Of a DNA stretch of 64,000 nucleotides, positions 1 to 64,000 are shown one piece after another. Both the position numbers and the translations under genes were made by a program. The notes under the pieces are model-generated. The model did not search any database. It worked only from the letters and a program-made list of their open reading frames with translations, and was not told the origin of the DNA. Source of the DNA: Gemmatales bacterium (lineage in GTDB: Bacteria > Planctomycetota > Planctomycetia > Gemmatales > HRBIN36); assembly GCA_046350055.1 (NCBI GenBank), contig JAXMBC010000001.1:248244-312243 (forward strand), written 5' to 3'. How positions within the stretch are numbered: position 1 is the stretch's first letter; the number at the start of each line of letters is the position of its first letter.

Positions 1-53
1 TTGGCTGGAAAGATCCGCAGCTCGATCTGGAAGGCATCGGCAAGGCTATCACG

Positions 54-866
54 ATGAACTGCGTTAAGGGGGATTCTGTCGTCATCGTCTGCCATGGCAC
101 GCCGACTGACCTCATGATTCCCATGGGTGCGGGTTCCAAGATTGCCGTGAACCATAAAACCCTGGCACTACTGAATCAGGTGCTGGTTGATCCCATGACT
201 GACCGGTACGACCAGATCGGCCACGAGCTGGGGTTCGATAGCATGGCCAAGCTGGATCATTTCGACAAGCTGGTCAACTACTTCATTGAAATCCGCAAGC
301 TGCAACTCCGGCACGTGGCCTATCGAGCCTGCCGAATCGGTCAGGACCTCGAGTTCCTGGCGGAGTCACAAACGCTGTTTGGCTGCAAGAATGTCTCTGC
401 ACCATTGAAGCGTGATTTCTTCGCTCAGGTTACCCCTAAATTGATGAGCACCAGGGACATTGATGCCCTCATCAGAAAGCATCCCGATGGCTACGTCTTC
501 GGCAAGCCAGGCAAGAGGATCTACATCTCCTACAAGATGACTGGACATTCCAGCGCGGACATTGGCTTCAAAATGGAATCGGTGGACGCGGTGAAGGACT
601 TCATGGCAGCCAAGTTCAAATTCAACGATGAGAAGCAGTACAAGAAAGGCGGCAAGATCGCCTTGCATGGTCTTTGGAATGAAGGGGCAGCACCGTACTT
701 CTACTTCCCGACTGATGTTGGGTACTTTTCCAACCTGCGAACCTGGGATGATCCGTTATCGATTCTGCCACTCTATATCCCGGAAGAGCGAACGGGAGTG
801 CGTGGCCTGATTGATCGCATCCGCGATCGGCGACAAAGCCGCAAGATGCACCGGGCTGCTTCTTAA
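54..866 (+). CDS. hypothetical protein (frame is open back to nt 3, so possibly 5'-truncated by the window edge)
   Basis: 270-aa ORF with no stop between nt 3 and ATG 54. A 22-bp hairpin begins at its stop codon. No family recognised. Confidence 0.6.
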   Translation: MNCVKGDSVVIVCHGTPTDLMIPMGAGSKIAVNHKTLALLNQVLVDPMTDRYDQIGHELGFDSMAKLDHFDKLVNYFIEIRKLQLRHVAYRACRIGQDLEFLAESQTLFGCKNVSAPLKRDFFAQVTPKLMSTRDIDALIRKHPDGYVFGKPGKRIYISYKMTGHSSADIGFKMESVDAVKDFMAAKFKFNDEKQYKKGGKIALHGLWNEGAAPYFYFPTDVGYFSNLRTWDDPLSILPLYIPEERTGVRGLIDRIRDRRQSRKMHRAAS

Positions 867-913
867 GTGCTAACTCCTAAGTGCTAAGTGCCACTTAGGA
901 CTTAGCACTTAAG
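862..913. terminator. 22-bp hairpin between convergent genes
   Basis: cttaagtgctaactcctaagtg (862..883) pairs with cacttaggacttagcacttaag (892..913) with one mismatch and an 8-nt loop. It begins inside the TAA of the 54..866 gene. Confidence 0.5.
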
Positions 914-924
914 ACTTGAGACTG

Positions 925-1908
925 TTACTTCGGCATGGCTTTGACGGTGCCGACATCGACGGTGCCGCCGGCGGCGAGGCTGAGCGTCTTGTTATCGCGC
1001 TTGCCGTAGCCGGTGAGGTAGCCGGTTTCGTGCCAGATGACGATCTTGCGGCTGCCTGCGGGGACGTTCTTGATCTCAAACTTGCCATCCTTATCGGTGA
1101 CCGCAAAGTAAGGGTGGTCAATGCACCAGCCATACCCCTTCATCCAGGGATGCGAGCCACAGGCTACGGAGAGAGCATTGCCTTCGGCATCCAGCTTGAT
1201 TTCCTTTTCGGTGCCGGGAGGAATCTGCACATTGCGGTCGTTCTTGATGCCCTTGATGACCACATTATGTGCCACGGGATCAGGGTTTTTCGCGGTGATG
1301 GACTGGCCAGCACGGATCGCAAAAACACGAGGCGTGAAGACGCAGTATGGCTGATCCAGCACGAAGGGTGCAGGCGTGGCTTTCAGATCGGGATGCACCG
1401 GCAACTTTTCATCGCGTTCCTGCAGGATGAAGACGACCACGCCGGCCAGGCCCTTGTTGCTGGGATTCACATCCCAGACCTTGTCGAGCAATGCCCCTTT
1501 GGCCAGGCAATGTCCCTGGTCCGAAGTGACTTTGCATTCTTCCGCCTTGGGGATGGTATCGCCGCCAAAGACAACCTGGCCTTTGACAGTGGCCCAGCCA
1601 TCGGCAACAGGAGCGGTATTCACGGAGATGGGGGTACCCACGCCTGGAGCGGCGGCACAACAACTGGTGTTGGCTGGGGATGTCTGGGCAGTAGCAGCCT
1701 TGGCTCGAGAAAGCACATCGCAGCAACCCTGACCTGAGCCTTCGGTACAGCAATCATCGTCTGATGTGGCAGGAGTCACGAGAGGCACGTACTTCTGCTG
1801 GCAGCAGCCCGGCTTGCTCAGCCCCGTGTATTCCGAATAGAGGTGGCTGGCTTCATAGCCGGAGTAGCCCAGGAGTGCCAAGCCTCCGACCAGCATGGCT
1901 GTTTTCAT
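925..1908 (-). CDS. secreted cupredoxin-domain protein (amicyanin-like type-1 Cu site) with a carboxypeptidase-regulatory-like C-terminus
   Basis: Signal-like N-terminus MKTAMLVGGLALLG from ATG 1908. His in DPVAHNVV plus C-G-S-H-P-W-M matches the C-x2-H-x2-M ligand spacing of amicyanin. The C-terminal DKDGKFEIKNVPAG is typical of a CarboxypepD_reg-like fold. Confidence 0.7.
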   Translation of the reverse strand: MKTAMLVGGLALLGYSGYEASHLYSEYTGLSKPGCCQQKYVPLVTPATSDDDCCTEGSGQGCCDVLSRAKAATAQTSPANTSCCAAAPGVGTPISVNTAPVADGWATVKGQVVFGGDTIPKAEECKVTSDQGHCLAKGALLDKVWDVNPSNKGLAGVVVFILQERDEKLPVHPDLKATPAPFVLDQPYCVFTPRVFAIRAGQSITAKNPDPVAHNVVIKGIKNDRNVQIPPGTEKEIKLDAEGNALSVACGSHPWMKGYGWCIDHPYFAVTDKDGKFEIKNVPAGSRKIVIWHETGYLTGYGKRDNKTLSLAAGGTVDVGTVKAMPK

Positions 1909-2159
1909 AACGGGGCAACACAACATCGGAAATCTCCGGGGTTCTTTGAGCGGGATTCAGACTGGTTCTATTCTACTTCGACAACATCAAATGGGAAGCG
2001 AGTTACTCGCACTACGTAACGGAACATCCAGTCTTTATGTGCCAGTTCGACGAATATCGAGGAATTCCCCCAGCTTGCTGTTAATACCACGCCATCCTGG
2101 CAGTACCACTCCTAGACACAGGATCACATACGGTTCCCTTCATTCACACGGAGTTTCTC

Positions 2160-2948
2160 ATGCGACACGTTTCACGCTGGCTCTTGCTCGGCATGACTTT
2201 CCTGCTGGTCACCGGCAGCCAGGCTGCGGATGTTCCCAATCTGCGTGGCAGTTATGAAGGCACTTTCGTGAATGCCAGCAGCCACAACTTCCAGGCTGCG
2301 TTGTTGCCTTACATTGAGCAGGACAACCTTCGAAAGTTAAGTGGCCAACTGGCTCTGGATGGGTTCAACCCCGTCACGTTCTCCGGCATCATCAACTCTA
2401 ACAATGTCTGTACCTGTTTTGGCAGTGGTGCGGGAACCAACTTCACTTTTCAGGCCAGGTGGGAGCGGCTGGGCAATGGTGCGGGCGCAGTCTTCGGCAC
2501 CGCCAACCTGCCCGGCAGCAATGGCAAAGCCCGGGGAACGCTATTCCTGTTCCGGGGGATGACGCCCACGACCGGTGTGAAGCCAGTCATCCTTGGTAAC
2601 TATGCAGGTACCTTCACCACCGCTGGCTCGACTACTGGCGGAACTGTTGTCACACAGATCACCGACGGCACGAGTAACATCGTTGATGGCACCAGCAACA
2701 TCAGGATTGCCCTGGGGCTGGTGAAGAACAATGTCGCGAATCAATTCGCCCTGATTGGTGACGTGGGCATCGATCGCAGCGTGGTAGCCATCGGGGTGAA
2801 CGCCAATGGCCAGGTGGCAGTAGTGCGTGGCTACGTGGAACAGGACAACTTGCGAGGCACACGTCAACTGGTTGCCACGGTTCAAATCAAATCTGCTGCT
2901 GGTGTCGTCCTGAGCACCCATTCGATCATTGCCATACTCATTGGCTGA
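2160..2948 (+). CDS. secreted hypothetical protein with internal repeats
   Basis: Signal peptide MRHVSRWLLLGMTFLLVTGSQA, with GGAG 8 nt upstream of the ATG. Carries the motif Y(I/V)EQDNLR twice and a tandem DGTSNI repeat. Confidence 0.7.
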   Translation: MRHVSRWLLLGMTFLLVTGSQAADVPNLRGSYEGTFVNASSHNFQAALLPYIEQDNLRKLSGQLALDGFNPVTFSGIINSNNVCTCFGSGAGTNFTFQARWERLGNGAGAVFGTANLPGSNGKARGTLFLFRGMTPTTGVKPVILGNYAGTFTTAGSTTGGTVVTQITDGTSNIVDGTSNIRIALGLVKNNVANQFALIGDVGIDRSVVAIGVNANGQVAVVRGYVEQDNLRGTRQLVATVQIKSAAGVVLSTHSIIAILIG

Positions 2949-2967
2949 TACACTGCTGAAAAAGAAA

Positions 2968-3022
2968 AGAGCCATGACTCCAATCAGTTGCCTCTCCCAA
3001 CAACTGAACGAGTCATGGCTCT
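2968..3022 (+). terminator. 13-bp stem hairpin downstream of the 2160..2948 gene
   Basis: agagccatgactc (2968..2980) pairs with gagtcatggctct (3010..3022). The loop is 29 nt and there is no T-tract, so this is weak as an intrinsic terminator. Confidence 0.3.
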
Positions 3023-3239
3023 AAGCTTGGCGATTGAAGCAAGTGCTGACTGACAGGCCTCTCCCTCCAGCCAGCCAGCACTTACCTCAAATCGATGCTG
3101 AATACTAAAGCATCGGGTGTGCCAAACGTGCCGACTGATAGACTTTTTCTTGACAATTTGACGCAAGTCATTTAAAGGTAATGCATTACGGATTGAGATT
3201 GAAACGCATGCCCTCTTCGTTAAACGCACAAAATGCAGA

Positions 3240-3268
3240 CATCCCTGCCTAGATGCTAAGCAGGGATG
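3240..3268 (-). terminator. hairpin downstream of the ABC-2 operon
   Basis: catccctgc (3240..3248) pairs with gcagggatg (3260..3268), with an 11-nt loop. It lies 26 nt past the minus-strand stop at 3294 and is followed on the minus strand by a moderately T-rich tail. Confidence 0.45.
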
Positions 3269-3293
3269 CAGGAGAGTGCCTAACTTCGTGTCA

Positions 3294-4358
3294 CTATTGC
3301 CAGCGGAAGATCTTGAGAGCGATCAGGAATGTAATCGTCCCCCATAGAAGAAGGCCGACGATCTGCCAGCCGATCTGAAACAGCCCTGCTCCTTCATTCA
3401 TGACTGCTCGTAGAGCATCGTTCATTAAGGTTAATGGCAGCGCACGAATAAACGGCTGGACTGTCTCGGGATAACGATCCGCGCTGAAGAACACACCACT
3501 CAGCACCCACATGGGGAGCATGACGAGGTTCATCAGACCGGAAGCAGCTTCCAGGGTCTTGGCCCGACTGGCAACGAGCAGACCGATTCCAGAGAAGGTG
3601 ACGCCACCCAGGAAGATGAGCAGCACAACCAGCCAGCCGCTGCCCACAATCCGCACGTCGAAGAAGAAGTAGGCAAAGAGGAGGAGCAGCAGCACTTCGG
3701 GAAGCATGAAGACAAAGCGACTGGCCATCACTGCCATCAGGAAATCGGGCCGACGCATGGGAGTGGCGAGGAATCGCTTGAGGAGCTTGCGAATGCGCAT
3801 GTCCACGATGGCGAAGCCGACGCCGAACATGCCGCCGCCCATCATACCCATGCCCAGCAGGCCCGGGACCAGGAAATCAATGTAACGACCACCAGGTTCA
3901 TTGAACTCTGCGGTGCTGCTTTTGAGGACATCCACGCGGCCACGGGCTTTCTGCAGCACATCATCGACAGATTTCTGAGCCAGGCTGCTCTCGGGCCGAA
4001 CGGGGTCGGCCAGGTATGTCACTTCTGCGCCGCTTGTGCCACCATGCTGGACAATCAGGCTGGTCTTTCCGGTGCGCAGCCGCTGCTTGCATTCGGCAAA
4101 CGGGGCACGGTGGAGCTTGAACTTCTCGCCCATCGCCTTCAGGCTGCTTTCGACAAATGCAGCGTGAGGCCCTTCTTCAATATCGATGATGTACTGCTCA
4201 TCAGCCTTCTTCTCACGGAAGGCAATGCCGAGCACCATCGTCATCAGGAGAGGGAAGCCGTAGACCCAGAAGATCGCTTCCGGCTCGCGGAAGAACTCCT
4301 TGATGCGGCAATAGGTAAGTTGCCAGAAAGGCTCCCATCGGGAAGGAGTGTCATTCAT
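3294..4358 (-). CDS. ABC-2 type transporter permease
   Basis: 354 aa with multiple TM segments in the C-terminal half and a large loop after TM1, the typical ABC-2/DrrB-like layout. Its start overlaps the stop of the upstream ATPase (ATGA at 4355..4358). Confidence 0.85.
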   Translation of the reverse strand: MNDTPSRWEPFWQLTYCRIKEFFREPEAIFWVYGFPLLMTMVLGIAFREKKADEQYIIDIEEGPHAAFVESSLKAMGEKFKLHRAPFAECKQRLRTGKTSLIVQHGGTSGAEVTYLADPVRPESSLAQKSVDDVLQKARGRVDVLKSSTAEFNEPGGRYIDFLVPGLLGMGMMGGGMFGVGFAIVDMRIRKLLKRFLATPMRRPDFLMAVMASRFVFMLPEVLLLLLFAYFFFDVRIVGSGWLVVLLIFLGGVTFSGIGLLVASRAKTLEAASGLMNLVMLPMWVLSGVFFSADRYPETVQPFIRALPLTLMNDALRAVMNEGAGLFQIGWQIVGLLLWGTITFLIALKIFRWQ

Positions 4359-5305
4359 GAATTGGCTCCTTCATCGCGGAGATGGCGGCCGGTGAGTTTG
4401 ACAAAGACATCTTCCAGTGTCGCAGTGTGTGTGGTCAAACTGGTGAGTTTGCGCTGCGACTGTGCAGCCCAGTGAAGCAGCGCTGGAAGAGCAGTATGCA
4501 CTTCCTGTACTACCATGGTGTAGCGTTGCCCTTCTCGTCGCACCTCTGTGGTGGCAGGGAGTTGCCTGACCTGTTCAATGTCCTGGTCCTGGTGACTATC
4601 CATCTCAAATTCGACAACGTGGCCGCCACCGAGTTCATCGATGAGTTGCCGGGGTGGCCCCAGGGCAATGAGTTTACCAGCGTCCACCACGCCGACACGG
4701 TCACAGAGTTTTTCTGCTTCGTCCATGTAATGGGTGGTCAGCAGTATGGTACGGCCCTGATCCTTGTACCCCTGGATGATCTCCCAGAGTTGTCGGCGTG
4801 ACTGGGGATCGAGCCCGGTGGTGGGCTCATCGAGAAAGAGGAGTTCCGGTTTGCCGACGATTGCGCAGGCGACAGCGAGTCGCTGTTTCTGCCCACCGGA
4901 GAGTTTGTTGACCCAGGTGTTGGTCTTTTCCTGAAGGCTGACTGCCTGAATGGCTTCATCAGGTGAGATGCCTTCGTGATAGAAGCTGCGGAAGAGGCGG
5001 ACGGTCTCGCCGACGGTCAGCTTGTCGGAGAGTTTGGTTTCCTGGAGAGAGATGCCGATGCGTTCGCGAATAGCAGGACCATCGGTTTTCCAGCGCCGGC
5101 CCAGAACCTCGACTTCGCCACTGCTGGGCTCCAGTAGCCCTTCCAGTATCTCGATAGTAGTGGTCTTGCCTGCACCGTTAGGGCCCAGCAGCCCAAAGCA
5201 CTCGCCGGTCTGAATGGTGAGGTCCAGCCCGCGCACCGCTTCCACGGGTGGTTTGGCAGGGTAGGTTTTCCTGAGGCCGATACATTGGATGGCGACAGAA
5301 CCCAT
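4355..5305 (-). CDS. ABC transporter ATP-binding protein (DrrA/CcmA-like)
   Basis: Walker A GPNGAGKTT, signature LSGGQKQRL and Walker B LLFLDEPTTGLD. ATG 5305 (MGSVAIQCIGLRKTYP) is preferred over the longer ORF starting at 5407. Confidence 0.9.
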   Translation of the reverse strand: MGSVAIQCIGLRKTYPAKPPVEAVRGLDLTIQTGECFGLLGPNGAGKTTTIEILEGLLEPSSGEVEVLGRRWKTDGPAIRERIGISLQETKLSDKLTVGETVRLFRSFYHEGISPDEAIQAVSLQEKTNTWVNKLSGGQKQRLAVACAIVGKPELLFLDEPTTGLDPQSRRQLWEIIQGYKDQGRTILLTTHYMDEAEKLCDRVGVVDAGKLIALGPPRQLIDELGGGHVVEFEMDSHQDQDIEQVRQLPATTEVRREGQRYTMVVQEVHTALPALLHWAAQSQRKLTSLTTHTATLEDVFVKLTGRHLRDEGANS

Positions 5306-5576
5306 AAGGCCTCGTTCATGAGAGAGACGAAAGGATGAGCGGATCAGCAGGTATTCGGTTCGCTGGCAATTATCTTCGATGATCTTACGATGCTGACAAG
5401 TGAACACGGCCGGAACGTAGATAAACTGGGTAGACTCCTGTCCCAGCTCAATGCTGAGTCAAATTAAGAAAAACGGGTAAAACGCCCGTTTTGAACTTTG
5501 CAAACAAGGGTCATCTGTTATAAGTTGATAGTAGTTCATTAGATCGTTTCATCGGTTATACCCAGGAAAGGGAACC

Positions 5577-6152
5577 ATGAATAAGTCCATGCGTACATTC
5601 ATTGGTGCCACACTGGCACTGGTGCTTCTCATACCTGTGCCTGCATTGGGTCTGACCTTCCTGGGCAGCTGGCGTTTCTTCACCAGTTCGACAGGTGGCA
5701 CCCCAGGTGGCAATCTGACCCCCTCGGTTTCTGATAATCCCAACAGTTACATGCTCACTGTGCCCATGGGCATTGTGGATCCACCTTCGAATGTGTCCAA
5801 GTATTCCGTGACAGCTACCCGCGATTTCCAGATCACCGATCCCAGCGAGTTGATCCGTATCGCTCACAGCTTCAGCACCCTGATGCGTGATGGTACCATC
5901 AATGTCACCATGACGATCCAGCGTTACGGTGTGCCCAACGATCCGTTCAACTTCCCTGCCTATAGCTTCAATGCTCCGGCTTTCCCTGCCCCGGTCTCTA
6001 ATCCCGGGTTGAATAACTTCTTCAAGGATGGTTCGCTGACGCAGGGTCTCTATCGCCTGTCCCTCACGCTGACCTACATCCGCAATGTGAACAGCAATTC
6101 GAACTGGAACAACAGTTCGCCACACGTGTTCACTTTTAATCGCATCCCGTAG
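5577..6152 (+). CDS. secreted hypothetical protein
   Basis: Signal-like N-terminus MNKSMRTFIGATLALVLLIPVPALG. A classic intrinsic terminator follows. The antisense ORF 5556..6125 was rejected. Confidence 0.7.
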   Translation: MNKSMRTFIGATLALVLLIPVPALGLTFLGSWRFFTSSTGGTPGGNLTPSVSDNPNSYMLTVPMGIVDPPSNVSKYSVTATRDFQITDPSELIRIAHSFSTLMRDGTINVTMTIQRYGVPNDPFNFPAYSFNAPAFPAPVSNPGLNNFFKDGSLTQGLYRLSLTLTYIRNVNSNSNWNNSSPHVFTFNRIP

Positions 6153-6170
6153 TCAGCTTTGAACTCACCT

Positions 6171-6208
6171 CAGCCCGAATAGCTCCGCTATTCGGGCTGT
6201 TTTGTTTT
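6171..6208 (+). terminator. rho-independent terminator
   Basis: cagcccgaatag (6171..6182) pairs with ctattcgggctg (6188..6199) around a 5-nt loop, followed by ttttgtttt. Confidence 0.8.
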
Positions 6209-6222
6209 CATAACGTAAGCGT

Positions 6223-8979
6223 ATGAGTCGATCCAATCGTTCGTCACGACCTGCAGCATCGCCCTGGACTGTGGTCAACATTCTCGATGGCATTAGCGAA
6301 GCTATCGTCCTGCTGATTCTGGTCGCCACCCCCTGGCTCTTTGGCGGATATCACCCCAAGTTTGTGCACTTTGCCTGCATCGGGCTGGGAGTCATCCTGC
6401 TCCTCTGGAGCATCAAGCAGATCGTTCGCTGGCAGTTGAGGCTTCATCTGTGCTCTGTCAGCGCACTGCTCATAGCCTTGTTCCTGGTTACCAGTTGCAG
6501 TCTGCTGGCGCTGCCTCGCAATGTTCTGCAGACACTCTCCCCGCGGGCTGCGCAGTTGTATGCGGCATTATTGCCGGCGGAACGAGAGCAGGCTGCTGTC
6601 ACCGCGGTAGAGGAACCCCTGCCCTATCAGGCCGGCACCACGCTGAGTCTGGTGCCCGGTGTGACGCAGGCACAACTGGTGGAACTGCTGGCAGCCATCC
6701 TCCTGTTCCTGGTAGTGCGGCATAGCCTGGCGACACCGGAACGACTGCAGCGGCTGGCGTGGGTACTTCTGGCCAACGGCACTCTGCTGGCAATCTTCGG
6801 ACTGCTCCAGCGGATGCGAACCAACTCCACTTCGGTCTATGGCATCCAGGTCATGGGCGAGGTGTTTGGACCGTTTATCAATCGCAATCACTTTCCCAGC
6901 TATGTGAACTTTTCCATCTGCCTGGGGCTGGGCCTCTTCCTGCGAAGCATGCAGCAGGGTGGCACCAGGTATGAACGCTCCATCCACGGACAGAAAATAC
7001 CAGTCAGTTATTCGACTGGTGCCTGGACAGAAATTCTGCAGCATCCCATGGCTGTGTGGGTGCTGATTCCGGTAGCGGTGTGCATCACGGCCGTGATGGC
7101 CAGTCTGTCGCGTGGTGGCATCCTGGCCCTGATTGTCAGCCTGGGGATGGCGGTGCTGCTCTGGCGGCGACGCACCAGCACCCGCCATGCACTGGCCTTG
7201 CTGGTCATCCCCGTCCTCGCCCTTGGCATTCTGCTGTGGTACGGTGCTACACCGACCCTCGACCGTTTCGAGAACGAAGAATACACGGAAGAAGGTCGCT
7301 TCACCATCTGGAACGCGAGCTTCAAGGCGTTTCAGCAGTTCCCCTGGCTGGGCACCGGGCTGGGCACGTTTCCGTTTGTGGAGCCGCTGTACCGGCCTGC
7401 TGCTGCGAATCAATCGGTCATCCATGCACATGCTCACAATGAATACGTAGAAGCATTGGTGGAGGGTGGGCTTGTCCGTTTCCTGATCACAGCAGGCCTG
7501 GTGTTCCTGGTGCTGCGTATCGGCTGGAAGGCCCTGGACCCTAAACGGGGCACACCGGAGCCGGCCATGATCCTGGGTTGCTGGGCGGGGTGCATCACGC
7601 TTGCTGTGCAGAGTATTGGAGAATTCGGTGTCCATCTGCCTGCTGTCGCTGCGACGCTTGCTGTTGTGGCTGGCATGCTCGTGGGGGTGAGTCCGAAACG
7701 GCCCAACGATGAGGATGAGACGCTGCTCCGCTGGAATTACTTTGGTATCGGCCCGGTGCTGGGTTTCCTGTTTGCTGTGCCGATGGCCATCGTGCTGTTT
7801 GTCGGTACGCGGCTCAGCTGGGAAGGCGAAGGATTCCGTGAACATGGGCTGATGTTGACCAGTGCCGCCAAGCAGAAGAACGAGGTCGAGCAGTATGCCC
7901 GGGCAGTTGCAGCCCTGGACAATGCCATTCTGTTTGCACCGGGCATTGCCCGCTACCGCATCGAGCGCAACGATGTGGAAAACCAGCGTCTGGCAGCCTG
8001 GGAGGCCCAGTACCGGGAAGTGTTCAAGTATGGTTTGTTCGTTCAGGAGTCGGCCATTCTGATACATGGCTTAGCCCAACTGCAGGGCCAGCCGATGCTT
8101 TCCTTCACGGAGGATGCCATTAAGCCCTTCCTCCTGCAGGCGAGTTTCTCGAATATGCTCCGTCAGCAGCAGGTGGAGTCGTGGAAACGGCAGTATCCAC
8201 ATTACCTGGCTGCCCGCGATTTGTGTCCCATCAGCCTGGTGGCACAACTCGAAATAGCCAAGCACGTGCTGCCTGCCCAGGCGGTACTGGCCAGCGTCGA
8301 CAGCAAGACCTTCTGGGCGAAGTCCGATGCGCAGAGCAAGTATCTCGATCGCATGAAACTGCTCTTTCCCCAGCGTGCCGACACCTGGTACTTCGCCGGC
8401 GAACTCGAGTGGCTACGGGGCGAAAGGGATCAGAGCCTGGCCAGCTGGAAGCGTTCCCTCGAACTCTCTGACAACTTCCTGGATCGTATTGTCACTACCG
8501 CCGCCCTGGCCTCGCTGCAGAAGGAGATGAAGCTCACTTCGCAGGAGATCATGACCAAACTGCTGCCTGCCAGAGTTGCCAGCTATTTCGTGAAGACCGC
8601 GTGGATACTGTATCCCGGTGCGACACAATCGCTGGAACGCCGTCCGTTCATGGATGAAGCCATCCGTATCCTGGAAAAGCAGGATGATCTGCTGGCCCCG
8701 GAACATCAATACACCTATGGACTGGCGAAGTGGGGCAACAACCTGCGGGAGCAGGCCGCCCAGCATCTGGTCGTTGCGGTGCGTGCCAAGCCGACCAAGA
8801 TCGATTGGCGGATGGACCTTGCCCGACTCTATTTTGAGCTGGAGAAGTTTGCTGAAGCACGCGAGCAACTGAACATCATACTCCTGCGGCAGGAGAACAA
8901 CGCTGAGGCCAACCTGCTGCTGAAGAAACTGGATGAGTTGCAACGACCGGGCGAGAAGACGGAAAGCAAGGGACCGTAA
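6223..8979 (+). CDS. O-antigen ligase (Wzy_C/WaaL-like) family membrane protein with a C-terminal TPR region
   Basis: 918 aa. The polytopic N-terminal half contains HAHAHNEYVEALVEGGLV, the Wzy_C-type H-x-H-N-x-y-l motif. The C-terminal third is helical and repeat-like. Confidence 0.75.
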   Translation: MSRSNRSSRPAASPWTVVNILDGISEAIVLLILVATPWLFGGYHPKFVHFACIGLGVILLLWSIKQIVRWQLRLHLCSVSALLIALFLVTSCSLLALPRNVLQTLSPRAAQLYAALLPAEREQAAVTAVEEPLPYQAGTTLSLVPGVTQAQLVELLAAILLFLVVRHSLATPERLQRLAWVLLANGTLLAIFGLLQRMRTNSTSVYGIQVMGEVFGPFINRNHFPSYVNFSICLGLGLFLRSMQQGGTRYERSIHGQKIPVSYSTGAWTEILQHPMAVWVLIPVAVCITAVMASLSRGGILALIVSLGMAVLLWRRRTSTRHALALLVIPVLALGILLWYGATPTLDRFENEEYTEEGRFTIWNASFKAFQQFPWLGTGLGTFPFVEPLYRPAAANQSVIHAHAHNEYVEALVEGGLVRFLITAGLVFLVLRIGWKALDPKRGTPEPAMILGCWAGCITLAVQSIGEFGVHLPAVAATLAVVAGMLVGVSPKRPNDEDETLLRWNYFGIGPVLGFLFAVPMAIVLFVGTRLSWEGEGFREHGLMLTSAAKQKNEVEQYARAVAALDNAILFAPGIARYRIERNDVENQRLAAWEAQYREVFKYGLFVQESAILIHGLAQLQGQPMLSFTEDAIKPFLLQASFSNMLRQQQVESWKRQYPHYLAARDLCPISLVAQLEIAKHVLPAQAVLASVDSKTFWAKSDAQSKYLDRMKLLFPQRADTWYFAGELEWLRGERDQSLASWKRSLELSDNFLDRIVTTAALASLQKEMKLTSQEIMTKLLPARVASYFVKTAWILYPGATQSLERRPFMDEAIRILEKQDDLLAPEHQYTYGLAKWGNNLREQAAQHLVVAVRAKPTKIDWRMDLARLYFELEKFAEAREQLNIILLRQENNAEANLLLKKLDELQRPGEKTESKGP

Positions 8980-8992
8980 TCTCCGGGCTGTG

Positions 8993-11419
8993 TTATCCCC
9001 TGTTCAACCGTTCCAGTGCCTGGGTGACTTCGTACTTCTGCGGATGGTCGTACATGTTGGCACTCTGATAGTGCCTCTTTGCTGCGGCCCGGTCGCCCAG
9101 TCCTTCGGCTGCCTGGCCCATTTTGTAGTATGTCTCGGCGCCACTCTTGGTTGACTTGCTGAAGTGCTGGTAGCACTCCAGTGCTTCCGGATATCTGGCC
9201 AGTTGCAGGTAATGATCAGCCATGATGCGGCAGGCCAGGTACCACTGTTCCAGGTCTTCGCCACCCGGCTTGTCGGCTGCACCCAGTTGCACGGCGTATT
9301 CCAGGGCTTTCACGCCATTGTCAGTCTGGCCCAGCCGGAGGAAGCAGCGACCGATGAGAGCCCAGCCTGCTACCCGCTCCGGTACCGCCACCGTCAGTAA
9401 TTCGGCCAGGTGTCTGGCCCACTCCAATTGCTCCACACCGGCATTCTTGATCTCGAGAAGCTCCTTGCTCTTCTTGATGAGATAGTTAGCATCGATGAGC
9501 TTGCCGAGTTTTTCCGCATGCGTGGTCACATCGGCAGGTGTCAGGGAGACATACAACCGTTCGCGACGTTCCAGATATTGCGGGTTCTTGCCATCATACA
9601 TCAGGCATTGCTCGTTGTAATGCATCGTCTGCACGACGTTGCCCTGCATCTCGTAGAGTTCTGCCAGCATGCGCAGCGTATCCACACCGCTCTCTGCAGC
9701 TTCGCTGGCCAGGAGAAGATTGTCGATAGCCACCTGGGGCGACTGCCTGCCCGCCTTGGCATCCTGATAGGCTGCTTCGCCCAGTTGCTTGACAGTAGAG
9801 TAATACGCAGCCTGGCTCTCCTTACTCATTTCCTTGACGGCCAGGAGGCTTGTCCAGACTTTCACTTCGTTCAGGGCCTGGCTGGTCAGCTTGAGATTGC
9901 CATGTTTGCGAGCCGCATCGGCTGCCAGTTTCCACACGGCAGCGGCATGTTTGGGTTGCCCGCGCACGGCGATGGCCAGTAGCTCAATACCCCGTTCATA
10001 GGTGGCTGGATCATCCAGCAGTTCCAGCCCGCGATCATAGACGAAGCGATGGTCAAATGCACTGGCCTGCTGGGTCAGGCTCTCACCTGCTTCGCGGTTG
10101 TACTCAGCCAGAGTCACGCCGTCATAGAGTCGAAGCTTGAGGGGCTGCAACTCTTCACGAGGCATCTCTCCCGTGGCACTCTCTACGGCAGCAATGGCGT
10201 TCATCCGCTGCCCGGATTGCAGCAGCGGTTCACCGACGCGCTTCTTCATCTCCTGGTGCTGCAGCAAGGCCAGTTGCCAGGCAGGGATGATAACCCGCTG
10301 GCGACTGGCCTGTTCATCAGGACTGAACTCACGGGCATCGAGCAATTGCCTGAGCGTCTGCTCTGCCTTGTCAAAGTCCCTGGCATGGGTGTAGGCCACG
10401 GCCCGGTAGTACATCACCGCGGGGCGCAGTGCGGGACGCTGATCGATTACCAGATCAAGCAGTTGCTTGGCTTCACCAATCTGATCAGCGGTGATTCCCT
10501 CGCTGAACAGGATGTCCCGGGCCCGCTGCAGACACATTTCAAAGTCGATGAGCTTCAGCAGCCGTTCATCCTGATGCACCTGGTGCAGGTCAATCTGGCG
10601 ATGAACCTTCCACAATTCCTGGCGGGCGGAGTGATGTTGCGGCGAGAAGTGCAACGCACGGCGGAAACTTGTCAGCGCCTCTGCTGTAGCACCCTGACGG
10701 GCATGGCCCATGCCACGCAGCAGGGCCTTGAAGGCCTGCATATCACGCAGCAGGTACTGCGTGTACCCCACGTAAATAACCAGTGGTATCAGCATGGCCA
10801 TCAGTTGAAATGCCGGCCCGAGCATGACCCACAGGGAAATACCCAGCAGCACGCATACCAGGCCGATCTCGATCTCGGTTTCTTCCGTTTGGCCGGCAAG
10901 GGTCAGCAGGTAGAGGACCGGAATGGCGAGCAACAGATGCAGGCCCAGGAGTGACGGATTCACGACCTGTACATTGTCGCGGAAGACGTAGAAGATGCAG
11001 AGGGCGACTGCTGCTGCCCCGAGCGCCAGGACCATCATGCGGCGGAGTTTTTTCTCAGCAATCAGACGCAACCCGATGAGAGCCACTCCCGTGGCCAGGC
11101 CCAGCCCCAGGGCCAGCAACAGGTCTTTCACTGTCCATGTCTGCAGGGCGAATGTAACCAGCAGCGAACCTGTGAGCAGGCCTGCCAGTACGCCGACAAA
11201 GTGGAAGGTCGGATACTCCAGCAACAGGTAGACGAGGTAGCTCAGCGAGAGCGAGGCAGGTTTCCCCGTAGCAGCCTTGCGATGAGCCAGCAGCATCGAA
11301 GCAGCCAGCCCGGCTAGCATGAGCCCGTAGACGAGTAAGGTGGCCAGAGGCTGCCCCTGCCATCCGAGATAACCCAGGATGCCAAGCGTCAGGCCTTTGG
11401 TGAGATATTCGAAGATCAT
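8993..11419 (-). CDS. multi-pass membrane protein with a large TPR-like repeat domain
   Basis: 808 aa. The N-terminal ~230 aa hold several hydrophobic helices. The remainder is alpha-helical and repeat-rich, with A/Y/L TPR-like spacing. Confidence 0.7.
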   Translation of the reverse strand: MIFEYLTKGLTLGILGYLGWQGQPLATLLVYGLMLAGLAASMLLAHRKAATGKPASLSLSYLVYLLLEYPTFHFVGVLAGLLTGSLLVTFALQTWTVKDLLLALGLGLATGVALIGLRLIAEKKLRRMMVLALGAAAVALCIFYVFRDNVQVVNPSLLGLHLLLAIPVLYLLTLAGQTEETEIEIGLVCVLLGISLWVMLGPAFQLMAMLIPLVIYVGYTQYLLRDMQAFKALLRGMGHARQGATAEALTSFRRALHFSPQHHSARQELWKVHRQIDLHQVHQDERLLKLIDFEMCLQRARDILFSEGITADQIGEAKQLLDLVIDQRPALRPAVMYYRAVAYTHARDFDKAEQTLRQLLDAREFSPDEQASRQRVIIPAWQLALLQHQEMKKRVGEPLLQSGQRMNAIAAVESATGEMPREELQPLKLRLYDGVTLAEYNREAGESLTQQASAFDHRFVYDRGLELLDDPATYERGIELLAIAVRGQPKHAAAVWKLAADAARKHGNLKLTSQALNEVKVWTSLLAVKEMSKESQAAYYSTVKQLGEAAYQDAKAGRQSPQVAIDNLLLASEAAESGVDTLRMLAELYEMQGNVVQTMHYNEQCLMYDGKNPQYLERRERLYVSLTPADVTTHAEKLGKLIDANYLIKKSKELLEIKNAGVEQLEWARHLAELLTVAVPERVAGWALIGRCFLRLGQTDNGVKALEYAVQLGAADKPGGEDLEQWYLACRIMADHYLQLARYPEALECYQHFSKSTKSGAETYYKMGQAAEGLGDRAAAKRHYQSANMYDHPQKYEVTQALERLNRG

Positions 11420-11499
11420 GCGTTTATGATATGGCCAGGGTGGCCCGCTTACTGGTCAATTTCGCCCCATCTTCCGCTCATGAGCAACACTGCTCGTCG

Positions 11500-12042
11500 T
11501 CACGCGTGTACATCTTCCACCCATTCACAACGCAGTTTGCTGCGGATCAATTCCTGCAGGCCATCAGGCATATTCACCACTTCCAACAAGTGGTACTGCA
11601 TCTTCCAACTGCGATGCACCAGCAGCCAGAACTCATGACCACACACCACATGATCGTAGGCACCCCAGCCAAAGCGGGAAACGACTTCTTCCAGCTCGAT
11701 GAGAACGTGTTCTTCGCGAAAGGTGAAGTGGATGGTGAGCGTAGGCAGGGTCTTCTCCTGCTGCTTGAGCTTGAGAAGCAACAAGCCAACCAGACCGAAG
11801 ACACCCACCACCATGCCGATGAGAAAGAACAGGAGATTGTCGTCAAACTGGAGCCAGCCCGGAAAGAGTTCCATGGAGACATAGAGGGCTGCGAAGACAG
11901 CGACGGTGATGAGAAACACCACCACCTTGCCTTTCGATGATTGCCAGAAAGCCGACTGCTTCTGCGATTCCAATGTCATCAAACGATTGGCAGCAAGAAT
12001 GGCCCGTGGCGTGATGGCGACGGTCGTAGAGTACTCAATCAT
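11500..12042 (-). CDS. YcxB-like small membrane protein (tentative)
   Basis: 180 aa with two adjacent TM helices (VVVFLITVAVFAALYV and LLFFLIGMVVGVFGLVGLLLL) followed by a ~70-aa soluble domain. The opposite-strand ORF 11431..11940 looks like an antisense artefact. Confidence 0.5.
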   Translation of the reverse strand: MIEYSTTVAITPRAILAANRLMTLESQKQSAFWQSSKGKVVVFLITVAVFAALYVSMELFPGWLQFDDNLLFFLIGMVVGVFGLVGLLLLKLKQQEKTLPTLTIHFTFREEHVLIELEEVVSRFGWGAYDHVVCGHEFWLLVHRSWKMQYHLLEVVNMPDGLQELIRSKLRCEWVEDVHA

Positions 12043-12130
12043 GTTGCACGTTCGCCTTGGTAATACGACACAGCATCAGCCACGAGAGTATTGTAATGAC
12101 CAGCGTGCCTGCTGCCCCGAGGGCGGCACT

Positions 12131-13822
12131 TCAAGCAACACCTCGCCGGGCCCGGCGGGTGAGGTGCAGCCAGAAGGCGATAGCGACGAGCAAGGCGGCG
12201 ATGCGGGACCACCAGGGGGAGTAAATAACAACAGGTAAGGCATAGCAGTTGAACGACTGCAACTCGATGTCTTCTGGCCGGAAAGCACCTCGAATAGATA
12301 AGGTGTAGAAATGCTTGAAAATATTACTTCCCGAATCCGTGTTCAGAGCAAACTGAGACCCCCAGCGAGCCACAATCCGCTGTTGTGGCAAATCGTACAC
12401 CACCGTTTCATAACGGATAGTCTGCCAAAGCCATTCAACCAGGTTTTGCAGCCAGCGATGTTTCTCTGCCCAGCCACGCACAATCTTTTCCCATTCATCC
12501 TCCAGGACTCTGACTGCCACGACTTGACTGGCAGTAGCTTCATACCCCATCCGGTTTTCCGACATGAGTTCTGCAGCGGAATACTTGAGTTGAAACTGCT
12601 CGCCTTTCTGCTGAAGTACCACGAACGACTTACGCAGAGCCGACGACCCGTCTGCGTTGCGATTACCAATCAATTCTCCTTGCTGATACTGCCAGGTCCA
12701 ATCGGCATGGGGCCAATCGTCTGGCCACCGCAATGGCTGGAGTACTCCTTCATTCCAATAGTAAATCCGTTGCACTTTTGTTGCAATTGCTGACAGATCA
12801 GGTGATTTCACCATTAACTTGAGGAGTTGATCTGCTGGTTGCGGCTGCATGTCTCGCAACTTCCAACCGGAGGCAATGAGAAAGGGCCCTACCCAGAGTA
12901 TTTCTGTTGCCTGATAATCGGTGTTCTGTTGGGTCAAAACGGTTTTACCAGTATGCGCATTACACATGACAGTCTGGCTCGATTTTATATGCAACCATTC
13001 TTCCAGCATTGCTACATCGACTAACGCTTTGTCGCGTGAAACCAATTTCGATAGCAGTTCCGCTTTAGACCACAGATTCACCTTCAGCGCTACAGTCCAC
13101 TTGCCATCATCCGAAAGCATTGGTGGACTCGTACATAGCGGCATCGTCTGCCAGGTGGCAAGCAGTTGGGGTTTCGTCTGCCCCTGGGTTGGCAACTGCC
13201 AGGTCTGGGTGATCCTGTAGGGGCTTTCCTTCTCCTGCATATCCATGAGCATGACATGCCAGTCGTATTGCACCATCAGCCAGGAGAACCAATTGGGATG
13301 TGAGCAATAAAAGAGTGCTCGCCAGGGCCACGAGCCGTGGAGTAGTATCGTCGTCGAGCCGAGCGGCCAATCGACTTGCATATTCCAGGATAATTTCCAC
13401 GACTGCAGGATTTCTTCCTGGGCAGTTCCGTCAGGATTCCAGCGAACCAACGACTTTGTTACGCCATCGTCGTCTTTGTGATTCGACTCCAGTCGGTAGA
13501 AATGGCCCTGATGTCGCCTTGGAATCATCAAGTTACTGCTGCCTGCAAAGTTTGTCTTCACGTTGAGGTGATGCAATTTCTGCCCGGTGCGTAGATCGAG
13601 GAGCACCAGAGATTGATCATCGCCCAATTGCAAATTCGCTTCCCGATAGACAAGCAGTTGATGCTGGCCGGGGTACTCTTGCAATGGGATCAGGGTTTCC
13701 TTGGCCTGTAACTTTACACGCCACAACGGCTTCGGTTCAAGCCACCATGCGACCAGCCACCATACCAGGCCGCCGAGGAGCAGGCACCAGAACGCACGCC
13801 AGAGGGGGTGTCGGCGCTTCAT
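12131..13822 (-). CDS. double-anchored Trp-rich protein, paralog B (unknown family)
   Basis: The start MKRRHPLWRAFWCLLLGGLVWWLVAW at ATG 13822 overlaps the stop of paralog A (ATGA). The C-terminus is YSPWWSRIAALLVAIAFWLHLTRRARRGVA. Both termini are conserved with the upstream gene. Confidence 0.75.
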   Translation of the reverse strand: MKRRHPLWRAFWCLLLGGLVWWLVAWWLEPKPLWRVKLQAKETLIPLQEYPGQHQLLVYREANLQLGDDQSLVLLDLRTGQKLHHLNVKTNFAGSSNLMIPRRHQGHFYRLESNHKDDDGVTKSLVRWNPDGTAQEEILQSWKLSWNMQVDWPLGSTTILLHGSWPWRALFYCSHPNWFSWLMVQYDWHVMLMDMQEKESPYRITQTWQLPTQGQTKPQLLATWQTMPLCTSPPMLSDDGKWTVALKVNLWSKAELLSKLVSRDKALVDVAMLEEWLHIKSSQTVMCNAHTGKTVLTQQNTDYQATEILWVGPFLIASGWKLRDMQPQPADQLLKLMVKSPDLSAIATKVQRIYYWNEGVLQPLRWPDDWPHADWTWQYQQGELIGNRNADGSSALRKSFVVLQQKGEQFQLKYSAAELMSENRMGYEATASQVVAVRVLEDEWEKIVRGWAEKHRWLQNLVEWLWQTIRYETVVYDLPQQRIVARWGSQFALNTDSGSNIFKHFYTLSIRGAFRPEDIELQSFNCYALPVVIYSPWWSRIAALLVAIAFWLHLTRRARRGVA

Positions 13823-15495
13823 GCGACACCCCGGCGGGCGTGGCGGGTGAGGAGCAGCCAGAACATCAGGGCGGTGAGGAGCCCGGTGAGGCGAGACCAC
13901 CAGGGGGAGTAGATACGCAGGGGGAGGGAGTAGCAGTGGAGCGACATGGAATCTACCTGCTCGCCATCCATCCGATAGGAGTGGGTATAAAGTGATGACA
14001 ATGCATGAGTGAATTGCCTGCTGCGCATCATCACCTGCTTGCTCAGGCGATGTGGTGGATGCTTGTCGTTCACGCTATAGATCATGGTATCCTGCCATTG
14101 CAAGGGCCTGATCCAGTCTAGTAGTTTCTTGAGCCAGTTTCGCTGATCTGCCCATCGTTGTAAATCGACTGCATAGGGAACACGGTTCTCCTGATTGACG
14201 ATCAGTTGTGTGCCCGAGGGTTCGGTCACCACGTTCCATTCCGCGCCTGGCAATCTGCTCGGTGTCAACGCGTTGACCGTCGACGCACTGGTGATTGCCA
14301 TCCAATGAATCGTTTGCGGTTTCTGTTCCCTGTCAAGCAGGCTGGCGGACAGTCGTCCATGGCTGTATTCGAAATGCCAATCATTCCATGCTCGCTCATC
14401 TGGCAAAGGCACCGGTTCAAGCGCATGGCCATTCCAGCGATGGATCATCAGCCGTGGAGGCCAGAGCTCATCGCGCGACTTGTTTCGTTGCAACTCCAGT
14501 TCCGAGATGCTTATGGAATGACTCGACCACCATTCGCGGAAGTGAGTGATGAGGTACGGACCGGCCCAGTATGCCCGTTGGTAACTGCCCTTCTCAAGAG
14601 TCGGTAGTTCCGCCATAACCGCACCAGTGGCAACATCCGTGATCTGTATGCAATTGCTCTTACCCAGATAACAATACGCGATTTCAACTGGAGTAAGCGT
14701 CGGCTTACCAAGTGCCCGGGCGCGGCTGAGCGGGGCAGTTTGCCTTAAGCCATGCATAACCAGATGGACCTGCAACGACCGTCCCTCCACGCTGGTGTAG
14801 CGAGTGAACTCGCGATCAAGCATGCAGCGCCAGGTATGAAGCTTATCCGGAGCCTCGCCGGCATATCGTGACAGACGGTAACTTTCTGCAACTCGAAATT
14901 GCCAAAGCTCATCTATCTGAATTGCAAGTGAGCCAAGCAACATAAGCCCATAGTGTTGCCTGGTGAACATGAGTGGTATCCAGTTCCATCGCAACTCATG
15001 TTCGACAGTGAAGACATCGCTACCCAACCGCCAATCCACGTATGTCTGCCAGGGCCAGTTGTTTTCCCAACGGGCGACCACCTTGGCTTTCTGGTCTTGC
15101 TGAAAGTCCCAACGCATTAATTGCCAACTACCCCTGATCAGATTGTCATCACGGGTTAGCCACCATACGGCGCCATGGAAGTAGCGTGGTAAACGTTCTT
15201 CTCCGCCAACACCCACCATGGGTTGTTGAAGTGGAATCGACTTCCGCACCTGGCCGTTGCTACTGTCTAGCAATTGCATTGAGAATGGACCGTATGGCCC
15301 CGCGGCCAGTTCAGTGCCATTCATCACGACCAGATCTTGCTCCGGCCATTCCACCAGCGGCATCATCATCATCTTGCCAGTTTGCACACTCCATCGTGGC
15401 CGCGGCTCCAAACCCCACGCGACCAGCCACCATGCCAAGCCGCCGAGGAGCAGACACCAGAACCCACGCCACACTGGCCTGCGGCGACGACGCAT
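13819..15495 (-). CDS. double-anchored Trp-rich protein, paralog A (unknown family)
   Basis: 558 aa. N-terminus MRRRRRPVWRGFWCLLLGGLAWWLVAW and C-terminus YSPWWSRLTGLLTALMFWLLLTRHARRGVA. Starts 4 nt after the acpS stop. Confidence 0.75.
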   Translation of the reverse strand: MRRRRRPVWRGFWCLLLGGLAWWLVAWGLEPRPRWSVQTGKMMMMPLVEWPEQDLVVMNGTELAAGPYGPFSMQLLDSSNGQVRKSIPLQQPMVGVGGEERLPRYFHGAVWWLTRDDNLIRGSWQLMRWDFQQDQKAKVVARWENNWPWQTYVDWRLGSDVFTVEHELRWNWIPLMFTRQHYGLMLLGSLAIQIDELWQFRVAESYRLSRYAGEAPDKLHTWRCMLDREFTRYTSVEGRSLQVHLVMHGLRQTAPLSRARALGKPTLTPVEIAYCYLGKSNCIQITDVATGAVMAELPTLEKGSYQRAYWAGPYLITHFREWWSSHSISISELELQRNKSRDELWPPRLMIHRWNGHALEPVPLPDERAWNDWHFEYSHGRLSASLLDREQKPQTIHWMAITSASTVNALTPSRLPGAEWNVVTEPSGTQLIVNQENRVPYAVDLQRWADQRNWLKKLLDWIRPLQWQDTMIYSVNDKHPPHRLSKQVMMRSRQFTHALSSLYTHSYRMDGEQVDSMSLHCYSLPLRIYSPWWSRLTGLLTALMFWLLLTRHARRGVA

Positions 15496-15498
15496 CGG

Positions 15499-15882
15499 TT
15501 ACTCCCCTACCGCAATGGCGGTCGCGGTCGCGTACTCGCGACAGTGGGAGAGGCTCAGCAGGATGTTGCTGATCCGTTTCTCGATCAGGAAGTCCTTGCT
15601 TGTCCCAGCGACGTGGACCACCGGTTTGCCGAAGTCATCGCGGCGAATCTCAAAGTCGGTCCACTGGATCTGCCCGCGCCAGCCGGTGCCCAGGGCCTTG
15701 AAGATGGCTTCCTTGGCGGCCCAGCGCCCGGCAAAGTGTTCCGTCGCCCGGGCCTTGCCGTGGCAGTATTCAATCTCGTGTGGGGTAAAGATGCGGTGCA
15801 GGAAGTGGTCGCCGTGTTTGGCGATCACCCGGGCGATGCGGGTGCATTCGATGATGTCAGTGCCGAGGCCGTAAATGGTCAT
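15499..15882 (-). CDS. acpS: holo-[acyl-carrier-protein] synthase
   Basis: 127 aa. IYGLGTDIIECTRI near the N-terminus and FAGRWAAKEAIFKALG are canonical AcpS (4'-phosphopantetheinyl transferase) motifs. Confidence 0.9.
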   Translation of the reverse strand: MTIYGLGTDIIECTRIARVIAKHGDHFLHRIFTPHEIEYCHGKARATEHFAGRWAAKEAIFKALGTGWRGQIQWTDFEIRRDDFGKPVVHVAGTSKDFLIEKRISNILLSLSHCREYATATAIAVGE

Positions 15883-16035
15883 AGGGAGATTGTAACATCT
15901 GGTTCATACCGTTACCAAGGGAGAGTTCGAGGAGCAACATTCCATGCTCATCGCAAGATCGCTAGCATTTGCATCGTGCTACCCCTCCCAACCTCCCCTT
16001 GGAAAGGGGAGGAGTGGCATCTGCATTACACAATG

Positions 16036-16932
16036 TCACACGGAGGTGCTCAATAACCCCGCTTCTTGTAGTGCTGCCCGCATTTGTTCGAGCTTCGCGT
16101 CTGCGAGCGGGGCGATGGGGCCGCGGCTGGGACCGAGGTCGATGCCGAGCAGACGCATGGCAGCTTTGGGACCACCGGGGGCGGTGGCAAGCATCAGGCT
16201 CAGACGCACGGGATGGAGTCGATGCTGGGCCGCCAGTGCACGTGTGGCATCGCCTTGCTGAAAAGCTTCGTATATTTCCACGCACAACTGCGGTGCGACG
16301 TTGGCTGAGGCGGCGACAGCTCCCTTCGCGCCGCAGACCAGGCTCGGGTAGATGATCGTATCCCGTCCCTGGAAGACGCTCACATGGCTGGGCACCACGC
16401 GGACATAGTCGATCATGTTCTGCAGGTCGCCACTCGAATCCTTGATGGCCACGATGTTGGCACAGGTATTCACCAGGCGGCCCACTGTTTCCGGGTTGAT
16501 CTTCACTCCCCCAGCCGGGCCGGGGTTGTTGTAGAGCATCACGGGCAGCCTGGTGCTCTCGGCTACCCGACGGTAGTGAGTGAACAACTCGTCCTGCGTC
16601 GGTTGCACGTAATAGGGCGTGATGACTGAGACACCGTCTGCACCTTCGCGCTCGGCCATGGCTGTCAGGCGGATCACCTCGCGAGTCGATTCGGCCCCGG
16701 TGCCGATGATCACCGGCAGCCTGCCCGCGACATGGGCCACAGCGGTGCTGACGATCTGCTGTTTCTCTGCTTCGTCGAAGGCATAGAACTCGCTGTTGGT
16801 GCCGAGCACGAAGAGGGCATGGACCCGGGCTGCGATCAGGTGATCGAGGAACCACTGGAAGCGCGGAAGATCGAGATCTTCGTTGGCCAGGAGCGGCGTG
16901 ACAACGGGGGGAATGATGCCGTGGAAGTGCAT
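16036..16932 (-). CDS. dapA: 4-hydroxy-tetrahydrodipicolinate synthase / DapA-family aldolase
   Basis: GIIPPVVTPL, GTNSEF, VIIGTG, ITPYY, LYNNP and AIKDSSGD follow the DHDPS/NAL family pattern. ATG 16932 is preferred over the 17034 extension. Confidence 0.8.
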   Translation of the reverse strand: MHFHGIIPPVVTPLLANEDLDLPRFQWFLDHLIAARVHALFVLGTNSEFYAFDEAEKQQIVSTAVAHVAGRLPVIIGTGAESTREVIRLTAMAEREGADGVSVITPYYVQPTQDELFTHYRRVAESTRLPVMLYNNPGPAGGVKINPETVGRLVNTCANIVAIKDSSGDLQNMIDYVRVVPSHVSVFQGRDTIIYPSLVCGAKGAVAASANVAPQLCVEIYEAFQQGDATRALAAQHRLHPVRLSLMLATAPGGPKAAMRLLGIDLGPSRGPIAPLADAKLEQMRAALQEAGLLSTSV

Positions 16933-17048
16933 GGGGGGTGCCAGGGGTTTTAGTGAACCATCAGCAAGAACGTACAGCAGTCGCGTGATTTGCGGCTCGG
17001 CAGGAGCGCCTCCCATCTCGCATGGTCGTAGCAAGACAGGTCATTAAC

Positions 17049-19259
17049 TCACTTCCCCTCGCGCCGCCCTTCCCCGCTTCGGCGGTCGCGGCGTTTGATG
17101 CCAGTAGTGCTGACGGAGCTGCTCGGCATTGTCACCGGGGCCAGGATGCCTGGCTCAGAGGGTATGCGGTTGGCAGCTTCGGCGGCCAGATCGAGGAAAC
17201 GCTGTTGGCTGCGGAGTCGCTTGTTGGCGTCGCCCGTGACCCGCACCCAGGATCCATCAGGGCGTAACTCCCGTGCCTTCACGTTATCCGCCAGCGAGAT
17301 CCCCAGCATTTCATCGATCATCCGTTTCTTCAGTGCAGGATGTTCAATGGGGAAGACCACTTCCACCCGGCGGGACAGGTTGCGATCCATCCAGTCGGCG
17401 GAGCCGATGTAGACTTCGGGCATGCCCCCATTGCCGAAATAGAAGGCGCGGCTGTGTTCGAGGAAGCGATCCACGATAGAACGCACGCGGATGTTTTCGC
17501 TGATGCCCTTGATCCCCGGACGGAGCGAGCAGATACCCCGGCAGATGATATCGATCTGCACGCCTGCCTGGCTCGCGCGGTAGAGCGCCTGCACGATGCT
17601 GGGTTCCAGCAGGCCATTGATCTTGGTGATGATGCGGCCGTTCTTGTGCTTCTTCTGGAACTCGATCTCCTTTTCGATCTTCTGCAACATGAAGGTCAGC
17701 AGCCGAGAGGGGGCGAGAATCAGCTTCCGCCAGGTGGGCACGTTGCTGTAGCCGGTGAGATAATTGAAGAGGGCGGTGGCATCTTCACCGAAATCCTCGT
17801 TGCAGGTAAAGAAACCGAAGTCGGTGTAGAGTCGGGCGGTCTGCGGGTTGTAGTTGCCGGTGCTCAGGTGAACATAGCGGCGCAGGCCGTCTTCTTCCTT
17901 GCGCACCACCAGGGCCACCTTACAGTGAGTCTTCATGTTGATGAAGCCAAAGACAACATGCACACCGGCCTTTTCCAGCTCGCGGGCCCAGAGGATGTTG
18001 CGTTCTTCATCCATGCGTGCCTTGAGTTCCACCAGTACGGTGACCTGTTTGCCATTGTCCGCTGCTTCCTGCAGGGCACGGATGATGGGTGAATCGGCCC
18101 CGGCACGGTAGAGCGTCTGCTTGATAGCCAGCACCTGCTCATCGCGAGCCGCAGCCTGGATAAAATCGAGCACATAGTGGAACGATTCATACGGGTGATG
18201 CACCAGGACATCCCGGGATCGGATGGCAGCCCACATGCTGGGAGCCTGTTCAAACTCAGGCACTTGCCGGGGCACATAACTGGGATCCCGCAGCTGATCG
18301 TAGCCCGGCAAGGCATAGAGTTGATTCAGCCCGGTGAGATCGAGCATGCTCGGCACACGGGTGATGTCCTCCGCTGCCAGGTCGAAGGCATTGATGAGGA
18401 ATTCCACCAGCGGCTGCGAAGCGGTATCCTTCAGATACATATGGACCGCTGCACCGCGGCGTCTCTTGCGCAGCTCTTCTTCCATGGTCTTGAGCAGGTC
18501 TTCGACTTCGTCGTCGATTTCGTATTCACGATTGCGGATGACCTGAAAGGCCGACGAGGCCAGCAGTTCCATGCCGAGAAAGATCTCGGGCAGGTGCATG
18601 CGGATCACCCGTTCGAGTGGCACGAAGCAGTGGCCGCTTCTGCTGGGCAACTGGACAAACCGCTGCAATACCGCCGGCACCTGCACCACCGCAAACAGCG
18701 GTTCACTGATGCCCGGCCGCTTGAGCATGACCGCCAGGTTCAAGGTCTTGTTGGAGAGATGCGGAAAGGGATGCCCCGGATCGATAGCCAGTGGAGTGAG
18801 CACTGGCAGAATCTGCTTGTTAAAGAAGGTGTGAAGATGAGCACGATCTTCACTGGTCAGCTCTTCCACCTGCAGGATCTCGATCCCGGCCTTGGCCAGG
18901 GGCGGCAGGATTTCGTTGTTGAGCAGATGATACTGCTGTGCGGTCAGTTCCTGAACGAGGAGGTTGATACGCTGCAACAGTTCACGGGGTGGAATGCGAT
19001 CGGCAGCGTTGCTGACGTTGATGCCAGCCTGCAGTTTCTGCAGCAATCCACCCACCCGCACCATGAAGAATTCTTCGAGATTGGAGCTGAAGATAGAGAG
19101 AAACTTCAGGCGTTCCAGGAGAGGCACACTGGGATCGGCTGCTTCCTCCAGCACGCGCCGGTTGAACTCGAGCCAGCTCAATTCCCGGTTGATGTACAAC
19201 GAGGGATCATCGAGCCGGGTGACCGGATCAGTGATCAGGGCTTTGGCGTTTTCGCTCAT
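17049..19259 (-). CDS. ppk: polyphosphate kinase 1
   Basis: Starts at ATG 19259 (MSENAKAL). YINRELSWLEFNRRVLEEA, FLSIFSSNLDEFFMVR-like and the C-terminal PLD-like HxK-type regions (MKTHCKVALVV, FLEHSR) are characteristic of PPK1. The 67-aa N-terminal extension in the ORF track is rejected. Confidence 0.93.
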   Translation of the reverse strand: MSENAKALITDPVTRLDDPSLYINRELSWLEFNRRVLEEAADPSVPLLERLKFLSIFSSNLEEFFMVRVGGLLQKLQAGINVSNAADRIPPRELLQRINLLVQELTAQQYHLLNNEILPPLAKAGIEILQVEELTSEDRAHLHTFFNKQILPVLTPLAIDPGHPFPHLSNKTLNLAVMLKRPGISEPLFAVVQVPAVLQRFVQLPSRSGHCFVPLERVIRMHLPEIFLGMELLASSAFQVIRNREYEIDDEVEDLLKTMEEELRKRRRGAAVHMYLKDTASQPLVEFLINAFDLAAEDITRVPSMLDLTGLNQLYALPGYDQLRDPSYVPRQVPEFEQAPSMWAAIRSRDVLVHHPYESFHYVLDFIQAAARDEQVLAIKQTLYRAGADSPIIRALQEAADNGKQVTVLVELKARMDEERNILWARELEKAGVHVVFGFINMKTHCKVALVVRKEEDGLRRYVHLSTGNYNPQTARLYTDFGFFTCNEDFGEDATALFNYLTGYSNVPTWRKLILAPSRLLTFMLQKIEKEIEFQKKHKNGRIITKINGLLEPSIVQALYRASQAGVQIDIICRGICSLRPGIKGISENIRVRSIVDRFLEHSRAFYFGNGGMPEVYIGSADWMDRNLSRRVEVVFPIEHPALKKRMIDEMLGISLADNVKARELRPDGSWVRVTGDANKRLRSQQRFLDLAAEAANRIPSEPGILAPVTMPSSSVSTTGIKRRDRRSGEGRREGK

Positions 19260-19326
19260 GTGGCGTATCTCTAACTTCGGTGAGATTATCTTATGATAGC
19301 CACCGGTGATACGCCTCTTTCTGGAG

Positions 19327-19809
19327 ATGATTATGGACGCTAATACTCGTGATCGTCTGGTAGCCGAGTATCTTGCCGGGCCTGGGAAGCTGCGCCAAGC
19401 CGTGAAAGGCATGACGCCGGAACAACTGCGTGCCCGGCCGGTGGCCGGGAAGATGAGCACGCTGGAAGTGGTGTGTCATCTCGTTGACTTCGATCCGGTG
19501 TATGTCGAACGGATGAAGCGGGCCATCACTATGGAGAAGCCCACGCTTCTGGGCGCGGATGAAAACGAGTTTACGAAAAAGCTCTGCTACCACGACCGTG
19601 ATGTGGAAGAAGAACTGCAGCTGCTGGAGTACACTCGCAAGTCAATGGCCCGGATTCTGGCAAAGATGCCACTGGAAGCCTGGGATCGCGTGGGAGTGCA
19701 CAATGAACGGGGTCCGATGACGGTGGAAAAGATGCTCTCGGTCATCACGAACCACATTTCGCATCATCTGCAGTTCATTGAAGAGAAGCGAAAGGCGCTG
19801 GGGGTGTAG
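19327..19809 (+). CDS. DinB-superfamily (DinB_2-like) metal-dependent protein
   Basis: A ~160-aa four-helix-type protein with His residues in VVCHLVDFD and ITNHISHHLQFI. Start is ATG 19327, or 19333 which has better GGAG spacing. The ORF track begins at GTG 19306. Confidence 0.7.
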   Translation: MIMDANTRDRLVAEYLAGPGKLRQAVKGMTPEQLRARPVAGKMSTLEVVCHLVDFDPVYVERMKRAITMEKPTLLGADENEFTKKLCYHDRDVEEELQLLEYTRKSMARILAKMPLEAWDRVGVHNERGPMTVEKMLSVITNHISHHLQFIEEKRKALGV

Positions 19810-19836
19810 AAGCTCACTGTACAAGACGGAGACGCC

Positions 19837-21087
19837 ATGTTACTCCTGCTTTGCATACTTTTGTCCACCGCTGGGGATGAGTTTACCTGCAAGTCGAATG
19901 AACTGCAGGAAGCCATGCCATTGTTGAAGCAAATTGTCTCCCACCAATGCTACAGCAGCCTGGAGAAGATTGTTGCCTCCAGCAAAAAGCAAAGCAATGT
20001 ACCAGCGGATGCACTTGGTAAGATGGTCATGGACTGTGCTTCCAATGAGGAAGAGCGTGCATTGTGTTGTGCAGTCATCCGGGTCAAACACGGCTATTAC
20101 TCTATCACTGATCCATTTATCTCACGCTTTGCTCAGCTGGATGAATCGCAAGAAAGCAGGATACGTGCATTCAACACGGTATGCCTGGACGCCGTGAATG
20201 CAACAGTCAAGGACATCACCGATCACTCCAGTAGAGAAGCCTTTGTCAAAGCGTGGATCAGGGCCCAGTCCATTTACCAGAAGAATTATGAAACAGGCAT
20301 TGCGTCGATCCTGAACGAGGATCAAAGGGCCCGGTTGAACAAGGTGTACGTCAAGTATGATCATGCCTCTGCAGTTCAACGACTTCTCACGAAGAGACTC
20401 TCCGAGCGAAGTACCATCGGGCCGCTGCAGCTTGGCAATCAACAAACCCACCACCCCAACATCCAGATGCACTTTAGTGCTGGATATCTGATCCTGCTGG
20501 ACAATAAAGCCGCAAGGGACCACTTACACCTGACTCCTGCCCAGTTGGAGGCAGTAGTTGAACTGTACGAACAGTATGCCAGTGCTGTCGATGAATTACA
20601 GCTTTCCCTTTCGCAGACATACAGCAAATCAACGCCGGAGACTTACCACACTCATCAGAAGATTGCACAGCAGAAGAGCGAAGCCTACAAGCACAATCTA
20701 TCGACGATACTGGACAAGAAACAACAAGTGTTGGGAGAAAAGCTGCTTGCCCAGGTTATCGGCATTAAAGGAGCATTCTCTTTTGACGTAGCCAACCGAA
20801 TTGGTATCACCTCAGAACAACAGCGTGCTCATCTGCAATTCATCGTGACCTGTATGGGCGACTTTATCAAGAAAGAGAAGAGGCCACAGGGCGAGCTCAA
20901 CTATGACTGGAGTCTTCATTGTGACGAGTACGTTAACGAAAGAGTCGCCAATGAGTTATTGACTCCGGAGCAAAGGAAGAAATGGCTGGAGCTTGTGAGC
21001 CCGCTGTTGAATGATGCGGATTTACGAACGCTGCGGAAGGCCTACTTCCAACGCACTCATTCGTCGGTCAAGCCGCCTGCGAAGTAG
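19837..21087 (+). CDS. hypothetical periplasmic protein with repeated LTXXQ-like motifs (Spy/CpxP-like, tentative)
   Basis: 416 aa and all-helical, with motifs LTPAQLEAV, LTPEQRKKW, ITSEQQRAHL and LNEDQRARL. Visibly lower GC than its neighbours. Confidence 0.6.
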   Translation: MLLLLCILLSTAGDEFTCKSNELQEAMPLLKQIVSHQCYSSLEKIVASSKKQSNVPADALGKMVMDCASNEEERALCCAVIRVKHGYYSITDPFISRFAQLDESQESRIRAFNTVCLDAVNATVKDITDHSSREAFVKAWIRAQSIYQKNYETGIASILNEDQRARLNKVYVKYDHASAVQRLLTKRLSERSTIGPLQLGNQQTHHPNIQMHFSAGYLILLDNKAARDHLHLTPAQLEAVVELYEQYASAVDELQLSLSQTYSKSTPETYHTHQKIAQQKSEAYKHNLSTILDKKQQVLGEKLLAQVIGIKGAFSFDVANRIGITSEQQRAHLQFIVTCMGDFIKKEKRPQGELNYDWSLHCDEYVNERVANELLTPEQRKKWLELVSPLLNDADLRTLRKAYFQRTHSSVKPPAK

Positions 21088-21177
21088 CCCCGGCACCGTG
21101 GTAGTTGTATGGTAGGTCGAGCACTAAAGATGCTGACCTGATGTGCACGCGAACTGGTGCTCGCCCCACACTGCACC

Positions 21178-21263
21178 ATTGAACCACAGAGACACGAAGG
21201 AACACAGAGAGTCATTGCCGTTGCGGCGACACACTGTGTTTCTTTGCGTCTTGGTGGTTCAAT
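21178..21263. repeat. imperfect 32-bp inverted repeat (CACAGAG-word element)
   Basis: attgaaccacagagacacgaaggaacacagag (21178..21209) versus the reverse complement of 21232..21263, matching at 26 of 32 positions with a 22-nt spacer. Confidence 0.6.
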
Positions 21264-21271
21264 TCAGTTCA

Positions 21272-21299
21272 GTGGCACAGACAGGAATGTCTGTGCCAC
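21272..21299. terminator. perfect 12-bp hairpin between convergent genes
   Basis: gtggcacagaca (21272..21283), loop ggaa, tgtctgtgccac (21288..21299). It lies 12 nt beyond the minus-strand stop at 21312. No T-tract. Confidence 0.5.
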
Positions 21300-21311
21300 A
21301 AGCTTGTAGGC

Positions 21312-22859
21312 CTATGCCTTCTGCTTCAGCAGTTCGCATGCCTGGGCATAGCCGGGGGCGGGGGTGCCGTGTTCACTGGCGGTGACGCGGGCCAGAGCCA
21401 GGAGTTGTCGCCAGCGGAAAGCAGGACGGGTCGAGTGGAACTCCTCGAAGGCAGTGCGATAGTACTTCTCGGCATGCAGGGCACCATCTTCGCTGATGGC
21501 GTATTTCAGCATGGTGGCGAAGATGGGTTCTGCAGGCTGGCCCCGCTCGGCCATGCGGTGAACGAGAGCACAGGCACGGGCCTGTTCGTTGCTGCGGATG
21601 GCCTCATCCAGGGCCGGAAGTAGTTTGCCGTCGGCCACATTGGTGATGGCCGCGGTGTGTGTCTCGTGGGGATAGGGATTCCAGGTGAGGAATTCACCAC
21701 CACGGTTCACCCGGTCGAACGCCACCTGATAGGCACCGAGGATGAGGCACGCAGCAGCATTGCGGCTGTTGCTTGCCTTAGCCAGGTTGCGCCAGGCATT
21801 GGCGGAATCGCAGGCATGGACGCCGATCGAATCGCCATGCACGCTGCCTCTGGGCTTATTGGGCTGGATCTGGTTGCCCTGGCGACCAATATCGCGCAGC
21901 ACGAGCTGATTAGCAGCCAGGGTGATGGCTTCGCCAATGGCATCAGGCAGCATCCCTTCCGCCAGGGCCAGGGCAGCAGCTTCGGCAGCCTGAGCGGGAG
22001 TTGATTTAAAGAAAGTTTCACTCAGGTGCCCGACCCACGCATCATCGGCTTCTCGTTTGCCCAGTGGCTTGCCATCGAGCTGATGCTTGCTCAGCAAGGC
22101 AGGCAATAGTGCCCGCACCTCGGCAAAGTACTTCCGCTGGTTTTCATTCTCGCTGTTGATGCAGTAGTGCACCGATTGGCGAAGCAGTGTATGGGCGTGT
22201 TCCCTGCCCACCAGTTCGAGCATGTCCCAGGCCCGGCTGACCATCACCACCCGGTGCACTTCCACTGCATCGTGAATCTCATGCAGGATGGCATTGAGGG
22301 CACTATCCGCATCGGTGGCCAGCCCGGCAAAGATCTTCTCCGCCTGAGGCAACTGCTTCTGCCTGCATGCCTCCCGCAGATCGTCGGCTTTACATCCGGA
22401 CTTGCGCTCGGTTACTTCGTGGAGTACTTCGTGGCTTGCACCACCTTTTTCCTGCATGCGGTTGCAATTGCGATAGAGGACCTTGAGCACGGGCAAGGAC
22501 TGGCGTTCCGTGGGCAGTTCCCGGGCCATACGGTAAGCCGGGGTGAGGGCCATCATGGTGTGGAAGCCTACGTAATCTTCGCCACCAAAGGTGCGAACGT
22601 TGGCCAGGCCTGCGGCAGCAACGACCTGCTTAAGATCGGTGCCACTGCGAATCAACTCCACGACTTTGGGGAGGATTTGCTCCGCGGTGCTTTCCTGCAT
22701 GGTGCGGACGAGCGGTTCGAGAGAGCCGAATTTCAATCGTGGGGCGGTTTCATCTGCCCAGGCTGTACTGAGGCCGAGGTCAGCGGCGAGTGCTGAGCCC
22801 ATGCTGGCCAGGAGCATCCCCTTACTGACATCAGAGAGAAACTGACGACGACTGGACAT
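21312..22859 (-). CDS. Tat-signal protein of unknown function
   Basis: The N-terminus MSSRRQFLSDVSKGMLLASMGSALAA is a twin-arginine motif plus h-region. The 515-aa protein is largely helical. No family recognised. Confidence 0.75.
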   Translation of the reverse strand: MSSRRQFLSDVSKGMLLASMGSALAADLGLSTAWADETAPRLKFGSLEPLVRTMQESTAEQILPKVVELIRSGTDLKQVVAAAGLANVRTFGGEDYVGFHTMMALTPAYRMARELPTERQSLPVLKVLYRNCNRMQEKGGASHEVLHEVTERKSGCKADDLREACRQKQLPQAEKIFAGLATDADSALNAILHEIHDAVEVHRVVMVSRAWDMLELVGREHAHTLLRQSVHYCINSENENQRKYFAEVRALLPALLSKHQLDGKPLGKREADDAWVGHLSETFFKSTPAQAAEAAALALAEGMLPDAIGEAITLAANQLVLRDIGRQGNQIQPNKPRGSVHGDSIGVHACDSANAWRNLAKASNSRNAAACLILGAYQVAFDRVNRGGEFLTWNPYPHETHTAAITNVADGKLLPALDEAIRSNEQARACALVHRMAERGQPAEPIFATMLKYAISEDGALHAEKYYRTAFEEFHSTRPAFRWRQLLALARVTASEHGTPAPGYAQACELLKQKA

Positions 22860-22945
22860 GGCTAACCCTCAGGTGGGAGAGAATGGAGGGAACCCAAGTC
22901 TACCATGGCTGGGGTACGATAGATACCATTCTTGCCGTAAACCCA

Positions 22946-23611
22946 TTAATCTCTCACATGGATCTGGTCGAGCAATCGGCGAGGGATGCCGATGGACCCT
23001 ACATGGACACGCCCAGTGTAGAGTGCTGCATTCATGTTCTGAAACCCCGCTTTCGGGGCCACGAAGGTGACGGTATGGTTGGCGACGATGCACTCTCCCA
23101 GAGGTTCGCCGGTGTCAGCATCAATACCTGAAGGCAAATCCACCGCCAGCACCGGCTTACCACTGCGCTTCACCGCCTGAATGATCTCCTTCATCGGCGA
23201 CCGCACCATTCCGGTCAGTCCGGTACCCAGGAGTGCATCCACCAGATACCGGGCTAGCAGCAGACTTTGCTGTAACGCTTCGGCCGTGGTGAAAGGCACG
23301 ATGGGTATATTGCATTTTGTCAGAATCTGGTAGTGGATCAACGCATCACCGGCGATATCCGTTTCGTCGCAACAGCGATGGACGACGACAGGTACACCAG
23401 CGGCATCGAGATGCCTGGCGATGACATAGCCATCCCCACCGTTGTTACCTTTGCCACAGAGGATGTGTACCGGGCCCGTTATGTTGAGCCGCAACATTAC
23501 CTCGACCACGCTGCGTCCTGCATTCTCCATCAGCAGAATGCCAGGGATGCCGAAGTCTTCGATTGCGCAGCGATCCAGTTCACGGGCCTGGGAGCGGGTG
23601 AGGGAGGTCAT
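22946..23611 (-). CDS. NAD(P)H-hydrate epimerase (YjeF N-terminal domain)
   Basis: [26 protein letters not shown] and DALLGTGL are YjeF_N hallmarks. At 221 aa it carries the epimerase domain only. Confidence 0.85.
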
Positions 23612-23696
23612 GATTGCCTGACGAAGTTGATGTTGTGTGCCATGGTTTGCCTGCCTGTACTCAGGCTAACCATGCCCGTCCGCAATTCCAATAAAT

Positions 23697-24455
23697 TTAC
23701 CCCGCCCGTACCAGCTCCCGCTCGGGCCATCGCTGATCAGCGACCAGTTTCTGCTCTTCCACCTGCATGACCTGACCATCGTTCACATACAGCACCCGCT
23801 CGGCTCGTCTGGCGACATCCTGGCTATGAGTCACTACCACCAGCGTCATGGGCCGCTCGCTGCGTAGTTTGTCGAACAAGGCAAGAATCTCCTCCGTCCG
23901 CTGGCTATCCAGATTCCCCGTTGGCTCATCAGCCAGTACTAATGGCGGATCGTTTGCCAGTGCCCGGGCGATGGCCACACGCTGGCGTTCGCCTACCGAC
24001 AGCTTGGCAGGCAGGTGTCGCAAGCGATGCGAGAGCCCGACGATCTCCAGCAGTTCCTTTGCCTTGGCAAGCCGCTGCTGACGTGAAGCAATCACGCCCA
24101 GCATGGGCACCTGGACGTTCTCCAATGTCGTCAAGGTCGGTATCAGGCAGAACGACTGAAAGACAAACCCCAGCGACCTGGCCCGGAATGCATCCAGTGC
24201 TTTGCCCAGGGGATACGGTTGGCCACGAAACTGCAGTGACCCCTGGCTCGGCACATCGAGTCCGCCCAGCATATTGAGCAGCGTCGACTTGCCACTGCCA
24301 CTGGGGCCCATGAGTGCCACGTATTCGCCTTCGTGAATGGTGACATCCACGCCACGCAAGGCATGTACATCCCCATCGGGGTAGCTTTTCCACAACCCCC
24401 TGGCTTCCAGCAAAAGTTGTGGGTATTGCAAGATGGATGGAGTCTGACTATTCAT
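23697..24455 (-). CDS. ABC transporter ATP-binding protein (MacB/LolD-like)
   Basis: Walker A GPSGSGKST, signature LSVGERQRVAIARAL and Walker B LVLADEPTGNLD. ATG 24455 overlaps the upstream permease stop by 8 nt. Confidence 0.9.
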   Translation of the reverse strand: MNSQTPSILQYPQLLLEARGLWKSYPDGDVHALRGVDVTIHEGEYVALMGPSGSGKSTLLNMLGGLDVPSQGSLQFRGQPYPLGKALDAFRARSLGFVFQSFCLIPTLTTLENVQVPMLGVIASRQQRLAKAKELLEIVGLSHRLRHLPAKLSVGERQRVAIARALANDPPLVLADEPTGNLDSQRTEEILALFDKLRSERPMTLVVVTHSQDVARRAERVLYVNDGQVMQVEEQKLVADQRWPERELVRAG

Positions 24456-25596
24456 GTCGCAGTGCCTCGGTAGGTGCCAGTCGCGATGCTCGCCAGGCGG
24501 GGTAGAGACCACCTATCACCCCGACCACTGCAGCCAGGACGATGCCCTGTACTACCACGGCGGTGGAAATGTCACCTTGAATGAACCCCTGCACGCCGGG
24601 TGTCTGGGTCATGCCGAAAGTCAGGAACCGGGCCAGCCCTGCCCCGAGCAGTGCTCCGCCAATGCACAGGATCAATGCTTCCAGCAGGATCATGACAATG
24701 ATGCGGGAACGTCGCCAGCCGATGGCCCGCAGGATGCCGATCTCCCGCGTCCGTTCCAGTACCGAGGTCATCATGGTGTTCAGAATTCCAATGGCCCCGA
24801 TGATGAGGGCAATGGCTGACGTTGCCCAGGCCATCGCATGAGCAATCCGAATCTGCAGCGTGTTGCTGACATAGTCCTTGGTCGGCAGTGCCGTCAGTCG
24901 CATGCGTTTGCCCGTGGGTGTCGTGAAGCCATCGATCTGCTTACACACCGCAGCAGCATGCTGATCCTTTTCTTTGCCGTCGTGCAGCACCAGCGAGAAG
25001 GCTGTCACCTGCCCCGGCCGCCGCATGACCCGCTGCAGTTCCGACAGAGGTACCACCATGGCTCCATTTTCAAAGATGTTGAAGCTCTCGAAGATGCCTA
25101 CCACGGTGAACTGTTCGCGATCAATCTCGACCTTGTCGCCGACCTTCTTGTTCATGTTGCGGGCCAGGATCGAACCAAGCATGGCGGACTGGGCTTCCCC
25201 TGCACTGGGGCGACGCCCTGCGCTCATCTTCAAGTCTCGATACATGATGGCATCGCTGGGCCAGCCTTGCACAATGACGCCAAGGAGGCCTTCCTTTTCG
25301 AATGCCAGGACTTCGAGCAACATGCAGGCAACGTCTTTGACGCCGGGCAGTTCTTTCAGTTTGGCAGTCAGCGACTCATCCAGGCTGCTGGTGAGTTGCT
25401 CGGTCAGGCCGCCTTCGACGACGATCAGGTCTACGCCTCGCCCTTCGAAGACTTCGCAGAAGCCTCGCTCGAAGCCATCCGCGATGCCACGGAGTGCCAC
25501 GACAGCACAGATGGCCACGCTCATGCCGGCAATAGTCAGGATGGTTCGCCAACGTCGTCGGCGAATCTGATGAAAGATCATGCTTAGGAATGTCAT
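24448..25596 (-). CDS. ABC transporter permease, FtsX/MacB-like
   Basis: N-terminal TM (WRTILTIAGMSVAICAVVAL), a large periplasmic domain and a C-terminal FtsX-type 3-TM bundle (REIGILRAIGWRR). ATG 25596 is preferred over GTG 25614. Confidence 0.85.
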   Translation of the reverse strand: MTFLSMIFHQIRRRRWRTILTIAGMSVAICAVVALRGIADGFERGFCEVFEGRGVDLIVVEGGLTEQLTSSLDESLTAKLKELPGVKDVACMLLEVLAFEKEGLLGVIVQGWPSDAIMYRDLKMSAGRRPSAGEAQSAMLGSILARNMNKKVGDKVEIDREQFTVVGIFESFNIFENGAMVVPLSELQRVMRRPGQVTAFSLVLHDGKEKDQHAAAVCKQIDGFTTPTGKRMRLTALPTKDYVSNTLQIRIAHAMAWATSAIALIIGAIGILNTMMTSVLERTREIGILRAIGWRRSRIIVMILLEALILCIGGALLGAGLARFLTFGMTQTPGVQGFIQGDISTAVVVQGIVLAAVVGVIGGLYPAWRASRLAPTEALRHE

Positions 25597-25672
25597 GGCT
25601 AGGTGATACACCACCCCGGAAAACCGGGCAAGCCGAAGTGAACCTCACGTGCCGCTGTGCTATCCTCACCCC

Positions 25673-26707
25673 ATGGCATCCAGCACGATTACTATTGACG
25701 GCAGCCAGGGCGAAGGGGGCGGGCAAATGCTTCGCAGCAGCCTCGCTTTGAGCATCCTCACGCAGCAACCGCTACGGATGATCAATGTTCGCGCTAAACG
25801 CAACAAGCCCGGCTTGCAGGCCCAGCACCTGGCCAGCGTCCAGGCTGCAGCCAGCATCTGTAATGCGACTATCAGTGGTGACAGGCTGGGCAGTACTTCG
25901 ATCAGTTTCCACCCCGGGCCGGTAAACGCAGGCAATTACCACTTCAAGATTGGTACTGCTGGCGCAACCGCACTGGTGTTGCACACGATCTACCTGCCGC
26001 TGCTGTTGAGAGCCGAAGGCCCGAGTGAGGTCCGCATCGAAGGAGGCACGCATGCCCTGATGGCTCCCAGTGCCGAGTATCTCACCACCACGTGGGCTGG
26101 CTACCTGCAAACGCTGGGTGCCAGTATCGAGGTGAAAGTCGTCCGCCCCGGCTTCTTCCCCAGGGGTGGTGGCCTGCTTGAAGTCAAAATCGCACCGTCC
26201 AAGCTCACCGGCTTACAACTCACACAACAGGTCGAGGCGCCCCAGCCTCCGGAACTGCTTGCAACCATCGGTGGCAAACTGCCTGAACACATTGCCCAGC
26301 GCATGCTGACCCGGGCACGGCAGTGCCTGGGCGACACCACCGCAGGCCGTATTGTACTTCATCCCCACACCAAATCCGAAGGTGTCGTCTTCAGCGTGAT
26401 CAGTCACTACGGCCCCGTCTCCACGGTGTTCTTTGCCCTGGGAGCACGTGGCAAACCTGCCGAGGCGGTCGCCGACGAAGCTGTGGCCGAGTTTGAAGCG
26501 TACCGCGCCAGCGGTTGCCCGGTTGATCCCCATGCGGCAGATCAACTGCTCCTGCCTGTGGTTTTCGCACAAGGCCCCACCAGCTATCGGACGAGTGCCA
26601 TCACGCAACATCTGCTGACACAACGCGATGTCATCCAGCAGTTCATGAAACGCACGGTGAGGATTACGGGAAATCTCGGTGAACAAGGGCAAATCGATGT
26701 GGAATAG
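25673..26707 (+). CDS. rtcA: RNA 3'-terminal phosphate cyclase
   Basis: IDGSQGEGGGQMLRSSLALS, KPGLQAQHL and GTAGATALVLHTIYLPLL match RtcA. ATG 25673 is preferred over GTG 25649. Confidence 0.9.
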   Translation: MASSTITIDGSQGEGGGQMLRSSLALSILTQQPLRMINVRAKRNKPGLQAQHLASVQAAASICNATISGDRLGSTSISFHPGPVNAGNYHFKIGTAGATALVLHTIYLPLLLRAEGPSEVRIEGGTHALMAPSAEYLTTTWAGYLQTLGASIEVKVVRPGFFPRGGGLLEVKIAPSKLTGLQLTQQVEAPQPPELLATIGGKLPEHIAQRMLTRARQCLGDTTAGRIVLHPHTKSEGVVFSVISHYGPVSTVFFALGARGKPAEAVADEAVAEFEAYRASGCPVDPHAADQLLLPVVFAQGPTSYRTSAITQHLLTQRDVIQQFMKRTVRITGNLGEQGQIDVE

Positions 26708-26730
26708 TCAGCAGCCAGGAGTCAGCAGCC

Positions 26731-26772
26731 AGAAGTTGGAAGACAGGAGATTGCCATTGTCTCCAAGCTTCT
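26731..26772 (+). terminator. hairpin downstream of rtcA
   Basis: agaagttggaagac (26731..26744) pairs with gtctccaagcttct (26759..26772) at 12 of 14 positions, with a 14-nt loop and a partly T-rich tail. Confidence 0.4.
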
Positions 26773-26859
26773 TTGCTACTTTCCCCTTGCATCTCCCGCA
26801 GTGCCCGGTATGCTGTGGCCCATTCGTAGCGCGTCTTCCTTGTGGCGAAGGAGTGGGTG

Positions 26860-27042
26860 ATGCACGATGACAAGCGTCGGCTTCGTGAAGAGAAACGCAT
26901 CGTCAAACGGGCCGGCCAGAAACACGCCCGCCGCCACGCCAAACGCCTCCTGCGGGATGACCCCGAAAACGCCCACGACGCTGGCATGCACTACGGTCGC
27001 TGGAGTATCGACAAGCCGCAGTTCAAGCAGGGTATGGAATAG
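26860..27042 (+). CDS. small basic hypothetical protein (60 aa)
   Basis: AAGGAG lies 6 nt upstream of ATG 26860. Third codon positions are strongly G/C, as in neighbouring genes. The protein is Lys/Arg-rich (KRRLREEKRIVKRAGQKHARRHAKRLL). No family recognised. Confidence 0.45.
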   Translation: MHDDKRRLREEKRIVKRAGQKHARRHAKRLLRDDPENAHDAGMHYGRWSIDKPQFKQGME

Positions 27043-27069
27043 TACATATCGTTTGAGTTCGCACACTTT

Positions 27070-27171
27070 CGAGCCGGAAGCGTTAGCGACGGCGTTGCTG
27101 ACGGCTCAGTTCCATATCCTTGGCCATCACGCTATTACCTATCGATCGCCGTCGCTTACGCTTCCGGCTCG
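27070..27171. repeat. 25-bp inverted repeat with 52-nt spacer, possibly a bidirectional terminator or MITE-like remnant
   Basis: cgagccggaagcgttagcgacggcg (27070..27094) versus cgccgtcgcttacgcttccggctcg (27147..27171), with 24 of 25 positions complementary. The right arm covers the stop and last 5 codons of the 27156..27860 gene. Confidence 0.6.
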
Positions 27172-27860
27172 TTTGGTAGCTTTCGCTCCACCATGGGTAC
27201 ATTGCCCGGGGCGATCTGGTAGATGAACACGCTAAAGCACCACGCGCCGATCAGCACCGCGATGTGAAACAGTTCATGCGTGCCCAGTACTCCCGGTAGC
27301 AGAATGGGAGCACGCAGGTAATCAATAATCGCCCCGTAGGTGTAGGCGATGGCCCCCCAGAAGGGCATGCGGAACAGCGCTCCGCCGTAGTAGTACCAGA
27401 TGAAGTAGCCCGAGATTGCCCCGAGCCAGCCCAGCCCCAGATACAGCGACAAGCCCAGGAACTCGGAGAGATCATTGAAGTAAATACTCTTGAGCGTGAT
27501 GCCCAGAATGGCGCCGATCCAGACCACCGAGAGAGGCCCCCAACGCTTCCATCCGCGAAACAGGATGTAATGACACGGGGCATAGGTGCCGGCGATGAGC
27601 AGAAAAATGGCTGCATGGTCGAGCCGCATCAGCACCATGCGGGCGGTCGATTCACGGTCGAGCATGTGATACACACCGCTGAGGGCAAAGAGCAGGACAT
27701 TGCTCATGCCATAGATTCCCAGCGCAATCATGCGCCCGGTATCACCTCGCCCACGCCAGAGCAGCAGGCCCGTGATCACCAGGAAGACGGGCACCCCGAC
27801 AATCAAATGGGTAAACGAACTGATGGGATCTGCAATCCCCAGGAACGGTGTTGGTTGCAT
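27156..27860 (-). CDS. hemolysin III / PAQR-family membrane protein
   Basis: 234 aa with seven hydrophobic segments. SGVYH, LDHAAIFLLIAGTYAP and HELFHIAVLIG fit the hemolysin-III family His/Asp pattern. Confidence 0.8.
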   Translation of the reverse strand: MQPTPFLGIADPISSFTHLIVGVPVFLVITGLLLWRGRGDTGRMIALGIYGMSNVLLFALSGVYHMLDRESTARMVLMRLDHAAIFLLIAGTYAPCHYILFRGWKRWGPLSVVWIGAILGITLKSIYFNDLSEFLGLSLYLGLGWLGAISGYFIWYYYGGALFRMPFWGAIAYTYGAIIDYLRAPILLPGVLGTHELFHIAVLIGAWCFSVFIYQIAPGNVPMVERKLPNEPEA

Positions 27861-27865
27861 CGTGC

Positions 27866-29794
27866 TTAGCGGATCCCGTTGGCAGTGATTTGCGACCGCT
27901 TCAGAGAGGCCGAGCCGTTCGTCTGGTCGCTCGTCGCCTTTGCCACGAACTTCGGCACTTCGATGTGCTGGAAGAAGCCCGCATTCACCTCACCATACTT
28001 CTTCAGATGCTGTTCCACGGTTTCACCTTCCTTGAGGTGAATCAAGGGTGGTGGGTGATTTCCTCCGCCTGCTGTCCAGTGGGTGATTCCCCCTGCCACC
28101 AGCTTTAACTGGTAAACCCAGCCTGGCACCGTGTGAGTCTTTTCGCGGCGACCGAAGGCTGGCCCGGGGAACGACGAGTAGGCCATCTCGTGATCTTTCC
28201 CCTTGGTCACGGTCGCCACCAGGGTTACCCCACCGCTGCCAACCTTGTGGCCAGCTTCCGTGATCTTGCGTTCAAGGGCCGTGCTGACTTCCTCTTTGAC
28301 CTTGTGATCGCTGATGCCACTGACGTCGATAGAGACTGTGGTGCCCGGCTTGAGGATGAAAAAGTTCGGATTGCTCCGAGCCTGCTCAAGCATCTGCAGG
28401 GCGGACGCGTGAGGCAGCTTGACCGGCACCAGCGTAAAGCCCTGCGGCTTGGTGAGGGCAAAGGTGGTGTCGCCGGCGAAGGCGAACTTGTCGGCGCCAT
28501 CATAGCCCCAAACGTTGACGTTCATCTCGGGGGAGACGTAGCACAGCGGAGAGCCTGCCAGGAGCGCCGTCGGCGAAGCCCAGTAGCAGGGTACTTCGTG
28601 TCCGAAACCGTTGATGCTGACAGTGCTTGTCTGATTACCTGTGGCCAGATCGAACACTTCCACTTTGGCGATTGTCACCGCAGCCAGTTGCCTGCCATCG
28701 GGGCTGAAGGCCAGCCGGCTGAGCTGCATATTTGACATGGGCTTGACACTGAGCGTGTCCCCCGAAACTGCATCGAGGATGACCAGATCATTATTGGACC
28801 TGGTGGCCAGCAATTTGCGATCATGCGAAAGGGCTGGGGTGATATTCCCCTGCAACTGCATGGTCTGCTTCGGCTTCGCGTCAGCCGGGTTCCACCAGAC
28901 GTACAGGCCGCCACTGAGCCAGGTGAGCAGGGTGCCATCGGTCAGGAACGCTGCACCTTGCACGTCATTGCCATGGCCCTTCTCATCCTGAGCGGCATTG
29001 AATCGATGCAAGGCTTTCGCCTCAGTATCGCTCACCTGCCAGAGGGTGAGCACATTGCTTTTGTTGTGACCGAAGATGTCCTCACGGGTAACCAGCATCT
29101 TGCCATCGAGACTGACGGCCAGAGGTGTCTGCTTACCCGGGATATCGATGTTCTTGAGGGTGACACCCTTTTCCAGATCGCAGATATGGATGGTACTGCT
29201 GGGGGTATCGCGGTTACCTGGCCGGTCGAGCGTGGTCACGACATAGGCCCGCCTGGTGGGAATATGCACTTCCACGCCGCTGGCTTTGTCGAAGAAGTCG
29301 CGGCTGGGAAAACTTACGGGGCGAGGCGTGAAGCCGAGCTTGAGATCGGCGGTGCTCACCGCAGGGGCTTTCCATTCCGAGCCGAAGACAGAAAGTTGCC
29401 TGACGCCAGACCAGTCAACGGAAGTTAACTCGATGGCACCGGGCGTACTGCCTGCTTCCGCCTTGCCTCGCGTGTTGCGCCCTGTCTTGCCTGATTCCTT
29501 GAAGGGGCTGTCCTCTTTCTTCTTGAAGGGATTATCAGCCATCAAAGTCCGACCGTGAGCCTGCATGGCCTCCGTGCGGTCTTCGAACTTCAATTTGATC
29601 AGGTCGATGGTCACCTGTGAGCCATCAGCCTTCTCGATGGTGACCTTGTTCTGATCCAGCTTGACGAACTTACCTTCGATAGTGAACTTGCCTGTCGAAT
29701 CGGTCCAGGTGCGGAGGGGCTCATCGGCCCAGACCCCACCCAACGTCAGCGAAGCTGCCAGGAGACCACCTGCGAGTCGAGAGAGGAAACGCAT
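27866..29794 (-). CDS. secreted SHD1-domain protein with a beta-propeller (WD40-like) body
   Basis: Signal MRFLSRLAGGLLAASLTLGGVWA. RTWTDSTGKFTIEGKFVKLDQNKVTIEKADGSQVTIDL is an SLA1-homology-domain-1 type module. The rest is beta-rich and repetitive. ATG 29794 is preferred over GTG 29803. Confidence 0.75.
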   Translation of the reverse strand: MRFLSRLAGGLLAASLTLGGVWADEPLRTWTDSTGKFTIEGKFVKLDQNKVTIEKADGSQVTIDLIKLKFEDRTEAMQAHGRTLMADNPFKKKEDSPFKESGKTGRNTRGKAEAGSTPGAIELTSVDWSGVRQLSVFGSEWKAPAVSTADLKLGFTPRPVSFPSRDFFDKASGVEVHIPTRRAYVVTTLDRPGNRDTPSSTIHICDLEKGVTLKNIDIPGKQTPLAVSLDGKMLVTREDIFGHNKSNVLTLWQVSDTEAKALHRFNAAQDEKGHGNDVQGAAFLTDGTLLTWLSGGLYVWWNPADAKPKQTMQLQGNITPALSHDRKLLATRSNNDLVILDAVSGDTLSVKPMSNMQLSRLAFSPDGRQLAAVTIAKVEVFDLATGNQTSTVSINGFGHEVPCYWASPTALLAGSPLCYVSPEMNVNVWGYDGADKFAFAGDTTFALTKPQGFTLVPVKLPHASALQMLEQARSNPNFFILKPGTTVSIDVSGISDHKVKEEVSTALERKITEAGHKVGSGGVTLVATVTKGKDHEMAYSSFPGPAFGRREKTHTVPGWVYQLKLVAGGITHWTAGGGNHPPPLIHLKEGETVEQHLKKYGEVNAGFFQHIEVPKFVAKATSDQTNGSASLKRSQITANGIR

Positions 29795-29823
29795 AGGAAG
29801 CACCTCGTATTAACGATTTCTCC

Positions 29824-29853
29824 ATTATAGTACACGCGGCATTTTGGTGCGAA
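29824..29853 (-). promoter_or_regulatory. candidate sigma70-type promoter for the SHD1 gene
   Basis: Minus strand reads TTCGCA (29853..29848), an 18-nt spacer, then a perfect TATAAT (29829..29824), ~30 nt upstream of ATG 29794. Planctomycete promoter rules are poorly known. Confidence 0.3.
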
Positions 29854-29955
29854 GGCTGTTGTGTGTGGCTGGTCCATCTTCCGTTCATCTTCACAAATCG
29901 TTGTATGGTGCACTGGCACGAGGTGATGCTTACACGGCAGGATGCCGCGTCTACT

Positions 29956-30915
29956 TTAGTGAGCTTCTGCTTCCAGCGGGCCAGCAACCGCCTGGATCAC
30001 GAAGAGCCGGCCGGGCATGGTAGGCATATAGGAACTGGGGACCCAGGGATTGGGGCCGTAGTGCAGGGTCATCCGTACCGATTGCCCCTGCCAGTTGAAG
30101 TTGCCCTGGCAGCCATCTGCTCCGCCAATGCAGTAGTCAGCCCGGGTGAAGAGGCCCGGACCAATGGTGTTGGCACGCAGCGGGATCAGCGTCAGACGGC
30201 TGGCGAAGCTGTGCAAGGAGTTCTGTTCGATGGTGAGCGGATGCAACTGCGCACCGAGACGATACGGCTCTGCCCGCCAGGCTGCCTCGCTCTGAAATTC
30301 GGTGGCAAAGTGAGGCTCCCAGAAGGCGATGTGGCAGGCCCTGCCGATGCCATAGACCACTACGAGCTTCGCCCCATTGGCCCGCAGTCTGGCGATACGT
30401 TCGGGATACTGGGGCAGCGATTTGCGGGTGGCGAAGTGTCGCTGCGATTTAGGCACCGTCAGCTTACCCATGGGCCCGTAGAACGCCTGCTCCATCGCCC
30501 CGGTGAAACTACCTGGTGCATCGCTGGCTGCGGTATTGCCCTCGGCATCGGACCATTCGTCCATGTTGAAGCCATGCACATGCTTGCACGAAACGTTGTG
30601 CTTCTGGCAGAAGTATATCACCCATTGGTACATGCCCATCGGGCCGACGGGCAGGATGAGGGCGAGTTCCCGCTTCGCAACGGCTGCTTCCTGAATCTGG
30701 CAGAAGATCTCGTACCCCATCTTAGCATTCATGGCTTCCACGCCTCCAGTACTGTCGCGACAGACTTCGACCTGAAAGTGGCGATGCCAGTGGGATGCCC
30801 GCTGCTGCATAGCTTCGACGGAGAGTGCAGTCAGCCGATCAATCTTCGCATAGTCCCAGCCCTGCGGATAAAACGGCCCGGCGTAGGCATCGGCAACGGT
30901 GGTGAGGAAGTTCAT
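29956..30915 (-). CDS. glucosamine-6-phosphate deaminase/isomerase-like (NagB superfamily) protein
   Basis: ILPVGPMGMY, FNMDEW and GIGRACHIAFWEP parallel the NagB motifs LPTGxTP, FNLDEY and GIGxDGHIAFNEP. ATG 30915 is preferred. Confidence 0.65.
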   Translation of the reverse strand: MNFLTTVADAYAGPFYPQGWDYAKIDRLTALSVEAMQQRASHWHRHFQVEVCRDSTGGVEAMNAKMGYEIFCQIQEAAVAKRELALILPVGPMGMYQWVIYFCQKHNVSCKHVHGFNMDEWSDAEGNTAASDAPGSFTGAMEQAFYGPMGKLTVPKSQRHFATRKSLPQYPERIARLRANGAKLVVVYGIGRACHIAFWEPHFATEFQSEAAWRAEPYRLGAQLHPLTIEQNSLHSFASRLTLIPLRANTIGPGLFTRADYCIGGADGCQGNFNWQGQSVRMTLHYGPNPWVPSSYMPTMPGRLFVIQAVAGPLEAEAH

Positions 30916-31045
30916 GGGAAGCTCGGATAATTGGTATGAAGAGCTAAGTGTTGAGTGAGTTCGAGCAGTTGTCAATGGACTACATGGCGAGCTAACAGTT
31001 TTGTTGATCCCATCGGGACCTCAGCTATTCGTAGTTAAGATATGC

Positions 31046-31423
31046 CTAATGTGTACCCCATGCATAACGTACCACACCATACACCAGCAGAAACAACCCG
31101 ACGGTGATGGCATGAAAAAGGGGAGTCATCTTTTCCCCACGCGTCCTCCGCAACCAGGTCATCCAGTACACCAGGCCGCCTATCACCAGGGGGGTCCCGA
31201 TCAGATTCAGTAACCGCAGTGTCTCGTTCGGCAATAACAAGCGAGGATGAACCAGATTCGTTAAGCCTGCCAACCCAGCAGCCAGTAGAACAAGGCAGGA
31301 CACGTACACGCAGCCGGTTCCGTTATCATTCCTCATCCAGGACTTCTCAAAGCCACAGTAGACTATCACCTCGATGGTAATTTCGAGGAGAAACTGCAAC
31401 ATCAAGATCAGCCCTTCTTCCAT
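31046..31423 (-). CDS. small integral membrane protein
   Basis: The start at ATG 31423 (MEEGLILMLQFLL) lies 5 nt after the stop of the upstream CPBP gene. About four hydrophobic helices. Confidence 0.55.
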   Translation of the reverse strand: MEEGLILMLQFLLEITIEVIVYCGFEKSWMRNDNGTGCVYVSCLVLLAAGLAGLTNLVHPRLLLPNETLRLLNLIGTPLVIGGLVYWMTWLRRTRGEKMTPLFHAITVGLFLLVYGVVRYAWGTH

Positions 31424-31427
31424 CGTA

Positions 31428-32216
31428 CTACCCCAGTTTGGAAGCCACGATGTCGTAGCCGCACCACATGATGCCGAGGTCTGCACAGAGGTGCGCTACC
31501 CACGCGCCGAGCAACGAGCCGGTGTGCTGATAGATGCAGCACCAGACGAAGCCGCCAATACCTATGCAAATGCTGAACACGACAACGAACAGCAGTCCGG
31601 CTTCACCGGGCAGGAATGTGTAGAGCACCAGAATGTGATGCAGCATGAATCCGAACGAACTAACGAGCGCCGCCTTCATCCAAGGGATACCAGCCCGCAG
31701 TCGGCCAAAGACAAACCAACGCCAGTAGTACTCTTCAAAGGCGGAGTGGATGATGGTGAGAAACCCCGCCATCACCACGAAGGCTGTGGGCGAAGTCACC
31801 CCGGCATCGAGCAGCTTGGCATGTACCAGGTCAGCTGTGGACTTGAATAAGGGCAGATCACGCAGCCAGACGTAATAGAGCACCATCATACCAGCGACAG
31901 TGAAGAGGCCGAAGTCGAGGCCGAGTTTGAACGACAGCAGATGTCGGGGTTTCAGCAGAGGTGTATCGCTAGCTTCGCTTTCCCGCATTACTTGAAAGCG
32001 GAGGATGAGATACCAGTACAAGGGCAGGAGTCCCGTCAGCACTTTGGAAGTAAAGTAGACTACACGGGTGAGCATCCCCTGCCCTGCGAGGACAAAGAAA
32101 TAGAGCCAGGTCATGACCGTCGGTGCGACAAGGGCGATGCCAATGACCCAGCCATCGGTCTTCCAGCGGAACTGACGCAGTAATGTGTTAGTGGTGGGCA
32201 TGCGACCTATTACCAT
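31428..32216 (-). CDS. CPBP-family intramembrane glutamic endopeptidase (CAAX protease/Abi)
   Basis: SAFEEYYWRWFVFGRL (the EExxxR motif) and FMLHHIL (the His motif) sit in a polytopic membrane protein. The ATG overlaps the upstream stop by 7 nt. Confidence 0.8.
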   Translation of the reverse strand: MVIGRMPTTNTLLRQFRWKTDGWVIGIALVAPTVMTWLYFFVLAGQGMLTRVVYFTSKVLTGLLPLYWYLILRFQVMRESEASDTPLLKPRHLLSFKLGLDFGLFTVAGMMVLYYVWLRDLPLFKSTADLVHAKLLDAGVTSPTAFVVMAGFLTIIHSAFEEYYWRWFVFGRLRAGIPWMKAALVSSFGFMLHHILVLYTFLPGEAGLLFVVVFSICIGIGGFVWCCIYQHTGSLLGAWVAHLCADLGIMWCGYDIVASKLG

Positions 32217-32884
32217 TCGGACATAATGATCTCACTGGTATCCAGTTCATTGTACTTGATGAGGAAGAACCACTCCATTTGATAGGGTTCTGTTTTGGAG
32301 AGTGCATGTTGCATGAACGACAACAGGTCAGGCAATTGCGGGCTGGTTCGGCCACTCGCAACAGGATGTTCACCCAGGTTGGTGACGAAGATTTCACCTT
32401 CGGGCAGATCGAAGTCCTGGGTGTAGGTGATTCCACTCGGCGCGGTGTACTTCATCCGGAAGTGGTCGTGGTGCTTTTCCAGTTGGAGTGTCAGGTTGCC
32501 CGCGTTCCAGTTTGCAGCCCGCCCGTTTTCGATGGTGAGCGATGGGAATTGAAGGGTGCTGTTGCGCACATCGCCCATGACCAGAGTCATAAAGGGTAAT
32601 TCGTCAGACAGGTATCCGCTGCGAGGCGGCACTTCCGAAGCACCCCGGCCATAGACAACTGTAACCAGACGGACTTCCAGCCGATACTTGCCCCGATCGG
32701 GTATAGCGTCGTTCCAGGGCACGCCAGTACAGGGATAGACAAAGTTTGGGTACGGTTCGATGAGCTGATGAAACGGCTCAGCGATGCAAACCCATTGCTC
32801 TTTGCGTGGAAACAGGAATGGCACGCTGCAGGTACAGACGATGATGAGGCAACAGACGAGGTACTGATAATGACGGCGTTGCAT
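32210..32884 (-). CDS. hypothetical protein with an N-terminal membrane anchor
   Basis: 224 aa. The N-terminal YLVCCLIIVCTCSVPFLF segment is hydrophobic. First gene of a three-gene overlapping operon. No family recognised. Confidence 0.6.
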   Translation of the reverse strand: MQRRHYQYLVCCLIIVCTCSVPFLFPRKEQWVCIAEPFHQLIEPYPNFVYPCTGVPWNDAIPDRGKYRLEVRLVTVVYGRGASEVPPRSGYLSDELPFMTLVMGDVRNSTLQFPSLTIENGRAANWNAGNLTLQLEKHHDHFRMKYTAPSGITYTQDFDLPEGEIFVTNLGEHPVASGRTSPQLPDLLSFMQHALSKTEPYQMEWFFLIKYNELDTSEIIMSEW

Positions 32885-32965
32885 TGAAGTCTCCGCGATT
32901 CGTCACGCAGTGTATCCTTTTGGGCAGTTCGTTTGCTAGGGCAAGTGCACTCTAGCTGAAACTAG

Positions 32966-33150
32966 CCACGATTGTGGCGGCATGTGAATAGCAGTGGGTG
33001 AGCAACGCGAACCCACGGACAACAGATCCGGCGGAACCTGAGCCGCGGTAGCGGCGAAACAATGGTGCGCGATGCACCACAATGATCCCGTGGGTTTCGC
33101 TACGCTACACCCACGGCTATTCACCTGTCGCCGCTCCGCGGCTGGGCAAC
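32966..33150. repeat. nested inverted-repeat (REP/MITE-like) noncoding element
   Basis: A ~45-nt module at 32974..33018 matches the reverse complement of 33088..33134 at about 80% by eye. Each module has its own hairpin (gtgggt/acccac and ccgtgggt/acccacgg). A partial third copy begins at 33041 (agccgcggtagcggcga). Confidence 0.65.
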
Positions 33151-33360
33151 AGCGACGCCACTCACAATTGAGCTAGCTCCTGGCTCCTAGCTACTGGCTA
33201 CTGACTTCTGTCTGCTAGCCTCTTCCCAGCCCCCCTATCTTGCCAGTAACAGTTTCGGCCCTGCCAAGAACTCACCCTATTCCGCTTGACCCCTTCATAA
33301 GTACCGGCTATTCGCCCGATAGAAGAAGCAGGAGATCGTCTGCCTACAGGGGGATCGTCC

Positions 33361-34356
33361 GTGGAGTATGTCGAGCCGGTGGTCGAAGCTCAGGCGCTGA
33401 CGAAAATCTATCAGCGCCGGCAGATCGCCCTCAACAACGTGACTATGACCGTGCCACGCGGCTGCGTGCTCGGCCTGCTCGGGCCTAATGGCGCCGGGAA
33501 GACCACGTTTCTCCGCATTGTTCTCGGCCTGCAGCGTCCCTCCTCCGGCACCATCAAAGTCTTCGGCCAGCACATGGGCCCGAATGCCAGCGGTGTCCGC
33601 CGCCGCATCGGCTACATCCCCACACACTCTGAATTTCCTTCGGGCCTGACGCCCCTGGAATATCTCGACTACTGTGGCAAACTCTTTGGCCTGCGTGCCC
33701 CGGTCCGCAAGCCTCGCTGTGCCCAGATGCTGCGAGCCGTCGGCCTGCAGGATGTCGCTGGCATGGTGATCAACGGTTTCTCCAGCGGCATGACCGCGCG
33801 GCTCAGCGTGGCTGCCAGCCTGATCAATGAGCCTGAACTGCTGATCTGGGATGAGCCGACCCACGGTCTGGACCCTGAAGCTCGCCGCAGCATGCTCGAT
33901 CTCATCAAGCAACTGAGCAGCGAAAAGACGCTGATCGTCTCCAGTCACAATCTCTCCGACATTGACGAAGTCTGCAGCCATACTGCGGTGCTAAGCCGCG
34001 GGCAATTGCTCTACTTTGGCGACCTGGCCGACATGAAGGGCAATACGGGCGGCTGCTATTCGTTCGAACTCGAACTCGACTGCGACGCTAAGACGACGTC
34101 CCGCACGGCCCAGGCACTGCGGGAGCAGAAGATCTGCGAATCGATTGATTCCCAGCAACGCCGTCTGACTGTCCATCTGCCTGAAGATCAGCCTAACACA
34201 CTGGTACTGGCCCAGGTCTTTCAATCGCTGTCGGACCTCAAAGTCAATGTCATGGATATCCGCGGATTAGGTCAAGGAACGGAAGCAGCCTTCCTCGATC
34301 TGGTCGAGAAGGAGGAAGGCAATGGCCTCGTCCGCATCTATCGTAATGCAGCCTAG
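33361..34356 (+). CDS. ABC transporter ATP-binding protein
   Basis: Walker A GPNGAGKTT, signature FSSGMTARL (degenerate) and Walker B LLIWDEPTHGLD. GTG start with GGGGGA upstream. Confidence 0.85.
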   Translation: MEYVEPVVEAQALTKIYQRRQIALNNVTMTVPRGCVLGLLGPNGAGKTTFLRIVLGLQRPSSGTIKVFGQHMGPNASGVRRRIGYIPTHSEFPSGLTPLEYLDYCGKLFGLRAPVRKPRCAQMLRAVGLQDVAGMVINGFSSGMTARLSVAASLINEPELLIWDEPTHGLDPEARRSMLDLIKQLSSEKTLIVSSHNLSDIDEVCSHTAVLSRGQLLYFGDLADMKGNTGGCYSFELELDCDAKTTSRTAQALREQKICESIDSQQRRLTVHLPEDQPNTLVLAQVFQSLSDLKVNVMDIRGLGQGTEAAFLDLVEKEEGNGLVRIYRNAA

Positions 34357-35128
34357 CCGCTGGCTTCCCCTCTGGTCGATCCTCGAAATGGATTTGAAAC
34401 AGACGGTGAAGAGCTGGCTCTACCGTATTGCCATTCTTGTCGTTGTCGTGGTCAGCGTGGGCGTGCTCCTCAACCGTGCCGCCATCCATCGCGAAGCAGG
34501 CGTGGTGCAGTATGCCTCGATGCATGTAGGCAACTTCCTGCAGTACACCATCCTCTTCGGTGCTGCGCTCTCCGCCTTATTCACAGCCAGTGCGATTGCG
34601 GGCGAACGGGGCAACCTCATTGACAGCACCCTGTGCCGGGGCGTGGGTCGCTGGCATTTCTACATCGGTAAGTGGATGGCCCGCACTGTCGCTGTCCTGG
34701 GTGGCTTTCTCGCTGTCGGTCTGATCTTCATGGTCGCCAGCGTGTTTATCCTCAAGAGTGATCTCGACTTCGATCATTGCCTGGTAGCTCTCTTGCTGGT
34801 CAGTTCCATCCTCTGGCTGATGGTGTCGGTGACCATGGCCGTGAGCGCGACTGCTAACAACACGATGCTGAGCCTGGGCGTTGTGCTGTTCGTACTCTAT
34901 GGCATCCTGGCTGTGTTATGGTTGGTACCTCTGGAAAGCTTTACGCTGACGAAGTTTCTGAACACGATGACGATCATGATTCGGACAGATGATGTGAATA
35001 TCAGTCAGGGAACCATCCGTGGCCCGCTGCCCATGATGCCTTACCTGAAATTCGCTGGGTATATCGCCCTCAGTGGCTGTGCCGTTGCTGGCGTGGGCAT
35101 GTTGCATTTCATGCGGAAAGATGTGTGA
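34346..35128 (+). CDS. ABC-2-like transporter permease / membrane protein
   Basis: About six hydrophobic helices. ATG 34346 overlaps the ATPase stop. The ORF track starts at 34322. Confidence 0.7.
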   Translation: MQPSRWLPLWSILEMDLKQTVKSWLYRIAILVVVVVSVGVLLNRAAIHREAGVVQYASMHVGNFLQYTILFGAALSALFTASAIAGERGNLIDSTLCRGVGRWHFYIGKWMARTVAVLGGFLAVGLIFMVASVFILKSDLDFDHCLVALLLVSSILWLMVSVTMAVSATANNTMLSLGVVLFVLYGILAVLWLVPLESFTLTKFLNTMTIMIRTDDVNISQGTIRGPLPMMPYLKFAGYIALSGCAVAGVGMLHFMRKDV

Positions 35129-35710
35129 TTACTTTTCCATGAGCTCTTTCAGGCGATCCAGCGCCTTGCCCCAGTACGCCTTCATCTTCTTCACGGCAGT
35201 GACGCCTGGCAGCTTCTCGTGATCGAGGGCAATCTGCGACGTGTTCGCACCCTTGCTGTAGAAATTGACACTCAGGTAACTGGGACCGTCATCCCAGGTA
35301 ATCCGCATCGACTTATTGGTATTGGCCTTGCGAATGTGCAGCTTGGCCTCAGGCAGCCAGCGTCGCCGCTGTTTCGGATCGTGCCAGGCCTGATAGAGTA
35401 TTTCGAGTGGAACAGCCAAGGTGCGGGAAACGCTGGCCGAGAAGGTACCATCGCACTTCTGATGAACGACGCGAGTGCCTTGTGCTCTTTCATATTCGAC
35501 GGTGACCATCTGCGTCCACCACATCGGGACGCTATGTTCTCGCGCCAGCCAGGCAGCGATTTCCTTGTGAGACCACGTCGCTGCCCCGGCCTTGTTGAGC
35601 AAGGCAAACCACTGAGGCCAGATCTTGCCGGTGGCTTTCTTGACTGCTTCGGAAGAAATGGAGTTGGTCTTAATAGGAACTACCTCATCAATGAAAGAGG
35701 ATGAATCCAT
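35129..35710 (-). CDS. SRPBCC (AHSA1/START-like) domain protein with an N-terminal helical domain
   Basis: ATG 35710 (MDSSSF). The N-terminal segment contains WSHKEIAAWLAREHSVPMWWTQMVTVEYERAQG. The C-terminal ~130 aa are beta-rich and AHSA1-like. The longer ORF to 35908 would overlap the upstream gene heavily. Confidence 0.6.
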   Translation of the reverse strand: MDSSSFIDEVVPIKTNSISSEAVKKATGKIWPQWFALLNKAGAATWSHKEIAAWLAREHSVPMWWTQMVTVEYERAQGTRVVHQKCDGTFSASVSRTLAVPLEILYQAWHDPKQRRRWLPEAKLHIRKANTNKSMRITWDDGPSYLSVNFYSKGANTSQIALDHEKLPGVTAVKKMKAYWGKALDRLKELMEK

Positions 35711-36821
35711 CGCCGACTGCAACTGCCGAAGGCACCCCCCAAACACCAATGGCGGCGTCTTTCTGGCCTTTGATGTCGATAGTTTGTCCGTTTGCATTGT
35801 AGAGTTGCCAGGCCAAGGCACCGCCCCGCTGCCAGCCAGTACCTTCCGTCCATGCCAGCAACATAGTACCACTGGAATTGATTGCGATGGCAGGATGCTT
35901 CCGTCCATTAGGAGTTCCTGGTGCCGCAGTGAGCTTTGGTTGCTTTACCAGGCCGCCAGTCAGAGTAGTGAAGTAAATCTGCCCCTTTGTATCCCATGCA
36001 GCCACGACACCCTTGGGGCCCATTGCCAGTGCATATGTACTCATAGGGCATGAGTTAATCTTCCAGCGATCCAGCAACGCACCGTTGAACGTTCGCTGTT
36101 GATCATCGGATTGCAGGAGATAGATATCACGACCGTCGCCACTAGTTGCACTTCGGTACAGAAGGTAAGTGTTCTTCTCATCCGAGAGTGCTCGAGTTGA
36201 ACAGCAACCGCAAGCGCCTGTGGTATTTGTCCAAAGAGGAACCTCTGTGGTGAATGTTTTACCGTCATCGGAGGAGCGTGCGGCCCACATCTGACGCTGA
36301 TCTTCACCTTCCTGACCAGTCGTCACCCCGTGCCAGGCCACCAGGACCTGTCCTGATTCATTGGCAGCAATGGAGCAGCCTCCGTCCGGCAAAAAACTCT
36401 TCTGCATGAGGTTCCGCTGCGGCTCGAAGGCGTCACCTGTGTCACTCAGCCTGGAATACTGCATGCCACCTATACCACTGGCGCCATTCCAGGCGACATG
36501 CACACGCCCTTTTTTACCCAGTGCAAGCTGCCCACCACGAACAGTGCCTATTGCCACTGCGGAAGCTGGGCGACTGTTGACCTTGATCGGCTTGGAGAAT
36601 TCCGTTTCCCCCGTTTTCCGCGAGACATAGTACAGATCACCAGCCTTGGCTTCGCCTTTGAAGTAGATCAGGTGAATGGTCTGCTGAGCATCTACCACCG
36701 CTTGAGGCTGAATGCCACCGTTGGGAGTACGTTGCAGAGTCACCAGGTCTCTTGCGATGCACGTGCTAGCACAACCATAGATGATCGAGCAAGTTGCAAA
36801 CAAGAGGTGTACTAGAAACAT
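35688..36821 (-). CDS. secreted BNR/Asp-box beta-propeller (sialidase-like fold) protein
   Basis: Signal-like MFLVHLLFATCSIIYGCA from ATG 36821; the ORF track starts at TTG 36842. Asp-box SSDDGKTF and related S-x-D-x-G motifs in a repetitive beta-rich sequence. Confidence 0.7.
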   Translation of the reverse strand: MFLVHLLFATCSIIYGCASTCIARDLVTLQRTPNGGIQPQAVVDAQQTIHLIYFKGEAKAGDLYYVSRKTGETEFSKPIKVNSRPASAVAIGTVRGGQLALGKKGRVHVAWNGASGIGGMQYSRLSDTGDAFEPQRNLMQKSFLPDGGCSIAANESGQVLVAWHGVTTGQEGEDQRQMWAARSSDDGKTFTTEVPLWTNTTGACGCCSTRALSDEKNTYLLYRSATSGDGRDIYLLQSDDQQRTFNGALLDRWKINSCPMSTYALAMGPKGVVAAWDTKGQIYFTTLTGGLVKQPKLTAAPGTPNGRKHPAIAINSSGTMLLAWTEGTGWQRGGALAWQLYNANGQTIDIKGQKDAAIGVWGVPSAVAVGDGFILFH

Positions 36822-36879
36822 CGAACTGGTACCGGATGCCAAGTATTGATGTGTTTATTCAGATACATCGAAAAGTCAC

Positions 36880-39189
36880 CTACATCATGCCGACGGGGTC
36901 GATATCGATAGTGACCTCTACGCCTTCGACACTTTGATAAGCCGCTTGCACCTGCTTCAAGGCATCGTGGAGTGTCTTACTGTTGCCTGCGAGAACCAGC
37001 AGATGATGCCGGTACCAGCCTTCGAGTTTCTTGAGAGGAGCAGCTGCAGGGCCGAGGACCTTCAAACCCCGCGGCAGGAGTGGCTGCAGGAGTTCGCCCC
37101 ACTTTTCTGACTCCCGTTCGACTTTCACGGCGTCCTTGCTGCGGAGGATGATGCGAGCCAGGCGAGCACTGGGCGGGAACTGATGCATCACCCGGGAAGC
37201 CAGCTCCGCTTCCGCAAAGGTGCGGTAGTCGTGCTTCACTGCCAGGCGGATGCAGGGATGGTCGGGATGAAAGGTCTGCACCAGCACCTTACCGCCATGG
37301 TCACCGCGCCCGGCGCGGCCAGCCACCTGGGCGAGCAATTGGAAAGTACGTTCGCTGGCCCGGAAGTCAGGCAGGTGCAACGCCTGGTCAGCGTAGATCA
37401 CTCCGACGAGGGTGACCGTCGGCACATCCAGCCCCTTGGCGATCATCTGCGTGCCGAAGAGAATGCGAATCTCGCCGTTCTGGAAGGCTTTGAATATCTT
37501 CGCGTGGCTGCCTGTCTTCTTCGTAGCGTCGGCATCCATGCGGGCAGCCGTAATGCCAGGGAACTTCGCTGCCAGCTCTTCTTCCAGTTTCTCGGTACCC
37601 AGGCCAAAGTAACGCAAGCTGCCCACGCCACACGTGGGACAGCGTTTAGGGGGAATCATCTCGAAACTGCAGTAGTGGCACTGGGCTTTGCCGCTGAGAT
37701 CACGCTGTTCACCTTTGTGCCCTTCAATGGTCTTGCCCTTTCCTCCACGGTGATAGGTCATGGCGACGTCACAGAATTTGCACTTCACTGTCTGTCCACA
37801 ATCGGGACAGAGCAGGCATGTATCAAATCCACGCCTATTGAGCAGCAAAATCACTTGTCCTTGTTTATCCAGAGCCTGCTTCATCGCTGCTTCGAGACTG
37901 GGACTGATGGCCTTGTACGGCCCGGCTGGCATCTTCTCATGCCGCATGTCGATCACACCCACGGGCGGCAAGGGTCTGCCACTGACACGCTCAGGAAGAT
38001 CCAACTGCGTGTAGATTCCCTTACGGGCGTTATTCCAACTCTCGAGCGAAGGGGTGGCAGAGCCGAGGACGATGGGGATGCCTTCCCGATGTGCCCGCAC
38101 AATGGCGAGATCGCGTCCATGGTACCGGGGCGTGGCTTCCTGCTTGAAGCTTGCTTCGTGTTCTTCATCCACGATGATCAGCCCGAGGTTGGCAGTCGGG
38201 GCAAACACCGCACTACGTGCCCCCACGATGACTGGCACCTTGCCCAGGGCAATCCGCCGCCAGTGACTACCCCGGTCAGCGTCGGTCAGGTGGCTGTGCA
38301 AGACTGCCACGGAACCGAAGCGGGCTTCAAAGCGCTGCACGGCCTGTGGTGTGAGGCTGATTTCGGGCACCATCACCAGGGCCTGCTTACCCGCCCGCAC
38401 CACGCGATCAATGGCCTGCAGGTAGACTTCCGTCTTGCCGCTGCCTGTGACGCCATACAGCAGAAAGCAGTGAAAGCCACCAGCATCGATCCTGCTGACA
38501 ATAGCTTCAAGCGCCTTCTGCTGATCGGTATTCAGATGCAGCGGCTGCTGGGTGGGCAGCGGTTTGGCGGGAAGCAGATGAGTCTCTACCCGTCGCTTTT
38601 CGCGGGTAGCATAGCCTCGCTCGACTAGTGCCCAGAGTACCGCCAGCGAACAGGCAGTTTCTTCGACCACTGTGTGTGCCTCATGAAGGCCGGGATGATC
38701 ACGCAGATACTGAAGGGCGATTGCCTGTTTTTTGCTCAAGCGTGGAGGTGCAATGGGCAGCAGGGGTTCGGGAATAGCAGCGATGAAGTCCCGCTCACGT
38801 GACCCAGCCTGAGCCTTGGCTGCGGCAGGGATCACTGCATCGAGTGCCTGGCCCCAGCCACAGAAATAATAGTCCGCCAGCCAGTGGGTCAGCTTGAGCA
38901 GTTCGGGCGTGAAGAGAGGATCACTATCGATGACCCGTGTGATAGTCTTGATCTTGCGTTCGGGCTTCTCTGCCGAGAGCGCGACACAATAGCCGATAGC
39001 CTGTGCGTTACCCCGGCCCAGAGGAACGATGAGGCGTTTGCCAGGGACTACCTCACCCTGCAACCGTTCGGGCACACCATAGGTAAAGACTGTTGTCAGT
39101 GGGCGATTGAAAATGACCTGAGCATAGCCGACCGGCTCGGGTTCTTCGACAGGCAACTGTGCATCGGGAAACAGCAGGTCATCGGGCAT
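36880..39189 (-). CDS. priA: primosomal protein N' (replication restart helicase)
   Basis: Walker A GVTGSGKTEVY, the DEEHE box, the Cys4 zinc cluster CPDCGQTVKCKFCDVAMTYH...CHYCSF...CPTCG, and the C-terminal helicase motifs. Confidence 0.95.
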   Translation of the reverse strand: MPDDLLFPDAQLPVEEPEPVGYAQVIFNRPLTTVFTYGVPERLQGEVVPGKRLIVPLGRGNAQAIGYCVALSAEKPERKIKTITRVIDSDPLFTPELLKLTHWLADYYFCGWGQALDAVIPAAAKAQAGSRERDFIAAIPEPLLPIAPPRLSKKQAIALQYLRDHPGLHEAHTVVEETACSLAVLWALVERGYATREKRRVETHLLPAKPLPTQQPLHLNTDQQKALEAIVSRIDAGGFHCFLLYGVTGSGKTEVYLQAIDRVVRAGKQALVMVPEISLTPQAVQRFEARFGSVAVLHSHLTDADRGSHWRRIALGKVPVIVGARSAVFAPTANLGLIIVDEEHEASFKQEATPRYHGRDLAIVRAHREGIPIVLGSATPSLESWNNARKGIYTQLDLPERVSGRPLPPVGVIDMRHEKMPAGPYKAISPSLEAAMKQALDKQGQVILLLNRRGFDTCLLCPDCGQTVKCKFCDVAMTYHRGGKGKTIEGHKGEQRDLSGKAQCHYCSFEMIPPKRCPTCGVGSLRYFGLGTEKLEEELAAKFPGITAARMDADATKKTGSHAKIFKAFQNGEIRILFGTQMIAKGLDVPTVTLVGVIYADQALHLPDFRASERTFQLLAQVAGRAGRGDHGGKVLVQTFHPDHPCIRLAVKHDYRTFAEAELASRVMHQFPPSARLARIILRSKDAVKVERESEKWGELLQPLLPRGLKVLGPAAAPLKKLEGWYRHHLLVLAGNSKTLHDALKQVQAAYQSVEGVEVTIDIDPVGMM

Positions 39190-39343
39190 GGGGGAATTCT
39201 AGGAAAGGAGCCAGAAGTCAGGAGACAGAAGACAGAAGTTAGAAGGCAGAGTAAACAGAAGCTTTCAACCTTCTGACGAACACTTTAGAATGATGGTGTT
39301 GCTCAGTCCTGGTTTCCCGCTACTGACTCCTGGCTTCTTCCCT

Positions 39344-40384
39344 ATGCCCACCTGGTCGCTTCCTGGCTTGTTGTTCCCCCAATACGGCTGGGCCTTCGTC
39401 AGTATTCCTGTAGTGTTCCTGGCCTGGGTGTATGGACGCCATCAGCGGCGCAAGGTGCAACAACTCTGGAACGACAGCTATGCCCTGCCAGTCACGCGTC
39501 GGCTCGGTCGCTGGCTGCTCCTGGGGTTACTGATCCTTCTTAGCTATTCTTTGATGGGACCGAGTGTGGGCCAGACTTCCATCACTCCCACGATGACAGC
39601 CCGGGATCTGTTTCTTGCCATCGATATCAGTCAGAGCATGCTGGCCGAGGATCAGCCTCCTGTGAACCGCCTGCAGCGTGCTCAGACAGCTGCACAGGAA
39701 CTGCTCCACTGGCTTCCGCAACACAAGGCCAGTTGCAGGGTAGGTCTGCTGGCCTTTGCCGGCTCGGGTCGCATTCTCTGCCCACCGACCAGTGATTTGC
39801 ACCATGTCGAAAGGGTAGTAGCTGACCTGCACGTGGAAAGCCTGGGAATGATGGGACGCCTTACCGATCAGCCTGCCAATCCGGTTGGAACCAGCTTCCA
39901 GGCAGTCGAGAAGGTGCTGGAGCAATGGACGATCTCCAACCCCGAAGCAGTTCCTTATACCGAAGTGATGGTGCTCAGCGATGGAGATGACCTGAATGCT
40001 GCTGTGGTGGAATCCAAACTTCCGTTCCGTCTGAATGCCTGGGCTGTGGGTGATGGTACGAAGGCATGGCCCATTCCCCATGCATCAAGCTACCTCATGA
40101 CCACGCCACCTTCAGGTGAAGCTGCGCTGCGAGTATTGACCCAGCGGCATGCTGAACGCCTGCAGCAATGGGTGGCTGGTACGGGCGGCACGGTACTCGT
40201 CGAAGATGGTACCCCCCGTCCCCTGGTAGCCTGGTGGCAACAGCAGGCTCAGCAGGCAGTACGTCCCCTGCAAAGTCAGGCTCGGCTCATTCCCGTTGAC
40301 AGTTCACACTGGTTTGTCGGCTTAGCCGGGCTGCTGCTACTCGCGGAATCCTGCTGGGGAGGCGCCCGAATTCAGCGATGGTAA
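39344..40384 (+). CDS. VWA-domain protein, BatA/BatB-like
   Basis: N-terminal TM followed by RRK, and a MIDAS-type LAIDISQSM. ATG 39344 is preferred because 39290..39343 consists of copies of an intergenic repeat motif. Confidence 0.75.
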   Translation: MPTWSLPGLLFPQYGWAFVSIPVVFLAWVYGRHQRRKVQQLWNDSYALPVTRRLGRWLLLGLLILLSYSLMGPSVGQTSITPTMTARDLFLAIDISQSMLAEDQPPVNRLQRAQTAAQELLHWLPQHKASCRVGLLAFAGSGRILCPPTSDLHHVERVVADLHVESLGMMGRLTDQPANPVGTSFQAVEKVLEQWTISNPEAVPYTEVMVLSDGDDLNAAVVESKLPFRLNAWAVGDGTKAWPIPHASSYLMTTPPSGEAALRVLTQRHAERLQQWVAGTGGTVLVEDGTPRPLVAWWQQQAQQAVRPLQSQARLIPVDSSHWFVGLAGLLLLAESCWGGARIQRW

Positions 40385-41163
40385 GACACTGCCTGTTGCT
40401 ACTGATGCTTTTCGTACTGGTCGCTGCCGACCAGCAAGAGGCTTCGTTGCAGGCAGGCTACCGAGCCTGGTTGCAGAGCGATCTGCCCAAGGCATTGCAG
40501 CAGTATGAGCAAGCGCTGCGTCACAGTCGCGACCCGGGGTATCTTGCCTGTGAGCTAGGCTGCTTGCACGCACAAGCAGGGAATTATCGCGATGCAGCCG
40601 AATGGTTCCGTCGTTCGCTGGAAGACGCCACTGGGCTGCGGCGTGTGAAGGCAGCCTATGGGCATGCCACCGCACTGACTTATGCGGCCCATGGCTACAC
40701 CGGGAAACGGGCAGTGGCGATGCTCAAGCAGGCCATTCAGTCCTTCGAACTCGCCAAGCGTGAAGCCCTGGCACTCCCGGAAGCCAATGCATACTTCGAC
40801 GATGCAGAGCACAATCTGGCGATCGCCCGGACTCTGATGGCCCAGAAGCAGAATGAACCGGAACCGCCGGAAGACATGATGGAGGAGCAACCCACACCCA
40901 GTCTGCCGCAACCGCTCAATAACAATGAGGGAAATGGCAACAGCCGGCGAGGTGCCCCACTGACTGGAAACAATACTCCGGGCGAAGGTCAGGGAGGCGG
41001 TGATTCACATGCAGGCCGTGGCAATCTGCCACCGTTGCCTGATGATGAAAAGGTGCCTCCAATCAGTGCAACGGAAGCACAGCGACGGCTGCAGGAATTG
41101 TTGCAACGCCTGCGGCGACCGCTCATCAATGCGCCGATACGACCGGGGAGCAAGGATTGGTAA
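40378..41163 (+). CDS. TPR-repeat protein, BatC-like
   Basis: Signal/anchor MVRHCLLLLMLFVLVAA and TPR-like helices, with a Pro/Gly/Asn-rich tail. The ATG overlaps the upstream stop by 7 nt. Confidence 0.65.
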   Translation: MVRHCLLLLMLFVLVAADQQEASLQAGYRAWLQSDLPKALQQYEQALRHSRDPGYLACELGCLHAQAGNYRDAAEWFRRSLEDATGLRRVKAAYGHATALTYAAHGYTGKRAVAMLKQAIQSFELAKREALALPEANAYFDDAEHNLAIARTLMAQKQNEPEPPEDMMEEQPTPSLPQPLNNNEGNGNSRRGAPLTGNNTPGEGQGGGDSHAGRGNLPPLPDDEKVPPISATEAQRRLQELLQRLRRPLINAPIRPGSKDW

Positions 41164-42440
41164 ACTGCAGCCGCTGGCTCTTCTGCTGGTTTGCGATACT
41201 GGCCTGTTGTCAGCCAGGTGCAGCGCAGTCGTTGCAATTGTCAGCCTCACGGATGAATCCCTTCGCAGGGGAGTTGATCTACATCACGCTGGACATCTCA
41301 CCTGTTGCCAACCAGCCTGCCCAGTCACTCAGAATTCCCTGGTGGAAGAACACCAGTCTCTGGCAGGAAAGTGAAGCCGACTGGCTCCGCCGTTATCAGA
41401 CAAGCAAGACCAACACGCTCCCACTCCAGTTCGGCGGTCAAACTCTTTACGCTCCGCAGACCAGGCCGGGTGTGTATCAACTTCGCTGGACACTGCTGGT
41501 CCCTGAACCGAACGAGGATCAGCCATTGACGCTAGGCCCAGTAATCCTGGGTACCAGCCGTTCCAACAACATCATGCTGGAAGTACGTCGTCCGCCACCG
41601 ATGCTGGCCGCGTCAGGAACGTGGAACCTCGGACTTGGTACCTATCAGGTGAAGGCACACTGGATGCCCGACACAGTGCCCCTGGGGAGTGAGGCCACAC
41701 TCAGCCTGGAGGTCAGTGGCAGCGGCATGCTTGCCAGCATTGCCCCACCGGTGCTTTCCACCATGCCCGGCTGGGAAGCAAGCAAGGTTCTTCTGGAATC
41801 AGCAGGTTCGACACTGACAGCCAGCAGTCGCACCTTCCGTTTTCGTGTCCGTCCTCGACGGCTGCAATTGAGCCTGCCACCGATCAGCATGAGTTACTTT
41901 GATCCGGTTCGCGAGGTGATGGTCAGTGAGCGGGTTACGATACCGGAGCTGAAGGTAACGGGGGCAGCCGACCTCAAGATGATGCCGGGGCATACCGTAT
42001 TGGATGCTCGTCGTCATCTGGCTGACGCACAGGATTCTGATCTGATGATCCAGGAGCACGTTCGATTGCCTGGATGGATGACGCTGGTAGTCAGCATCCT
42101 TCCCTGGATCCCACTTTCGTGGGCAGCGTTCCTTGTTGGCCATCTTGCCTTACAGCGGCTGGCACCCGACTGGCTGGAGAAACAGCAACGGCGAGAACTG
42201 TTGCGGCGGTTCTGTCTTCTCCTGCAAGCTGATCCTCGTTCACCTGAGGAAGAGCGGGCACTGCTGCAGTCGTTCCTTCGAGCCTGGGGTGATTCCGACA
42301 AAGCAACGATGAAGGAACAGGCTGTGCAACTCCATGCCACGCTGGACCGCTGGCAGTTTGGCGCGCCGCCGCTTGCTGATGCTACACACTACCGTCAGCA
42401 GTTGCAGGCCTGCCTGGCAGACTGGAGGCAGCGACTATGA
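41157..42440 (+). CDS. BatD-like (oxygen-tolerance family) membrane-anchored protein
   Basis: Signal RWLFCWFAILACCQPGAAQ, a beta-rich ectodomain and a C-terminal TM (WMTLVVSILPWIPLSWAAFLVG). TTG start overlaps the upstream stop. Confidence 0.55.
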   Translation: MVNCSRWLFCWFAILACCQPGAAQSLQLSASRMNPFAGELIYITLDISPVANQPAQSLRIPWWKNTSLWQESEADWLRRYQTSKTNTLPLQFGGQTLYAPQTRPGVYQLRWTLLVPEPNEDQPLTLGPVILGTSRSNNIMLEVRRPPPMLAASGTWNLGLGTYQVKAHWMPDTVPLGSEATLSLEVSGSGMLASIAPPVLSTMPGWEASKVLLESAGSTLTASSRTFRFRVRPRRLQLSLPPISMSYFDPVREVMVSERVTIPELKVTGAADLKMMPGHTVLDARRHLADAQDSDLMIQEHVRLPGWMTLVVSILPWIPLSWAAFLVGHLALQRLAPDWLEKQQRRELLRRFCLLLQADPRSPEEERALLQSFLRAWGDSDKATMKEQAVQLHATLDRWQFGAPPLADATHYRQQLQACLADWRQRL

Positions 42441-43027
42441 TGCTGCCACTGATCCTGATGATGCTGCAGCCAGCTGGCGAACAAGAATGGCCGGTTGCAC
42501 CCTTGCTGGCCTGTCTGCATGCATTCGAACGCACCCATGGCCGCACGGCGGGGTCGTGGCAGAGAATGGTGGATGCCCGTCAAGCTGTGCGTGATATTCA
42601 TTTTGCCCAGCCCGCTGTGGCAGGATGGCAAGTATCACTCTACAGCAGTTATCTCGACTACTCCCCGTTCATTCTCGTCGCATTGCTTATGCCGGGGATG
42701 CTGCTGTCGTATCGGGCCTGGCGTCACCACCGACTGGGGACGAGCCTGCTCTGGTGTTGCCTGAGCTTTTTACTCATCATCGCGGGTATGAACCTTGCAC
42801 AGCCGTCTCATCGACCGCTGGCAGTCATCAAGCAACCCGGTGTCCCCCTGCGGCAAGGCAACGGTTTGAGCTACCCAGCTCAGACAAAGCAGGGGCAACC
42901 CATCGAACTGGCAGCCGGGGTGGAGGCAGAGTATCTGACACAGCGGAATAATGGCTGGGTGCAACTACAAATGCAAGATGGCACCCTGGGATGGGTGCCA
43001 CTCGATGCAGTGTATCTGGTGGAGTGA
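42437..43027 (+). CDS. membrane protein with a C-terminal bacterial SH3 domain (BatE-like)
   Basis: Two TM helices, then an SH3b-like segment (GVPLRQGNGLSYP...GWVQLQMQDGTLGWVPLDAVYLV). ATGA overlap with the upstream gene. Confidence 0.6.
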   Translation: MMLPLILMMLQPAGEQEWPVAPLLACLHAFERTHGRTAGSWQRMVDARQAVRDIHFAQPAVAGWQVSLYSSYLDYSPFILVALLMPGMLLSYRAWRHHRLGTSLLWCCLSFLLIIAGMNLAQPSHRPLAVIKQPGVPLRQGNGLSYPAQTKQGQPIELAAGVEAEYLTQRNNGWVQLQMQDGTLGWVPLDAVYLVE

Positions 43028-43028
43028 A

Positions 43029-44867
43029 TTACTGGGCCTTGGCCATGAGCAATTCGACCTCCGCCTGTTTGGCCAGGCATTCCTGACGTCGCGCTTTGAC
43101 CGCGTCCTGCCACTGCTCGGAATTCATCGTGATCAGCATGGCTTCATAGCGACCGAACCATGCCGCAGCCGAAGCATACAATTCGGCGGGGGTAGCTGTA
43201 TCAACAGGCCATGCTGCCTTGGGATTGGCCAGGAATCGTCGTTCGGCACGAATCGCCAGGTCCATCTTGGCCAGACCCATGTAGTAAGTCAGGTGCTCCC
43301 GCAGTTCGGGCATAGCCCACTCGGCAGCCAGTTGCAGGCAAGCCTGTTTCACGCCGACTTCCTTGAGTGAACTGTCAATCTGCAGGAAGAGTTTCCGGCA
43401 CTCCAGTTCCTTTTGACGCTCTTCGGGTGACCCCTTCTGCATGTTGATCATGGCTGCCCGGCCGCGAATCAAGTCAGCATTCCAGGGCAACAACCGCGTC
43501 GTCATAAACTCCTTGAACCCGGGAATGCTCTGGGCCATTTCCTTGTGGAACTGATCCAGTGAACGATCCAGGCGGTTCTCCATCTTGGAGAGTTTCTCCA
43601 CGGCCTGGTGCGGCTTGCCACGCACCAGCATGTCGCGTCCGCTGCCAGGCTCCAGACGCAGGCTGACAAACAGCTTGTCGAATTCTGCAAGGAACTGGGT
43701 GCTGAAGCCATTAGCCCGCAACTGGGCATCCACTTCGCGAGCCCATTCGGGCACCAGCTTATTCCGGGGGATGATCAGTTCCGACAGCCGCGGATCACCC
43801 TTGGCTGTTTCAATGTACTTGTGAAAGACGAGGCCAGGATAACCCGAGCGGCCTACAGCGGACCAGGGCTTGACGTCGGCACCCGCTTCCTTGAAACGAG
43901 CGATGCGGCCTACCGCATCGTCTTTCAGCTTGACATTGATCTTAATGCCTTCAAATTCCTTTTCCAGCAGTTCCATGCGTGGAGCAAGGCCATTGATGTA
44001 GACGATCGAGACCAGTTCACCCTGGGACACCTGTGTTGCTGTTATCGCATCGGGCCGAATACCGATCAGCGAAGGATTTTTCTTCAGTTCATCCCAGGTC
44101 GCGATGCCATTCGCTCCCTTGACAGGCTGGCCGGTGTACGGATCAAAACAGTAGAGTTTCCTGTCAATCAGTACCACCGCAAGTATCGGCAGCTGACGAG
44201 TCACAATGGTATCGCCCTGCCGTTCCTGCCCCTTGATAATCACGGCTGCAGCATCGGTTTCCGTTTGAGCCATGAGGCTCAGGAAAACGCGAAGTCGATC
44301 TTCAGCATCACCTGAACCCAGGCGCAGCAACTCATGGGCTGGCCAGTCCTTGATGATCGCGGGGTTATTCTTGAGGGCAACCTGACGCATGACCCAGCTG
44401 AAAAGGTACTTTGCTTCTTCCAGCTGGAATGCGGCACGCTTTGCTGGCTCGCTGGCGGGTGGAATTTCACCGAGATCAATGGTCAGTGAATTGTAAGCGT
44501 CACGGAACAGCAGGCAGGAATCGATATAACTGGCGTCCACCGAGGTATTGAAGAGCTTGTTCTTCACATCATCCACGCGACGAGCACGATCGAAATCGCC
44601 CTTCACTTCGCTGAGCAACTGCCGAAGCACTTCTTCCTGCGGAGTTGCCAGGGGAAGTACCTTTTTGCTGGTATCGCCGTGGTGGTCGTAGTAGCTATTG
44701 AGCTGTTCCACCACGGTGCGGTACGTGGACAGGTTGATGCGGTCGGCAAACAACTGGTTCAGAATGGTGCTGGCCTGATTCTCATCGGCCTGAGCCTTGG
44801 CAGCTTGAGCCTCATACTTGGTACAGCCAGCTATTAACAGAATGCTCAGCAGGAAAAGTCGATGCAT
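43029..44867 (-). CDS. lipoprotein of unknown function
   Basis: Lipobox LLIAG-C at residues ~11-15 (MHRLFLLSILLIAGC). 612 aa, mixed alpha/beta. No family confidently recognised. Confidence 0.7.
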   Translation of the reverse strand: MHRLFLLSILLIAGCTKYEAQAAKAQADENQASTILNQLFADRINLSTYRTVVEQLNSYYDHHGDTSKKVLPLATPQEEVLRQLLSEVKGDFDRARRVDDVKNKLFNTSVDASYIDSCLLFRDAYNSLTIDLGEIPPASEPAKRAAFQLEEAKYLFSWVMRQVALKNNPAIIKDWPAHELLRLGSGDAEDRLRVFLSLMAQTETDAAAVIIKGQERQGDTIVTRQLPILAVVLIDRKLYCFDPYTGQPVKGANGIATWDELKKNPSLIGIRPDAITATQVSQGELVSIVYINGLAPRMELLEKEFEGIKINVKLKDDAVGRIARFKEAGADVKPWSAVGRSGYPGLVFHKYIETAKGDPRLSELIIPRNKLVPEWAREVDAQLRANGFSTQFLAEFDKLFVSLRLEPGSGRDMLVRGKPHQAVEKLSKMENRLDRSLDQFHKEMAQSIPGFKEFMTTRLLPWNADLIRGRAAMINMQKGSPEERQKELECRKLFLQIDSSLKEVGVKQACLQLAAEWAMPELREHLTYYMGLAKMDLAIRAERRFLANPKAAWPVDTATPAELYASAAAWFGRYEAMLITMNSEQWQDAVKARRQECLAKQAEVELLMAKAQ

Positions 44868-44888
44868 CGTCCACTCAATGGAAGGTGT

Positions 44889-45716
44889 TCACGAAGTTAA
44901 TGCTGCTCGCAGTCGCAGACAGGTTTTGACCAGTTCAGGAAACGCCGACAAAGGCAGCATGTTCGGCCCATCGCTGGGAGCCTGGTCGGGGTTCGGATGC
45001 ACTTCCAGGAAGATCCCGTTCGCCCCCACCGCCACGGCAGCCTTGGTCAGGTAGGGCACCATGCGACGGTCCCCCCCGGAACGGTCACCCGCTCCCCCTG
45101 GAGACTGTACGCTGTGAGTCGCGTCAAAGATCACCGGAAAGCCATATTCCTGCATCTGCGGGATGCCCCGAAAGTCGGTCACCAGAGTGTGGTAACCGAA
45201 GGTCGAGCCCCGCTCCGTCAGCAGAATACGCTGGCAACCAGTCTCCTGTAGTTTATGAACTACGTTTTTCATGTCGCTGGGGGCCATGAATTGCCCCTTT
45301 TTCACGTTCACGACGCGTCCGGTTTTTCCAGCCGCTTCGAGCATATCGGTCTGGCGGGCCAGAAAGGCCGGAACCTGGAGGATATCGCAGACCTGCGCCA
45401 CATGCTCGGCCTGCCACGATTCATGAAAATCGGTGAGCACTGGCAGCCCCGTCCGCTTTTTGACTTCGTCGAGAATGGCCAAGCCGGCTTTCATCCCCGG
45501 CCCACGAAACGACTTGCCGGACGAACGGTTCGCCTTGTCAAAGGAGGACTTGAAGACCAGCGGAATGCCCAAATCTGCGCTCATCTGGGCCAGTTGATCG
45601 GCTATAGGCAGGAGAAACTCCCGCGATTCGATGACGCATGGTCCCGCGATCCAGAGCAGGGGCAATCCTTCCCCTGCAGCCCGGCTGGCATCTACTTTCA
45701 CAGTGTTGACAGGCAT
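44889..45716 (-). CDS. kdsA: 3-deoxy-8-phosphooctulonate synthase (KDO8P synthase)
   Basis: AGPCVIES, FKSSFDKANRSS, QVPAFLARQTD, NVKKGQF and FDATHSVQ are canonical KdsA motifs. Confidence 0.93.
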   Translation of the reverse strand: MPVNTVKVDASRAAGEGLPLLWIAGPCVIESREFLLPIADQLAQMSADLGIPLVFKSSFDKANRSSGKSFRGPGMKAGLAILDEVKKRTGLPVLTDFHESWQAEHVAQVCDILQVPAFLARQTDMLEAAGKTGRVVNVKKGQFMAPSDMKNVVHKLQETGCQRILLTERGSTFGYHTLVTDFRGIPQMQEYGFPVIFDATHSVQSPGGAGDRSGGDRRMVPYLTKAAVAVGANGIFLEVHPNPDQAPSDGPNMLPLSAFPELVKTCLRLRAALTS

Positions 45717-45793
45717 ATCGCCATCCTATGATACGTCTTCTTCATGATAGCGACGGAGAATCGCCCGGCACACGATCGGGACAATTCCTTATA

Positions 45794-46327
45794 TCACTTG
45801 CGGGTCGCGGGTTTGACAGGCTTCAGTTTAAATGACGTGAAAAATCGCTGGGCGTCCTCACTCATCAGATCAGATTCCGTTTCTGCCAGCACAGATACCA
45901 GATAGACCCGTTGGTTGAAGACATACAGCCGAGCACGCAGATACCCGGACCGTTTGCCATCCACGATCACCTCCCGGCCGGGGACCTGATCATACTTGAT
46001 GTCCTTTTCCGTCACCATTCGTCCGGAGAGGCTGAAGACTGTCTTCGTACGGACATGGTCCAGGATGGCACTGGCGGGCTGCTCCATGAATGTGGATGAG
46101 TATTCATACACGCTGACCGTGTAAACTCGCTTTTCAGCGGTAGCTTTGCTGACACTGATATGCACGAGTTTGTTATCAGGCCCCTGTTCCTGGAATGCCT
46201 TGCGCTCCGGCTTGGGCATGGTGACCGTGTAGCCTTTGTTGGCTGCGTTCACCACCATCCAACCGTCAGGCTTGTCGCCTTGCAAGACCAGCAGCAGTGC
46301 AGTCACAAGGATGGTAGACATGTTCAT
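45794..46327 (-). CDS. secreted hypothetical protein
   Basis: 177 aa with a hydrophobic N-terminus MNMSTILVTALLLVLQG. No family recognised. Confidence 0.6.
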   Translation of the reverse strand: MNMSTILVTALLLVLQGDKPDGWMVVNAANKGYTVTMPKPERKAFQEQGPDNKLVHISVSKATAEKRVYTVSVYEYSSTFMEQPASAILDHVRTKTVFSLSGRMVTEKDIKYDQVPGREVIVDGKRSGYLRARLYVFNQRVYLVSVLAETESDLMSEDAQRFFTSFKLKPVKPATRK

Positions 46328-46406
46328 CTCGCCAGAGCTAGTGTCACTCTAGACGGAAATGCTGTCGGGTGCCAGCGGGAGATTGATGTGGTACACAAAG
46401 CAATTC

Positions 46407-47582
46407 TCACTTTGTAGCCAGTTCCACACACACCACCGCATCGCTGCTGCGTAAATACAGCCGTGTCCCCACCAGGGCTGGATGTGCATAGAGCCCTTTC
46501 TCATCGGGGAAGACTTTCAGCCTGCCCAGGAGATTGAACTTTGCAGGCGTTGCCTCCACCAGCAAGAGTTCACCTTCGGACGTAGTGATGAGCAACCGCT
46601 TTTCGCTGGCCATAATGCTGGTGTGATTGGCAAAAGCATCATCCTCCGCTCGCCAAATGGTTTTCAGACCATTCCTGACATCAAGGCAAACCATGTCGCG
46701 CCAGACGCCATAGAGATGATCACCGACAATGACAGGGCTGTGGGTCTCGGGCGTCAGGTCCATGCTTGCAGCCAGCGGCTCAGGCTTGATTTTCCCGTCA
46801 GCGTGGAAGGCATACAGTCGGGTGCCATTGTTCTCGGTGGTAACGACCAGGTGTTCACCCGTCACCATCGGTGTGGGCACGTTGTAATCGCTCTCTTTCT
46901 TCGGCTTCAGCGTCCATAGTCGCTGACCGGTGGCGAGATCCCAGCCACCCAGGGTGCTGGCATCGTGCCCGATGATCTGCTTCTTGCCACCGAGCGTAGC
47001 CACGATCAGCGAACCATAGGAGGCAGGCTGGCCGGGAGTTTTCCAAAGCACCTTGCCACTGAGTGGCTCCAGGGCGACCAGTGATGCATCAGGGGCTCCG
47101 GGAGCGAGGATTAATTTGCCATCCACTAACAGCGGTGTGCCACAGTGTCCCCAGGTGAGTTTCTCGACATTGAACTCGGCACGAACATCCATCTGCCAGA
47201 CAGGTACACCCGTTTTGAGTTCAACACAATGGAGATGCCCCCAGGCTCCGAAGAAATAAACATGTTCACCAGAAATAAGGGGTGTCGTGCGCGGAGAAGA
47301 ACCATAATCGAGTTCGCCCGGCGCGGGGTGCCGCAAGGCCCACAGCTCTTCGCCAGTCTCCGCCTTCAGGCAGCGGAAGACATCCATGGAGTTGTTCAGC
47401 CCACGTTCGGAGTAGAGTACATATTCGCTGGTGGCTGCCACACCTCCCAGGCCTGGAGAACCTGTACGCGTACGCCAGCGAATAGTCGGCTGGGCTTGCA
47501 ATTTCTCCGGCAGCCAACGAACATGGCCCCGTCGGCCGGGGCCACGCCAGTCAGTCCAGCCTTGTTCATCGATTACTTTTTT
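46407..47582 (-). CDS. PQQ-like (BamB-type) beta-propeller repeat protein, lacking its own start codon and signal peptide; probably expressed as a -1 frameshift extension of, or a homopolymer-indel fusion with, the upstream binding protein
   Basis: The frame is open from 47582. The conserved propeller N-terminal motif W-T-D-W-R-G-P-G-R-R-G is encoded at ~47558..47526, upstream of the first start candidates (TTG 47501, ATG 47387). The repetitive beta-strand pattern has recurrent G-x-x-LW/VW. Confidence 0.7.
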   Translation of the reverse strand, partial: KKVIDEQGWTDWRGPGRRGHVRWLPEKLQAQPTIRWRTRTGSPGLGGVAATSEYVLYSERGLNNSMDVFRCLKAETGEELWALRHPAPGELDYGSSPRTTPLISGEHVYFFGAWGHLHCVELKTGVPVWQMDVRAEFNVEKLTWGHCGTPLLVDGKLILAPGAPDASLVALEPLSGKVLWKTPGQPASYGSLIVATLGGKKQIIGHDASTLGGWDLATGQRLWTLKPKKESDYNVPTPMVTGEHLVVTTENNGTRLYAFHADGKIKPEPLAASMDLTPETHSPVIVGDHLYGVWRDMVCLDVRNGLKTIWRAEDDAFANHTSIMASEKRLLITTSEGELLLVEATPAKFNLLGRLKVFPDEKGLYAHPALVGTRLYLRSSDAVVCVELATK

Positions 47583-48445
47583 TTAGAGGGTACCTGATAG
47601 GCAACGAACCCAGCCTTGGTCTCGAGCGCAGCAAGCAGCGCTGTGTCGCCGGAGACTTTCAACAGGGCTTCCTGCACCCGGTGTTGCTCCGCCGTGGGGA
47701 GCTTTTCATTGATGAATGCGGTGATGAAGGCTACCGGTTCCGTTTCACCAACTACTCGCAGATCCCCCTTCTTGATGGTGCCACAGCCTTCGAGCAGCGG
47801 CTTGGCGTAGCTGGAAATGACAGCTGCAGCTTTGACACCGTTCTTGTGCATATCCAGGATAGCCGTGGCTCCATCACTGCAAGCGGCACAGGTTTCGTGC
47901 TTCTCCTTGGGAGGCACCGCAACCTCATTATCTTTCAGCAGATACAAGGCAGCCTGGTACTTCTCATCGCAATCGGTTGAGCCGAAGAGGATGCGGTAAC
48001 CCTTCAGATCAGCCACTGTCAGGGCGGCGTCCTTGTTGGGTACCACAATAAGGCCGGTCTGGGTGGTGCTGCCATCCTTGCCGGTGAGCGAGGCGATGGG
48101 CTTCAGGGATAGTTTGCTGAGTGGCCCCTGATGGGCGATAACCGAGTGTTTGCCAATAATCAGGTCCGCCTTACCCTGGCTCTTGCGTTCGAGTGCTGCA
48201 GCAAGCGATTCAGCGAAGTGTACCTGTACAGAAATGTTGAGCTGCTGTTCGAGATACTTGGCCAGCTTCTCGTAATCGCGCTGGGCGTAACCTTTCACGC
48301 AATCGCAGGAGAGTGGAGCTGAGAGCGGGTCCATGACGATCATGGTCATAACCTGCTTCTCTTCAGCGCGGGCAGATGGCACGGTGCTCATGCTGAGTGA
48401 CAGGCAGACCGCAAACAGGCTGAGGAAGGCAACGATGCGTTTCAT
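47573..48445 (-). CDS. periplasmic substrate-binding protein, PhnD/SsuA-like fold
   Basis: Signal MKRIVAFLSLFAVCLSLSMSTVPSARA. The two-lobed binding-protein pattern includes DLIIGKHSV and LIVVPNKD. Several Cys pairs (CDC, CAAC). Confidence 0.65.
   Translation of the reverse strand: MKRIVAFLSLFAVCLSLSMSTVPSARAEEKQVMTMIVMDPLSAPLSCDCVKGYAQRDYEKLAKYLEQQLNISVQVHFAESLAAALERKSQGKADLIIGKHSVIAHQGPLSKLSLKPIASLTGKDGSTTQTGLIVVPNKDAALTVADLKGYRILFGSTDCDEKYQAALYLLKDNEVAVPPKEKHETCAACSDGATAILDMHKNGVKAAAVISSYAKPLLEGCGTIKKGDLRVVGETEPVAFITAFINEKLPTAEQHRVQEALLKVSGDTALLAALETKAGFVAYQVPSKKK
47576..47582 (-). promoter_or_regulatory. candidate -1 programmed ribosomal frameshift heptamer A_AAA_AAG
   Basis: The minus strand reads TCT AAA AAA AAG TAA. 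The heptamer is in the X_XXY_YYZ register of the binding-protein frame. The -1 frame continues GTA ATC GAT GAA CAA GGC TGG into the propeller ORF. Confidence 0.45.
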
Positions 48446-48561
48446 GGAGTCGTCTCGCAGAGACAGTGTTGTTGACTAACAGCCGAGTGCTACAGCCGCG
48501 TTAACAGCGGCTCGGCAGGAGTCTCGCCCTTCTGCCCAATGTTTTATAACCCGCTGCTAGC

Positions 48562-49851
48562 TCATTTCTGTACGACGAGCTTCTTCCTGGCCAGGATGAA
48601 GATCTTGGAGCCAGGCTGATCGCAGAAGTAGACCTTCTCTTCGTTGGGTGACATTGCGATGGCGACGTTCTTGCAGCCTCCGCTGATCTGTACCTTGCCG
48701 ACGACACCCAGGAACTCGCCCGTAGCACTGAAGCGTTTGACAAAGCCTTCCGATTCAGCGGTGAAGATGTCACCCTTGGCCCCGGCTCGCAGGTTCATGG
48801 GATTACAGCAACCACCAAAGCAGCTCATATCCTTATCGCCAGGTTTGCCCCATTTGCCGAGGGACTTGCCTTCCCTGCTGTAACGGGCAAACTTCTTGAG
48901 GGTGTTCTCTGCTACGAGGATATTCTCGCCTTCACAGCAGATGTCCATCTGGCCGCAACAGCCACCCAGCCCACCGATGACCTGCTTAGGTTCTTCAAAC
49001 TGGTGGTTCATACGCCAGACGGCATAGCCCCAGCCCTTGGTCTCGCCACAGACGATGAAGAGTTCCTTGTCGGAAACAGCGACAGCATTGATGTATCGCA
49101 GCCGGGTAAGGGTCTCGCTCACCACGCTGTCCACCGTACGGCTGGAGTAGTACTTCTCTGACTCCTTGTACGATTCCAGAATCTGCTCATACTGCTTGAT
49201 CATCTGCTTGTCGCGTGCCGTCAATTCATCAGCTTTCTTCTTCTCCAGCTTGTCCTTCATGTCCTTGATCTGCTTGATCTGTTGAGCGAACGATTCCTTC
49301 TCCTGTTTGAGCTGCACTTCCGCGTCCTTCTTCATCTGTTCCTTGTTGCTGCTCAGCTTGGCAATGTGAGGCAGTTCGAGGGTCTTGATGAGCTTGCCAT
49401 CTTTTTCGAAGGTGGCAATGTGAGCATCACCTGCCACGTAGACTTTGCCATCGGGACCGCTGGCAATGCACTGGGCCTTGAAGGGGACATTCCACTGGCG
49501 AATCGCTTTGCCCTCCGAGGAGAAAACCTGCACTTCGCTGGTGACGGCACTTTTGCTATCTGTGGGGGGACCATAACGAGCAGGAGCGACCACTGCCAGG
49601 ATGTTGCCTTCTGCATCAGAGCACAGCGTCTGGAGGGAATTGCCGCTGTGTTTGCCCTTGACCTTGATCTCGACCAGCTTGTCATGCGTGGGGTTGTTCT
49701 TTTCGTCGACTTCCTTCGTGGCAGCAGCACTATCAGCCACTTTTTTGCTTGCAGGAGCCTTGGGCAGCGAGGCATCATCATCGGCCCAGGCACTCAGCGT
49801 CAGAGCGCTCATCACTGCCAGGCCACACAACCAGCTACGCAGATGCTTCAT
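48562..49851 (-). CDS. secreted beta-propeller (NHL-like) protein with a coiled-coil insertion and GGCC motifs
   Basis: Signal MKHLRSWLCGLAVMSALTLSAWA from ATG 49851. A K/E/Q-rich ~70-aa helical insert. Repeated GGCCGQMDICC, FGGCCNPMN and SGGCKNVAI motifs. Confidence 0.7.
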   Translation of the reverse strand: MKHLRSWLCGLAVMSALTLSAWADDDASLPKAPASKKVADSAAATKEVDEKNNPTHDKLVEIKVKGKHSGNSLQTLCSDAEGNILAVVAPARYGPPTDSKSAVTSEVQVFSSEGKAIRQWNVPFKAQCIASGPDGKVYVAGDAHIATFEKDGKLIKTLELPHIAKLSSNKEQMKKDAEVQLKQEKESFAQQIKQIKDMKDKLEKKKADELTARDKQMIKQYEQILESYKESEKYYSSRTVDSVVSETLTRLRYINAVAVSDKELFIVCGETKGWGYAVWRMNHQFEEPKQVIGGLGGCCGQMDICCEGENILVAENTLKKFARYSREGKSLGKWGKPGDKDMSCFGGCCNPMNLRAGAKGDIFTAESEGFVKRFSATGEFLGVVGKVQISGGCKNVAIAMSPNEEKVYFCDQPGSKIFILARKKLVVQK

Positions 49852-49998
49852 GATACGACCCCTGAGAAATCCAACCGTTACTGATATGACGAACTTCAAA
49901 CCAGAACGATTGGTTCGTTCGGTGAATAGATGATAATTCATCCATTGTGCGAGAGCAAGCGAATGTGGTAAGCCATGCTCGAGTTTAATGATTACTCA

Positions 49999-51915
49999 TT
50001 ATTGGGGTCTGGCACTACGTAATGGCTGTTCCCTGCTGAATGTACTCTCCGGTGCATGCATCACCTTGAGCCACGATTGATACGGCGAGCCGCCGTATCC
50101 AGCACTGCCGAAGTCGCATAGTTTCAATGAATTACCATCGGTCGTCGGCAACTCCAGCAAAAGCAGTGGCGGCTGGCGACCGGACCAGTTGATCACCTTC
50201 CCCACCAGCCCCTGAGCATCCAGCGTGGGAAGCTTGTCGGGATCCATCGCATTGAACCGGCGGTCGTATGTGAGCAACAGTGGTCCACGATAGATCGAGA
50301 CGTAGCCCTGGCATTCCCGCGCACCTGTCCAGAAGTGCAGTGACTCGTCCAATTGTATTTCCACCACATCGCCAGCCTGCCAGCCACGTTCCAGCTTCAA
50401 ATAGTGGCCCGGCTTCTCATCTTGAACAGCCTGCCCATTCACACGAACCGTGGTGCGGGCTGACCAGTGTGGAATACGCAACCGCAACGCAAAGGTGATT
50501 GGCCGTGCCGGATCAACTTTCAGCTTGATCGATCCTGATACCGGGTACGTTGTCTCCTGCCCCAGTTTGAGCTCAACCTCCTTCCACTTTGTGGTAATGG
50601 TTCCTGGCCCATACCAGTTGAGCAACACCCCTTCGGAATCGTGGAGCAAGGCCCAGTCGCTGATCATGCCGAAGCCTCGCGCGCCATTGACGCTGCAGCA
50701 GTTGAGTTCCGGCGAACCTTCGCGGGCCTGAAAGACAATATCGTGAGCACTGGCTTTGCGGACGCCATCCATGGGAGTGTTGTAGGTGCACCAGCGGCCA
50801 CTGGATGAGTGCATGCCCACCACAGAATTGAGGGTCGAGAGTTCCAACTCGTCTGCAACAATCGAGTTGCCAGTGAGATGCAGCATGTCCACGCTCATCG
50901 CCAGCCAGGCAATGGTGCAGCAGGTTTCGATGGCTCCCCGATGATACGGGTTACCCTGAGCCTGTTCCCCGGAGGAGAAGCCGCCGTTATTGTGGCGATC
51001 GAGTTTCACGATGCTCCACCACCATTGCTCGAAGGCCTGGCGATACCGAACATCACCGGTGAGATAATACAACTGCACCAGACCCTGGATTGCATGCAGG
51101 CTTTCCCATCGGGGCTTGGGCGACTGGAAAAACTCCTTGCCTGCGAGGGCGGCTTGTAGATAGTCCCCCGCCAGCGGTTTGCCCGTCGTATCTCTGGCTG
51201 CGAACTCGTCAGCAATCTGCCTGGCCAGTGCCAGGTACTTCGTCTCTCTCGCCTTGCGATACAGCAGGCACAGTGAGTGAACCGGAGCCAGGTTCATTTC
51301 GGTGCTGCCTGTGTCCACCAGCCGAGGCGACTTGCCGAGGAAGCTATCACACAAGATGTTGCCTATTCGTATCGCTGCCTGCAAAGCTGCTGGGTCGTGC
51401 GCCTCTTCGCTCCAGAGCAGCAGGCCGAGCATCATGTGGTAATGCCCCCAGGCATCCCACGTGGGACCACCTTTGGTCCCAGCATTGGGAGCATGCCCGG
51501 TCAGTCGATGGGCTTGCGGCCAGGGACCGAAGTATCCATCGCTCGCTTGCAAGGGAAGTAACTCGGCAACAAATCGCTGCAACACGGCCTTCAGTTGAGG
51601 ATCACGTGTCAGCCGATACACCTGCACCGCACCGGTCAGGTATTTTCCAGCGAACTCACCTGCCCATGGCTCCATCATGCGATGCGGAAGTCTCTCTCGA
51701 TCACGGAACATCTCCAGGATGGCAGGGTTGGCATCAGGCACGATCTTGAGCCAATTCTCACTCACCCGGGTGAGGTAGGTATGCAGTATGCCTTGCAACT
51801 GAAACCGAGTAGAGAGTGATGTGGACAGTGCAGGCTGGGGTAATGAGGTTTGTTCCACCGCTGAGATGGTATAACACAACACCAGCACATTGAGGGAGAG
51901 AAACCAGCGTATCAT
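49999..51915 (-). CDS. glycoside hydrolase family 127-like (DUF1680, beta-L-arabinofuranosidase-type) protein
   Basis: About 640 aa with signal MIRWFLSLNVLVLCYTISA. An (alpha/alpha)6-like N-terminal half contains HYHMMLGLLLW and CCTIAWLAM, followed by C-terminal beta domains. Family assignment is from memory of the GH127 layout. Confidence 0.6.
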   Translation of the reverse strand: MIRWFLSLNVLVLCYTISAVEQTSLPQPALSTSLSTRFQLQGILHTYLTRVSENWLKIVPDANPAILEMFRDRERLPHRMMEPWAGEFAGKYLTGAVQVYRLTRDPQLKAVLQRFVAELLPLQASDGYFGPWPQAHRLTGHAPNAGTKGGPTWDAWGHYHMMLGLLLWSEEAHDPAALQAAIRIGNILCDSFLGKSPRLVDTGSTEMNLAPVHSLCLLYRKARETKYLALARQIADEFAARDTTGKPLAGDYLQAALAGKEFFQSPKPRWESLHAIQGLVQLYYLTGDVRYRQAFEQWWWSIVKLDRHNNGGFSSGEQAQGNPYHRGAIETCCTIAWLAMSVDMLHLTGNSIVADELELSTLNSVVGMHSSSGRWCTYNTPMDGVRKASAHDIVFQAREGSPELNCCSVNGARGFGMISDWALLHDSEGVLLNWYGPGTITTKWKEVELKLGQETTYPVSGSIKLKVDPARPITFALRLRIPHWSARTTVRVNGQAVQDEKPGHYLKLERGWQAGDVVEIQLDESLHFWTGARECQGYVSIYRGPLLLTYDRRFNAMDPDKLPTLDAQGLVGKVINWSGRQPPLLLLELPTTDGNSLKLCDFGSAGYGGSPYQSWLKVMHAPESTFSREQPLRSARPQ

Positions 51916-52033
51916 GCCAAGCTCCAAAGGTCAGGGCGTGATGGTACCCCCGCTGATGAGCAAGGCACAAGCAAAATCTGCCACTCGTCAGAGGGAACGT
52001 GCCGAGTATCCTGATAACAGAAGGAGTTTGAGC

Positions 52034-52909
52034 ATGCGATTCACCAAGATGCACGGCATCGGCAACGACTATGTTTACGTCGACTGCATTACTGAACCGT
52101 TGAAAGCTGACATCCCGCAGTTGGCCATCAAGATCAGTGACCGGCACTTTGGCGTCGGCTCTGATGGCTTGATCCTGATCTGTCCTTCCGAGCGAGCCGA
52201 TGTTCGCATGCGCATGTTCAACGCCGATGGCAGCGAAGGGGAAATGTGCGGTAATGGCATACGCTGCGTTGCCAAGTATGTCTACGATCATAGCCTGGCC
52301 AGGAAGGACACGCTCAAGATCGAAACCGGTCGCGGCATTCTGGAACTGAAACTACTTACCAGTGGCGGCAAAGTCACCCAGGTGACCGTCGACATGGGCG
52401 AACCCATCCTTGAAGGATCACGCATCCCAACGATCTGGGACAAACCCAGTATCGTCCAGCATGTGCTGGAAGACGACTGGGGTGAACAGGTCATTGACAT
52501 GGCAGAAGGTTGTGGCCTGGAACCGACCATGACGTGCGTTAGCATGGGCAACCCCCATGTCGTGCTCTACTGCAAGGATGTGAACAAGCTGCCGCTGAGT
52601 AGCGTCGGCCCCATTCTGGAACATGCCGAGGTCTTCCCCCGCCGGATCAATGTTCACTTTGTGCAGATTCACGAGGGCGATGAAGTGACGATGCGCACCT
52701 GGGAACGAGGCAGCGGCATCACGCTGGCCTGTGGCACAGGTGCTTGTGCCGTCTGCGTGGCGGGGGTGCTGACCAGCCAGACCAATAGACAACTGCTGGC
52801 TCACCTTCCCGGTGGCGACCTGCAACTCCACTGGGAAGCTGCCAGCAATCATGTCTTCATGACAGGGCCTGCGACTGAGGTGTTCAGCGGCGAGTGGCGG
52901 ATTGACTAA
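52034..52909 (+). CDS. dapF: diaminopimelate epimerase
   Basis: MRFTKMHGIGNDYVYVD, FNADGSEGEMCGNGIRC and ACGTGACA (the two catalytic Cys motifs). AAGGAG lies 7 nt upstream of ATG 52034. Confidence 0.93.
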   Translation: MRFTKMHGIGNDYVYVDCITEPLKADIPQLAIKISDRHFGVGSDGLILICPSERADVRMRMFNADGSEGEMCGNGIRCVAKYVYDHSLARKDTLKIETGRGILELKLLTSGGKVTQVTVDMGEPILEGSRIPTIWDKPSIVQHVLEDDWGEQVIDMAEGCGLEPTMTCVSMGNPHVVLYCKDVNKLPLSSVGPILEHAEVFPRRINVHFVQIHEGDEVTMRTWERGSGITLACGTGACAVCVAGVLTSQTNRQLLAHLPGGDLQLHWEAASNHVFMTGPATEVFSGEWRID

Positions 52910-52921
52910 GCTCCAGCCATA

Positions 52922-53182
52922 TCACAGAGTAACAACATAACCACTGTCAATCACCAGATATCCGTCGTCAACCCATTGTGCGGGTACGAGAGCCTGCACT
53001 TTGGAGAGCTTGGCACCCACGACGAAGTTACTCCGTTCACTGTAAGGGCGAGCCACCTTGGCTTTGCTCGTACTACTTTGTGTCCCGTCAATCAGCACCC
53101 ACTTTGGCAAGCGAGGTGTCGGGGGCGAAACGGAAATGGAATCAATGGTCATTTCCGTGGTCGTCGTATTTCTTCCAGCCAT
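52922..53182 (-). CDS. small hypothetical protein (86 aa)
   Basis: GGGAGGTG lies 7 nt upstream of ATG 53182, downstream of the kinase gene on the same strand. No family recognised. Confidence 0.45.
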   Translation of the reverse strand: MAGRNTTTTEMTIDSISVSPPTPRLPKWVLIDGTQSSTSKAKVARPYSERSNFVVGAKLSKVQALVPAQWVDDGYLVIDSGYVVTL

Positions 53183-53290
53183 GACTACACCTCCCTGGGG
53201 TTTTGGAGAAAAACCACGTTCGTGGCGGATACTGAAGCCAACATTGTGTGTGCATATTTGCCGAATGTAAATCAAAAAGAGCATTGCACA

Positions 53291-56077
53291 TTACTTTTCA
53301 GGTGGCTTGATACTGCCCTTGTCTGCCAATTCTTTTTGCAATTTTTTCAGCGTTCTAGCGACATCCTCATGATCCGGCGTACCTGGAGGCAAGACCTCAA
53401 GTGCTCGACGTAGCACTCGTTCTAATTCATCCCGTTGTCCGTTCTGCATGCAGACGATATAAGCAAGGCACACGACCCGATAGTACCTCTCGCTGTCAAG
53501 CGTTTGGGGAGACTCCGTGATATACGTCAGCAACTCTTTGACCATGTTGAGACATCGGTCGTGCTTTTTCGTTTCGTTGCAGGCATAAGCCAGATTTTCC
53601 ATCACTTCCCAGGTTTTAGGGCTGTAGGTGCCGTACACTTTCTTGAATGTCTCCAGAATTTCATCGTAGCGCAGAATCGCCTGAGCCCAATCACCTTTCT
53701 TGAATGCAATACTAGCCAGGCTCTGTTTCGTTTCCAGAACGGTAGAATTGTCTGAAGACGTAATGCGTAACGCTGATGCCAACACCTCCTGCAGGATAGC
53801 TTCCGCTTCGTTGAGCTTGCTGGGCTTCCCAGAGTACCAGTAGCATACTGCCTGGTTGAACTTCATAGTCAACAAGTCGGGATCGTCCTTGTCATAGACT
53901 TTGCTCGCTGCGTTTATCAACTCGTCATAGAGCTGAATGGATTCGGGGTACTGTTTCCTGGTCCGGAGGTAATGCGCCAGATTATTCATCGTCTTGAAGG
54001 TCTGGGGATGATTCGGTGGCAGGTTCTGGCGACAGAATGCCAGCGCATCACGATTCATCTTCTCCGCCAGAGCATCACGCTTCTGATTCCAATAAATCTC
54101 AGCCAGGATTAACATGGTCCGGGGAACATCGGGATTATCAGCTGGTAATACCTGTGTTTGCTCTTTCAGCAGCATCGTCAGCCTTTCCTCTGCTTCGTGC
54201 CACTTTCCCATGGAACGCTCCACTGAACCAAGATCGTAGCGAGTGCGAAGCGTGGCTGGAGCCTTGGGTCCTTCGACCACAGTGCGAGTTCGGACACAGT
54301 CCAGGAGGAGTTTCTCGGCTTCCTTCAGTTTGTCCATGTTTATCGGCATAATGCCCTGGTGATGCAGGATCCTGGCTATAGCTTCGTTGATCTTGATCAC
54401 CATCGGGTCATTGTCGGGAATGAGCTTCCTGGCCATCTCAAGTTGAGCTAGAGCTTCCACATTCTCGCCTAACGAACTGTAGCCAATTCCAATTGTCTTC
54501 CTGATCGCAGCCTGAACTCGATCGGGCATATCCTTGGATCGTTTCCCAATCAGCTTCGTGGCATTGTCTAACTGGGTTTTGACAGTGATATTGTGATTGG
54601 CAAAGAACCCAATCTGCCCGCGTATGTCTGGATCAAATTGACCATACAAATCATGTTCGATGTATTCGAGCAGTGCCCGGTGCAGCTCAGCTTCCTTGTG
54701 TGCATTCTCTTCCGCCTGCTTGGCCATCCACATGCCAATGGACGTGGCAATGACACTGCCAATCAGCATGGTGAGCAGCAGCCCTGACACCAGCACCTGG
54801 CCGCGGTAGCGATTTACGAACTTCCTGACACGATAGAGGGTGGAAGGCGGAGCCGCCTCGACAGGACGATTGGCCAGGTAGCGTTCCAGGTCGTTAGCCA
54901 GCAGGATTGGCGAATCGTAACGCCGGTTACGCTCCTTTTCCAGGCACTTCATGATGATCCAGTCGAGTTCACCAGCAAGCAGATGCTGCAGCCTGGCTGG
55001 ATCGGATCGGCGGTGTGCTGCGATGCTTGGCAATTCCTTCAGCGTAGAAAGCCTCGTGCTGGGCTTTGGCGGTTCCTTTTCCTTGATCACCATGAGCATC
55101 TGCATCAAACCTGCTTCGGCGAAGTCTTTCCGCGTGAAAGGTACCGTCCCCGTCAGCAGTTCATACAGGATGACACCCAGAGCATAGACATCCGTGCGGG
55201 TGTCGATGTCCACATTAGTCAAGTCCGCCTGCTCCGGGCTCATGTACTCCAGTGTACCCAGTGGACTTCCGATCTCGGTATCGACAGTCAGCCGGGAGAG
55301 GCGTTGTCCTGTAGCCTTGGCTACACCGAAGTCGATGATCTTGGGAACCGGCTTACCATCATAGATTCCAACGAGAATGTTTGAAGGCTTGATATCACGG
55401 TGGATGATACCCTTCTGATGAGCATGCTGAACGCCCTGGCAGACAGAGGCGAACAAGGCCAGCCGTTCACGCGGTGTCAGCTTTTCCTTGTCGCAGTACT
55501 TCGTGATGGGTAATCCGTGTACCAGTTCCATCACGAAGAAGGGTCTGCCATTCTCGGTGGTACCACCGTCGAATATCTTGGCGATGTTGGGATGGTCCAT
55601 GATGGCCAGGGCTTGCCGTTCCTGGTCGAACCGTGCGACGTATGCTTGGTGTTCCAGCCCTGTCTTGACGAACTTGAGCGCCACCCGGCGCTGGACGGGC
55701 TCGGTCTGCCTGGCAATCCAGACTTCGCCCATGCCACCTTCACCCATTTTTTTCTCGAGCAGGTAGCGGCCTGCTATCACGATGCCTGGCGTGGGATCCA
55801 GGGCAGCAAAGGTCTGCGTGGGAATATCTCCGGGATTCTCAACATCCATGGAGAACGACATGCGGTCAGGCTTTTTCGATCCTTCATGATCCGTATTGGC
55901 CAGAGACTCCATGGCAGGCTTTTCAAGAAAGCTGCCTCGTGCTTCGTGCGCGTAGACCAACTCTTCCATCAGTAAACGGAGAGGCAGATCGGTGCCGCAC
56001 GCTTCGTCGAGAAATGTCTCTCGTTCTTCCGAAGTGGGCTTCTGGATAGCCTCGTACAAGATGCTTTCGGGTTTCAT
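53291..56077 (-). CDS. Ser/Thr protein kinase with a transmembrane segment and C-terminal TPR repeats
   Basis: Kinase subdomains GEGGMGEVW, VALKFV, HRDIKPSNIL, DFGVAK and YMSPEQ. One TM (VLVSGLLLTMLIGSVIATSIG) and a long TPR-like C-terminal half. Confidence 0.92.
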   Translation of the reverse strand: MKPESILYEAIQKPTSEERETFLDEACGTDLPLRLLMEELVYAHEARGSFLEKPAMESLANTDHEGSKKPDRMSFSMDVENPGDIPTQTFAALDPTPGIVIAGRYLLEKKMGEGGMGEVWIARQTEPVQRRVALKFVKTGLEHQAYVARFDQERQALAIMDHPNIAKIFDGGTTENGRPFFVMELVHGLPITKYCDKEKLTPRERLALFASVCQGVQHAHQKGIIHRDIKPSNILVGIYDGKPVPKIIDFGVAKATGQRLSRLTVDTEIGSPLGTLEYMSPEQADLTNVDIDTRTDVYALGVILYELLTGTVPFTRKDFAEAGLMQMLMVIKEKEPPKPSTRLSTLKELPSIAAHRRSDPARLQHLLAGELDWIIMKCLEKERNRRYDSPILLANDLERYLANRPVEAAPPSTLYRVRKFVNRYRGQVLVSGLLLTMLIGSVIATSIGMWMAKQAEENAHKEAELHRALLEYIEHDLYGQFDPDIRGQIGFFANHNITVKTQLDNATKLIGKRSKDMPDRVQAAIRKTIGIGYSSLGENVEALAQLEMARKLIPDNDPMVIKINEAIARILHHQGIMPINMDKLKEAEKLLLDCVRTRTVVEGPKAPATLRTRYDLGSVERSMGKWHEAEERLTMLLKEQTQVLPADNPDVPRTMLILAEIYWNQKRDALAEKMNRDALAFCRQNLPPNHPQTFKTMNNLAHYLRTRKQYPESIQLYDELINAASKVYDKDDPDLLTMKFNQAVCYWYSGKPSKLNEAEAILQEVLASALRITSSDNSTVLETKQSLASIAFKKGDWAQAILRYDEILETFKKVYGTYSPKTWEVMENLAYACNETKKHDRCLNMVKELLTYITESPQTLDSERYYRVVCLAYIVCMQNGQRDELERVLRRALEVLPPGTPDHEDVARTLKKLQKELADKGSIKPPEK

Positions 56078-56276
56078 GACAGTTCCCCCTGAACAAAGGG
56101 CTACCCTATCATGCGAAAAAATCTCGCGAGATTCCCCCGGAATCTACCAGGAATCCACAGCTTTTGTTTATCAGGCGAGGCGCTAGTCAGCCTCCGGCAG
56201 AATACCGGCAGGCGATTCTTGCTACGCAGTGAATTGCTGGAGGCTCCAGTGCAGGAAATTGCCGGCCGATGCACCC

Positions 56277-57584
56277 TTATGTCAATCGGTCCAGCACACC
56301 GCCTGCGCAGAAGTCGGGGTTGCCGAAGGTCTTCACCCGGTGACCAAAGCCATGGGCAAGAGACATCAACAGGCGGTTGTGGTGGGCTTTCTTGTACTGC
56401 AGACTGCGGCCCATCTTGAAGTCAAGGCCGTTACCCACCAGCACGAAGGGAATGTTGTCGAGCGTGTGAGAATTGCCCTGGCCTAGTTCATTGGTCCAGA
56501 CGATCAGGGTGTTGTCAAGCAGGCTGCCGGGGCCGCCCGGTTCCGGTGTCTCCTGCAATCGTTTCGCCAGATATGCCAGTTGCTCGCAGAACCAGTGATT
56601 GATCTTCGTCAGCTTCTCCTGGGCCTTCTCATTGTTGTCGGGCTCGTGCGAAAGGTCATGGTGCCCTTCAGTGATGCCAAGCCAGCGCATCTTGGCCTGG
56701 CCTACTGAGTTGGTGTACTGCAGTGTAGCCACGCGGTTAAAGTCAGCAGCAAAGCTGTTCACGATCAAATCGATCTGCATCTTGCTGATCCTGGGGATGT
56801 TGTCGTTATCGCGGCGGGTGCCCGGTTCCAGTTCCGGCACCGCATGACCAACATCCTGCTTCTTGCTGGCTTTCAATTCCTGTTCCATCTCTCGAACGAA
56901 TGTTGCATGTTCATCCAGCAGCCGACGGTCTTCTGCACTCACTGCTCCACTTACCTTTTTGAGATCGGACTGAACATCATCGAGAATACTTTTGAGCAGT
57001 TCCTGATCTTTGACTTTGCCATAGAGCTTGCTGAACATCTGGTAGGGATCATCGATAGGTGCAATAGGCTTGTTCGGGCCGGCATAGACCATGCGAGTCC
57101 AGGTGTCAGCCCGCTCGGGCACCATCACGCCGAACTCGAGCGAACCGAAGCGGGTGCGCGTAGCTTCATTGGCCTGCAGGTATTCCTTGATCGCCTGGTC
57201 GACCGATTTACCGGAAGACCAGCCAGCGGGGGTGTCGGAGCCACCCTGGATGTTGCCGGGAAAAAGTTCGATGCCGGTGAGCAGGCAGCCGATGCCACGC
57301 ATGTGGTTATCGCCATCACCCTTCACGCGGTCGCACACTCCTTTGAGGATGAGCGTCATCTTCATGAAGGGTTCGAGCGGCTGGAGGCACGCCTTCAGCT
57401 CGGTAAGGTCGCCTTCCTTTTCGGGCCAGAAATTTTTAGGAACGATGCCATTGGGGCTGAACATGACGATCATCCGCTGCTTGCGGGCCGCCTGGTTGGC
57501 GAAACCCAGGCTCGGCAAGTTGAGAATGTAAGGAAGCGAGGCGGCACTCAAGCCCATTGTGCGGATGAACTCACGACGATGCAT
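56277..57584 (-). CDS. DUF1552-type protein with a Tat-like signal
   Basis: [22 protein letters not shown]-terminus and the HHDLSHE motif. Sits immediately downstream of a DUF1592/DUF1588/DUF1585-type gene, the usual planctomycete pairing. Confidence 0.75.
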
Positions 57585-57631
57585 TATCTTCTCCTCTCCG
57601 GAGGCATAGCCATCCGGTTCGTGAATGTACT

Positions 57632-60016
57632 CTACTTCTTCGCTTGCATAGAGCTATCTCTGCCACGCAGTGCTGCGTCGGCGGAGATTTGCACCACCAG
57701 GTGGCGGATGTTGAAGCCGTTGTCAGTAAAGTGTTTCGTCATTTCCTGTCGTTTCGATAAGCCATAGGCCCGAATCGGCTGCTTGATCAGATGCTGGAAC
57801 ATCTGTTCGGTAAAGGCTTCATGTACTTCGGGACTGTCAGCCAGGAACTGGGCCAGATCACATACACCATTGAAGTTAACCACTTCGCCTGAGCGTGTCT
57901 GGTAGTAACCGCTGGCGTCGATGGGCTTCTCCTTCTCTTTGGCGCGGAAGCGACCCACCGCATCATATTGCTCCATGGTGAAGCCGAGCGGGTTGATGAT
58001 CTGGTGACAGCTCATGCAGGCCTGAGGCTTGGTCTGCAGGGAGACCCGTTCTCGGGTGGACATGGCTGGGTGCAGTTCCGGAGCGATGGGAGTGACAGCT
58101 TCTGCAGGTGGTCGCAGGAGCAATCCAAGAATACCCCGCGCCAGAAATACTCCGCGGTGAATGGGAGAGGTCTCTCCGACATAGGCGAAGCTGGACATCA
58201 AATACGGATGCGTCAGCACCCCTGCCCGCTTTTCGGTGTTGAGCTTTACTTTCGTGAAACTTTTGTCCTGATGATCGTAGCCGTAGAACCTGGCGAGGCG
58301 GTCGTTGTAGTAGACTTCCTCGCTGAGGAGCAGGTCCTTGAAGTATGCCCGTTCACTCCAGACGACATCAGCCAGAAAGAGATCGAGAGATGTTCGCAGG
58401 TCATGGATCAATTGAGCATCGAAGCCGGGGAAGCGCTTAGGGTCTTTCGCCAGATCGGTGACGCGGTCCAGCTTGAGCCAGTTCCGGATGAACTCATTGA
58501 CCTTGGCCCTGGCATACGGACGGTTCAGCATCCGCCAGCCTTGCTGTTTCACCTGTTCGAGAGTCTTGAGTTTGCCCTCTTTTGCTGCTTTCAACAGTTC
58601 CTGATCAGGAAGTGTATCCCACAAGGCAAAGGACAGGCGGCTGGCGACGGCGTAGTCGTCGTTCTGCTCACCCACTTCACGATACAGGAACTGGGGGGCC
58701 TTGAGGGCCTTGACCACCACCATCTTGACGGCTTCATCGGTGTTCTTCGCTTTGGTGAATGGCATCTCGATGTACCGTTGTTTCTGTTCGTCCGTCAGGG
58801 GCCGACGAAACGCTCGTTCCACGAGGCCGGCACAGTAGTCTTTTACCTTTTTGTCCCGTTCCTTGTCGCCAGCTTTGATATTGGCAAGGCGGTCGAGGTT
58901 ACTTACCACATAGGTGGCTGCATCGAGAGCGGCATCGGTCGCTGCAGCATCCCAGGCTTTGGACACCGTGCTGCCCCGCTCCCAGCCGTAACTGCGATCA
59001 TCGGGCGGGAACGAATTACTGACGACGTAGCTCTGCGGGAACCAGTCGGTAGCCAGGTGAGTACTGGGGATAGGGTGGGCAATGCCGGTTGGTGGCTTCC
59101 ACATCAGGGTGATGAACGCCGGTTGTGGCGGGGCAGCAGCCTTCTTTTCTTTCTTGTCGTCCACACCCTGCTTGGCCTTGCTGAACTCCAGCTTGATGGG
59201 GTACGCCTTGCCGGCCACAAGGTAGATCCCAGCCTTGTACTCGGTGTCGTTGCCTGATTTGACCATGGCATCGATCAGCGGCTTTTCGTGGTTGTTCACA
59301 TGCAGTTTGACAGCCTGGTTGCTTTTGATGATGAAGTCATACCAGCCGGTTTCTGCCGGGAGAACACTGCCTGACCAGTGAATGTAGAATTCATAGTCTT
59401 CGGTCTTGCCGGGTACGGGACTTTTGGTGCCGAAGTCGAAGTCGACGCCGGCATCGAGGCGGTTCAGCACTTTCTTGTCGTTCCGCCAGTGCTTGGCAGC
59501 GAAATAGTCGGCGTTGAGACCACGCTTGTCACCCCACCAGCCAGTGGGCTGTTTGTAGTCGACGACATCTGCCACAGCGAGACGGAGTTGCTTGACGGTG
59601 AGGCGGGAGAGATCGATGCGGGCGGGACGGTTGCGTTCACGGGCCACGCGAGAGTAGAAGGCATCGTGGATGTACTTCGCTACCGCGTCAGCTTCTTCGG
59701 GCTTGAGGGATTCGGGGGCGTCCTCGGGCATCGTCCTGGCGATCTGCTTCGACAGTTGATTGACCGACTTGTCACCTTCCAGGGGTGCGGCGTACTTGTT
59801 CTTGACTCCCTCACCCTGCGGGCCATGACAACGGATGCACTGCTTCTGATAAATCTGCTGGCCGAGTTTGTTCGGCTCGTCGGCGTGCGTGGAAATAGCA
59901 AGAGCGAGCAGAGAAGCAATCGCCAGTGTGCATCGCAATACTGAGATGTTGAGCCTCCACCGCTTACTTCGTGCGCGGCTCCTCGTATCTCCGGTCATGT
60001 TTCCCACACCAGGCAT
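57632..60016 (-). CDS. cytochrome-c-containing DUF1592/DUF1588/DUF1585-type protein with a PA14-like insert
   Basis: CIRCHGP haem c motif near the N-terminus. PA14-like segment GLNADYF...[20 protein letters not shown]...[12 protein letters not shown]-terminal [13 protein letters not shown] is DUF1585-like. Confidence 0.8.
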
Positions 60017-60179
60017 CTATCACCCCCAAGGCGGGACTTTTTTTTAGTATTCGTCACTAATCAGAAGTGAGAGGCGAGCTCTACCCTATTAATCTGAAAT
60101 GTAACCCTTGTCGTGTCAAGGGATTACCCTTCCCCTATAGAATAGCCTCATCTTTTTATCACCAGAAAACAGGCACACC

Positions 60180-60881
60180 ATGGCCAGTTATACTTACCGT
60201 GACATTGCCAAGATGCTCGATCATTCGCTTCTCCAGCCGGTGCTGACCGATGCAGACCTGGAGAAGGGTTGCAAGCTGGCTAAGGCATACGATGTCGCGA
60301 CCGTCTGCATCAAGCCCTATGCCGTGACAGCTGCGAAGGATTGGCTGGCGGGTAGCGACGTCGGTGTCTGCACCGTCATCGGCTTCCCCCATGGCAGTCA
60401 CCTGACCAAGATCAAAGTCCTCGAGGCCCAGGCAGCCATGGCTGATGGGGCCACGGAACTGGATATGGTGGTCAACATCGGCAAAGTGAAGACCGGCGAC
60501 TGGGACTATGTGAAAAAGGACATTGCTGAAGTCGTGGAGGCCGCCCACCGAGGCAACGCCAGGGTCAAGGTGATCTTCGAGAACAGCATGCTCGACACGG
60601 CGCAGAAGATCAAGCTCTGTGAAATCTGCAGCGAGGTGAAGGCCGACTGGGTGAAGACTTCCACTGGCTACGGCGATGGCGGCGCAACGGATGATGATCT
60701 TAAGTTGATGCGGCAACACAGTGCCCCGCATGTGCAGGTGAAAGCTGCAGGTGGCGTCCGCACTTTCGACCGCATCCTCATCGTTCGCGAGCTGGGAGTG
60801 AGCCGTGTTGGGGCGACCGCTACTCCCGCCATCCTTGACGAGTGCCGGAAGGCACTGGGAATGCCAGCCGTGCAGTTGTAG
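60180..60881 (+). CDS. deoC: deoxyribose-phosphate aldolase
   Basis: DHSLLQP, VCIKP, TVIGFPHG, ELDMVVNIG, and the Schiff-base Lys context VKTSTGY and VKAAGGVR. Confidence 0.9.
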   Translation: MASYTYRDIAKMLDHSLLQPVLTDADLEKGCKLAKAYDVATVCIKPYAVTAAKDWLAGSDVGVCTVIGFPHGSHLTKIKVLEAQAAMADGATELDMVVNIGKVKTGDWDYVKKDIAEVVEAAHRGNARVKVIFENSMLDTAQKIKLCEICSEVKADWVKTSTGYGDGGATDDDLKLMRQHSAPHVQVKAAGGVRTFDRILIVRELGVSRVGATATPAILDECRKALGMPAVQL

Positions 60882-60945
60882 GAATGCGTGGCAATGCTGT
60901 AATGCGAACCCATCACTTCCACCATCCAATACAGGCGAACTGACC

Positions 60946-61185
60946 ATGCACCCCAGTATCCTTCTCTACCTCGGTCTTTCCCTTGCCTGGCTGGTGATGG
61001 CAATCCTCATCTATCTGGGCTTTCACGAACGCTTTCTCGGCAAAGCAGAGCCTTGGAAGCAATACCTTGCTATGGGCCTCTGTCTGCTGATGATTCTCTG
61101 GAACTTCGTCCGTATCCATCGATTACGACTCCGTCAGAAACAACAGTCTTCTGCTCAACCCACGGAAAACAGTGACACCCTATGA
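60946..61185 (+). CDS. small membrane protein (79 aa)
   Basis: Two hydrophobic helices from ATG 60946. Its stop overlaps the tsaB start (ATGA at 61182..61185). Confidence 0.5.
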   Translation: MHPSILLYLGLSLAWLVMAILIYLGFHERFLGKAEPWKQYLAMGLCLLMILWNFVRIHRLRLRQKQQSSAQPTENSDTL

Positions 61186-61859
61186 GGCTGCTCCTCCTGG
61201 AAACCAGTGGAACCGTCGGGCGACTGGGCCTGGCTAATGATGCAGAAGTGCTCGCTGATGCGATGCTGGACCGTGGCCAACGGCATGCCCGTGATTTGAT
61301 GCCACGCTGTCAGGAACTGTTTGTCCACCAGGGCTGGCAGCCCCGTGATGTCGATGCCATTGCTGTCAGCATGGGGCCCGGAAGCTATACGGGGCTGCGC
61401 GTGGGAGTGATGACCGCCAAGACTCTGGCGTATGCACTCAGCAAGCCATTGCTGGCGATTCCGACTTTCAGCATTCTTGCTCAGCAATGTTACGCCGTTG
61501 ATCCAGATCTGAGCACGTTACAAGTGATTGGCGACGGGCAACAGGATCGCGTTTACGTACAGCGGTATACTTCACATACAGAAGCATCGAACCTGGTGAT
61601 TGAGTCAGGAGATGCGTGGCGGGCATCACTCGTCGCTGGGGAAACAGTAACTGGTCCGGGGCTGGTGGTACAACAGGCACAGTTGCCGAGCCACGTACGA
61701 GTATTACCCGAGGCAGTCTGGCATCCGCAATTACCAGCGATGTTGGCTTTGGCTGCCCGGAGTTTCAAGCTGCAACAGTTCGCCGACCCTTTCAGTCTGG
61801 AACCACTCTATCTGCGCGTCAGTGCTGCCGAGGAGCAATGGACGGCGATGGGGAAGTAG
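61182..61859 (+). CDS. tsaB: tRNA threonylcarbamoyladenosine biosynthesis protein TsaB (YeaZ)
   Basis: MRLLLLETSG N-terminus and VSMGPGSYTGLRVGVMTAKTLAYAL are the canonical TsaB motif. Confidence 0.85.
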   Translation: MRLLLLETSGTVGRLGLANDAEVLADAMLDRGQRHARDLMPRCQELFVHQGWQPRDVDAIAVSMGPGSYTGLRVGVMTAKTLAYALSKPLLAIPTFSILAQQCYAVDPDLSTLQVIGDGQQDRVYVQRYTSHTEASNLVIESGDAWRASLVAGETVTGPGLVVQQAQLPSHVRVLPEAVWHPQLPAMLALAARSFKLQQFADPFSLEPLYLRVSAAEEQWTAMGK

Positions 61860-61860
61860 C

Positions 61861-62301
61861 TTACTTCACTTCCGGTTTCACACTGGCATGACTGTTAACG
61901 GTCAACACCAGGCACGGCGCATGGCGGAGTACCTTTTCTGCCACACTTCCCATCAGCAGGTGCTTCAAACCCGTACGACCATGCGTCCCGAGCACGATAA
62001 CATCCGTATTCATTTCCTGGGCTATCCGAAGAACTTCAGGAACCGTTTCTCCCAGTACACATTGCCGCTCTGCACGAACATTCTCAGCGGGAACTTCTAA
62101 CGCGTGGAGTAGAGCCTCGGCTTCCTTTCGAATAGCAGCAGTATCAATAGCCTGGTAACCCTCGATGGCAGGTATCGCAGCAACATGCAGCACCACCAGT
62201 CGAGCACCGTAATCACGTGCCAAGGCACAAGCAACCTGCAGGGCATTCCTGGAATTCTCCGAAAAATCTGTCGGGTGCAGGATCGTACGAATGCGTAGCA
62301 T
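61861..62301 (-). CDS. universal stress protein (UspA family)
   Basis: ILHPTDFSENS, LVVLHV and VLGTHGRTGLKHLLMGSVAEKVLRHAPCLVLTV. ATG 62301 is preferred. Confidence 0.85.
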   Translation of the reverse strand: MLRIRTILHPTDFSENSRNALQVACALARDYGARLVVLHVAAIPAIEGYQAIDTAAIRKEAEALLHALEVPAENVRAERQCVLGETVPEVLRIAQEMNTDVIVLGTHGRTGLKHLLMGSVAEKVLRHAPCLVLTVNSHASVKPEVK

Positions 62302-62484
62302 GGGCCTCTCCAGAAGTTGGTACATGACCATCAACTATTGTACGCTGTTTACCGCCCATTCTAACAAATGTTAATCCAGGTAAGCTTTTCCGTAGCTTCT
62401 TTCCATAACGATTGTACCGGCCACCCTGGGATTGCCGAAGAATGAATTGGGTCTGTCACTTCAGCACCTTCGTGGAAGGACTGT

Positions 62485-63309
62485 ATGGCGAGTATCGCCC
62501 CTGAGCGGCCTGGGTTTCTGACCAGCATCGGCGACGCAGCCTTCCGCTTTGCTGTTGCCTGGGGCGATGTTGCAGACTTTGGCCTCCGCTCATTTGGCTG
62601 GCTCTTCCGCCGCCGGATGACTTCATCAAACCTCGTCGGCATCTTTTACCAGATTGGCGTTCGCAGCGTACCGGTCGTCGGCATCACCGGTCTTTTCATC
62701 GGCATGGTGCTCGCGGTGCAAAGCTATGGGGAGTTTATCCGATTCCCCACCATGAAGGGTTGGATGGGAGCAGCCATCAACCGCAGCGTGATCTGTGAAC
62801 TAGGCCCGGTCCTGGCAGCGACGATGCTCGCCGGCCGGGTTGGCTCTGCTATTGCCGCAGAACTTGGAACCATGCGAGTGACCGAGCAGATCGATGCGCT
62901 CATCTGCTTGGGCCTCAATCCCATCCATCATCTGGTGGTTCCCCGCTTATTGGCCTGCGCACTCCTGATCCCCATGCTCACGGTACTGGCTGACTTCATG
63001 GGCGTCGTAGGCGGCGCGTTTATCAGCACGCAATATTTCGGCATCGAACCACATCAATACTGGTCGATGTCGCAGAAGAAGATCGCCATGTGGGACATCT
63101 TCGTCGGCCTGTTCAAGTCATGCGTCTTCGGGGCGTGTATTGCCATCATCAGTTGCCACAAGGGATTCCACAGCACGGGTGGCGCTGAAGGCGTAGGTAA
63201 AGCTGCCACCACAGCGTTCGTTCGCTCTTTTGTTGCTATCCTGATTCTCGACTTCTTCCTGGCGATGTTCTTCAATACGCTTCATCGCCAGCTTTGGCCT
63301 CGAGTCTAA
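62485..63309 (+). CDS. mlaE: MlaE-family ABC transporter permease
   Basis: ELGPVLAATMLAGRVGSAIAAELGTMRVTEQIDAL is the MlaE/YrbE signature region. 5-6 TM helices. Confidence 0.85.
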   Translation: MASIAPERPGFLTSIGDAAFRFAVAWGDVADFGLRSFGWLFRRRMTSSNLVGIFYQIGVRSVPVVGITGLFIGMVLAVQSYGEFIRFPTMKGWMGAAINRSVICELGPVLAATMLAGRVGSAIAAELGTMRVTEQIDALICLGLNPIHHLVVPRLLACALLIPMLTVLADFMGVVGGAFISTQYFGIEPHQYWSMSQKKIAMWDIFVGLFKSCVFGACIAIISCHKGFHSTGGAEGVGKAATTAFVRSFVAILILDFFLAMFFNTLHRQLWPRV

Positions 63310-63319
63310 GGAGGCCGCC

Positions 63320-64000
63320 ATGCAACCCAAGCCCCCTTCGGGACTCAACTTCAAACTGCCACCACCACCCGAGGTGGTCATCCGCTTTGATAACGTCAGC
63401 CTGGCGTTCGGCGAGCAACTGGTGCTTCACAATATTAATCTCACCTTCGACAAGGGCCGAACGCATGTGATTGTGGGAGAAAGTGGCTGCGGCAAAACGG
63501 TGATGCTCAAGCTCATCATCGGCCTGCTGAAACCCACCGCCGGTCGCGTTACTGTGAACGACAAACAGATAGCAGACCTTCCCGAGAAGGACCAGGTCGT
63601 TGAACGGCTCAAAATCGGCTATGTCTTTCAGGGAGCAGCATTATTTGACAGCATGACTGTCTTCGAGAATGTCTCGTTTCCCCTGCGAGAACACACGAAG
63701 CTGAAAGCCAGTGAGATTGAGCAAGCCGTCAAGAGCAGGCTGCAGGAGGTAGGCCTTCCGCGGGGTGTGGAACGCAAACGGCCTGCTGAACTCTCCGGTG
63801 GCATGAAGAAGCGGGTCGGCGTCGCCCGGGCTTTGATGCTCGACCCGGAAATCATGCTCTATGATGAGCCGACCACCGGCCTCGATCCGATCATGACCGA
63901 TGTCATTAACAATCTCATCGAACAAACCCATCAACGGCGCAGTGTCACCAGCATCGTGGTGACCCACGATATGAAGACTGTCCGCAAGGTGGCCGACCGC
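63320..64000 (+). CDS. mlaF: MlaF-like ABC transporter ATP-binding protein (3'-truncated by the window end)
   Basis: My own translation from ATG 63320; this ORF is absent from the track because it has no stop within the window. Walker A GESGCGKT, signature LSGGMKKRVGVARAL, Walker B MLYDEPTTGLD. AAGGAGG lies 5 nt upstream. Confidence 0.8.
   Translation, partial: MQPKPPSGLNFKLPPPPEVVIRFDNVSLAFGEQLVLHNINLTFDKGRTHVIVGESGCGKTVMLKLIIGLLKPTAGRVTVNDKQIADLPEKDQVVERLKIGYVFQGAALFDSMTVFENVSFPLREHTKLKASEIEQAVKSRLQEVGLPRGVERKRPAELSGGMKKRVGVARALMLDPEIMLYDEPTTGLDPIMTDVINNLIEQTHQRRSVTSIVVTHDMKTVRKVADR

Follow-up and report, generated by a model that had tools for sequence, protein, structure and literature searches.

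Paralogs A and B, two adjacent genes in a 64-kb stretch of Gemmatales DNA (hereafter, the window), belong to a small, unannotated protein family that, on sequence evidence, appears restricted to planctomycetes of the Gemmatales type. We consider it probable, though well short of certain, that they are lineage-specific duplicates encoding scaffold-like inner-membrane proteins, each with a periplasmic eight-bladed beta-propeller anchored by two helices. The family is fast-evolving and its members are hypothetical proteins; it is not a new kind of system.

The gene order on the minus strand is acpS, A, B, a ycxB-like gene, and a gene for a TPR protein, and the features of this region are as follows (L014 is a locus from a related Gemmatales genome):

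15889..15918, minus strand: sigma-70-like promoter match just upstream of acpS (9/12 consensus matches, TG extension), weak and consensus-only
15499..15882, minus strand: acpS, holo-ACP synthase, 127 aa (PF01648, E 1.4e-21; TIGR00516, 98.7 bits versus a cut-off of 59.8)
13819..15495, minus strand: paralog A, 558 aa, with TM1, a predicted eight-bladed beta-propeller, and TM2 (AF2 model m1a1bc0e36a04)
15409..15477, minus strand: TM1 of A, residues 7-29, with the juxtamembrane LEPxPxW motif after it (AF2 helix, pLDDT ~97)
13927..15393, minus strand: ectodomain of A, residues 35-523, predicted beta-propeller with helical insertions (DSSP, Foldseek)
13825..13902, minus strand: TM2 of A, residues 532-557, with LPxxxxSPWWxR before it and an Arg-rich tail after it (AF2 helix)
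13819..13822, minus strand: ATGA, in which the stop of A overlaps the start of B
12131..13822, minus strand: paralog B, 563 aa, predicted architecture as in A (AF2 model mcf3de4a20ab5, Foldseek)
13739..13807, minus strand: TM1 of B, residues 6-28 (AF2)
12239..13723, minus strand: ectodomain of B, residues 34-528, predicted eight-bladed beta-propeller (AF2, Foldseek)
12137..12214, minus strand: TM2 of B, residues 537-562 (AF2)
11500..12042, minus strand: diverged YcxB-like membrane protein, 180 aa, a second variable slot occupant (similarity to L014:5134-5682)
8993..11419, minus strand: 808-aa TPR protein with a multi-pass N-terminal membrane domain, the conserved downstream neighbour (TPR Pfam matches)

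The acpS stop codon TAA is followed by CCG and then by the ATG of A at 15495, a spacer of 3 nt; the first base of A is thus the fourth nucleotide past the stop, as a previous sequence-only reading of this DNA had it, and A lies in the reading frame of acpS. The ATGA overlap between A and B that the same reading described is also present. Promoter-like sites are as numerous in the region as in shuffled sequence, so the match upstream of acpS is no evidence of function, and Rfam and tRNA scans of the 64-kb window found nothing. The 180-aa YcxB-like protein shows 25% identity (E 3e-8) to L014:5134-5682, which itself matches PF14317 YcxB (E 2.6e-9).

A and B are 27% identical over their full length (BLASTP, E 8e-43), but this identity is unevenly spread: 26/35 residues are identical across the N-terminal block and 27/40 across the C-terminal one (~70% at both ends), versus ~21% in the middle regions. 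The two terminal motifs named by the sequence-only reading, RRxxPxWRxFWCLLLGGLxWWLVAW and YSPWWSR...TRxARRGVA, are both there, though the former is one residue off for B. The diverged, Trp-rich centres that it quoted, WPDDWPHADWTWQYQQG and ERAWNDWHFEYSHG, were both found, with Trp making up 6.3% of A and 6.6% of B versus 0.3-3.3% of five neighbouring proteins. Recent gene conversion was considered as a source of the terminal likeness and rejected, given that the identical terminal residues use the same codon at only ~55% of positions and that the motifs are conserved family-wide. Nor is the similarity due to chance, since conservation peaks at the same motifs in an alignment of 41 members that share no more than 25% identity.

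A profile search of 1.84 billion proteins yielded 57 family representatives, 30 of them at E<1e-10 and nearly all 530-590 aa long, including further members independent of A and B; those that carry a name come from Gemmatales/Planctomycetia MAGs. The terminal motifs are kept outside the source genome as well, in support of the earlier reading. The family signature reads R..W....LLLG..WW.V..WLEPxPLW at the N-terminus and LPxxxxSPWWxR plus a helix and a basic tail at the C-terminus; A and B fit it, scoring 438 and 477 bits, respectively, against an HMM of alignment A2, in whose seed both are included. Conservation across the 41 members is 0.47-0.61 at the termini (0.47-0.55 for TM1 of A and its juxtamembrane region) versus 0.14-0.41 in between. 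Near-invariant positions are W22, P31, W35, G81, L126, W129, W143, G291, P525, S530, W532, and W533, of which P525, before TM2 of A, does not vary at all.

The failure of the first reading to recognise any family has held up. None of the 41 members matches Pfam at E<=0.01, and A and B have no match in NCBIfam at E<=1 or in PADLOC. Word-indexed homology searches returned only near-identical contigs and the single-copy relative P0003, to which the 41-member profile added nothing new. Scanning contigs with the family patterns recovered no relative from genomes or viruses and a single short partial locus from metagenomes.

The order acpS, family member, TPR gene recurs in a distant lineage (L021), and in L011 a family member is directly followed by the TPR gene, whereas L014 has acpS, the ycxB-like gene, and the TPR gene with no family member. 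The flanking genes are well conserved: acpS is 87-88% identical to that of L014 and L021, and the TPR protein is 70-72% identical both to the products directly downstream of the members in L011 and L021 and to those in L013 and L014. The gene occupying the slot is only 20-22% identical between lineages. Since L013 and L014 carry the TPR gene with no family member beside it, and seven other members lie in unrelated contexts, a partnership with the TPR protein is not obligatory in cis. The suggestion that A and B form an operon with acpS therefore stands in part: the 3-nt spacer, the ATGA overlap, and the order in L021 speak for it, and A, B, and acpS may be co-transcribed, but L014 and the seven unrelated contexts show that the arrangement is not general. 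We read the adjacency to acpS as the conserved gene order of a clade and not as a role in lipid metabolism.

The tandem pair did not prove to be a conserved feature. Most members are singletons. A neighbour-joining tree places B with the singleton P0003 and A outside both; the only other tandem pair found (L016) clusters apart. Judging from the tree, A and B are lineage-specific duplicates and the L016 pair is an independent duplication. In a 98%-identical sister strain, B is frameshifted, so at least one of the two copies can be spared. This strain also has a TIR-Sel1 gene immediately upstream of acpS. Around the locus, divergence is mosaic.

When compared with the sister strain, dN/dS is 0.45 for A and 0.23 for B, versus 0 for acpS, 0.03 for ycxB, and 0.05-0.07 for the TPR gene; the values for A and B stay below 1 and come from just 33 and 20 substitutions. 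Fast evolution of the surface is as compatible with a loosely constrained scaffold as with diversifying selection. On another view, A and B would face outward and serve in recognition or defence, with diversifying selection acting on them (as a decoy for phage or toxin receptors, say, or as a sensor whose conserved helix hairpin acts in the membrane), and the position between acpS and the TPR gene would be variable and island-like. The hypervariable ectodomain between conserved transmembrane ends would suit such a role, as would the raised dN/dS in A, duplication on more than one independent occasion, the presence/absence polymorphism seen in L014, the mosaic divergence, and, in the sister strain, the frameshifted B and the TIR-Sel1 gene. 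We nonetheless consider it unlikely: PADLOC matched neither A, B, the YcxB-like protein, nor the TPR protein, viral contigs held no relative, dN/dS does not exceed 1 on the few substitutions available, and the other members sit among housekeeping or catabolic genes.

A related and equally unlikely idea is that the helix hairpin and hypervariable propeller form an exchangeable, periplasm-facing subunit of a Gemmatales-specific complex with the TPR (alpha-solenoid) protein, with phages, toxins, or other outside ligands imposing diversifying selection on the propeller surface. If true, this would account for the retention of so variable a gene at a constant position flanked by conserved ones, and the split beta-propeller/alpha-solenoid membrane pair would be a previously undescribed membrane module.

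The proteins begin with an Arg-rich stub, after which comes a 22-residue helix. Family-wide, the mean net charge is +2.75 before TM1, +0.5 after TM1, -0.2 before TM2, and +3.4 in the tail, a positive-inside pattern that supports the proposal of basic-flanked hydrophobic helices, two cytoplasmic termini, and a periplasmic middle. Hydropathy, charge, and the AF2 models together support this N-in/C-in topology. The cytoplasmic stub would amount to up to ~25 residues at each end, with 3-25 residues following TM2 across the family; only P0011, P0014, and P0057 have a longer N-terminal region. A Tat signal at the N-terminus was rejected (the twin Arg is not conserved in the family), and no lipobox Cys was found, Cys14 lying inside FWCLLLGG and outside any L-[AS]-[GA]-C context.

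Alternatively, the conserved ends could be processing signals, that is, a cleaved signal peptide and a sorting tag of the PEP-CTERM/exosortase (or sortase/rhombosortase) type, removed on surface attachment. Exosortase systems are encoded by planctomycetes, and the family C-terminus, with its motif, hydrophobic helix, and basic tail, has the layout typical of such tags. The N-terminal helix, however, is among the most conserved segments and is modelled by AF2 at a pLDDT of ~97, unlike a signal peptide, and no AxA-type cleavage site is conserved past it. Sorting tags are common to unrelated proteins, whereas among six-frame ORFs of the window and loci L001-L014, SPWW with a hydrophobic helix and a basic tail after it occurs in family members only; NCBIfam, the home of curated sorting-domain models, gave no match at E<=1, the family motif being SPWWxR. 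We rate this explanation as quite improbable and retain the two helices as membrane anchors.

The earlier suggestion that the central domain might be a propeller was borne out by structure prediction. The AF2 models of A (pLDDT 85.4, pTM 0.84) and B (pLDDT 88.5, pTM 0.86) each comprise an N-terminal helix, an all-beta domain of ~34-35 strands by DSSP, and a C-terminal helix, with the terminal helices at pLDDT ~95-97. Foldseek matches for A are propellers throughout, with BamB (3prw) among the top ones. Those for B are led by BamB (9mgg_B, 7nri_B, 4xga_A, 8orr; E ~1e-8, TM ~0.5 on target), and the designed eight-bladed Tako8 (TM 0.61 on target) is among the best; these TM-scores are modest, at most 0.61 on target and 0.40 on query. 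The eight-bladed Fbw7/Cdc4 was matched as well. The DSSP assignments and the matching templates suggest eight blades per propeller. A sequence-profile search of the PDB gave only a weak single-blade match to the propeller of acyl-peptide hydrolase (E 0.009), and hhalign against PQQ_2 and WD40 proteins from related loci gave probabilities of 0.8% and 17%, for single blades only.

Propellers are also found in enzymes, and A and B could be membrane-anchored versions of one (a PQQ-type dehydrogenase, lactonase, lyase, or peptidase-gating propeller). The Foldseek list does include paraoxonase, tetrathionate hydrolase, carotenoid oxygenases, and prolyl oligopeptidase propellers, and the acyl-peptide hydrolase match points the same way. 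We find an enzyme very unlikely, though. No Pfam or NCBIfam enzyme family was matched among the 41 members, A and B have no second catalytic domain, and the ectodomain drops to ~20% identity where flanking genes keep 70-88%. The alignment columns conserved in at least 65% of the members consist almost wholly of W, P, G, or L. They include no His, no Cys, and a single Ser, S530, which is part of the structural SPWW motif; a conserved catalytic or metal-binding set is thus lacking.

An obligate A-B heterodimer tied to AcpS and lipid metabolism, which would take the earlier suggestion to its furthest, has the tight gene spacing and the recurrence of acpS adjacency in L021 in its favour but is hardly credible when most members are singletons (P0003, the closest to B, standing alone in a different context), the L016 pair is independent, B is frameshifted in the sister strain, L014 retains the neighbours without any member, and AcpS is soluble and cytoplasmic while the propeller is predicted to be periplasmic.

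The two-helix, membrane-tethered propeller that we favour would be built as follows. After a short Arg-rich cytoplasmic stub, TM1 would act as a signal anchor and cross the membrane once; ~490 residues would then fold in the periplasm into a Trp-rich eight-bladed beta-propeller, and TM2 would cross back, the chain ending in a basic tail of 3-25 residues. As the first and last strands of a propeller meet, TM1 and TM2 should leave the domain side by side, probably pairing as an antiparallel hairpin by which the propeller is held flat against the membrane's outer face. The constrained part would be the helices with their juxtamembrane motifs (WLEPxPLW and LPxxxxSPWWxR), leaving the propeller surface free to change fast. 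With no catalytic-type residues conserved and the conserved positions being W, P, G, and L, a scaffold is more likely than an enzyme; the most likely role is that of a membrane-tethered binding platform or scaffold, resembling BamB but working from the inner membrane. The conserved multi-pass TPR protein encoded downstream is a possible partner.

If this model holds, the family is an uncurated one in which the ring closure of the propeller coincides with a conserved helix pair and which has essentially no cytoplasmic domain; it would warrant a new entry in the domain databases and offer a concrete candidate for a lineage-specific periplasmic scaffold or recognition protein in the envelope biology of Planctomycetes. 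Rate heterogeneity inside this one conserved cluster is extreme, with flanks 70-88% identical around a slot gene at ~20%. The propeller fold is common, and no long-standing open question is touched.

Several known systems share parts of this design. PEP-CTERM tags resemble the C-terminus of A and B in that a motif precedes a hydrophobic helix and a terminal basic cluster, but the SPWW motif is private to the family in the DNA examined and is paired with an equally conserved N-terminal helix. Wzz/PCP polysaccharide co-polymerases have a cytoplasmic N-terminus, TM1, a large alpha-helical periplasmic domain, TM2, and a short cytoplasmic C-terminal tail; the membrane plan is alike, but the periplasmic domain of A and B is predicted to be all-beta, PF02706 is not matched, and no polysaccharide genes lie nearby. 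In the Reg_prop/Y_Y_Y hybrid two-component sensors, a propeller ectodomain likewise sits between two membrane helices, with large cytoplasmic kinase, receiver, and DNA-binding domains beyond TM2; A and B have no such output domain, and their chains end 3-25 residues past TM2.

PQQ-like and WD40 propellers (PF13360, PF01011, and PF00400) share the all-beta propeller and isolated blade motifs (SxDGxW, DxxTGk) with A and B, but no family member reaches a Pfam repeat model at E<=0.01, and a single-blade hhalign match between the family and a neighbouring WD40 protein was not significant. The closest parallel is BamB (YfgL), the eight-bladed beta-propeller lipoprotein that belongs to the BAM complex. 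Among solved structures it matches B best, and, as predicted for A and B, it is a membrane-tethered, non-enzymatic periplasmic propeller; the (L/I)xD..TG strand motif of the family also recalls PQQ/BamB-type blades. Sequence identity to BamB is only ~9%, however, with no match to its NCBIfam model (TIGR03300) or the PQQ Pfam models, and A and B lack a lipobox and are ~150 residues longer, with helical insertions. Being anchored by two alpha-helical TM segments, they would reside in the inner and not, like BamB, the outer membrane. The family thus appears to be a further case of a known theme, the membrane-tethered periplasmic propeller, with a probable scaffold function.

The genes concerned here, acpS, the paralogs A and B and the genes downstream of them, all lie on the minus strand:

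15882..15499, minus strand: acpS (PF01648, E 1.4e-21; TIGR00516 above cut-off)
15495 (ATG) to 13819, minus strand: paralog A, 558 aa, whose final TGA overlaps the B start codon as ATGA
13822 (start) to 12131, minus strand: paralog B, 563 aa, its start overlapping the stop of A in ATGA
12042..11500, minus strand: 180-aa membrane protein (diverged YcxB-like), after an 88-nt gap
11419..8993, minus strand: 808-aa protein with a multi-pass N-terminal region and TPR repeats, after an 80-nt gap

A and B align over their full length at 27% identity (E 8e-43), with 26/35 identical residues in the N-terminal block, 27/40 in the C-terminal block and about 21% identity in the middle. Both are rich in Trp (6.3% and 6.6%, vs 0.3–3.3% in five neighbouring proteins). 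The sequence-only reading of the two genes was right in all material details. Since the same codon is used at only about 55% of the identical residues in the termini, their similarity reflects selection at the protein level; recent gene conversion as the source of the alike ends is ruled out by the same figure.

Word-indexed searches returned just the near-identical metagenomic copies P0001 and P0002, together with P0003 (38% identical, from a Gemmatales MAG). When 1.84 billion cluster representatives were searched exhaustively with a profile, 57 proteins passed E<=1e-3 and 30 of these also E<=1e-10; almost all have lengths of 530–590 aa. Members with a named source come from Gemmatales and Planctomycetia MAGs, and several further member contigs bear typical planctomycete genes (SBP_bac_10/DUF1559, PSCyt/PSD1). 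None of the 41 members in the family alignment (13–25% identical to A) matches Pfam, and neither A nor B matches NCBIfam or PADLOC.

Only CCG lies between the TAA of acpS and the ATG of A (15495), and A is in the acpS frame; a purely hypothetical read-through of this in-frame stop (15496..15501, stop plus single codon) would give an acpS–A fusion. There are no terminator-like sites between acpS, A, B, the 180-aa gene and the TPR gene. A promoter consensus match lies directly upstream of acpS, in a region where consensus matches are as frequent as chance predicts. No tRNA genes, and no Rfam families at the gathering threshold, were found in the 64-kb window. Co-transcription of A and B with acpS is plausible, because the spacing is tight and adjacency to acpS recurs at a second locus, L021.

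What this clade conserves is the gene position, not the pair. The order in L021 is YjeF_N, acpS, a single family member (P0005), TPR, and that in L011 is P0018 (another member), TPR; L014, from a Gemmatales bacterium, lacks a family member and has YjeF_N, acpS, YcxB-like, TPR. Identity between these lineages is 87–88% for acpS and 70–72% for the TPR protein, but only 20–22% among the genes in the slot between the two. L011 and L021 lack, at this slot, a counterpart of the 180-aa protein encoded between B and the TPR gene. That protein is YcxB-like but highly diverged: it shares 25% identity with its L014 counterpart (L014:5134-5682), which matches PF14317, a model that the window protein falls short of. 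The proposed operon with acpS is partly supported, as synteny conserved in one clade, with tight spacing; what ties the genes together is their order, since AcpS is a cytoplasmic protein and the slot may hold no family member, as in L014.

The TPR gene adjoins a family member in 3 of 5 TPR loci, and a family member adjoins the TPR gene in 3 of the 10 lineages with readable gene context. Apart from this recurrent adjacency to a conserved TPR membrane protein, which is weak evidence, nothing points to a partner. The TPR protein itself (8993..11419) is strongly conserved, at 70–72% identity, in several Gemmatales-like lineages (L011, L013, L014, L021) and has no specific family, only generic TPR matches and sub-threshold matches to MamA, PilW and PorW. 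L013 (CAYPJB010000002.1) is titled 'uncultured Bacteroidales bacterium', a bin label that is probably wrong, and its TPR protein shares 72% identity with the Gemmatales counterpart.

The family evolves very fast within this fixed genomic slot. Compared with a sister strain (97–98% identical), A and B show dN/dS ratios of 0.45 and 0.23, values based on the small counts of 33 and 20 substitutions, vs 0 for acpS, 0.03 for ycxB and 0.05–0.07 for TPR. Four contigs of the sister strain (L002, L004, L005 and L006), each from its own sequencing run, show B with one nucleotide missing (GGTTGG to GGTTG, nt 959, window 12864), which leaves ORFs of 319 aa and 227 aa; since the part beyond the deletion has stayed open in its shifted frame, the lesion is recent. 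The rates and the polymorphism are compatible with a rival reading, a part in recognition or defence with diversifying selection acting on the protein, although no defence model matches.

Across 8993..15882, dS to the sister strain (L001, L002, L004, L005) is about 0.03 for A and B, 0.09 for ycxB, 0.12–0.15 for acpS and 0.23–0.45 for TPR, and the first 96 nt of A hold 16 of its 33 differences. This mosaic and this clustering suggest recombination boundaries around the A–B block. In the sister-strain copy of A (P0001), W22 (window 15430..15432), a Trp in 37 of 41 members, is Gly, and the changes V8L, G11A and A21V shift A toward the residues of B. Synteny stops at window ~16017, which is 135 nt upstream of acpS and a short way downstream of the window's dihydrodipicolinate-synthase-family gene (16036..17034); there the sister strain encodes an 835-aa TIR-Sel1-DUF2610 protein (L001:3-2510), a 2.5-kb stretch with no match in the 64-kb window.

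The suggestion that the tandem pair might be a conserved unit was not borne out. P0003, the closest relative of B, is a singleton in another gene context, and P0007, P0009, P0014, P0026 and P0030 are likewise single genes beside unrelated genes. The tree places B with P0003, and A just outside that group, so that the A/B duplication is older than the split from the P0003 lineage. One further tandem pair, P0020 (526 aa) and P0017 (550 aa), separated by 16 nt (L016:5703-8952), sits between a DUF6268-like gene and carbamoyl-phosphate synthase; it arose independently, because its two proteins (40.6% identical) cluster with each other. The singletons, this independent duplication and the frameshifted B all speak against A and B forming an obligate heterodimer with a tie to lipid metabolism.

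AlphaFold2 models built with the 41-sequence alignment (A, pLDDT 85.4, pTM 0.84; B, pLDDT 88.5, pTM 0.86) have a long helix at each end (A 7–29 and 532–557; B 6–28 and 537–562; pLDDT about 95–97). The domain between them consists of about 34 beta strands, grouped in fours and interrupted by three or four helical insertions. Foldseek against the PDB returned beta-propellers only, for B led by BamB (TM about 0.5 on target), the designed eight-bladed Tako8 (0.61) and then eight-bladed Fbw7, and for A including BamB, Cdc4 and sortilin; models and matches support the propeller first guessed for the middle domain. Net charge across the family is +2.75 before the N-terminal helix (TM1) vs +0.5 after it, and −0.2 before the C-terminal helix (TM2) vs +3.4 in the tail. 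This is the positive-inside pattern expected if both ends are cytoplasmic and the propeller lies outside, the topology that had been proposed. As the first and last propeller strands are neighbours, TM1 and TM2 must emerge together, and a helix hairpin clamping the propeller ring would be the natural reading.

Conservation follows the same plan, at 0.47–0.55 over residues 1–40 (R..W....LLLG..WW.V..WLEPxPLW), 0.61 over 521–540 (C-terminal consensus Y.LP....SPWWxR.AG...L....RR) and 0.14–0.41 in the middle. P525 is invariant; W22, P31, W35, G81, L126, W129, W143, G291, S530, W532 and W533 are nearly so. Nearly every column that at least 65% of members conserve holds W, P, G or L; His, Cys, a catalytic-type Ser and an acidic constellation are all missing from the conserved set, which speaks against the propeller being an enzyme. 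A cleaved signal peptide with a C-terminal sorting tag is disfavoured, as TM1 is conserved, no sorting domain matches and the C-terminal motif, among the six-frame ORFs of the window and loci L001–L014, occurs in family members only.

The family is uncurated; its fold is common, but the double-anchored arrangement is not. The best-supported reading is an inner-membrane, non-enzymatic periplasmic propeller. It would be a planctomycete-specific protein whose two conserved helices hold an eight-bladed propeller on the periplasmic face, where it may work as a tethered scaffold. Although A and B have no sequence match to BamB, no lipobox and a different anchor, and so are not members of its family, it is to BamB, as a tethered propeller scaffold, that we liken them.

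Follow-up and report, generated by a model that had tools for sequence, protein, structure and literature searches.

A PhnD-like binding-protein gene within a 64,000-nucleotide stretch of Gemmatales (Planctomycetota) DNA – hereafter the window – ends in a run of eight A residues, past which a BamB-like beta-propeller frame continues in the -1 register. Judged from its sequence and conservation, the run is very probably a site of programmed recoding, whichever machine slips, and a single message most likely yields both the binding protein alone and a binding-protein/propeller fusion. The putative slippery site is conserved in at least 70 Planctomycetota species and seems to represent a bacterial chromosomal gene with programmed frameshifting that has not been described before.

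Organization of the locus

The initial annotation had described the end of the binding-protein gene, its T8/A8 run and a slippery heptamer, and we found all of these, coordinates included, to be correct (Table 1). The gene closes with TCT AAA AAA AAG TAA and its product with ...SKKK. In the -1 frame, a TAA at 47585..47583 is followed by KKVIDEQGWTDWRGPGRRGHVRWLPEK, and the frame stays open down to 46407. As had been claimed, this frame opens at 47582, its first canonical start is a TTG at 47501 and its first ATG lies at 47387. The codons of the conserved W-x-x-W-R-G-P motif were likewise confirmed to precede every start codon. In an alignment with fused homologues, W297, G302, R305 and G307 of this motif are invariant and W300 is nearly so, and the stretch is modelled with a pLDDT of 78-89.

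Table 1. Features of the candidate recoding locus and its surroundings in the window.
Feature	Position	Strand	Basis or remark
-1-frame ORF, 391 codons from the opening at 47582, BamB-like 8-bladed beta-propeller	46407..47582	-	PF13360 PQQ_2, 2.7e-37
RNA hairpin GGCGUGGCCCCG / CGGGGCCAUGUU, loop GCCGA, beginning 27 nt past the heptamer	47520..47548	-	Folding
W-T-D-W-R-G-P-G-R-R-G codons, first conserved propeller motif	47526..47558	-	Upstream of TTG 47501
Third-frame (+1) stop TGA, 8 nt past the run, closing the other non-productive frame	47566..47568	-	Sequence
0-frame stop TAA right after the last codon of the run, ending the short product	47573..47575	-	Sequence
In-phase heptamer A_AAA_AAG	47582..47576	-	A8 plus G 47576 = AAA AAA AAG
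A8 homopolymer, the putative slippery run (T8 in plus-strand letters)	47577..47584	-	Sequence; conserved in relatives
0-frame ORF, 290 aa, PhnD-like periplasmic substrate-binding protein	47573..48445	-	ORF listing; PF12974, 5e-25
Upstream partner gene, encoding a secreted protein (459 aa) that has CC-rich motifs and weakly matches SGL/NHL beta-propellers	48562..49941	-	tblastn

The binding protein carries an N-terminal Sec-type signal peptide, MKRIVAFLSLFAVCLSLSMSTVPSARA, as read from the sequence, and the AlphaFold model places residues 2-19 in a helix followed by a low-confidence stretch. It shares its fold and Pfam family PF12974 with PhnD phosphonate-binding proteins, but only this superfamily domain passes; the protein scores 37.2 bits against the PhnD equivalog TIGR03431, far under the cut-off of 261.1, and no ABC-transporter genes adjoin the pair. 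The propeller likewise shares fold and Pfam family PF13360 with BamB, which was the best Foldseek match to its model (TM about 0.7, normalised to the target), but it falls far under the cut-off of the BamB equivalog TIGR03300 (61 bits against 285.2), and no lipoprotein signal was found on it. With no signal peptide, and no start codon ahead of its first conserved motif, the propeller would be made and exported solely as part of a fusion.

A tblastn search of 80 related loci placed the partner gene next to the binding-protein gene, on its upstream side, in 68, and this gene and the putatively recoded pair probably form one operon. Pfam matches of its 459-aa product were sub-threshold only. The window encodes no tRNA genes, and no Rfam family matched at the site.

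Conservation of the run across Planctomycetota

We compared the window with 80 species-representative genomes. The split form is present in 71 of these 81, and in each the binding-protein ORF ends within six codons of an A8-A10 run (A8 in the window and 13 others, A9 in 55, A10 in 2). The propeller occupies the -1 frame in 70 of the 71 split loci (55 with A9, 14 with A8, 1 with A10); the sole exception, the A10 locus L044, would need the opposite (+1) shift. These split loci come from metagenome-assembled genomes produced by many laboratories on many platforms, and the split state extends through relatives from 90% down to about 50% identity. The window and its seven nearest relatives (77-90% identical) all have A8 and the same frame relation. 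Where A8 and A9 forms differ, they do so by a substitution at the base preceding the run and not by an indel, and the frame relation is kept. Five independent assemblies from different sequencing runs encode an identical binding protein and an identical tract, and a circular 8.9-Mb contig at 300x coverage also has the split A8 form.

Positions -8 to -1 are A in all 70 aligned -1-type loci, each of which contains an in-phase A-rich heptamer; the ninth position is A in 80%, and the base following the run is G in 57 and C or T in 13. The remainder of these genes uses AAA for 35% of lysine codons and has A at 12% of third positions. Across 486 kb of these loci, the 70 runs at the site are accompanied by 6 other A/T runs of at least eight (about 1 per 81 kb). 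The run is thus entirely A in a linker that is otherwise unalignable between species, in genes that use AAA for only 35% of lysines, which argues for selection at the nucleotide level. Within the window itself such runs are unremarkable, with two A8 runs found against 0.67 expected and at least two in 14 of 100 shuffles, so the significance of this one derives wholly from its conservation in other genomes. The second run, at 60038..60045, was considered as a recoding site and rejected as intergenic.

The frames past the run are also constrained. A 0-frame stop falls within six codons in 70/70 loci compared with 17% of controls (p = 1e-37), and in 47 it adjoins the run codon. Stops in the +1 frame occur within the same distance in 63% of loci and 12% of controls (p = 2e-23). 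Consistent with the propeller frame being read from the run, 69 of 70 split loci have the first propeller motif in the -1 frame, at a median of 9 codons past the run – a gap that leaves no space for a signal peptide. No ATG, GTG or TTG lies between run and motif in 53 of these 69. An alignment of orthologues had been proposed as a check on the initial annotation, and it recovered no propeller with its own ATG and signal peptide, while the run was conserved.

Stand-alone binding proteins show the same ending. With the binding protein alone as query, the best 120 matches have lengths of 250-330 aa throughout (53-100% identity). Among 183 cluster representatives of stand-alone binding proteins, 178 have KK within their last eight residues and 121 terminate in KKK.

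Fused homologues and a lineage with reversed polarity

Searching with the conceptual fusion returned more than 500 homologues. In each of the best 120, one ORF of about 610-880 aa (mostly 660-745) combines PF12974 with PF13360 and covers 89-100% of the query, nearly always 94-100%. Many Planctomycetota thus encode a PhnD-like binding domain, a linker and a BamB-like propeller in a single gene of about 700 codons, and the C-terminal half of these products matches the propeller ORF of the window over its full length. In the alignment the junction sits in a variable linker, and in the AlphaFold model of the fusion residues 287-296, at the junction, form the sole internal low-confidence segment.

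Fused lineages other than Gimesia have no run of seven or more A's. Gimesia has an in-frame A10/A8 run followed within 2-6 codons by a -1-frame stop, with an isolate genome and an Illumina metagenome-assembled genome in agreement. Scanning metagenomes with the Gimesia protein for further in-frame A10 runs gave only four loci, one of them useful. Aeoliella has no tract and encodes the fusion alone; the free binding protein is therefore not universally required, since the fusion suffices in some lineages.

Proposed recoding mechanism

We propose that standard decoding gives the 290-aa exported binding protein, ending at the TAA after the A-run, and that in a fraction of events either a -1 shift at AAA AAA AAG or one extra A in the mRNA would carry translation into the propeller frame. 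Either route would produce the same 679-aa protein, consisting of the signal peptide, the binding domain, a ...SKKK-VIDEQ... linker and the BamB-like propeller, the last encoded by 389 codons 3' of the run. The A-run would set the ratio of free binding protein to fusion. A programmed -1 shift giving a fusion exported by means of the binding protein's signal peptide had been suggested in the initial annotation, and the comparative data support that suggestion strongly.

For the A8G version found here, ribosomal -1 slippage of tRNA-Lys on A_AAA_AAG has about an even chance of being the main route, and the adjoining stop codon may help it. Planctomycetes probably have tRNA-Lys(CUU), which would make AAG less shifty.

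A competing account, which the initial annotation did not raise, concerns the mechanistic step alone and not recoding itself: RNA polymerase would make the slip, with the nascent RNA realigning on the template T-run and gaining one A, and the two products would be the same. We consider this plausible for the window, if short of an even chance, and RNA polymerase is probably the larger contributor in the A9 and A10 relatives. What makes it a serious alternative is that every run has at least eight A's, and 55 of 71 have nine, where a ribosomal heptamer needs six A's and a G, and that stops close both non-productive frames, as in Thermus thermophilus dnaX. In many bacteria A/T runs turn slippage-prone, and are selected against, from a length of nine (PMC1088944), and an A9 matches the 9-10-bp RNA-DNA hybrid (PMC5009743). 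The loci with C or T after the run, the lack of a Shine-Dalgarno (SD) sequence and of a clearly positioned 3' structure, the retention of an in-frame A10 in Gimesia and the opposite direction required at L044 all fit polymerase slippage, which has also been argued to be favoured in GC-rich bacteria with two tRNA-Lys species (PMC5009743).

Several observations fit this account poorly. A8 is stably kept in the window and its seven nearest relatives, and in other bacteria RNA polymerase is reported not to be prone to slip on eight A's (PMC1088944). The GeneTack criterion for realignment looks for both shift directions among orthologues; with only L044 of 71 in the +1 direction, it points to ribosomal frameshifting (PMC3711429). 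Polymerase slippage gives no reason for a 0-frame stop adjoining the AAG codon, as seen in 47 of 70 loci. The excess structure past the run described below also counts against it, and no signal was detected of a nascent-RNA hairpin upstream of the run that might stimulate it.

A broader reading, which we hold only tentatively, is that the poly-A tract acts as an evolvable stoichiometry dial to which RNA polymerase and ribosome both contribute, with a ratio that would be physiologically meaningful and possibly condition-dependent. Its settings would differ between lineages by single bases. With A8 or A9 the fusion would arise by slippage alone (Gemmatales, many Pirellulales and Planctomycetales, Singulisphaera); with an in-frame A10 slippage would instead yield the truncated binding protein (Gimesia); and with no tract only the fusion would be made (Aeoliella).

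Candidate stimulatory elements

An AGG 10 nt upstream of the heptamer had been put forward as a weak SD-like stimulator. This was not borne out, as SD-like 4-mers occur at 10% of sites and 23% of control positions, and we rejected a dnaX-like SD stimulator on these grounds. The missing SD is not decisive, since Planctomycetota have often lost the SD of the prfB frameshift site (PMC10798248).

A two-stem structure beginning 6 nt past the heptamer had also been proposed. Both pairings exist in the sequence (AUGAACA 47569..47563 with UGUUCGU 47523..47517, and UGGCCCC 47544..47538 with GGGGCCA 47530..47524), and the core hairpin is stable, with an MFE z of -2.9 to -3.9 against dinucleotide shuffles. 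The consensus fold of eight close relatives retains a 9-bp stem and two inner pairs with compensatory changes; the outer AUGAACA/UGUUCGU stem is missing from it and was discarded. A stimulatory role for the core hairpin is doubtful. Its spacer from the heptamer varies between 27 and 36 nt as linker indels shift it, it tracks the W-x-x-W-R-G-P coding motif, and comparable structure covers that motif in fused genes. Across loci the 60 nt past the run fold more stably than control segments do (mean z -1.07 compared with about -0.1, p = 3e-7), with no sharp onset of structure at +5 to +9 nt after the heptamer. Some loci with a distant motif have hairpins adjoining the run.

Alternatives to recoding

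Two separately translated genes would offer a different explanation. The propeller would start at TTG 47501, at a later ATG or at a non-canonical codon, possibly by termination-reinitiation, and the Lys-run would be kept for a protein-level reason such as a KKK tail. We regard this as improbable. Gene callers do annotate two genes, and a start at TTG 47501 would give a 364-aa product retaining most of the PQQ_2 match, but this and every other start in the window lies downstream of the WxxWRGPxRxG motif, and most split loci have no start ahead of it. No record of exactly this 364-aa protein was found; gene callers had picked other starts. Three loci have a GTG overlapping the TGA stop (GTGA) right past the run, but the codon in that place is mostly GTA, which is not a start. 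A separately made propeller, having no signal peptide, would remain cytoplasmic, whereas in fused orthologues a signal peptide precedes it. A KKK tail, moreover, needs no AAA codons, yet AAA rises from 35% elsewhere to 100% in the run; the ninth A is the third-position base of a non-Lys codon; and the codon phase of the run varies in some loci (QKKSR, KKN), indicating that the peptide is not what is conserved.

Miscalling, recent pseudogene formation and phase variation had been listed as alternatives in the initial annotation, and all three are effectively excluded. A defect – an in-frame A9 miscalled as A8, or a pseudogene newly made by loss of 1 nt, which slippage may leakily rescue – is very unlikely. 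Loss of a single A from AAA AAA AAA G would automatically yield A_AAA_AAG followed by TAA, so the heptamer in register is not independent evidence; fused single-ORF homologues exist; and breaks of this sort are present in some assemblies, as at locus L070. Against this stand the A8 shared by all five assemblies, the same split state in 70 species sequenced by many groups and methods, the 300x circular contig among them, and the correct calling of an in-frame A10 in Gimesia. Every invariant family residue is kept in both halves, and the 0- and +1-frame stops past the run are under selection. The mostly KKK-ended stand-alone relatives, together with the same run and frame in 70 species, effectively rule a defect out. 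A phase-variable contingency locus, in which replication slippage would alter tract length and switch the fusion ON or OFF within populations, is just as unlikely: 8-10-nt homopolymers are classical sites of phase variation for exported or surface-exposed products (PMC3711429) and A8, A9 and A10 all occur across species, but no ON/OFF alleles were seen in five assemblies of the same population or in relatives at 77-90% identity (all A8), 70 of the 71 run-bearing split loci share the -1 state and none has a long in-frame run, in-frame A10 is limited to, and conserved in, the separate Gimesia clade, and A8 and A9 differ by substitution and not by indel.

Implications

At present annotation gives a binding protein and a 'PQQ-like' protein with the wrong N-terminal start, or would take the locus for a frameshifted pseudogene. 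This probably affects over 1,500 clusters of stand-alone binding proteins in public data. Recoding here would imply a widespread, uncharacterised periplasmic module – a Cys-rich binding domain, a BamB-like propeller and the conserved upstream Cys-rich propeller-like protein – that the cell requires in two forms and in a fixed proportion, and this requirement offers a handle on the function of the module. The A8, A9, in-frame A10 and run-less variants form a ready comparative series for distinguishing ribosomal from polymerase slippage. Should the dial reading be true, it would be one of a very small number of recoding events that extend across a phylum in a cellular, non-mobile gene that does not encode a translation factor, and the first recoding to supply the export signal for a whole domain.

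Comparison with known recoding systems

We found no earlier description of this site in the literature; the GeneTack survey had only two Planctomycetes genomes. To our knowledge, only a few ordinary genes on bacterial chromosomes have a conserved programmed frameshift, among them dnaX, prfB, cdd, copA and Mg-chelatase, and the candidate case described here spans several Planctomycetota orders. In Bacillus subtilis cdd, a -1 frameshift at CGA_AAG adjoining the stop, with an SD-like sequence upstream, adds a short extension. The site described here similarly has an AAG Lys codon as its putative slip point, adjoining the 0-frame stop in 47/70 loci, but has no SD and would add a whole 389-aa domain.

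As proposed here, Shigella flexneri mxiE yields its long functional product only once transcriptional slippage on a homopolymeric T/A run has joined two overlapping ORFs (PMC1088944). MxiE, however, is a cytoplasmic regulator of one genus, whereas this site is conserved over several orders of a phylum. The orfA-orfAB arrangement of IS3/IS911 is alike in having an upstream ORF that ends near an A-rich slippery motif, a downstream -1 ORF without an efficient start, and a shift-dependent fusion product. Within this class, IS630-type elements included, either the ribosome or the polymerase may be what slips (PMC1088944). Unlike those systems, the locus is no mobile element: it is single-copy in a conserved three-gene neighbourhood, lacks transposase domains, and has neither a pseudoknot nor a clearly positioned stem-loop.

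A close parallel is dnaX with its tau/gamma recoding, for which a -1 ribosomal frameshift on A_AAA_AAG is used in E. coli, transcriptional slippage on a 9-A run in Thermus thermophilus, and a two-ORF arrangement in the Chlorobium type (PMC5009743, PMC3711429). Both genes are chromosomal and non-mobile, both would use A_AAA_AAG or a poly-A run to make two proteins with a common N-terminal part, and both have stops near the run in the non-productive frames. Both also show lineage-dependent polarity, the long product being encoded in frame in some lineages and requiring the shift in others, here Gimesia and the Gemmatales respectively (PMC5009743, PMC3711429). The SD-like 5' stimulator of dnaX is missing from the site, and its hairpin at a spacer of about 6 nt has no clear counterpart there. 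Whereas dnaX encodes a replicase subunit, the present gene belongs to an unrelated family of exported binding protein and beta-propeller, and the predicted shift in the window extends the protein instead of truncating it; the shifted part would be exported by means of the upstream ORF.

Local anatomy of the site

The binding-protein gene encodes a PhnD-like (PF12974) substrate-binding protein that carries a Sec-type signal peptide, and the -1 frame beyond its A8 run encodes a PF13360 PQQ_2/BamB-like propeller (domains from Pfam searches). The earliest canonical start in that frame is TTG 47501 and the earliest ATG is 47387. Re-reading the sequence confirmed the coordinates and frames of the initial annotation (ORF end, T8, -1-frame TAA, both start codons). 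Alignment with homologues bore out the claim that real coding sequence lies 5′ of every start – W297, G302, R305 and G307, all kept relative to homologues, precede TTG 47501.

Features of the probably recoded gene pair and its upstream neighbor
Feature	Position	Strand	Remarks
Upstream secreted Cys-rich protein, 459 aa	48562..49941	-	weakly NHL/SGL-like
Binding-protein ORF, 290 aa	48445..47573	-	3′ end TCT AAA AAA AAG TAA
A8 run	47577..47584 (T8 on plus)	-	read from sequence
-1-frame propeller ORF, 391 codons	after TAA 47585..47583, open to 46407	-	begins KKVIDEQGWTDWRGPGRRGHVRWLPEK

The window contains two A8 runs against 0.67 expected (at least two in 14% of shuffles), and a single A8 run is unremarkable at this chance level. 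The sole other A8 (60038..60045, minus strand) is intergenic: it sits in the leader of a gene for a 794-aa protein with a cytochrome-c motif, 22 nt before its ATG (60016). It falls outside any coding frame and was rejected as a recoding site. Local anatomy is unable to tell a device from a defect, since deleting one A from an in-frame AAA AAA AAA G automatically yields A_AAA_AAG, followed by TAA, in the register seen here. The question is thus decidable by comparison only.

The split form recurs across Planctomycetota

A DNA survey with a single genome for each GTDB species yielded 80 related loci (81 with the window), out of 311 species positive by tblastn. Two ORFs parted at a conserved poly-A run, the recurrence that the initial annotation had proposed looking for, were found in 71 of these 81. 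The propeller lies in the -1 frame behind A9 in 55 loci, A8 in 14 (the window among them) and A10 in one; in another A10 locus it lies in the +1 frame. Eight loci are fused single ORFs, one (L058) has no run and one (L070) is broken elsewhere. The split-form loci – all metagenome-assembled, numerous and independent – carry labels from Gemmatales/Gemmataceae (Fimbriiglobus, Urbifossiella), Pirellulales/Pirellulaceae (Anatilimnocola), Planctomycetales (Schlesneria) and Isosphaerales (Singulisphaera). The sole exception among them, the +1 locus L044 (JANQPT010000040.1, run near 3850), would be fused in frame by A9; it could be a polymerase-slippage variant that uses deletion, or reflect a recent insertion or faulty assembly.

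Alignment of the 70 -1-type loci on the run gives the consensus g-c-A-A8-G-T-A, with eight positions 100% A and a ninth 80% A. The 3′ base is mostly G (57 loci), otherwise C (10) or T (3), and the surrounding linker is unalignable. Elsewhere in the same genes AAA makes up 35% of Lys codons and A 12% of third positions, and 486 kb of retrieved loci hold 70 A/T runs of at least eight at the site and 6 elsewhere. Because the codon phase of the run differs among loci (0-frame tails KKK, KKKN, KKSR and KKN before the stop), what is conserved is the nucleotide run and not the peptide. A 0-frame stop falls within six codons of the run in 70/70 loci versus 17% of control positions (p = 1e-37), and a +1-frame stop in 63% of loci versus 12% of controls (p = 2e-23), though p-values, here and below, overstate independence because the loci share descent. 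Even with shared descent, the contrast between run conservation and saturated synonymous and linker divergence is very large.

The gap between run and propeller motif has a median of 9 codons (69 loci). ATG, GTG and TTG are absent from it in 53 of the 69, and only three loci have space there for any leader peptide. The arrangement that the initial annotation had named as counting against recoding – a propeller with its own ATG and signal peptide, beside an unconserved run – was not found.

The two ORFs form one gene in other lineages

The 679-aa conceptual fusion has more than 500 homologues in a protein search. The best 120 of these, from Gimesia, Aeoliella, Bythopirellula, Lacipirellulaceae and Pirellulales, are all single ORFs of ~610–880 aa (mostly 660–745) containing both domains, with 89–100% query coverage (nearly all 94–100%) and 44–54% identity. 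In alignment with fused homologues, the junction lies within a strongly length-variable linker, between a conserved ...LE(T/S)xxGF and a conserved W-x-G-W-R-G-P-x-R-D-G, and both halves of the window protein retain every invariant family residue. An AlphaFold2 model of the fusion is of high confidence (mean pLDDT 85); its lone internal low-confidence segment (residues 287–296, PSKKKVIDEQ) is the proposed slip site, and a Foldseek search of the model assigned the propeller a BamB-like fold. In profile scoring, neither half reached the PhnD or BamB equivalog thresholds.

Some fused genes still carry the run. None of at least seven A's was found in the linker of those from Aeoliella, Lacipirellulaceae and others, the fused Schlesneria linker still holds a decayed GCA AAA AA(C/T), and the Gimesia clade conserves KKKI inside an otherwise variable linker. 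An in-frame A10 (GGT AAA AAA AAA ATA) is present in the G. algae isolate genome CP036343 (L093, 1204..1213) and in an independent Illumina/SPAdes MAG, and an in-frame A8 in a Gimesia-clade JGI contig. In each Gimesia-type locus examined (L093, L099, L098) a -1-frame stop follows 2–6 codons past the run. In Gimesia, then, the long form is what standard decoding yields, and the short one would require slippage; the run is retained whether the fusion is the standard or the shifted product.

Six cysteines of the binding domain (C47, C49, C159, C186, C189 and C221, window numbering) form a conserved set in protein alignments A1 and A2, within CxC, CxxCSDG and EGCG motifs. C47, C49, C189 and C221 do not vary in either alignment; C159 is nearly invariant in fused homologues and C186 in stand-alone ones. 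This set, unusual in PhnD-type binding proteins, points to disulfide bonds or to binding of a metal or cofactor.

Ribosomal or RNA-polymerase slippage as proposed routes of the shift

A ribosomal -1 slip and a polymerase slip would yield the identical protein, ...SKKK-VIDEQ.... We put ribosomal slippage at the window's A8G at about even probability and regard RNA-polymerase slippage at the run as a serious but less probable explanation. Among bacterial heptamers, A_AAA_AAG in phase is the most prone to shift (PMC4066793, PMC3711429). The shift direction is -1 in 70 of 71 run-split loci, and one-directional shifts indicate ribosomal frameshifting by the GeneTack criterion (PMC3711429), which argues against polymerase slippage. 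Also against it are the 0-frame stop directly adjoining the run codon in 47/70 loci, the stable A8 of the window's clade – a length at which RNA polymerase is reported not to be slippage-prone (PMC1088944) – and excess structure in the 60 nt 3′ of the run (mean z -1.07 versus about -0.1 at nine control offsets, p = 3e-7). Strong hairpins adjoin the run in 5/8 loci with a distant propeller motif.

Consistent with polymerase slippage, the run always exceeds heptamer need by two or three A's, with a mode of nine – both the polymerase-slippage threshold (PMC1088944) and the RNA–DNA hybrid length (PMC5009743) – and stops close both non-productive frames, a feature shared with Thermus dnaX (PMC5009743). 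The missing ribosomal stimulators favor it too. The SD-like motif that the initial annotation had offered as a stimulator is absent as a signal across aligned loci; the SD at the prfB frameshift site is frequently lost in Planctomycetota (PMC10798248). The stem pairings proposed alongside it are present in the sequence, with a stable core hairpin (z -2.9 to -3.9), but no pairing-probability onset was seen at +5..9 after the heptamer in aligned loci. The clade-conserved hairpin (9-bp stem, two inner pairs with compensatory changes) lies 27–36 nt from the heptamer, a spacer that shifts with linker indels, and the propeller-motif region is equally structured in fused genes. A nascent-RNA hairpin upstream of the run was looked for at aligned loci, and none was found. 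The two routes are inseparable from sequence, since a second in-phase heptamer (A_AAA_AAA) or re-pairing in the E site could account for the ninth A just as well.

Within the W-P-G-W-R-G-P-x-R-D-G-R codons, CCCGGCUGGCGCGG often pairs with CCGCGACGGCCGGG into a long hairpin, at window 47526..47558 (minus strand), L012, L013, L037, L042, L054, L056 and other loci, in split genes and some fused ones. The hairpin may result from the use of GC-rich codons, or it may be a conserved mRNA feature.

All non-programmed explanations together are improbable for the window's A8G, and the miscall, recent pseudogene and phase-variable tract that the initial annotation had entertained fell away on comparison. 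As for fresh mutation, the best 120 matches to the binding-protein half are all stand-alone (250–330 aa, 53–100% identical), and relatives down to 53% identity mostly share the Lys-rich end: nearly all stand-alone proteins inspected end in ...KKK or KK plus 1–6 residues behind variable sequence, and among 183 cluster representatives KK lies within the last 8 residues in 178 and KKK ends 121. A8 + G + TAA is retained in the window's nearest relatives (90, 83, 83, 80, 78 and 77% identity), and the run is A9 in those at 76% and 67%. Sequencing error is effectively ruled out by the same split in many species and by the exact 290-aa protein on five contigs (four Logan assemblies from different runs and NCBI MAG GCA_035429855.1, Gemmatales bacterium), all 100% identical to the window and all A8. 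The split form is also seen in a circular contig of 8.9 Mb, covered 300x (gcgcuA8gcUAG, -1 frame AKKKLVRNE...GWTGWRGPGRDG), and systematic homopolymer under-counting is excluded because A10 is called correctly in Gimesia assemblies. A phase switch is effectively ruled out by the concordant A8 and the near-uniform -1 relation.

One of the five contigs (L005, Logan SRR26348420) ends at window 47572, 5 nt past the tract; assemblers sometimes break at this homopolymer. The break in L070 (Lacipirellulaceae long-read MAG CAVWDV010000002.1, ~3900..3960), a frame change in a C/G-rich stretch (GCC CCC CGG GGG) of a fused-type gene with no A-run, looks like a common homopolymer error or a pseudogene, unlike the conserved A-run sites.

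Predicted products and neighborhood

From the gene arrangement we infer a two-product scheme. Standard decoding would release free binding protein, and slippage would add a lesser amount of exported binding-protein/propeller fusion, the sole form in which the propeller would reach the periplasm. Tat-type twin-arginine leaders (TRRQFV, RRQALA, RREAVK) in place of Sec-type ones occur at L057 (2866..3759) and in homologues P0167, P0179 and P0234; in species with such a leader, a fusion would need export in the folded state.

The 459-aa-type gene lies immediately 5′ of the binding-protein gene in 68/80 related loci (L006–L085), which defines a conserved module, and also upstream in fused-type loci such as those of Gimesia. 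Its product has paired-Cys motifs (GGCCGQMDICC..., CFGGCCNPMN), gives only sub-threshold SGL/NHL propeller matches and is probably a functional partner. No ABC-transporter genes adjoin the pair.

Comparison with known recoding systems

No Rfam family matched the site, and no prior description of recoding at this gene pair was found in the literature; the 1,106 genomes surveyed with GeneTack included only two Planctomycetes (PMC3711429). The site would work like dnaX or IS3 orfAB recoding. Of the defining features open to a sequence test it shows a heptamer in phase, a -1 ORF that is open and start-less, and conservation of both the site and the shift direction; the classical stimulators are absent here. 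It also fits, in part, the definition of transcriptional realignment. As with Gimesia and the split form, the long product of dnaX is in frame in some lineages and shifted in others (PMC3711429, PMC5009743).
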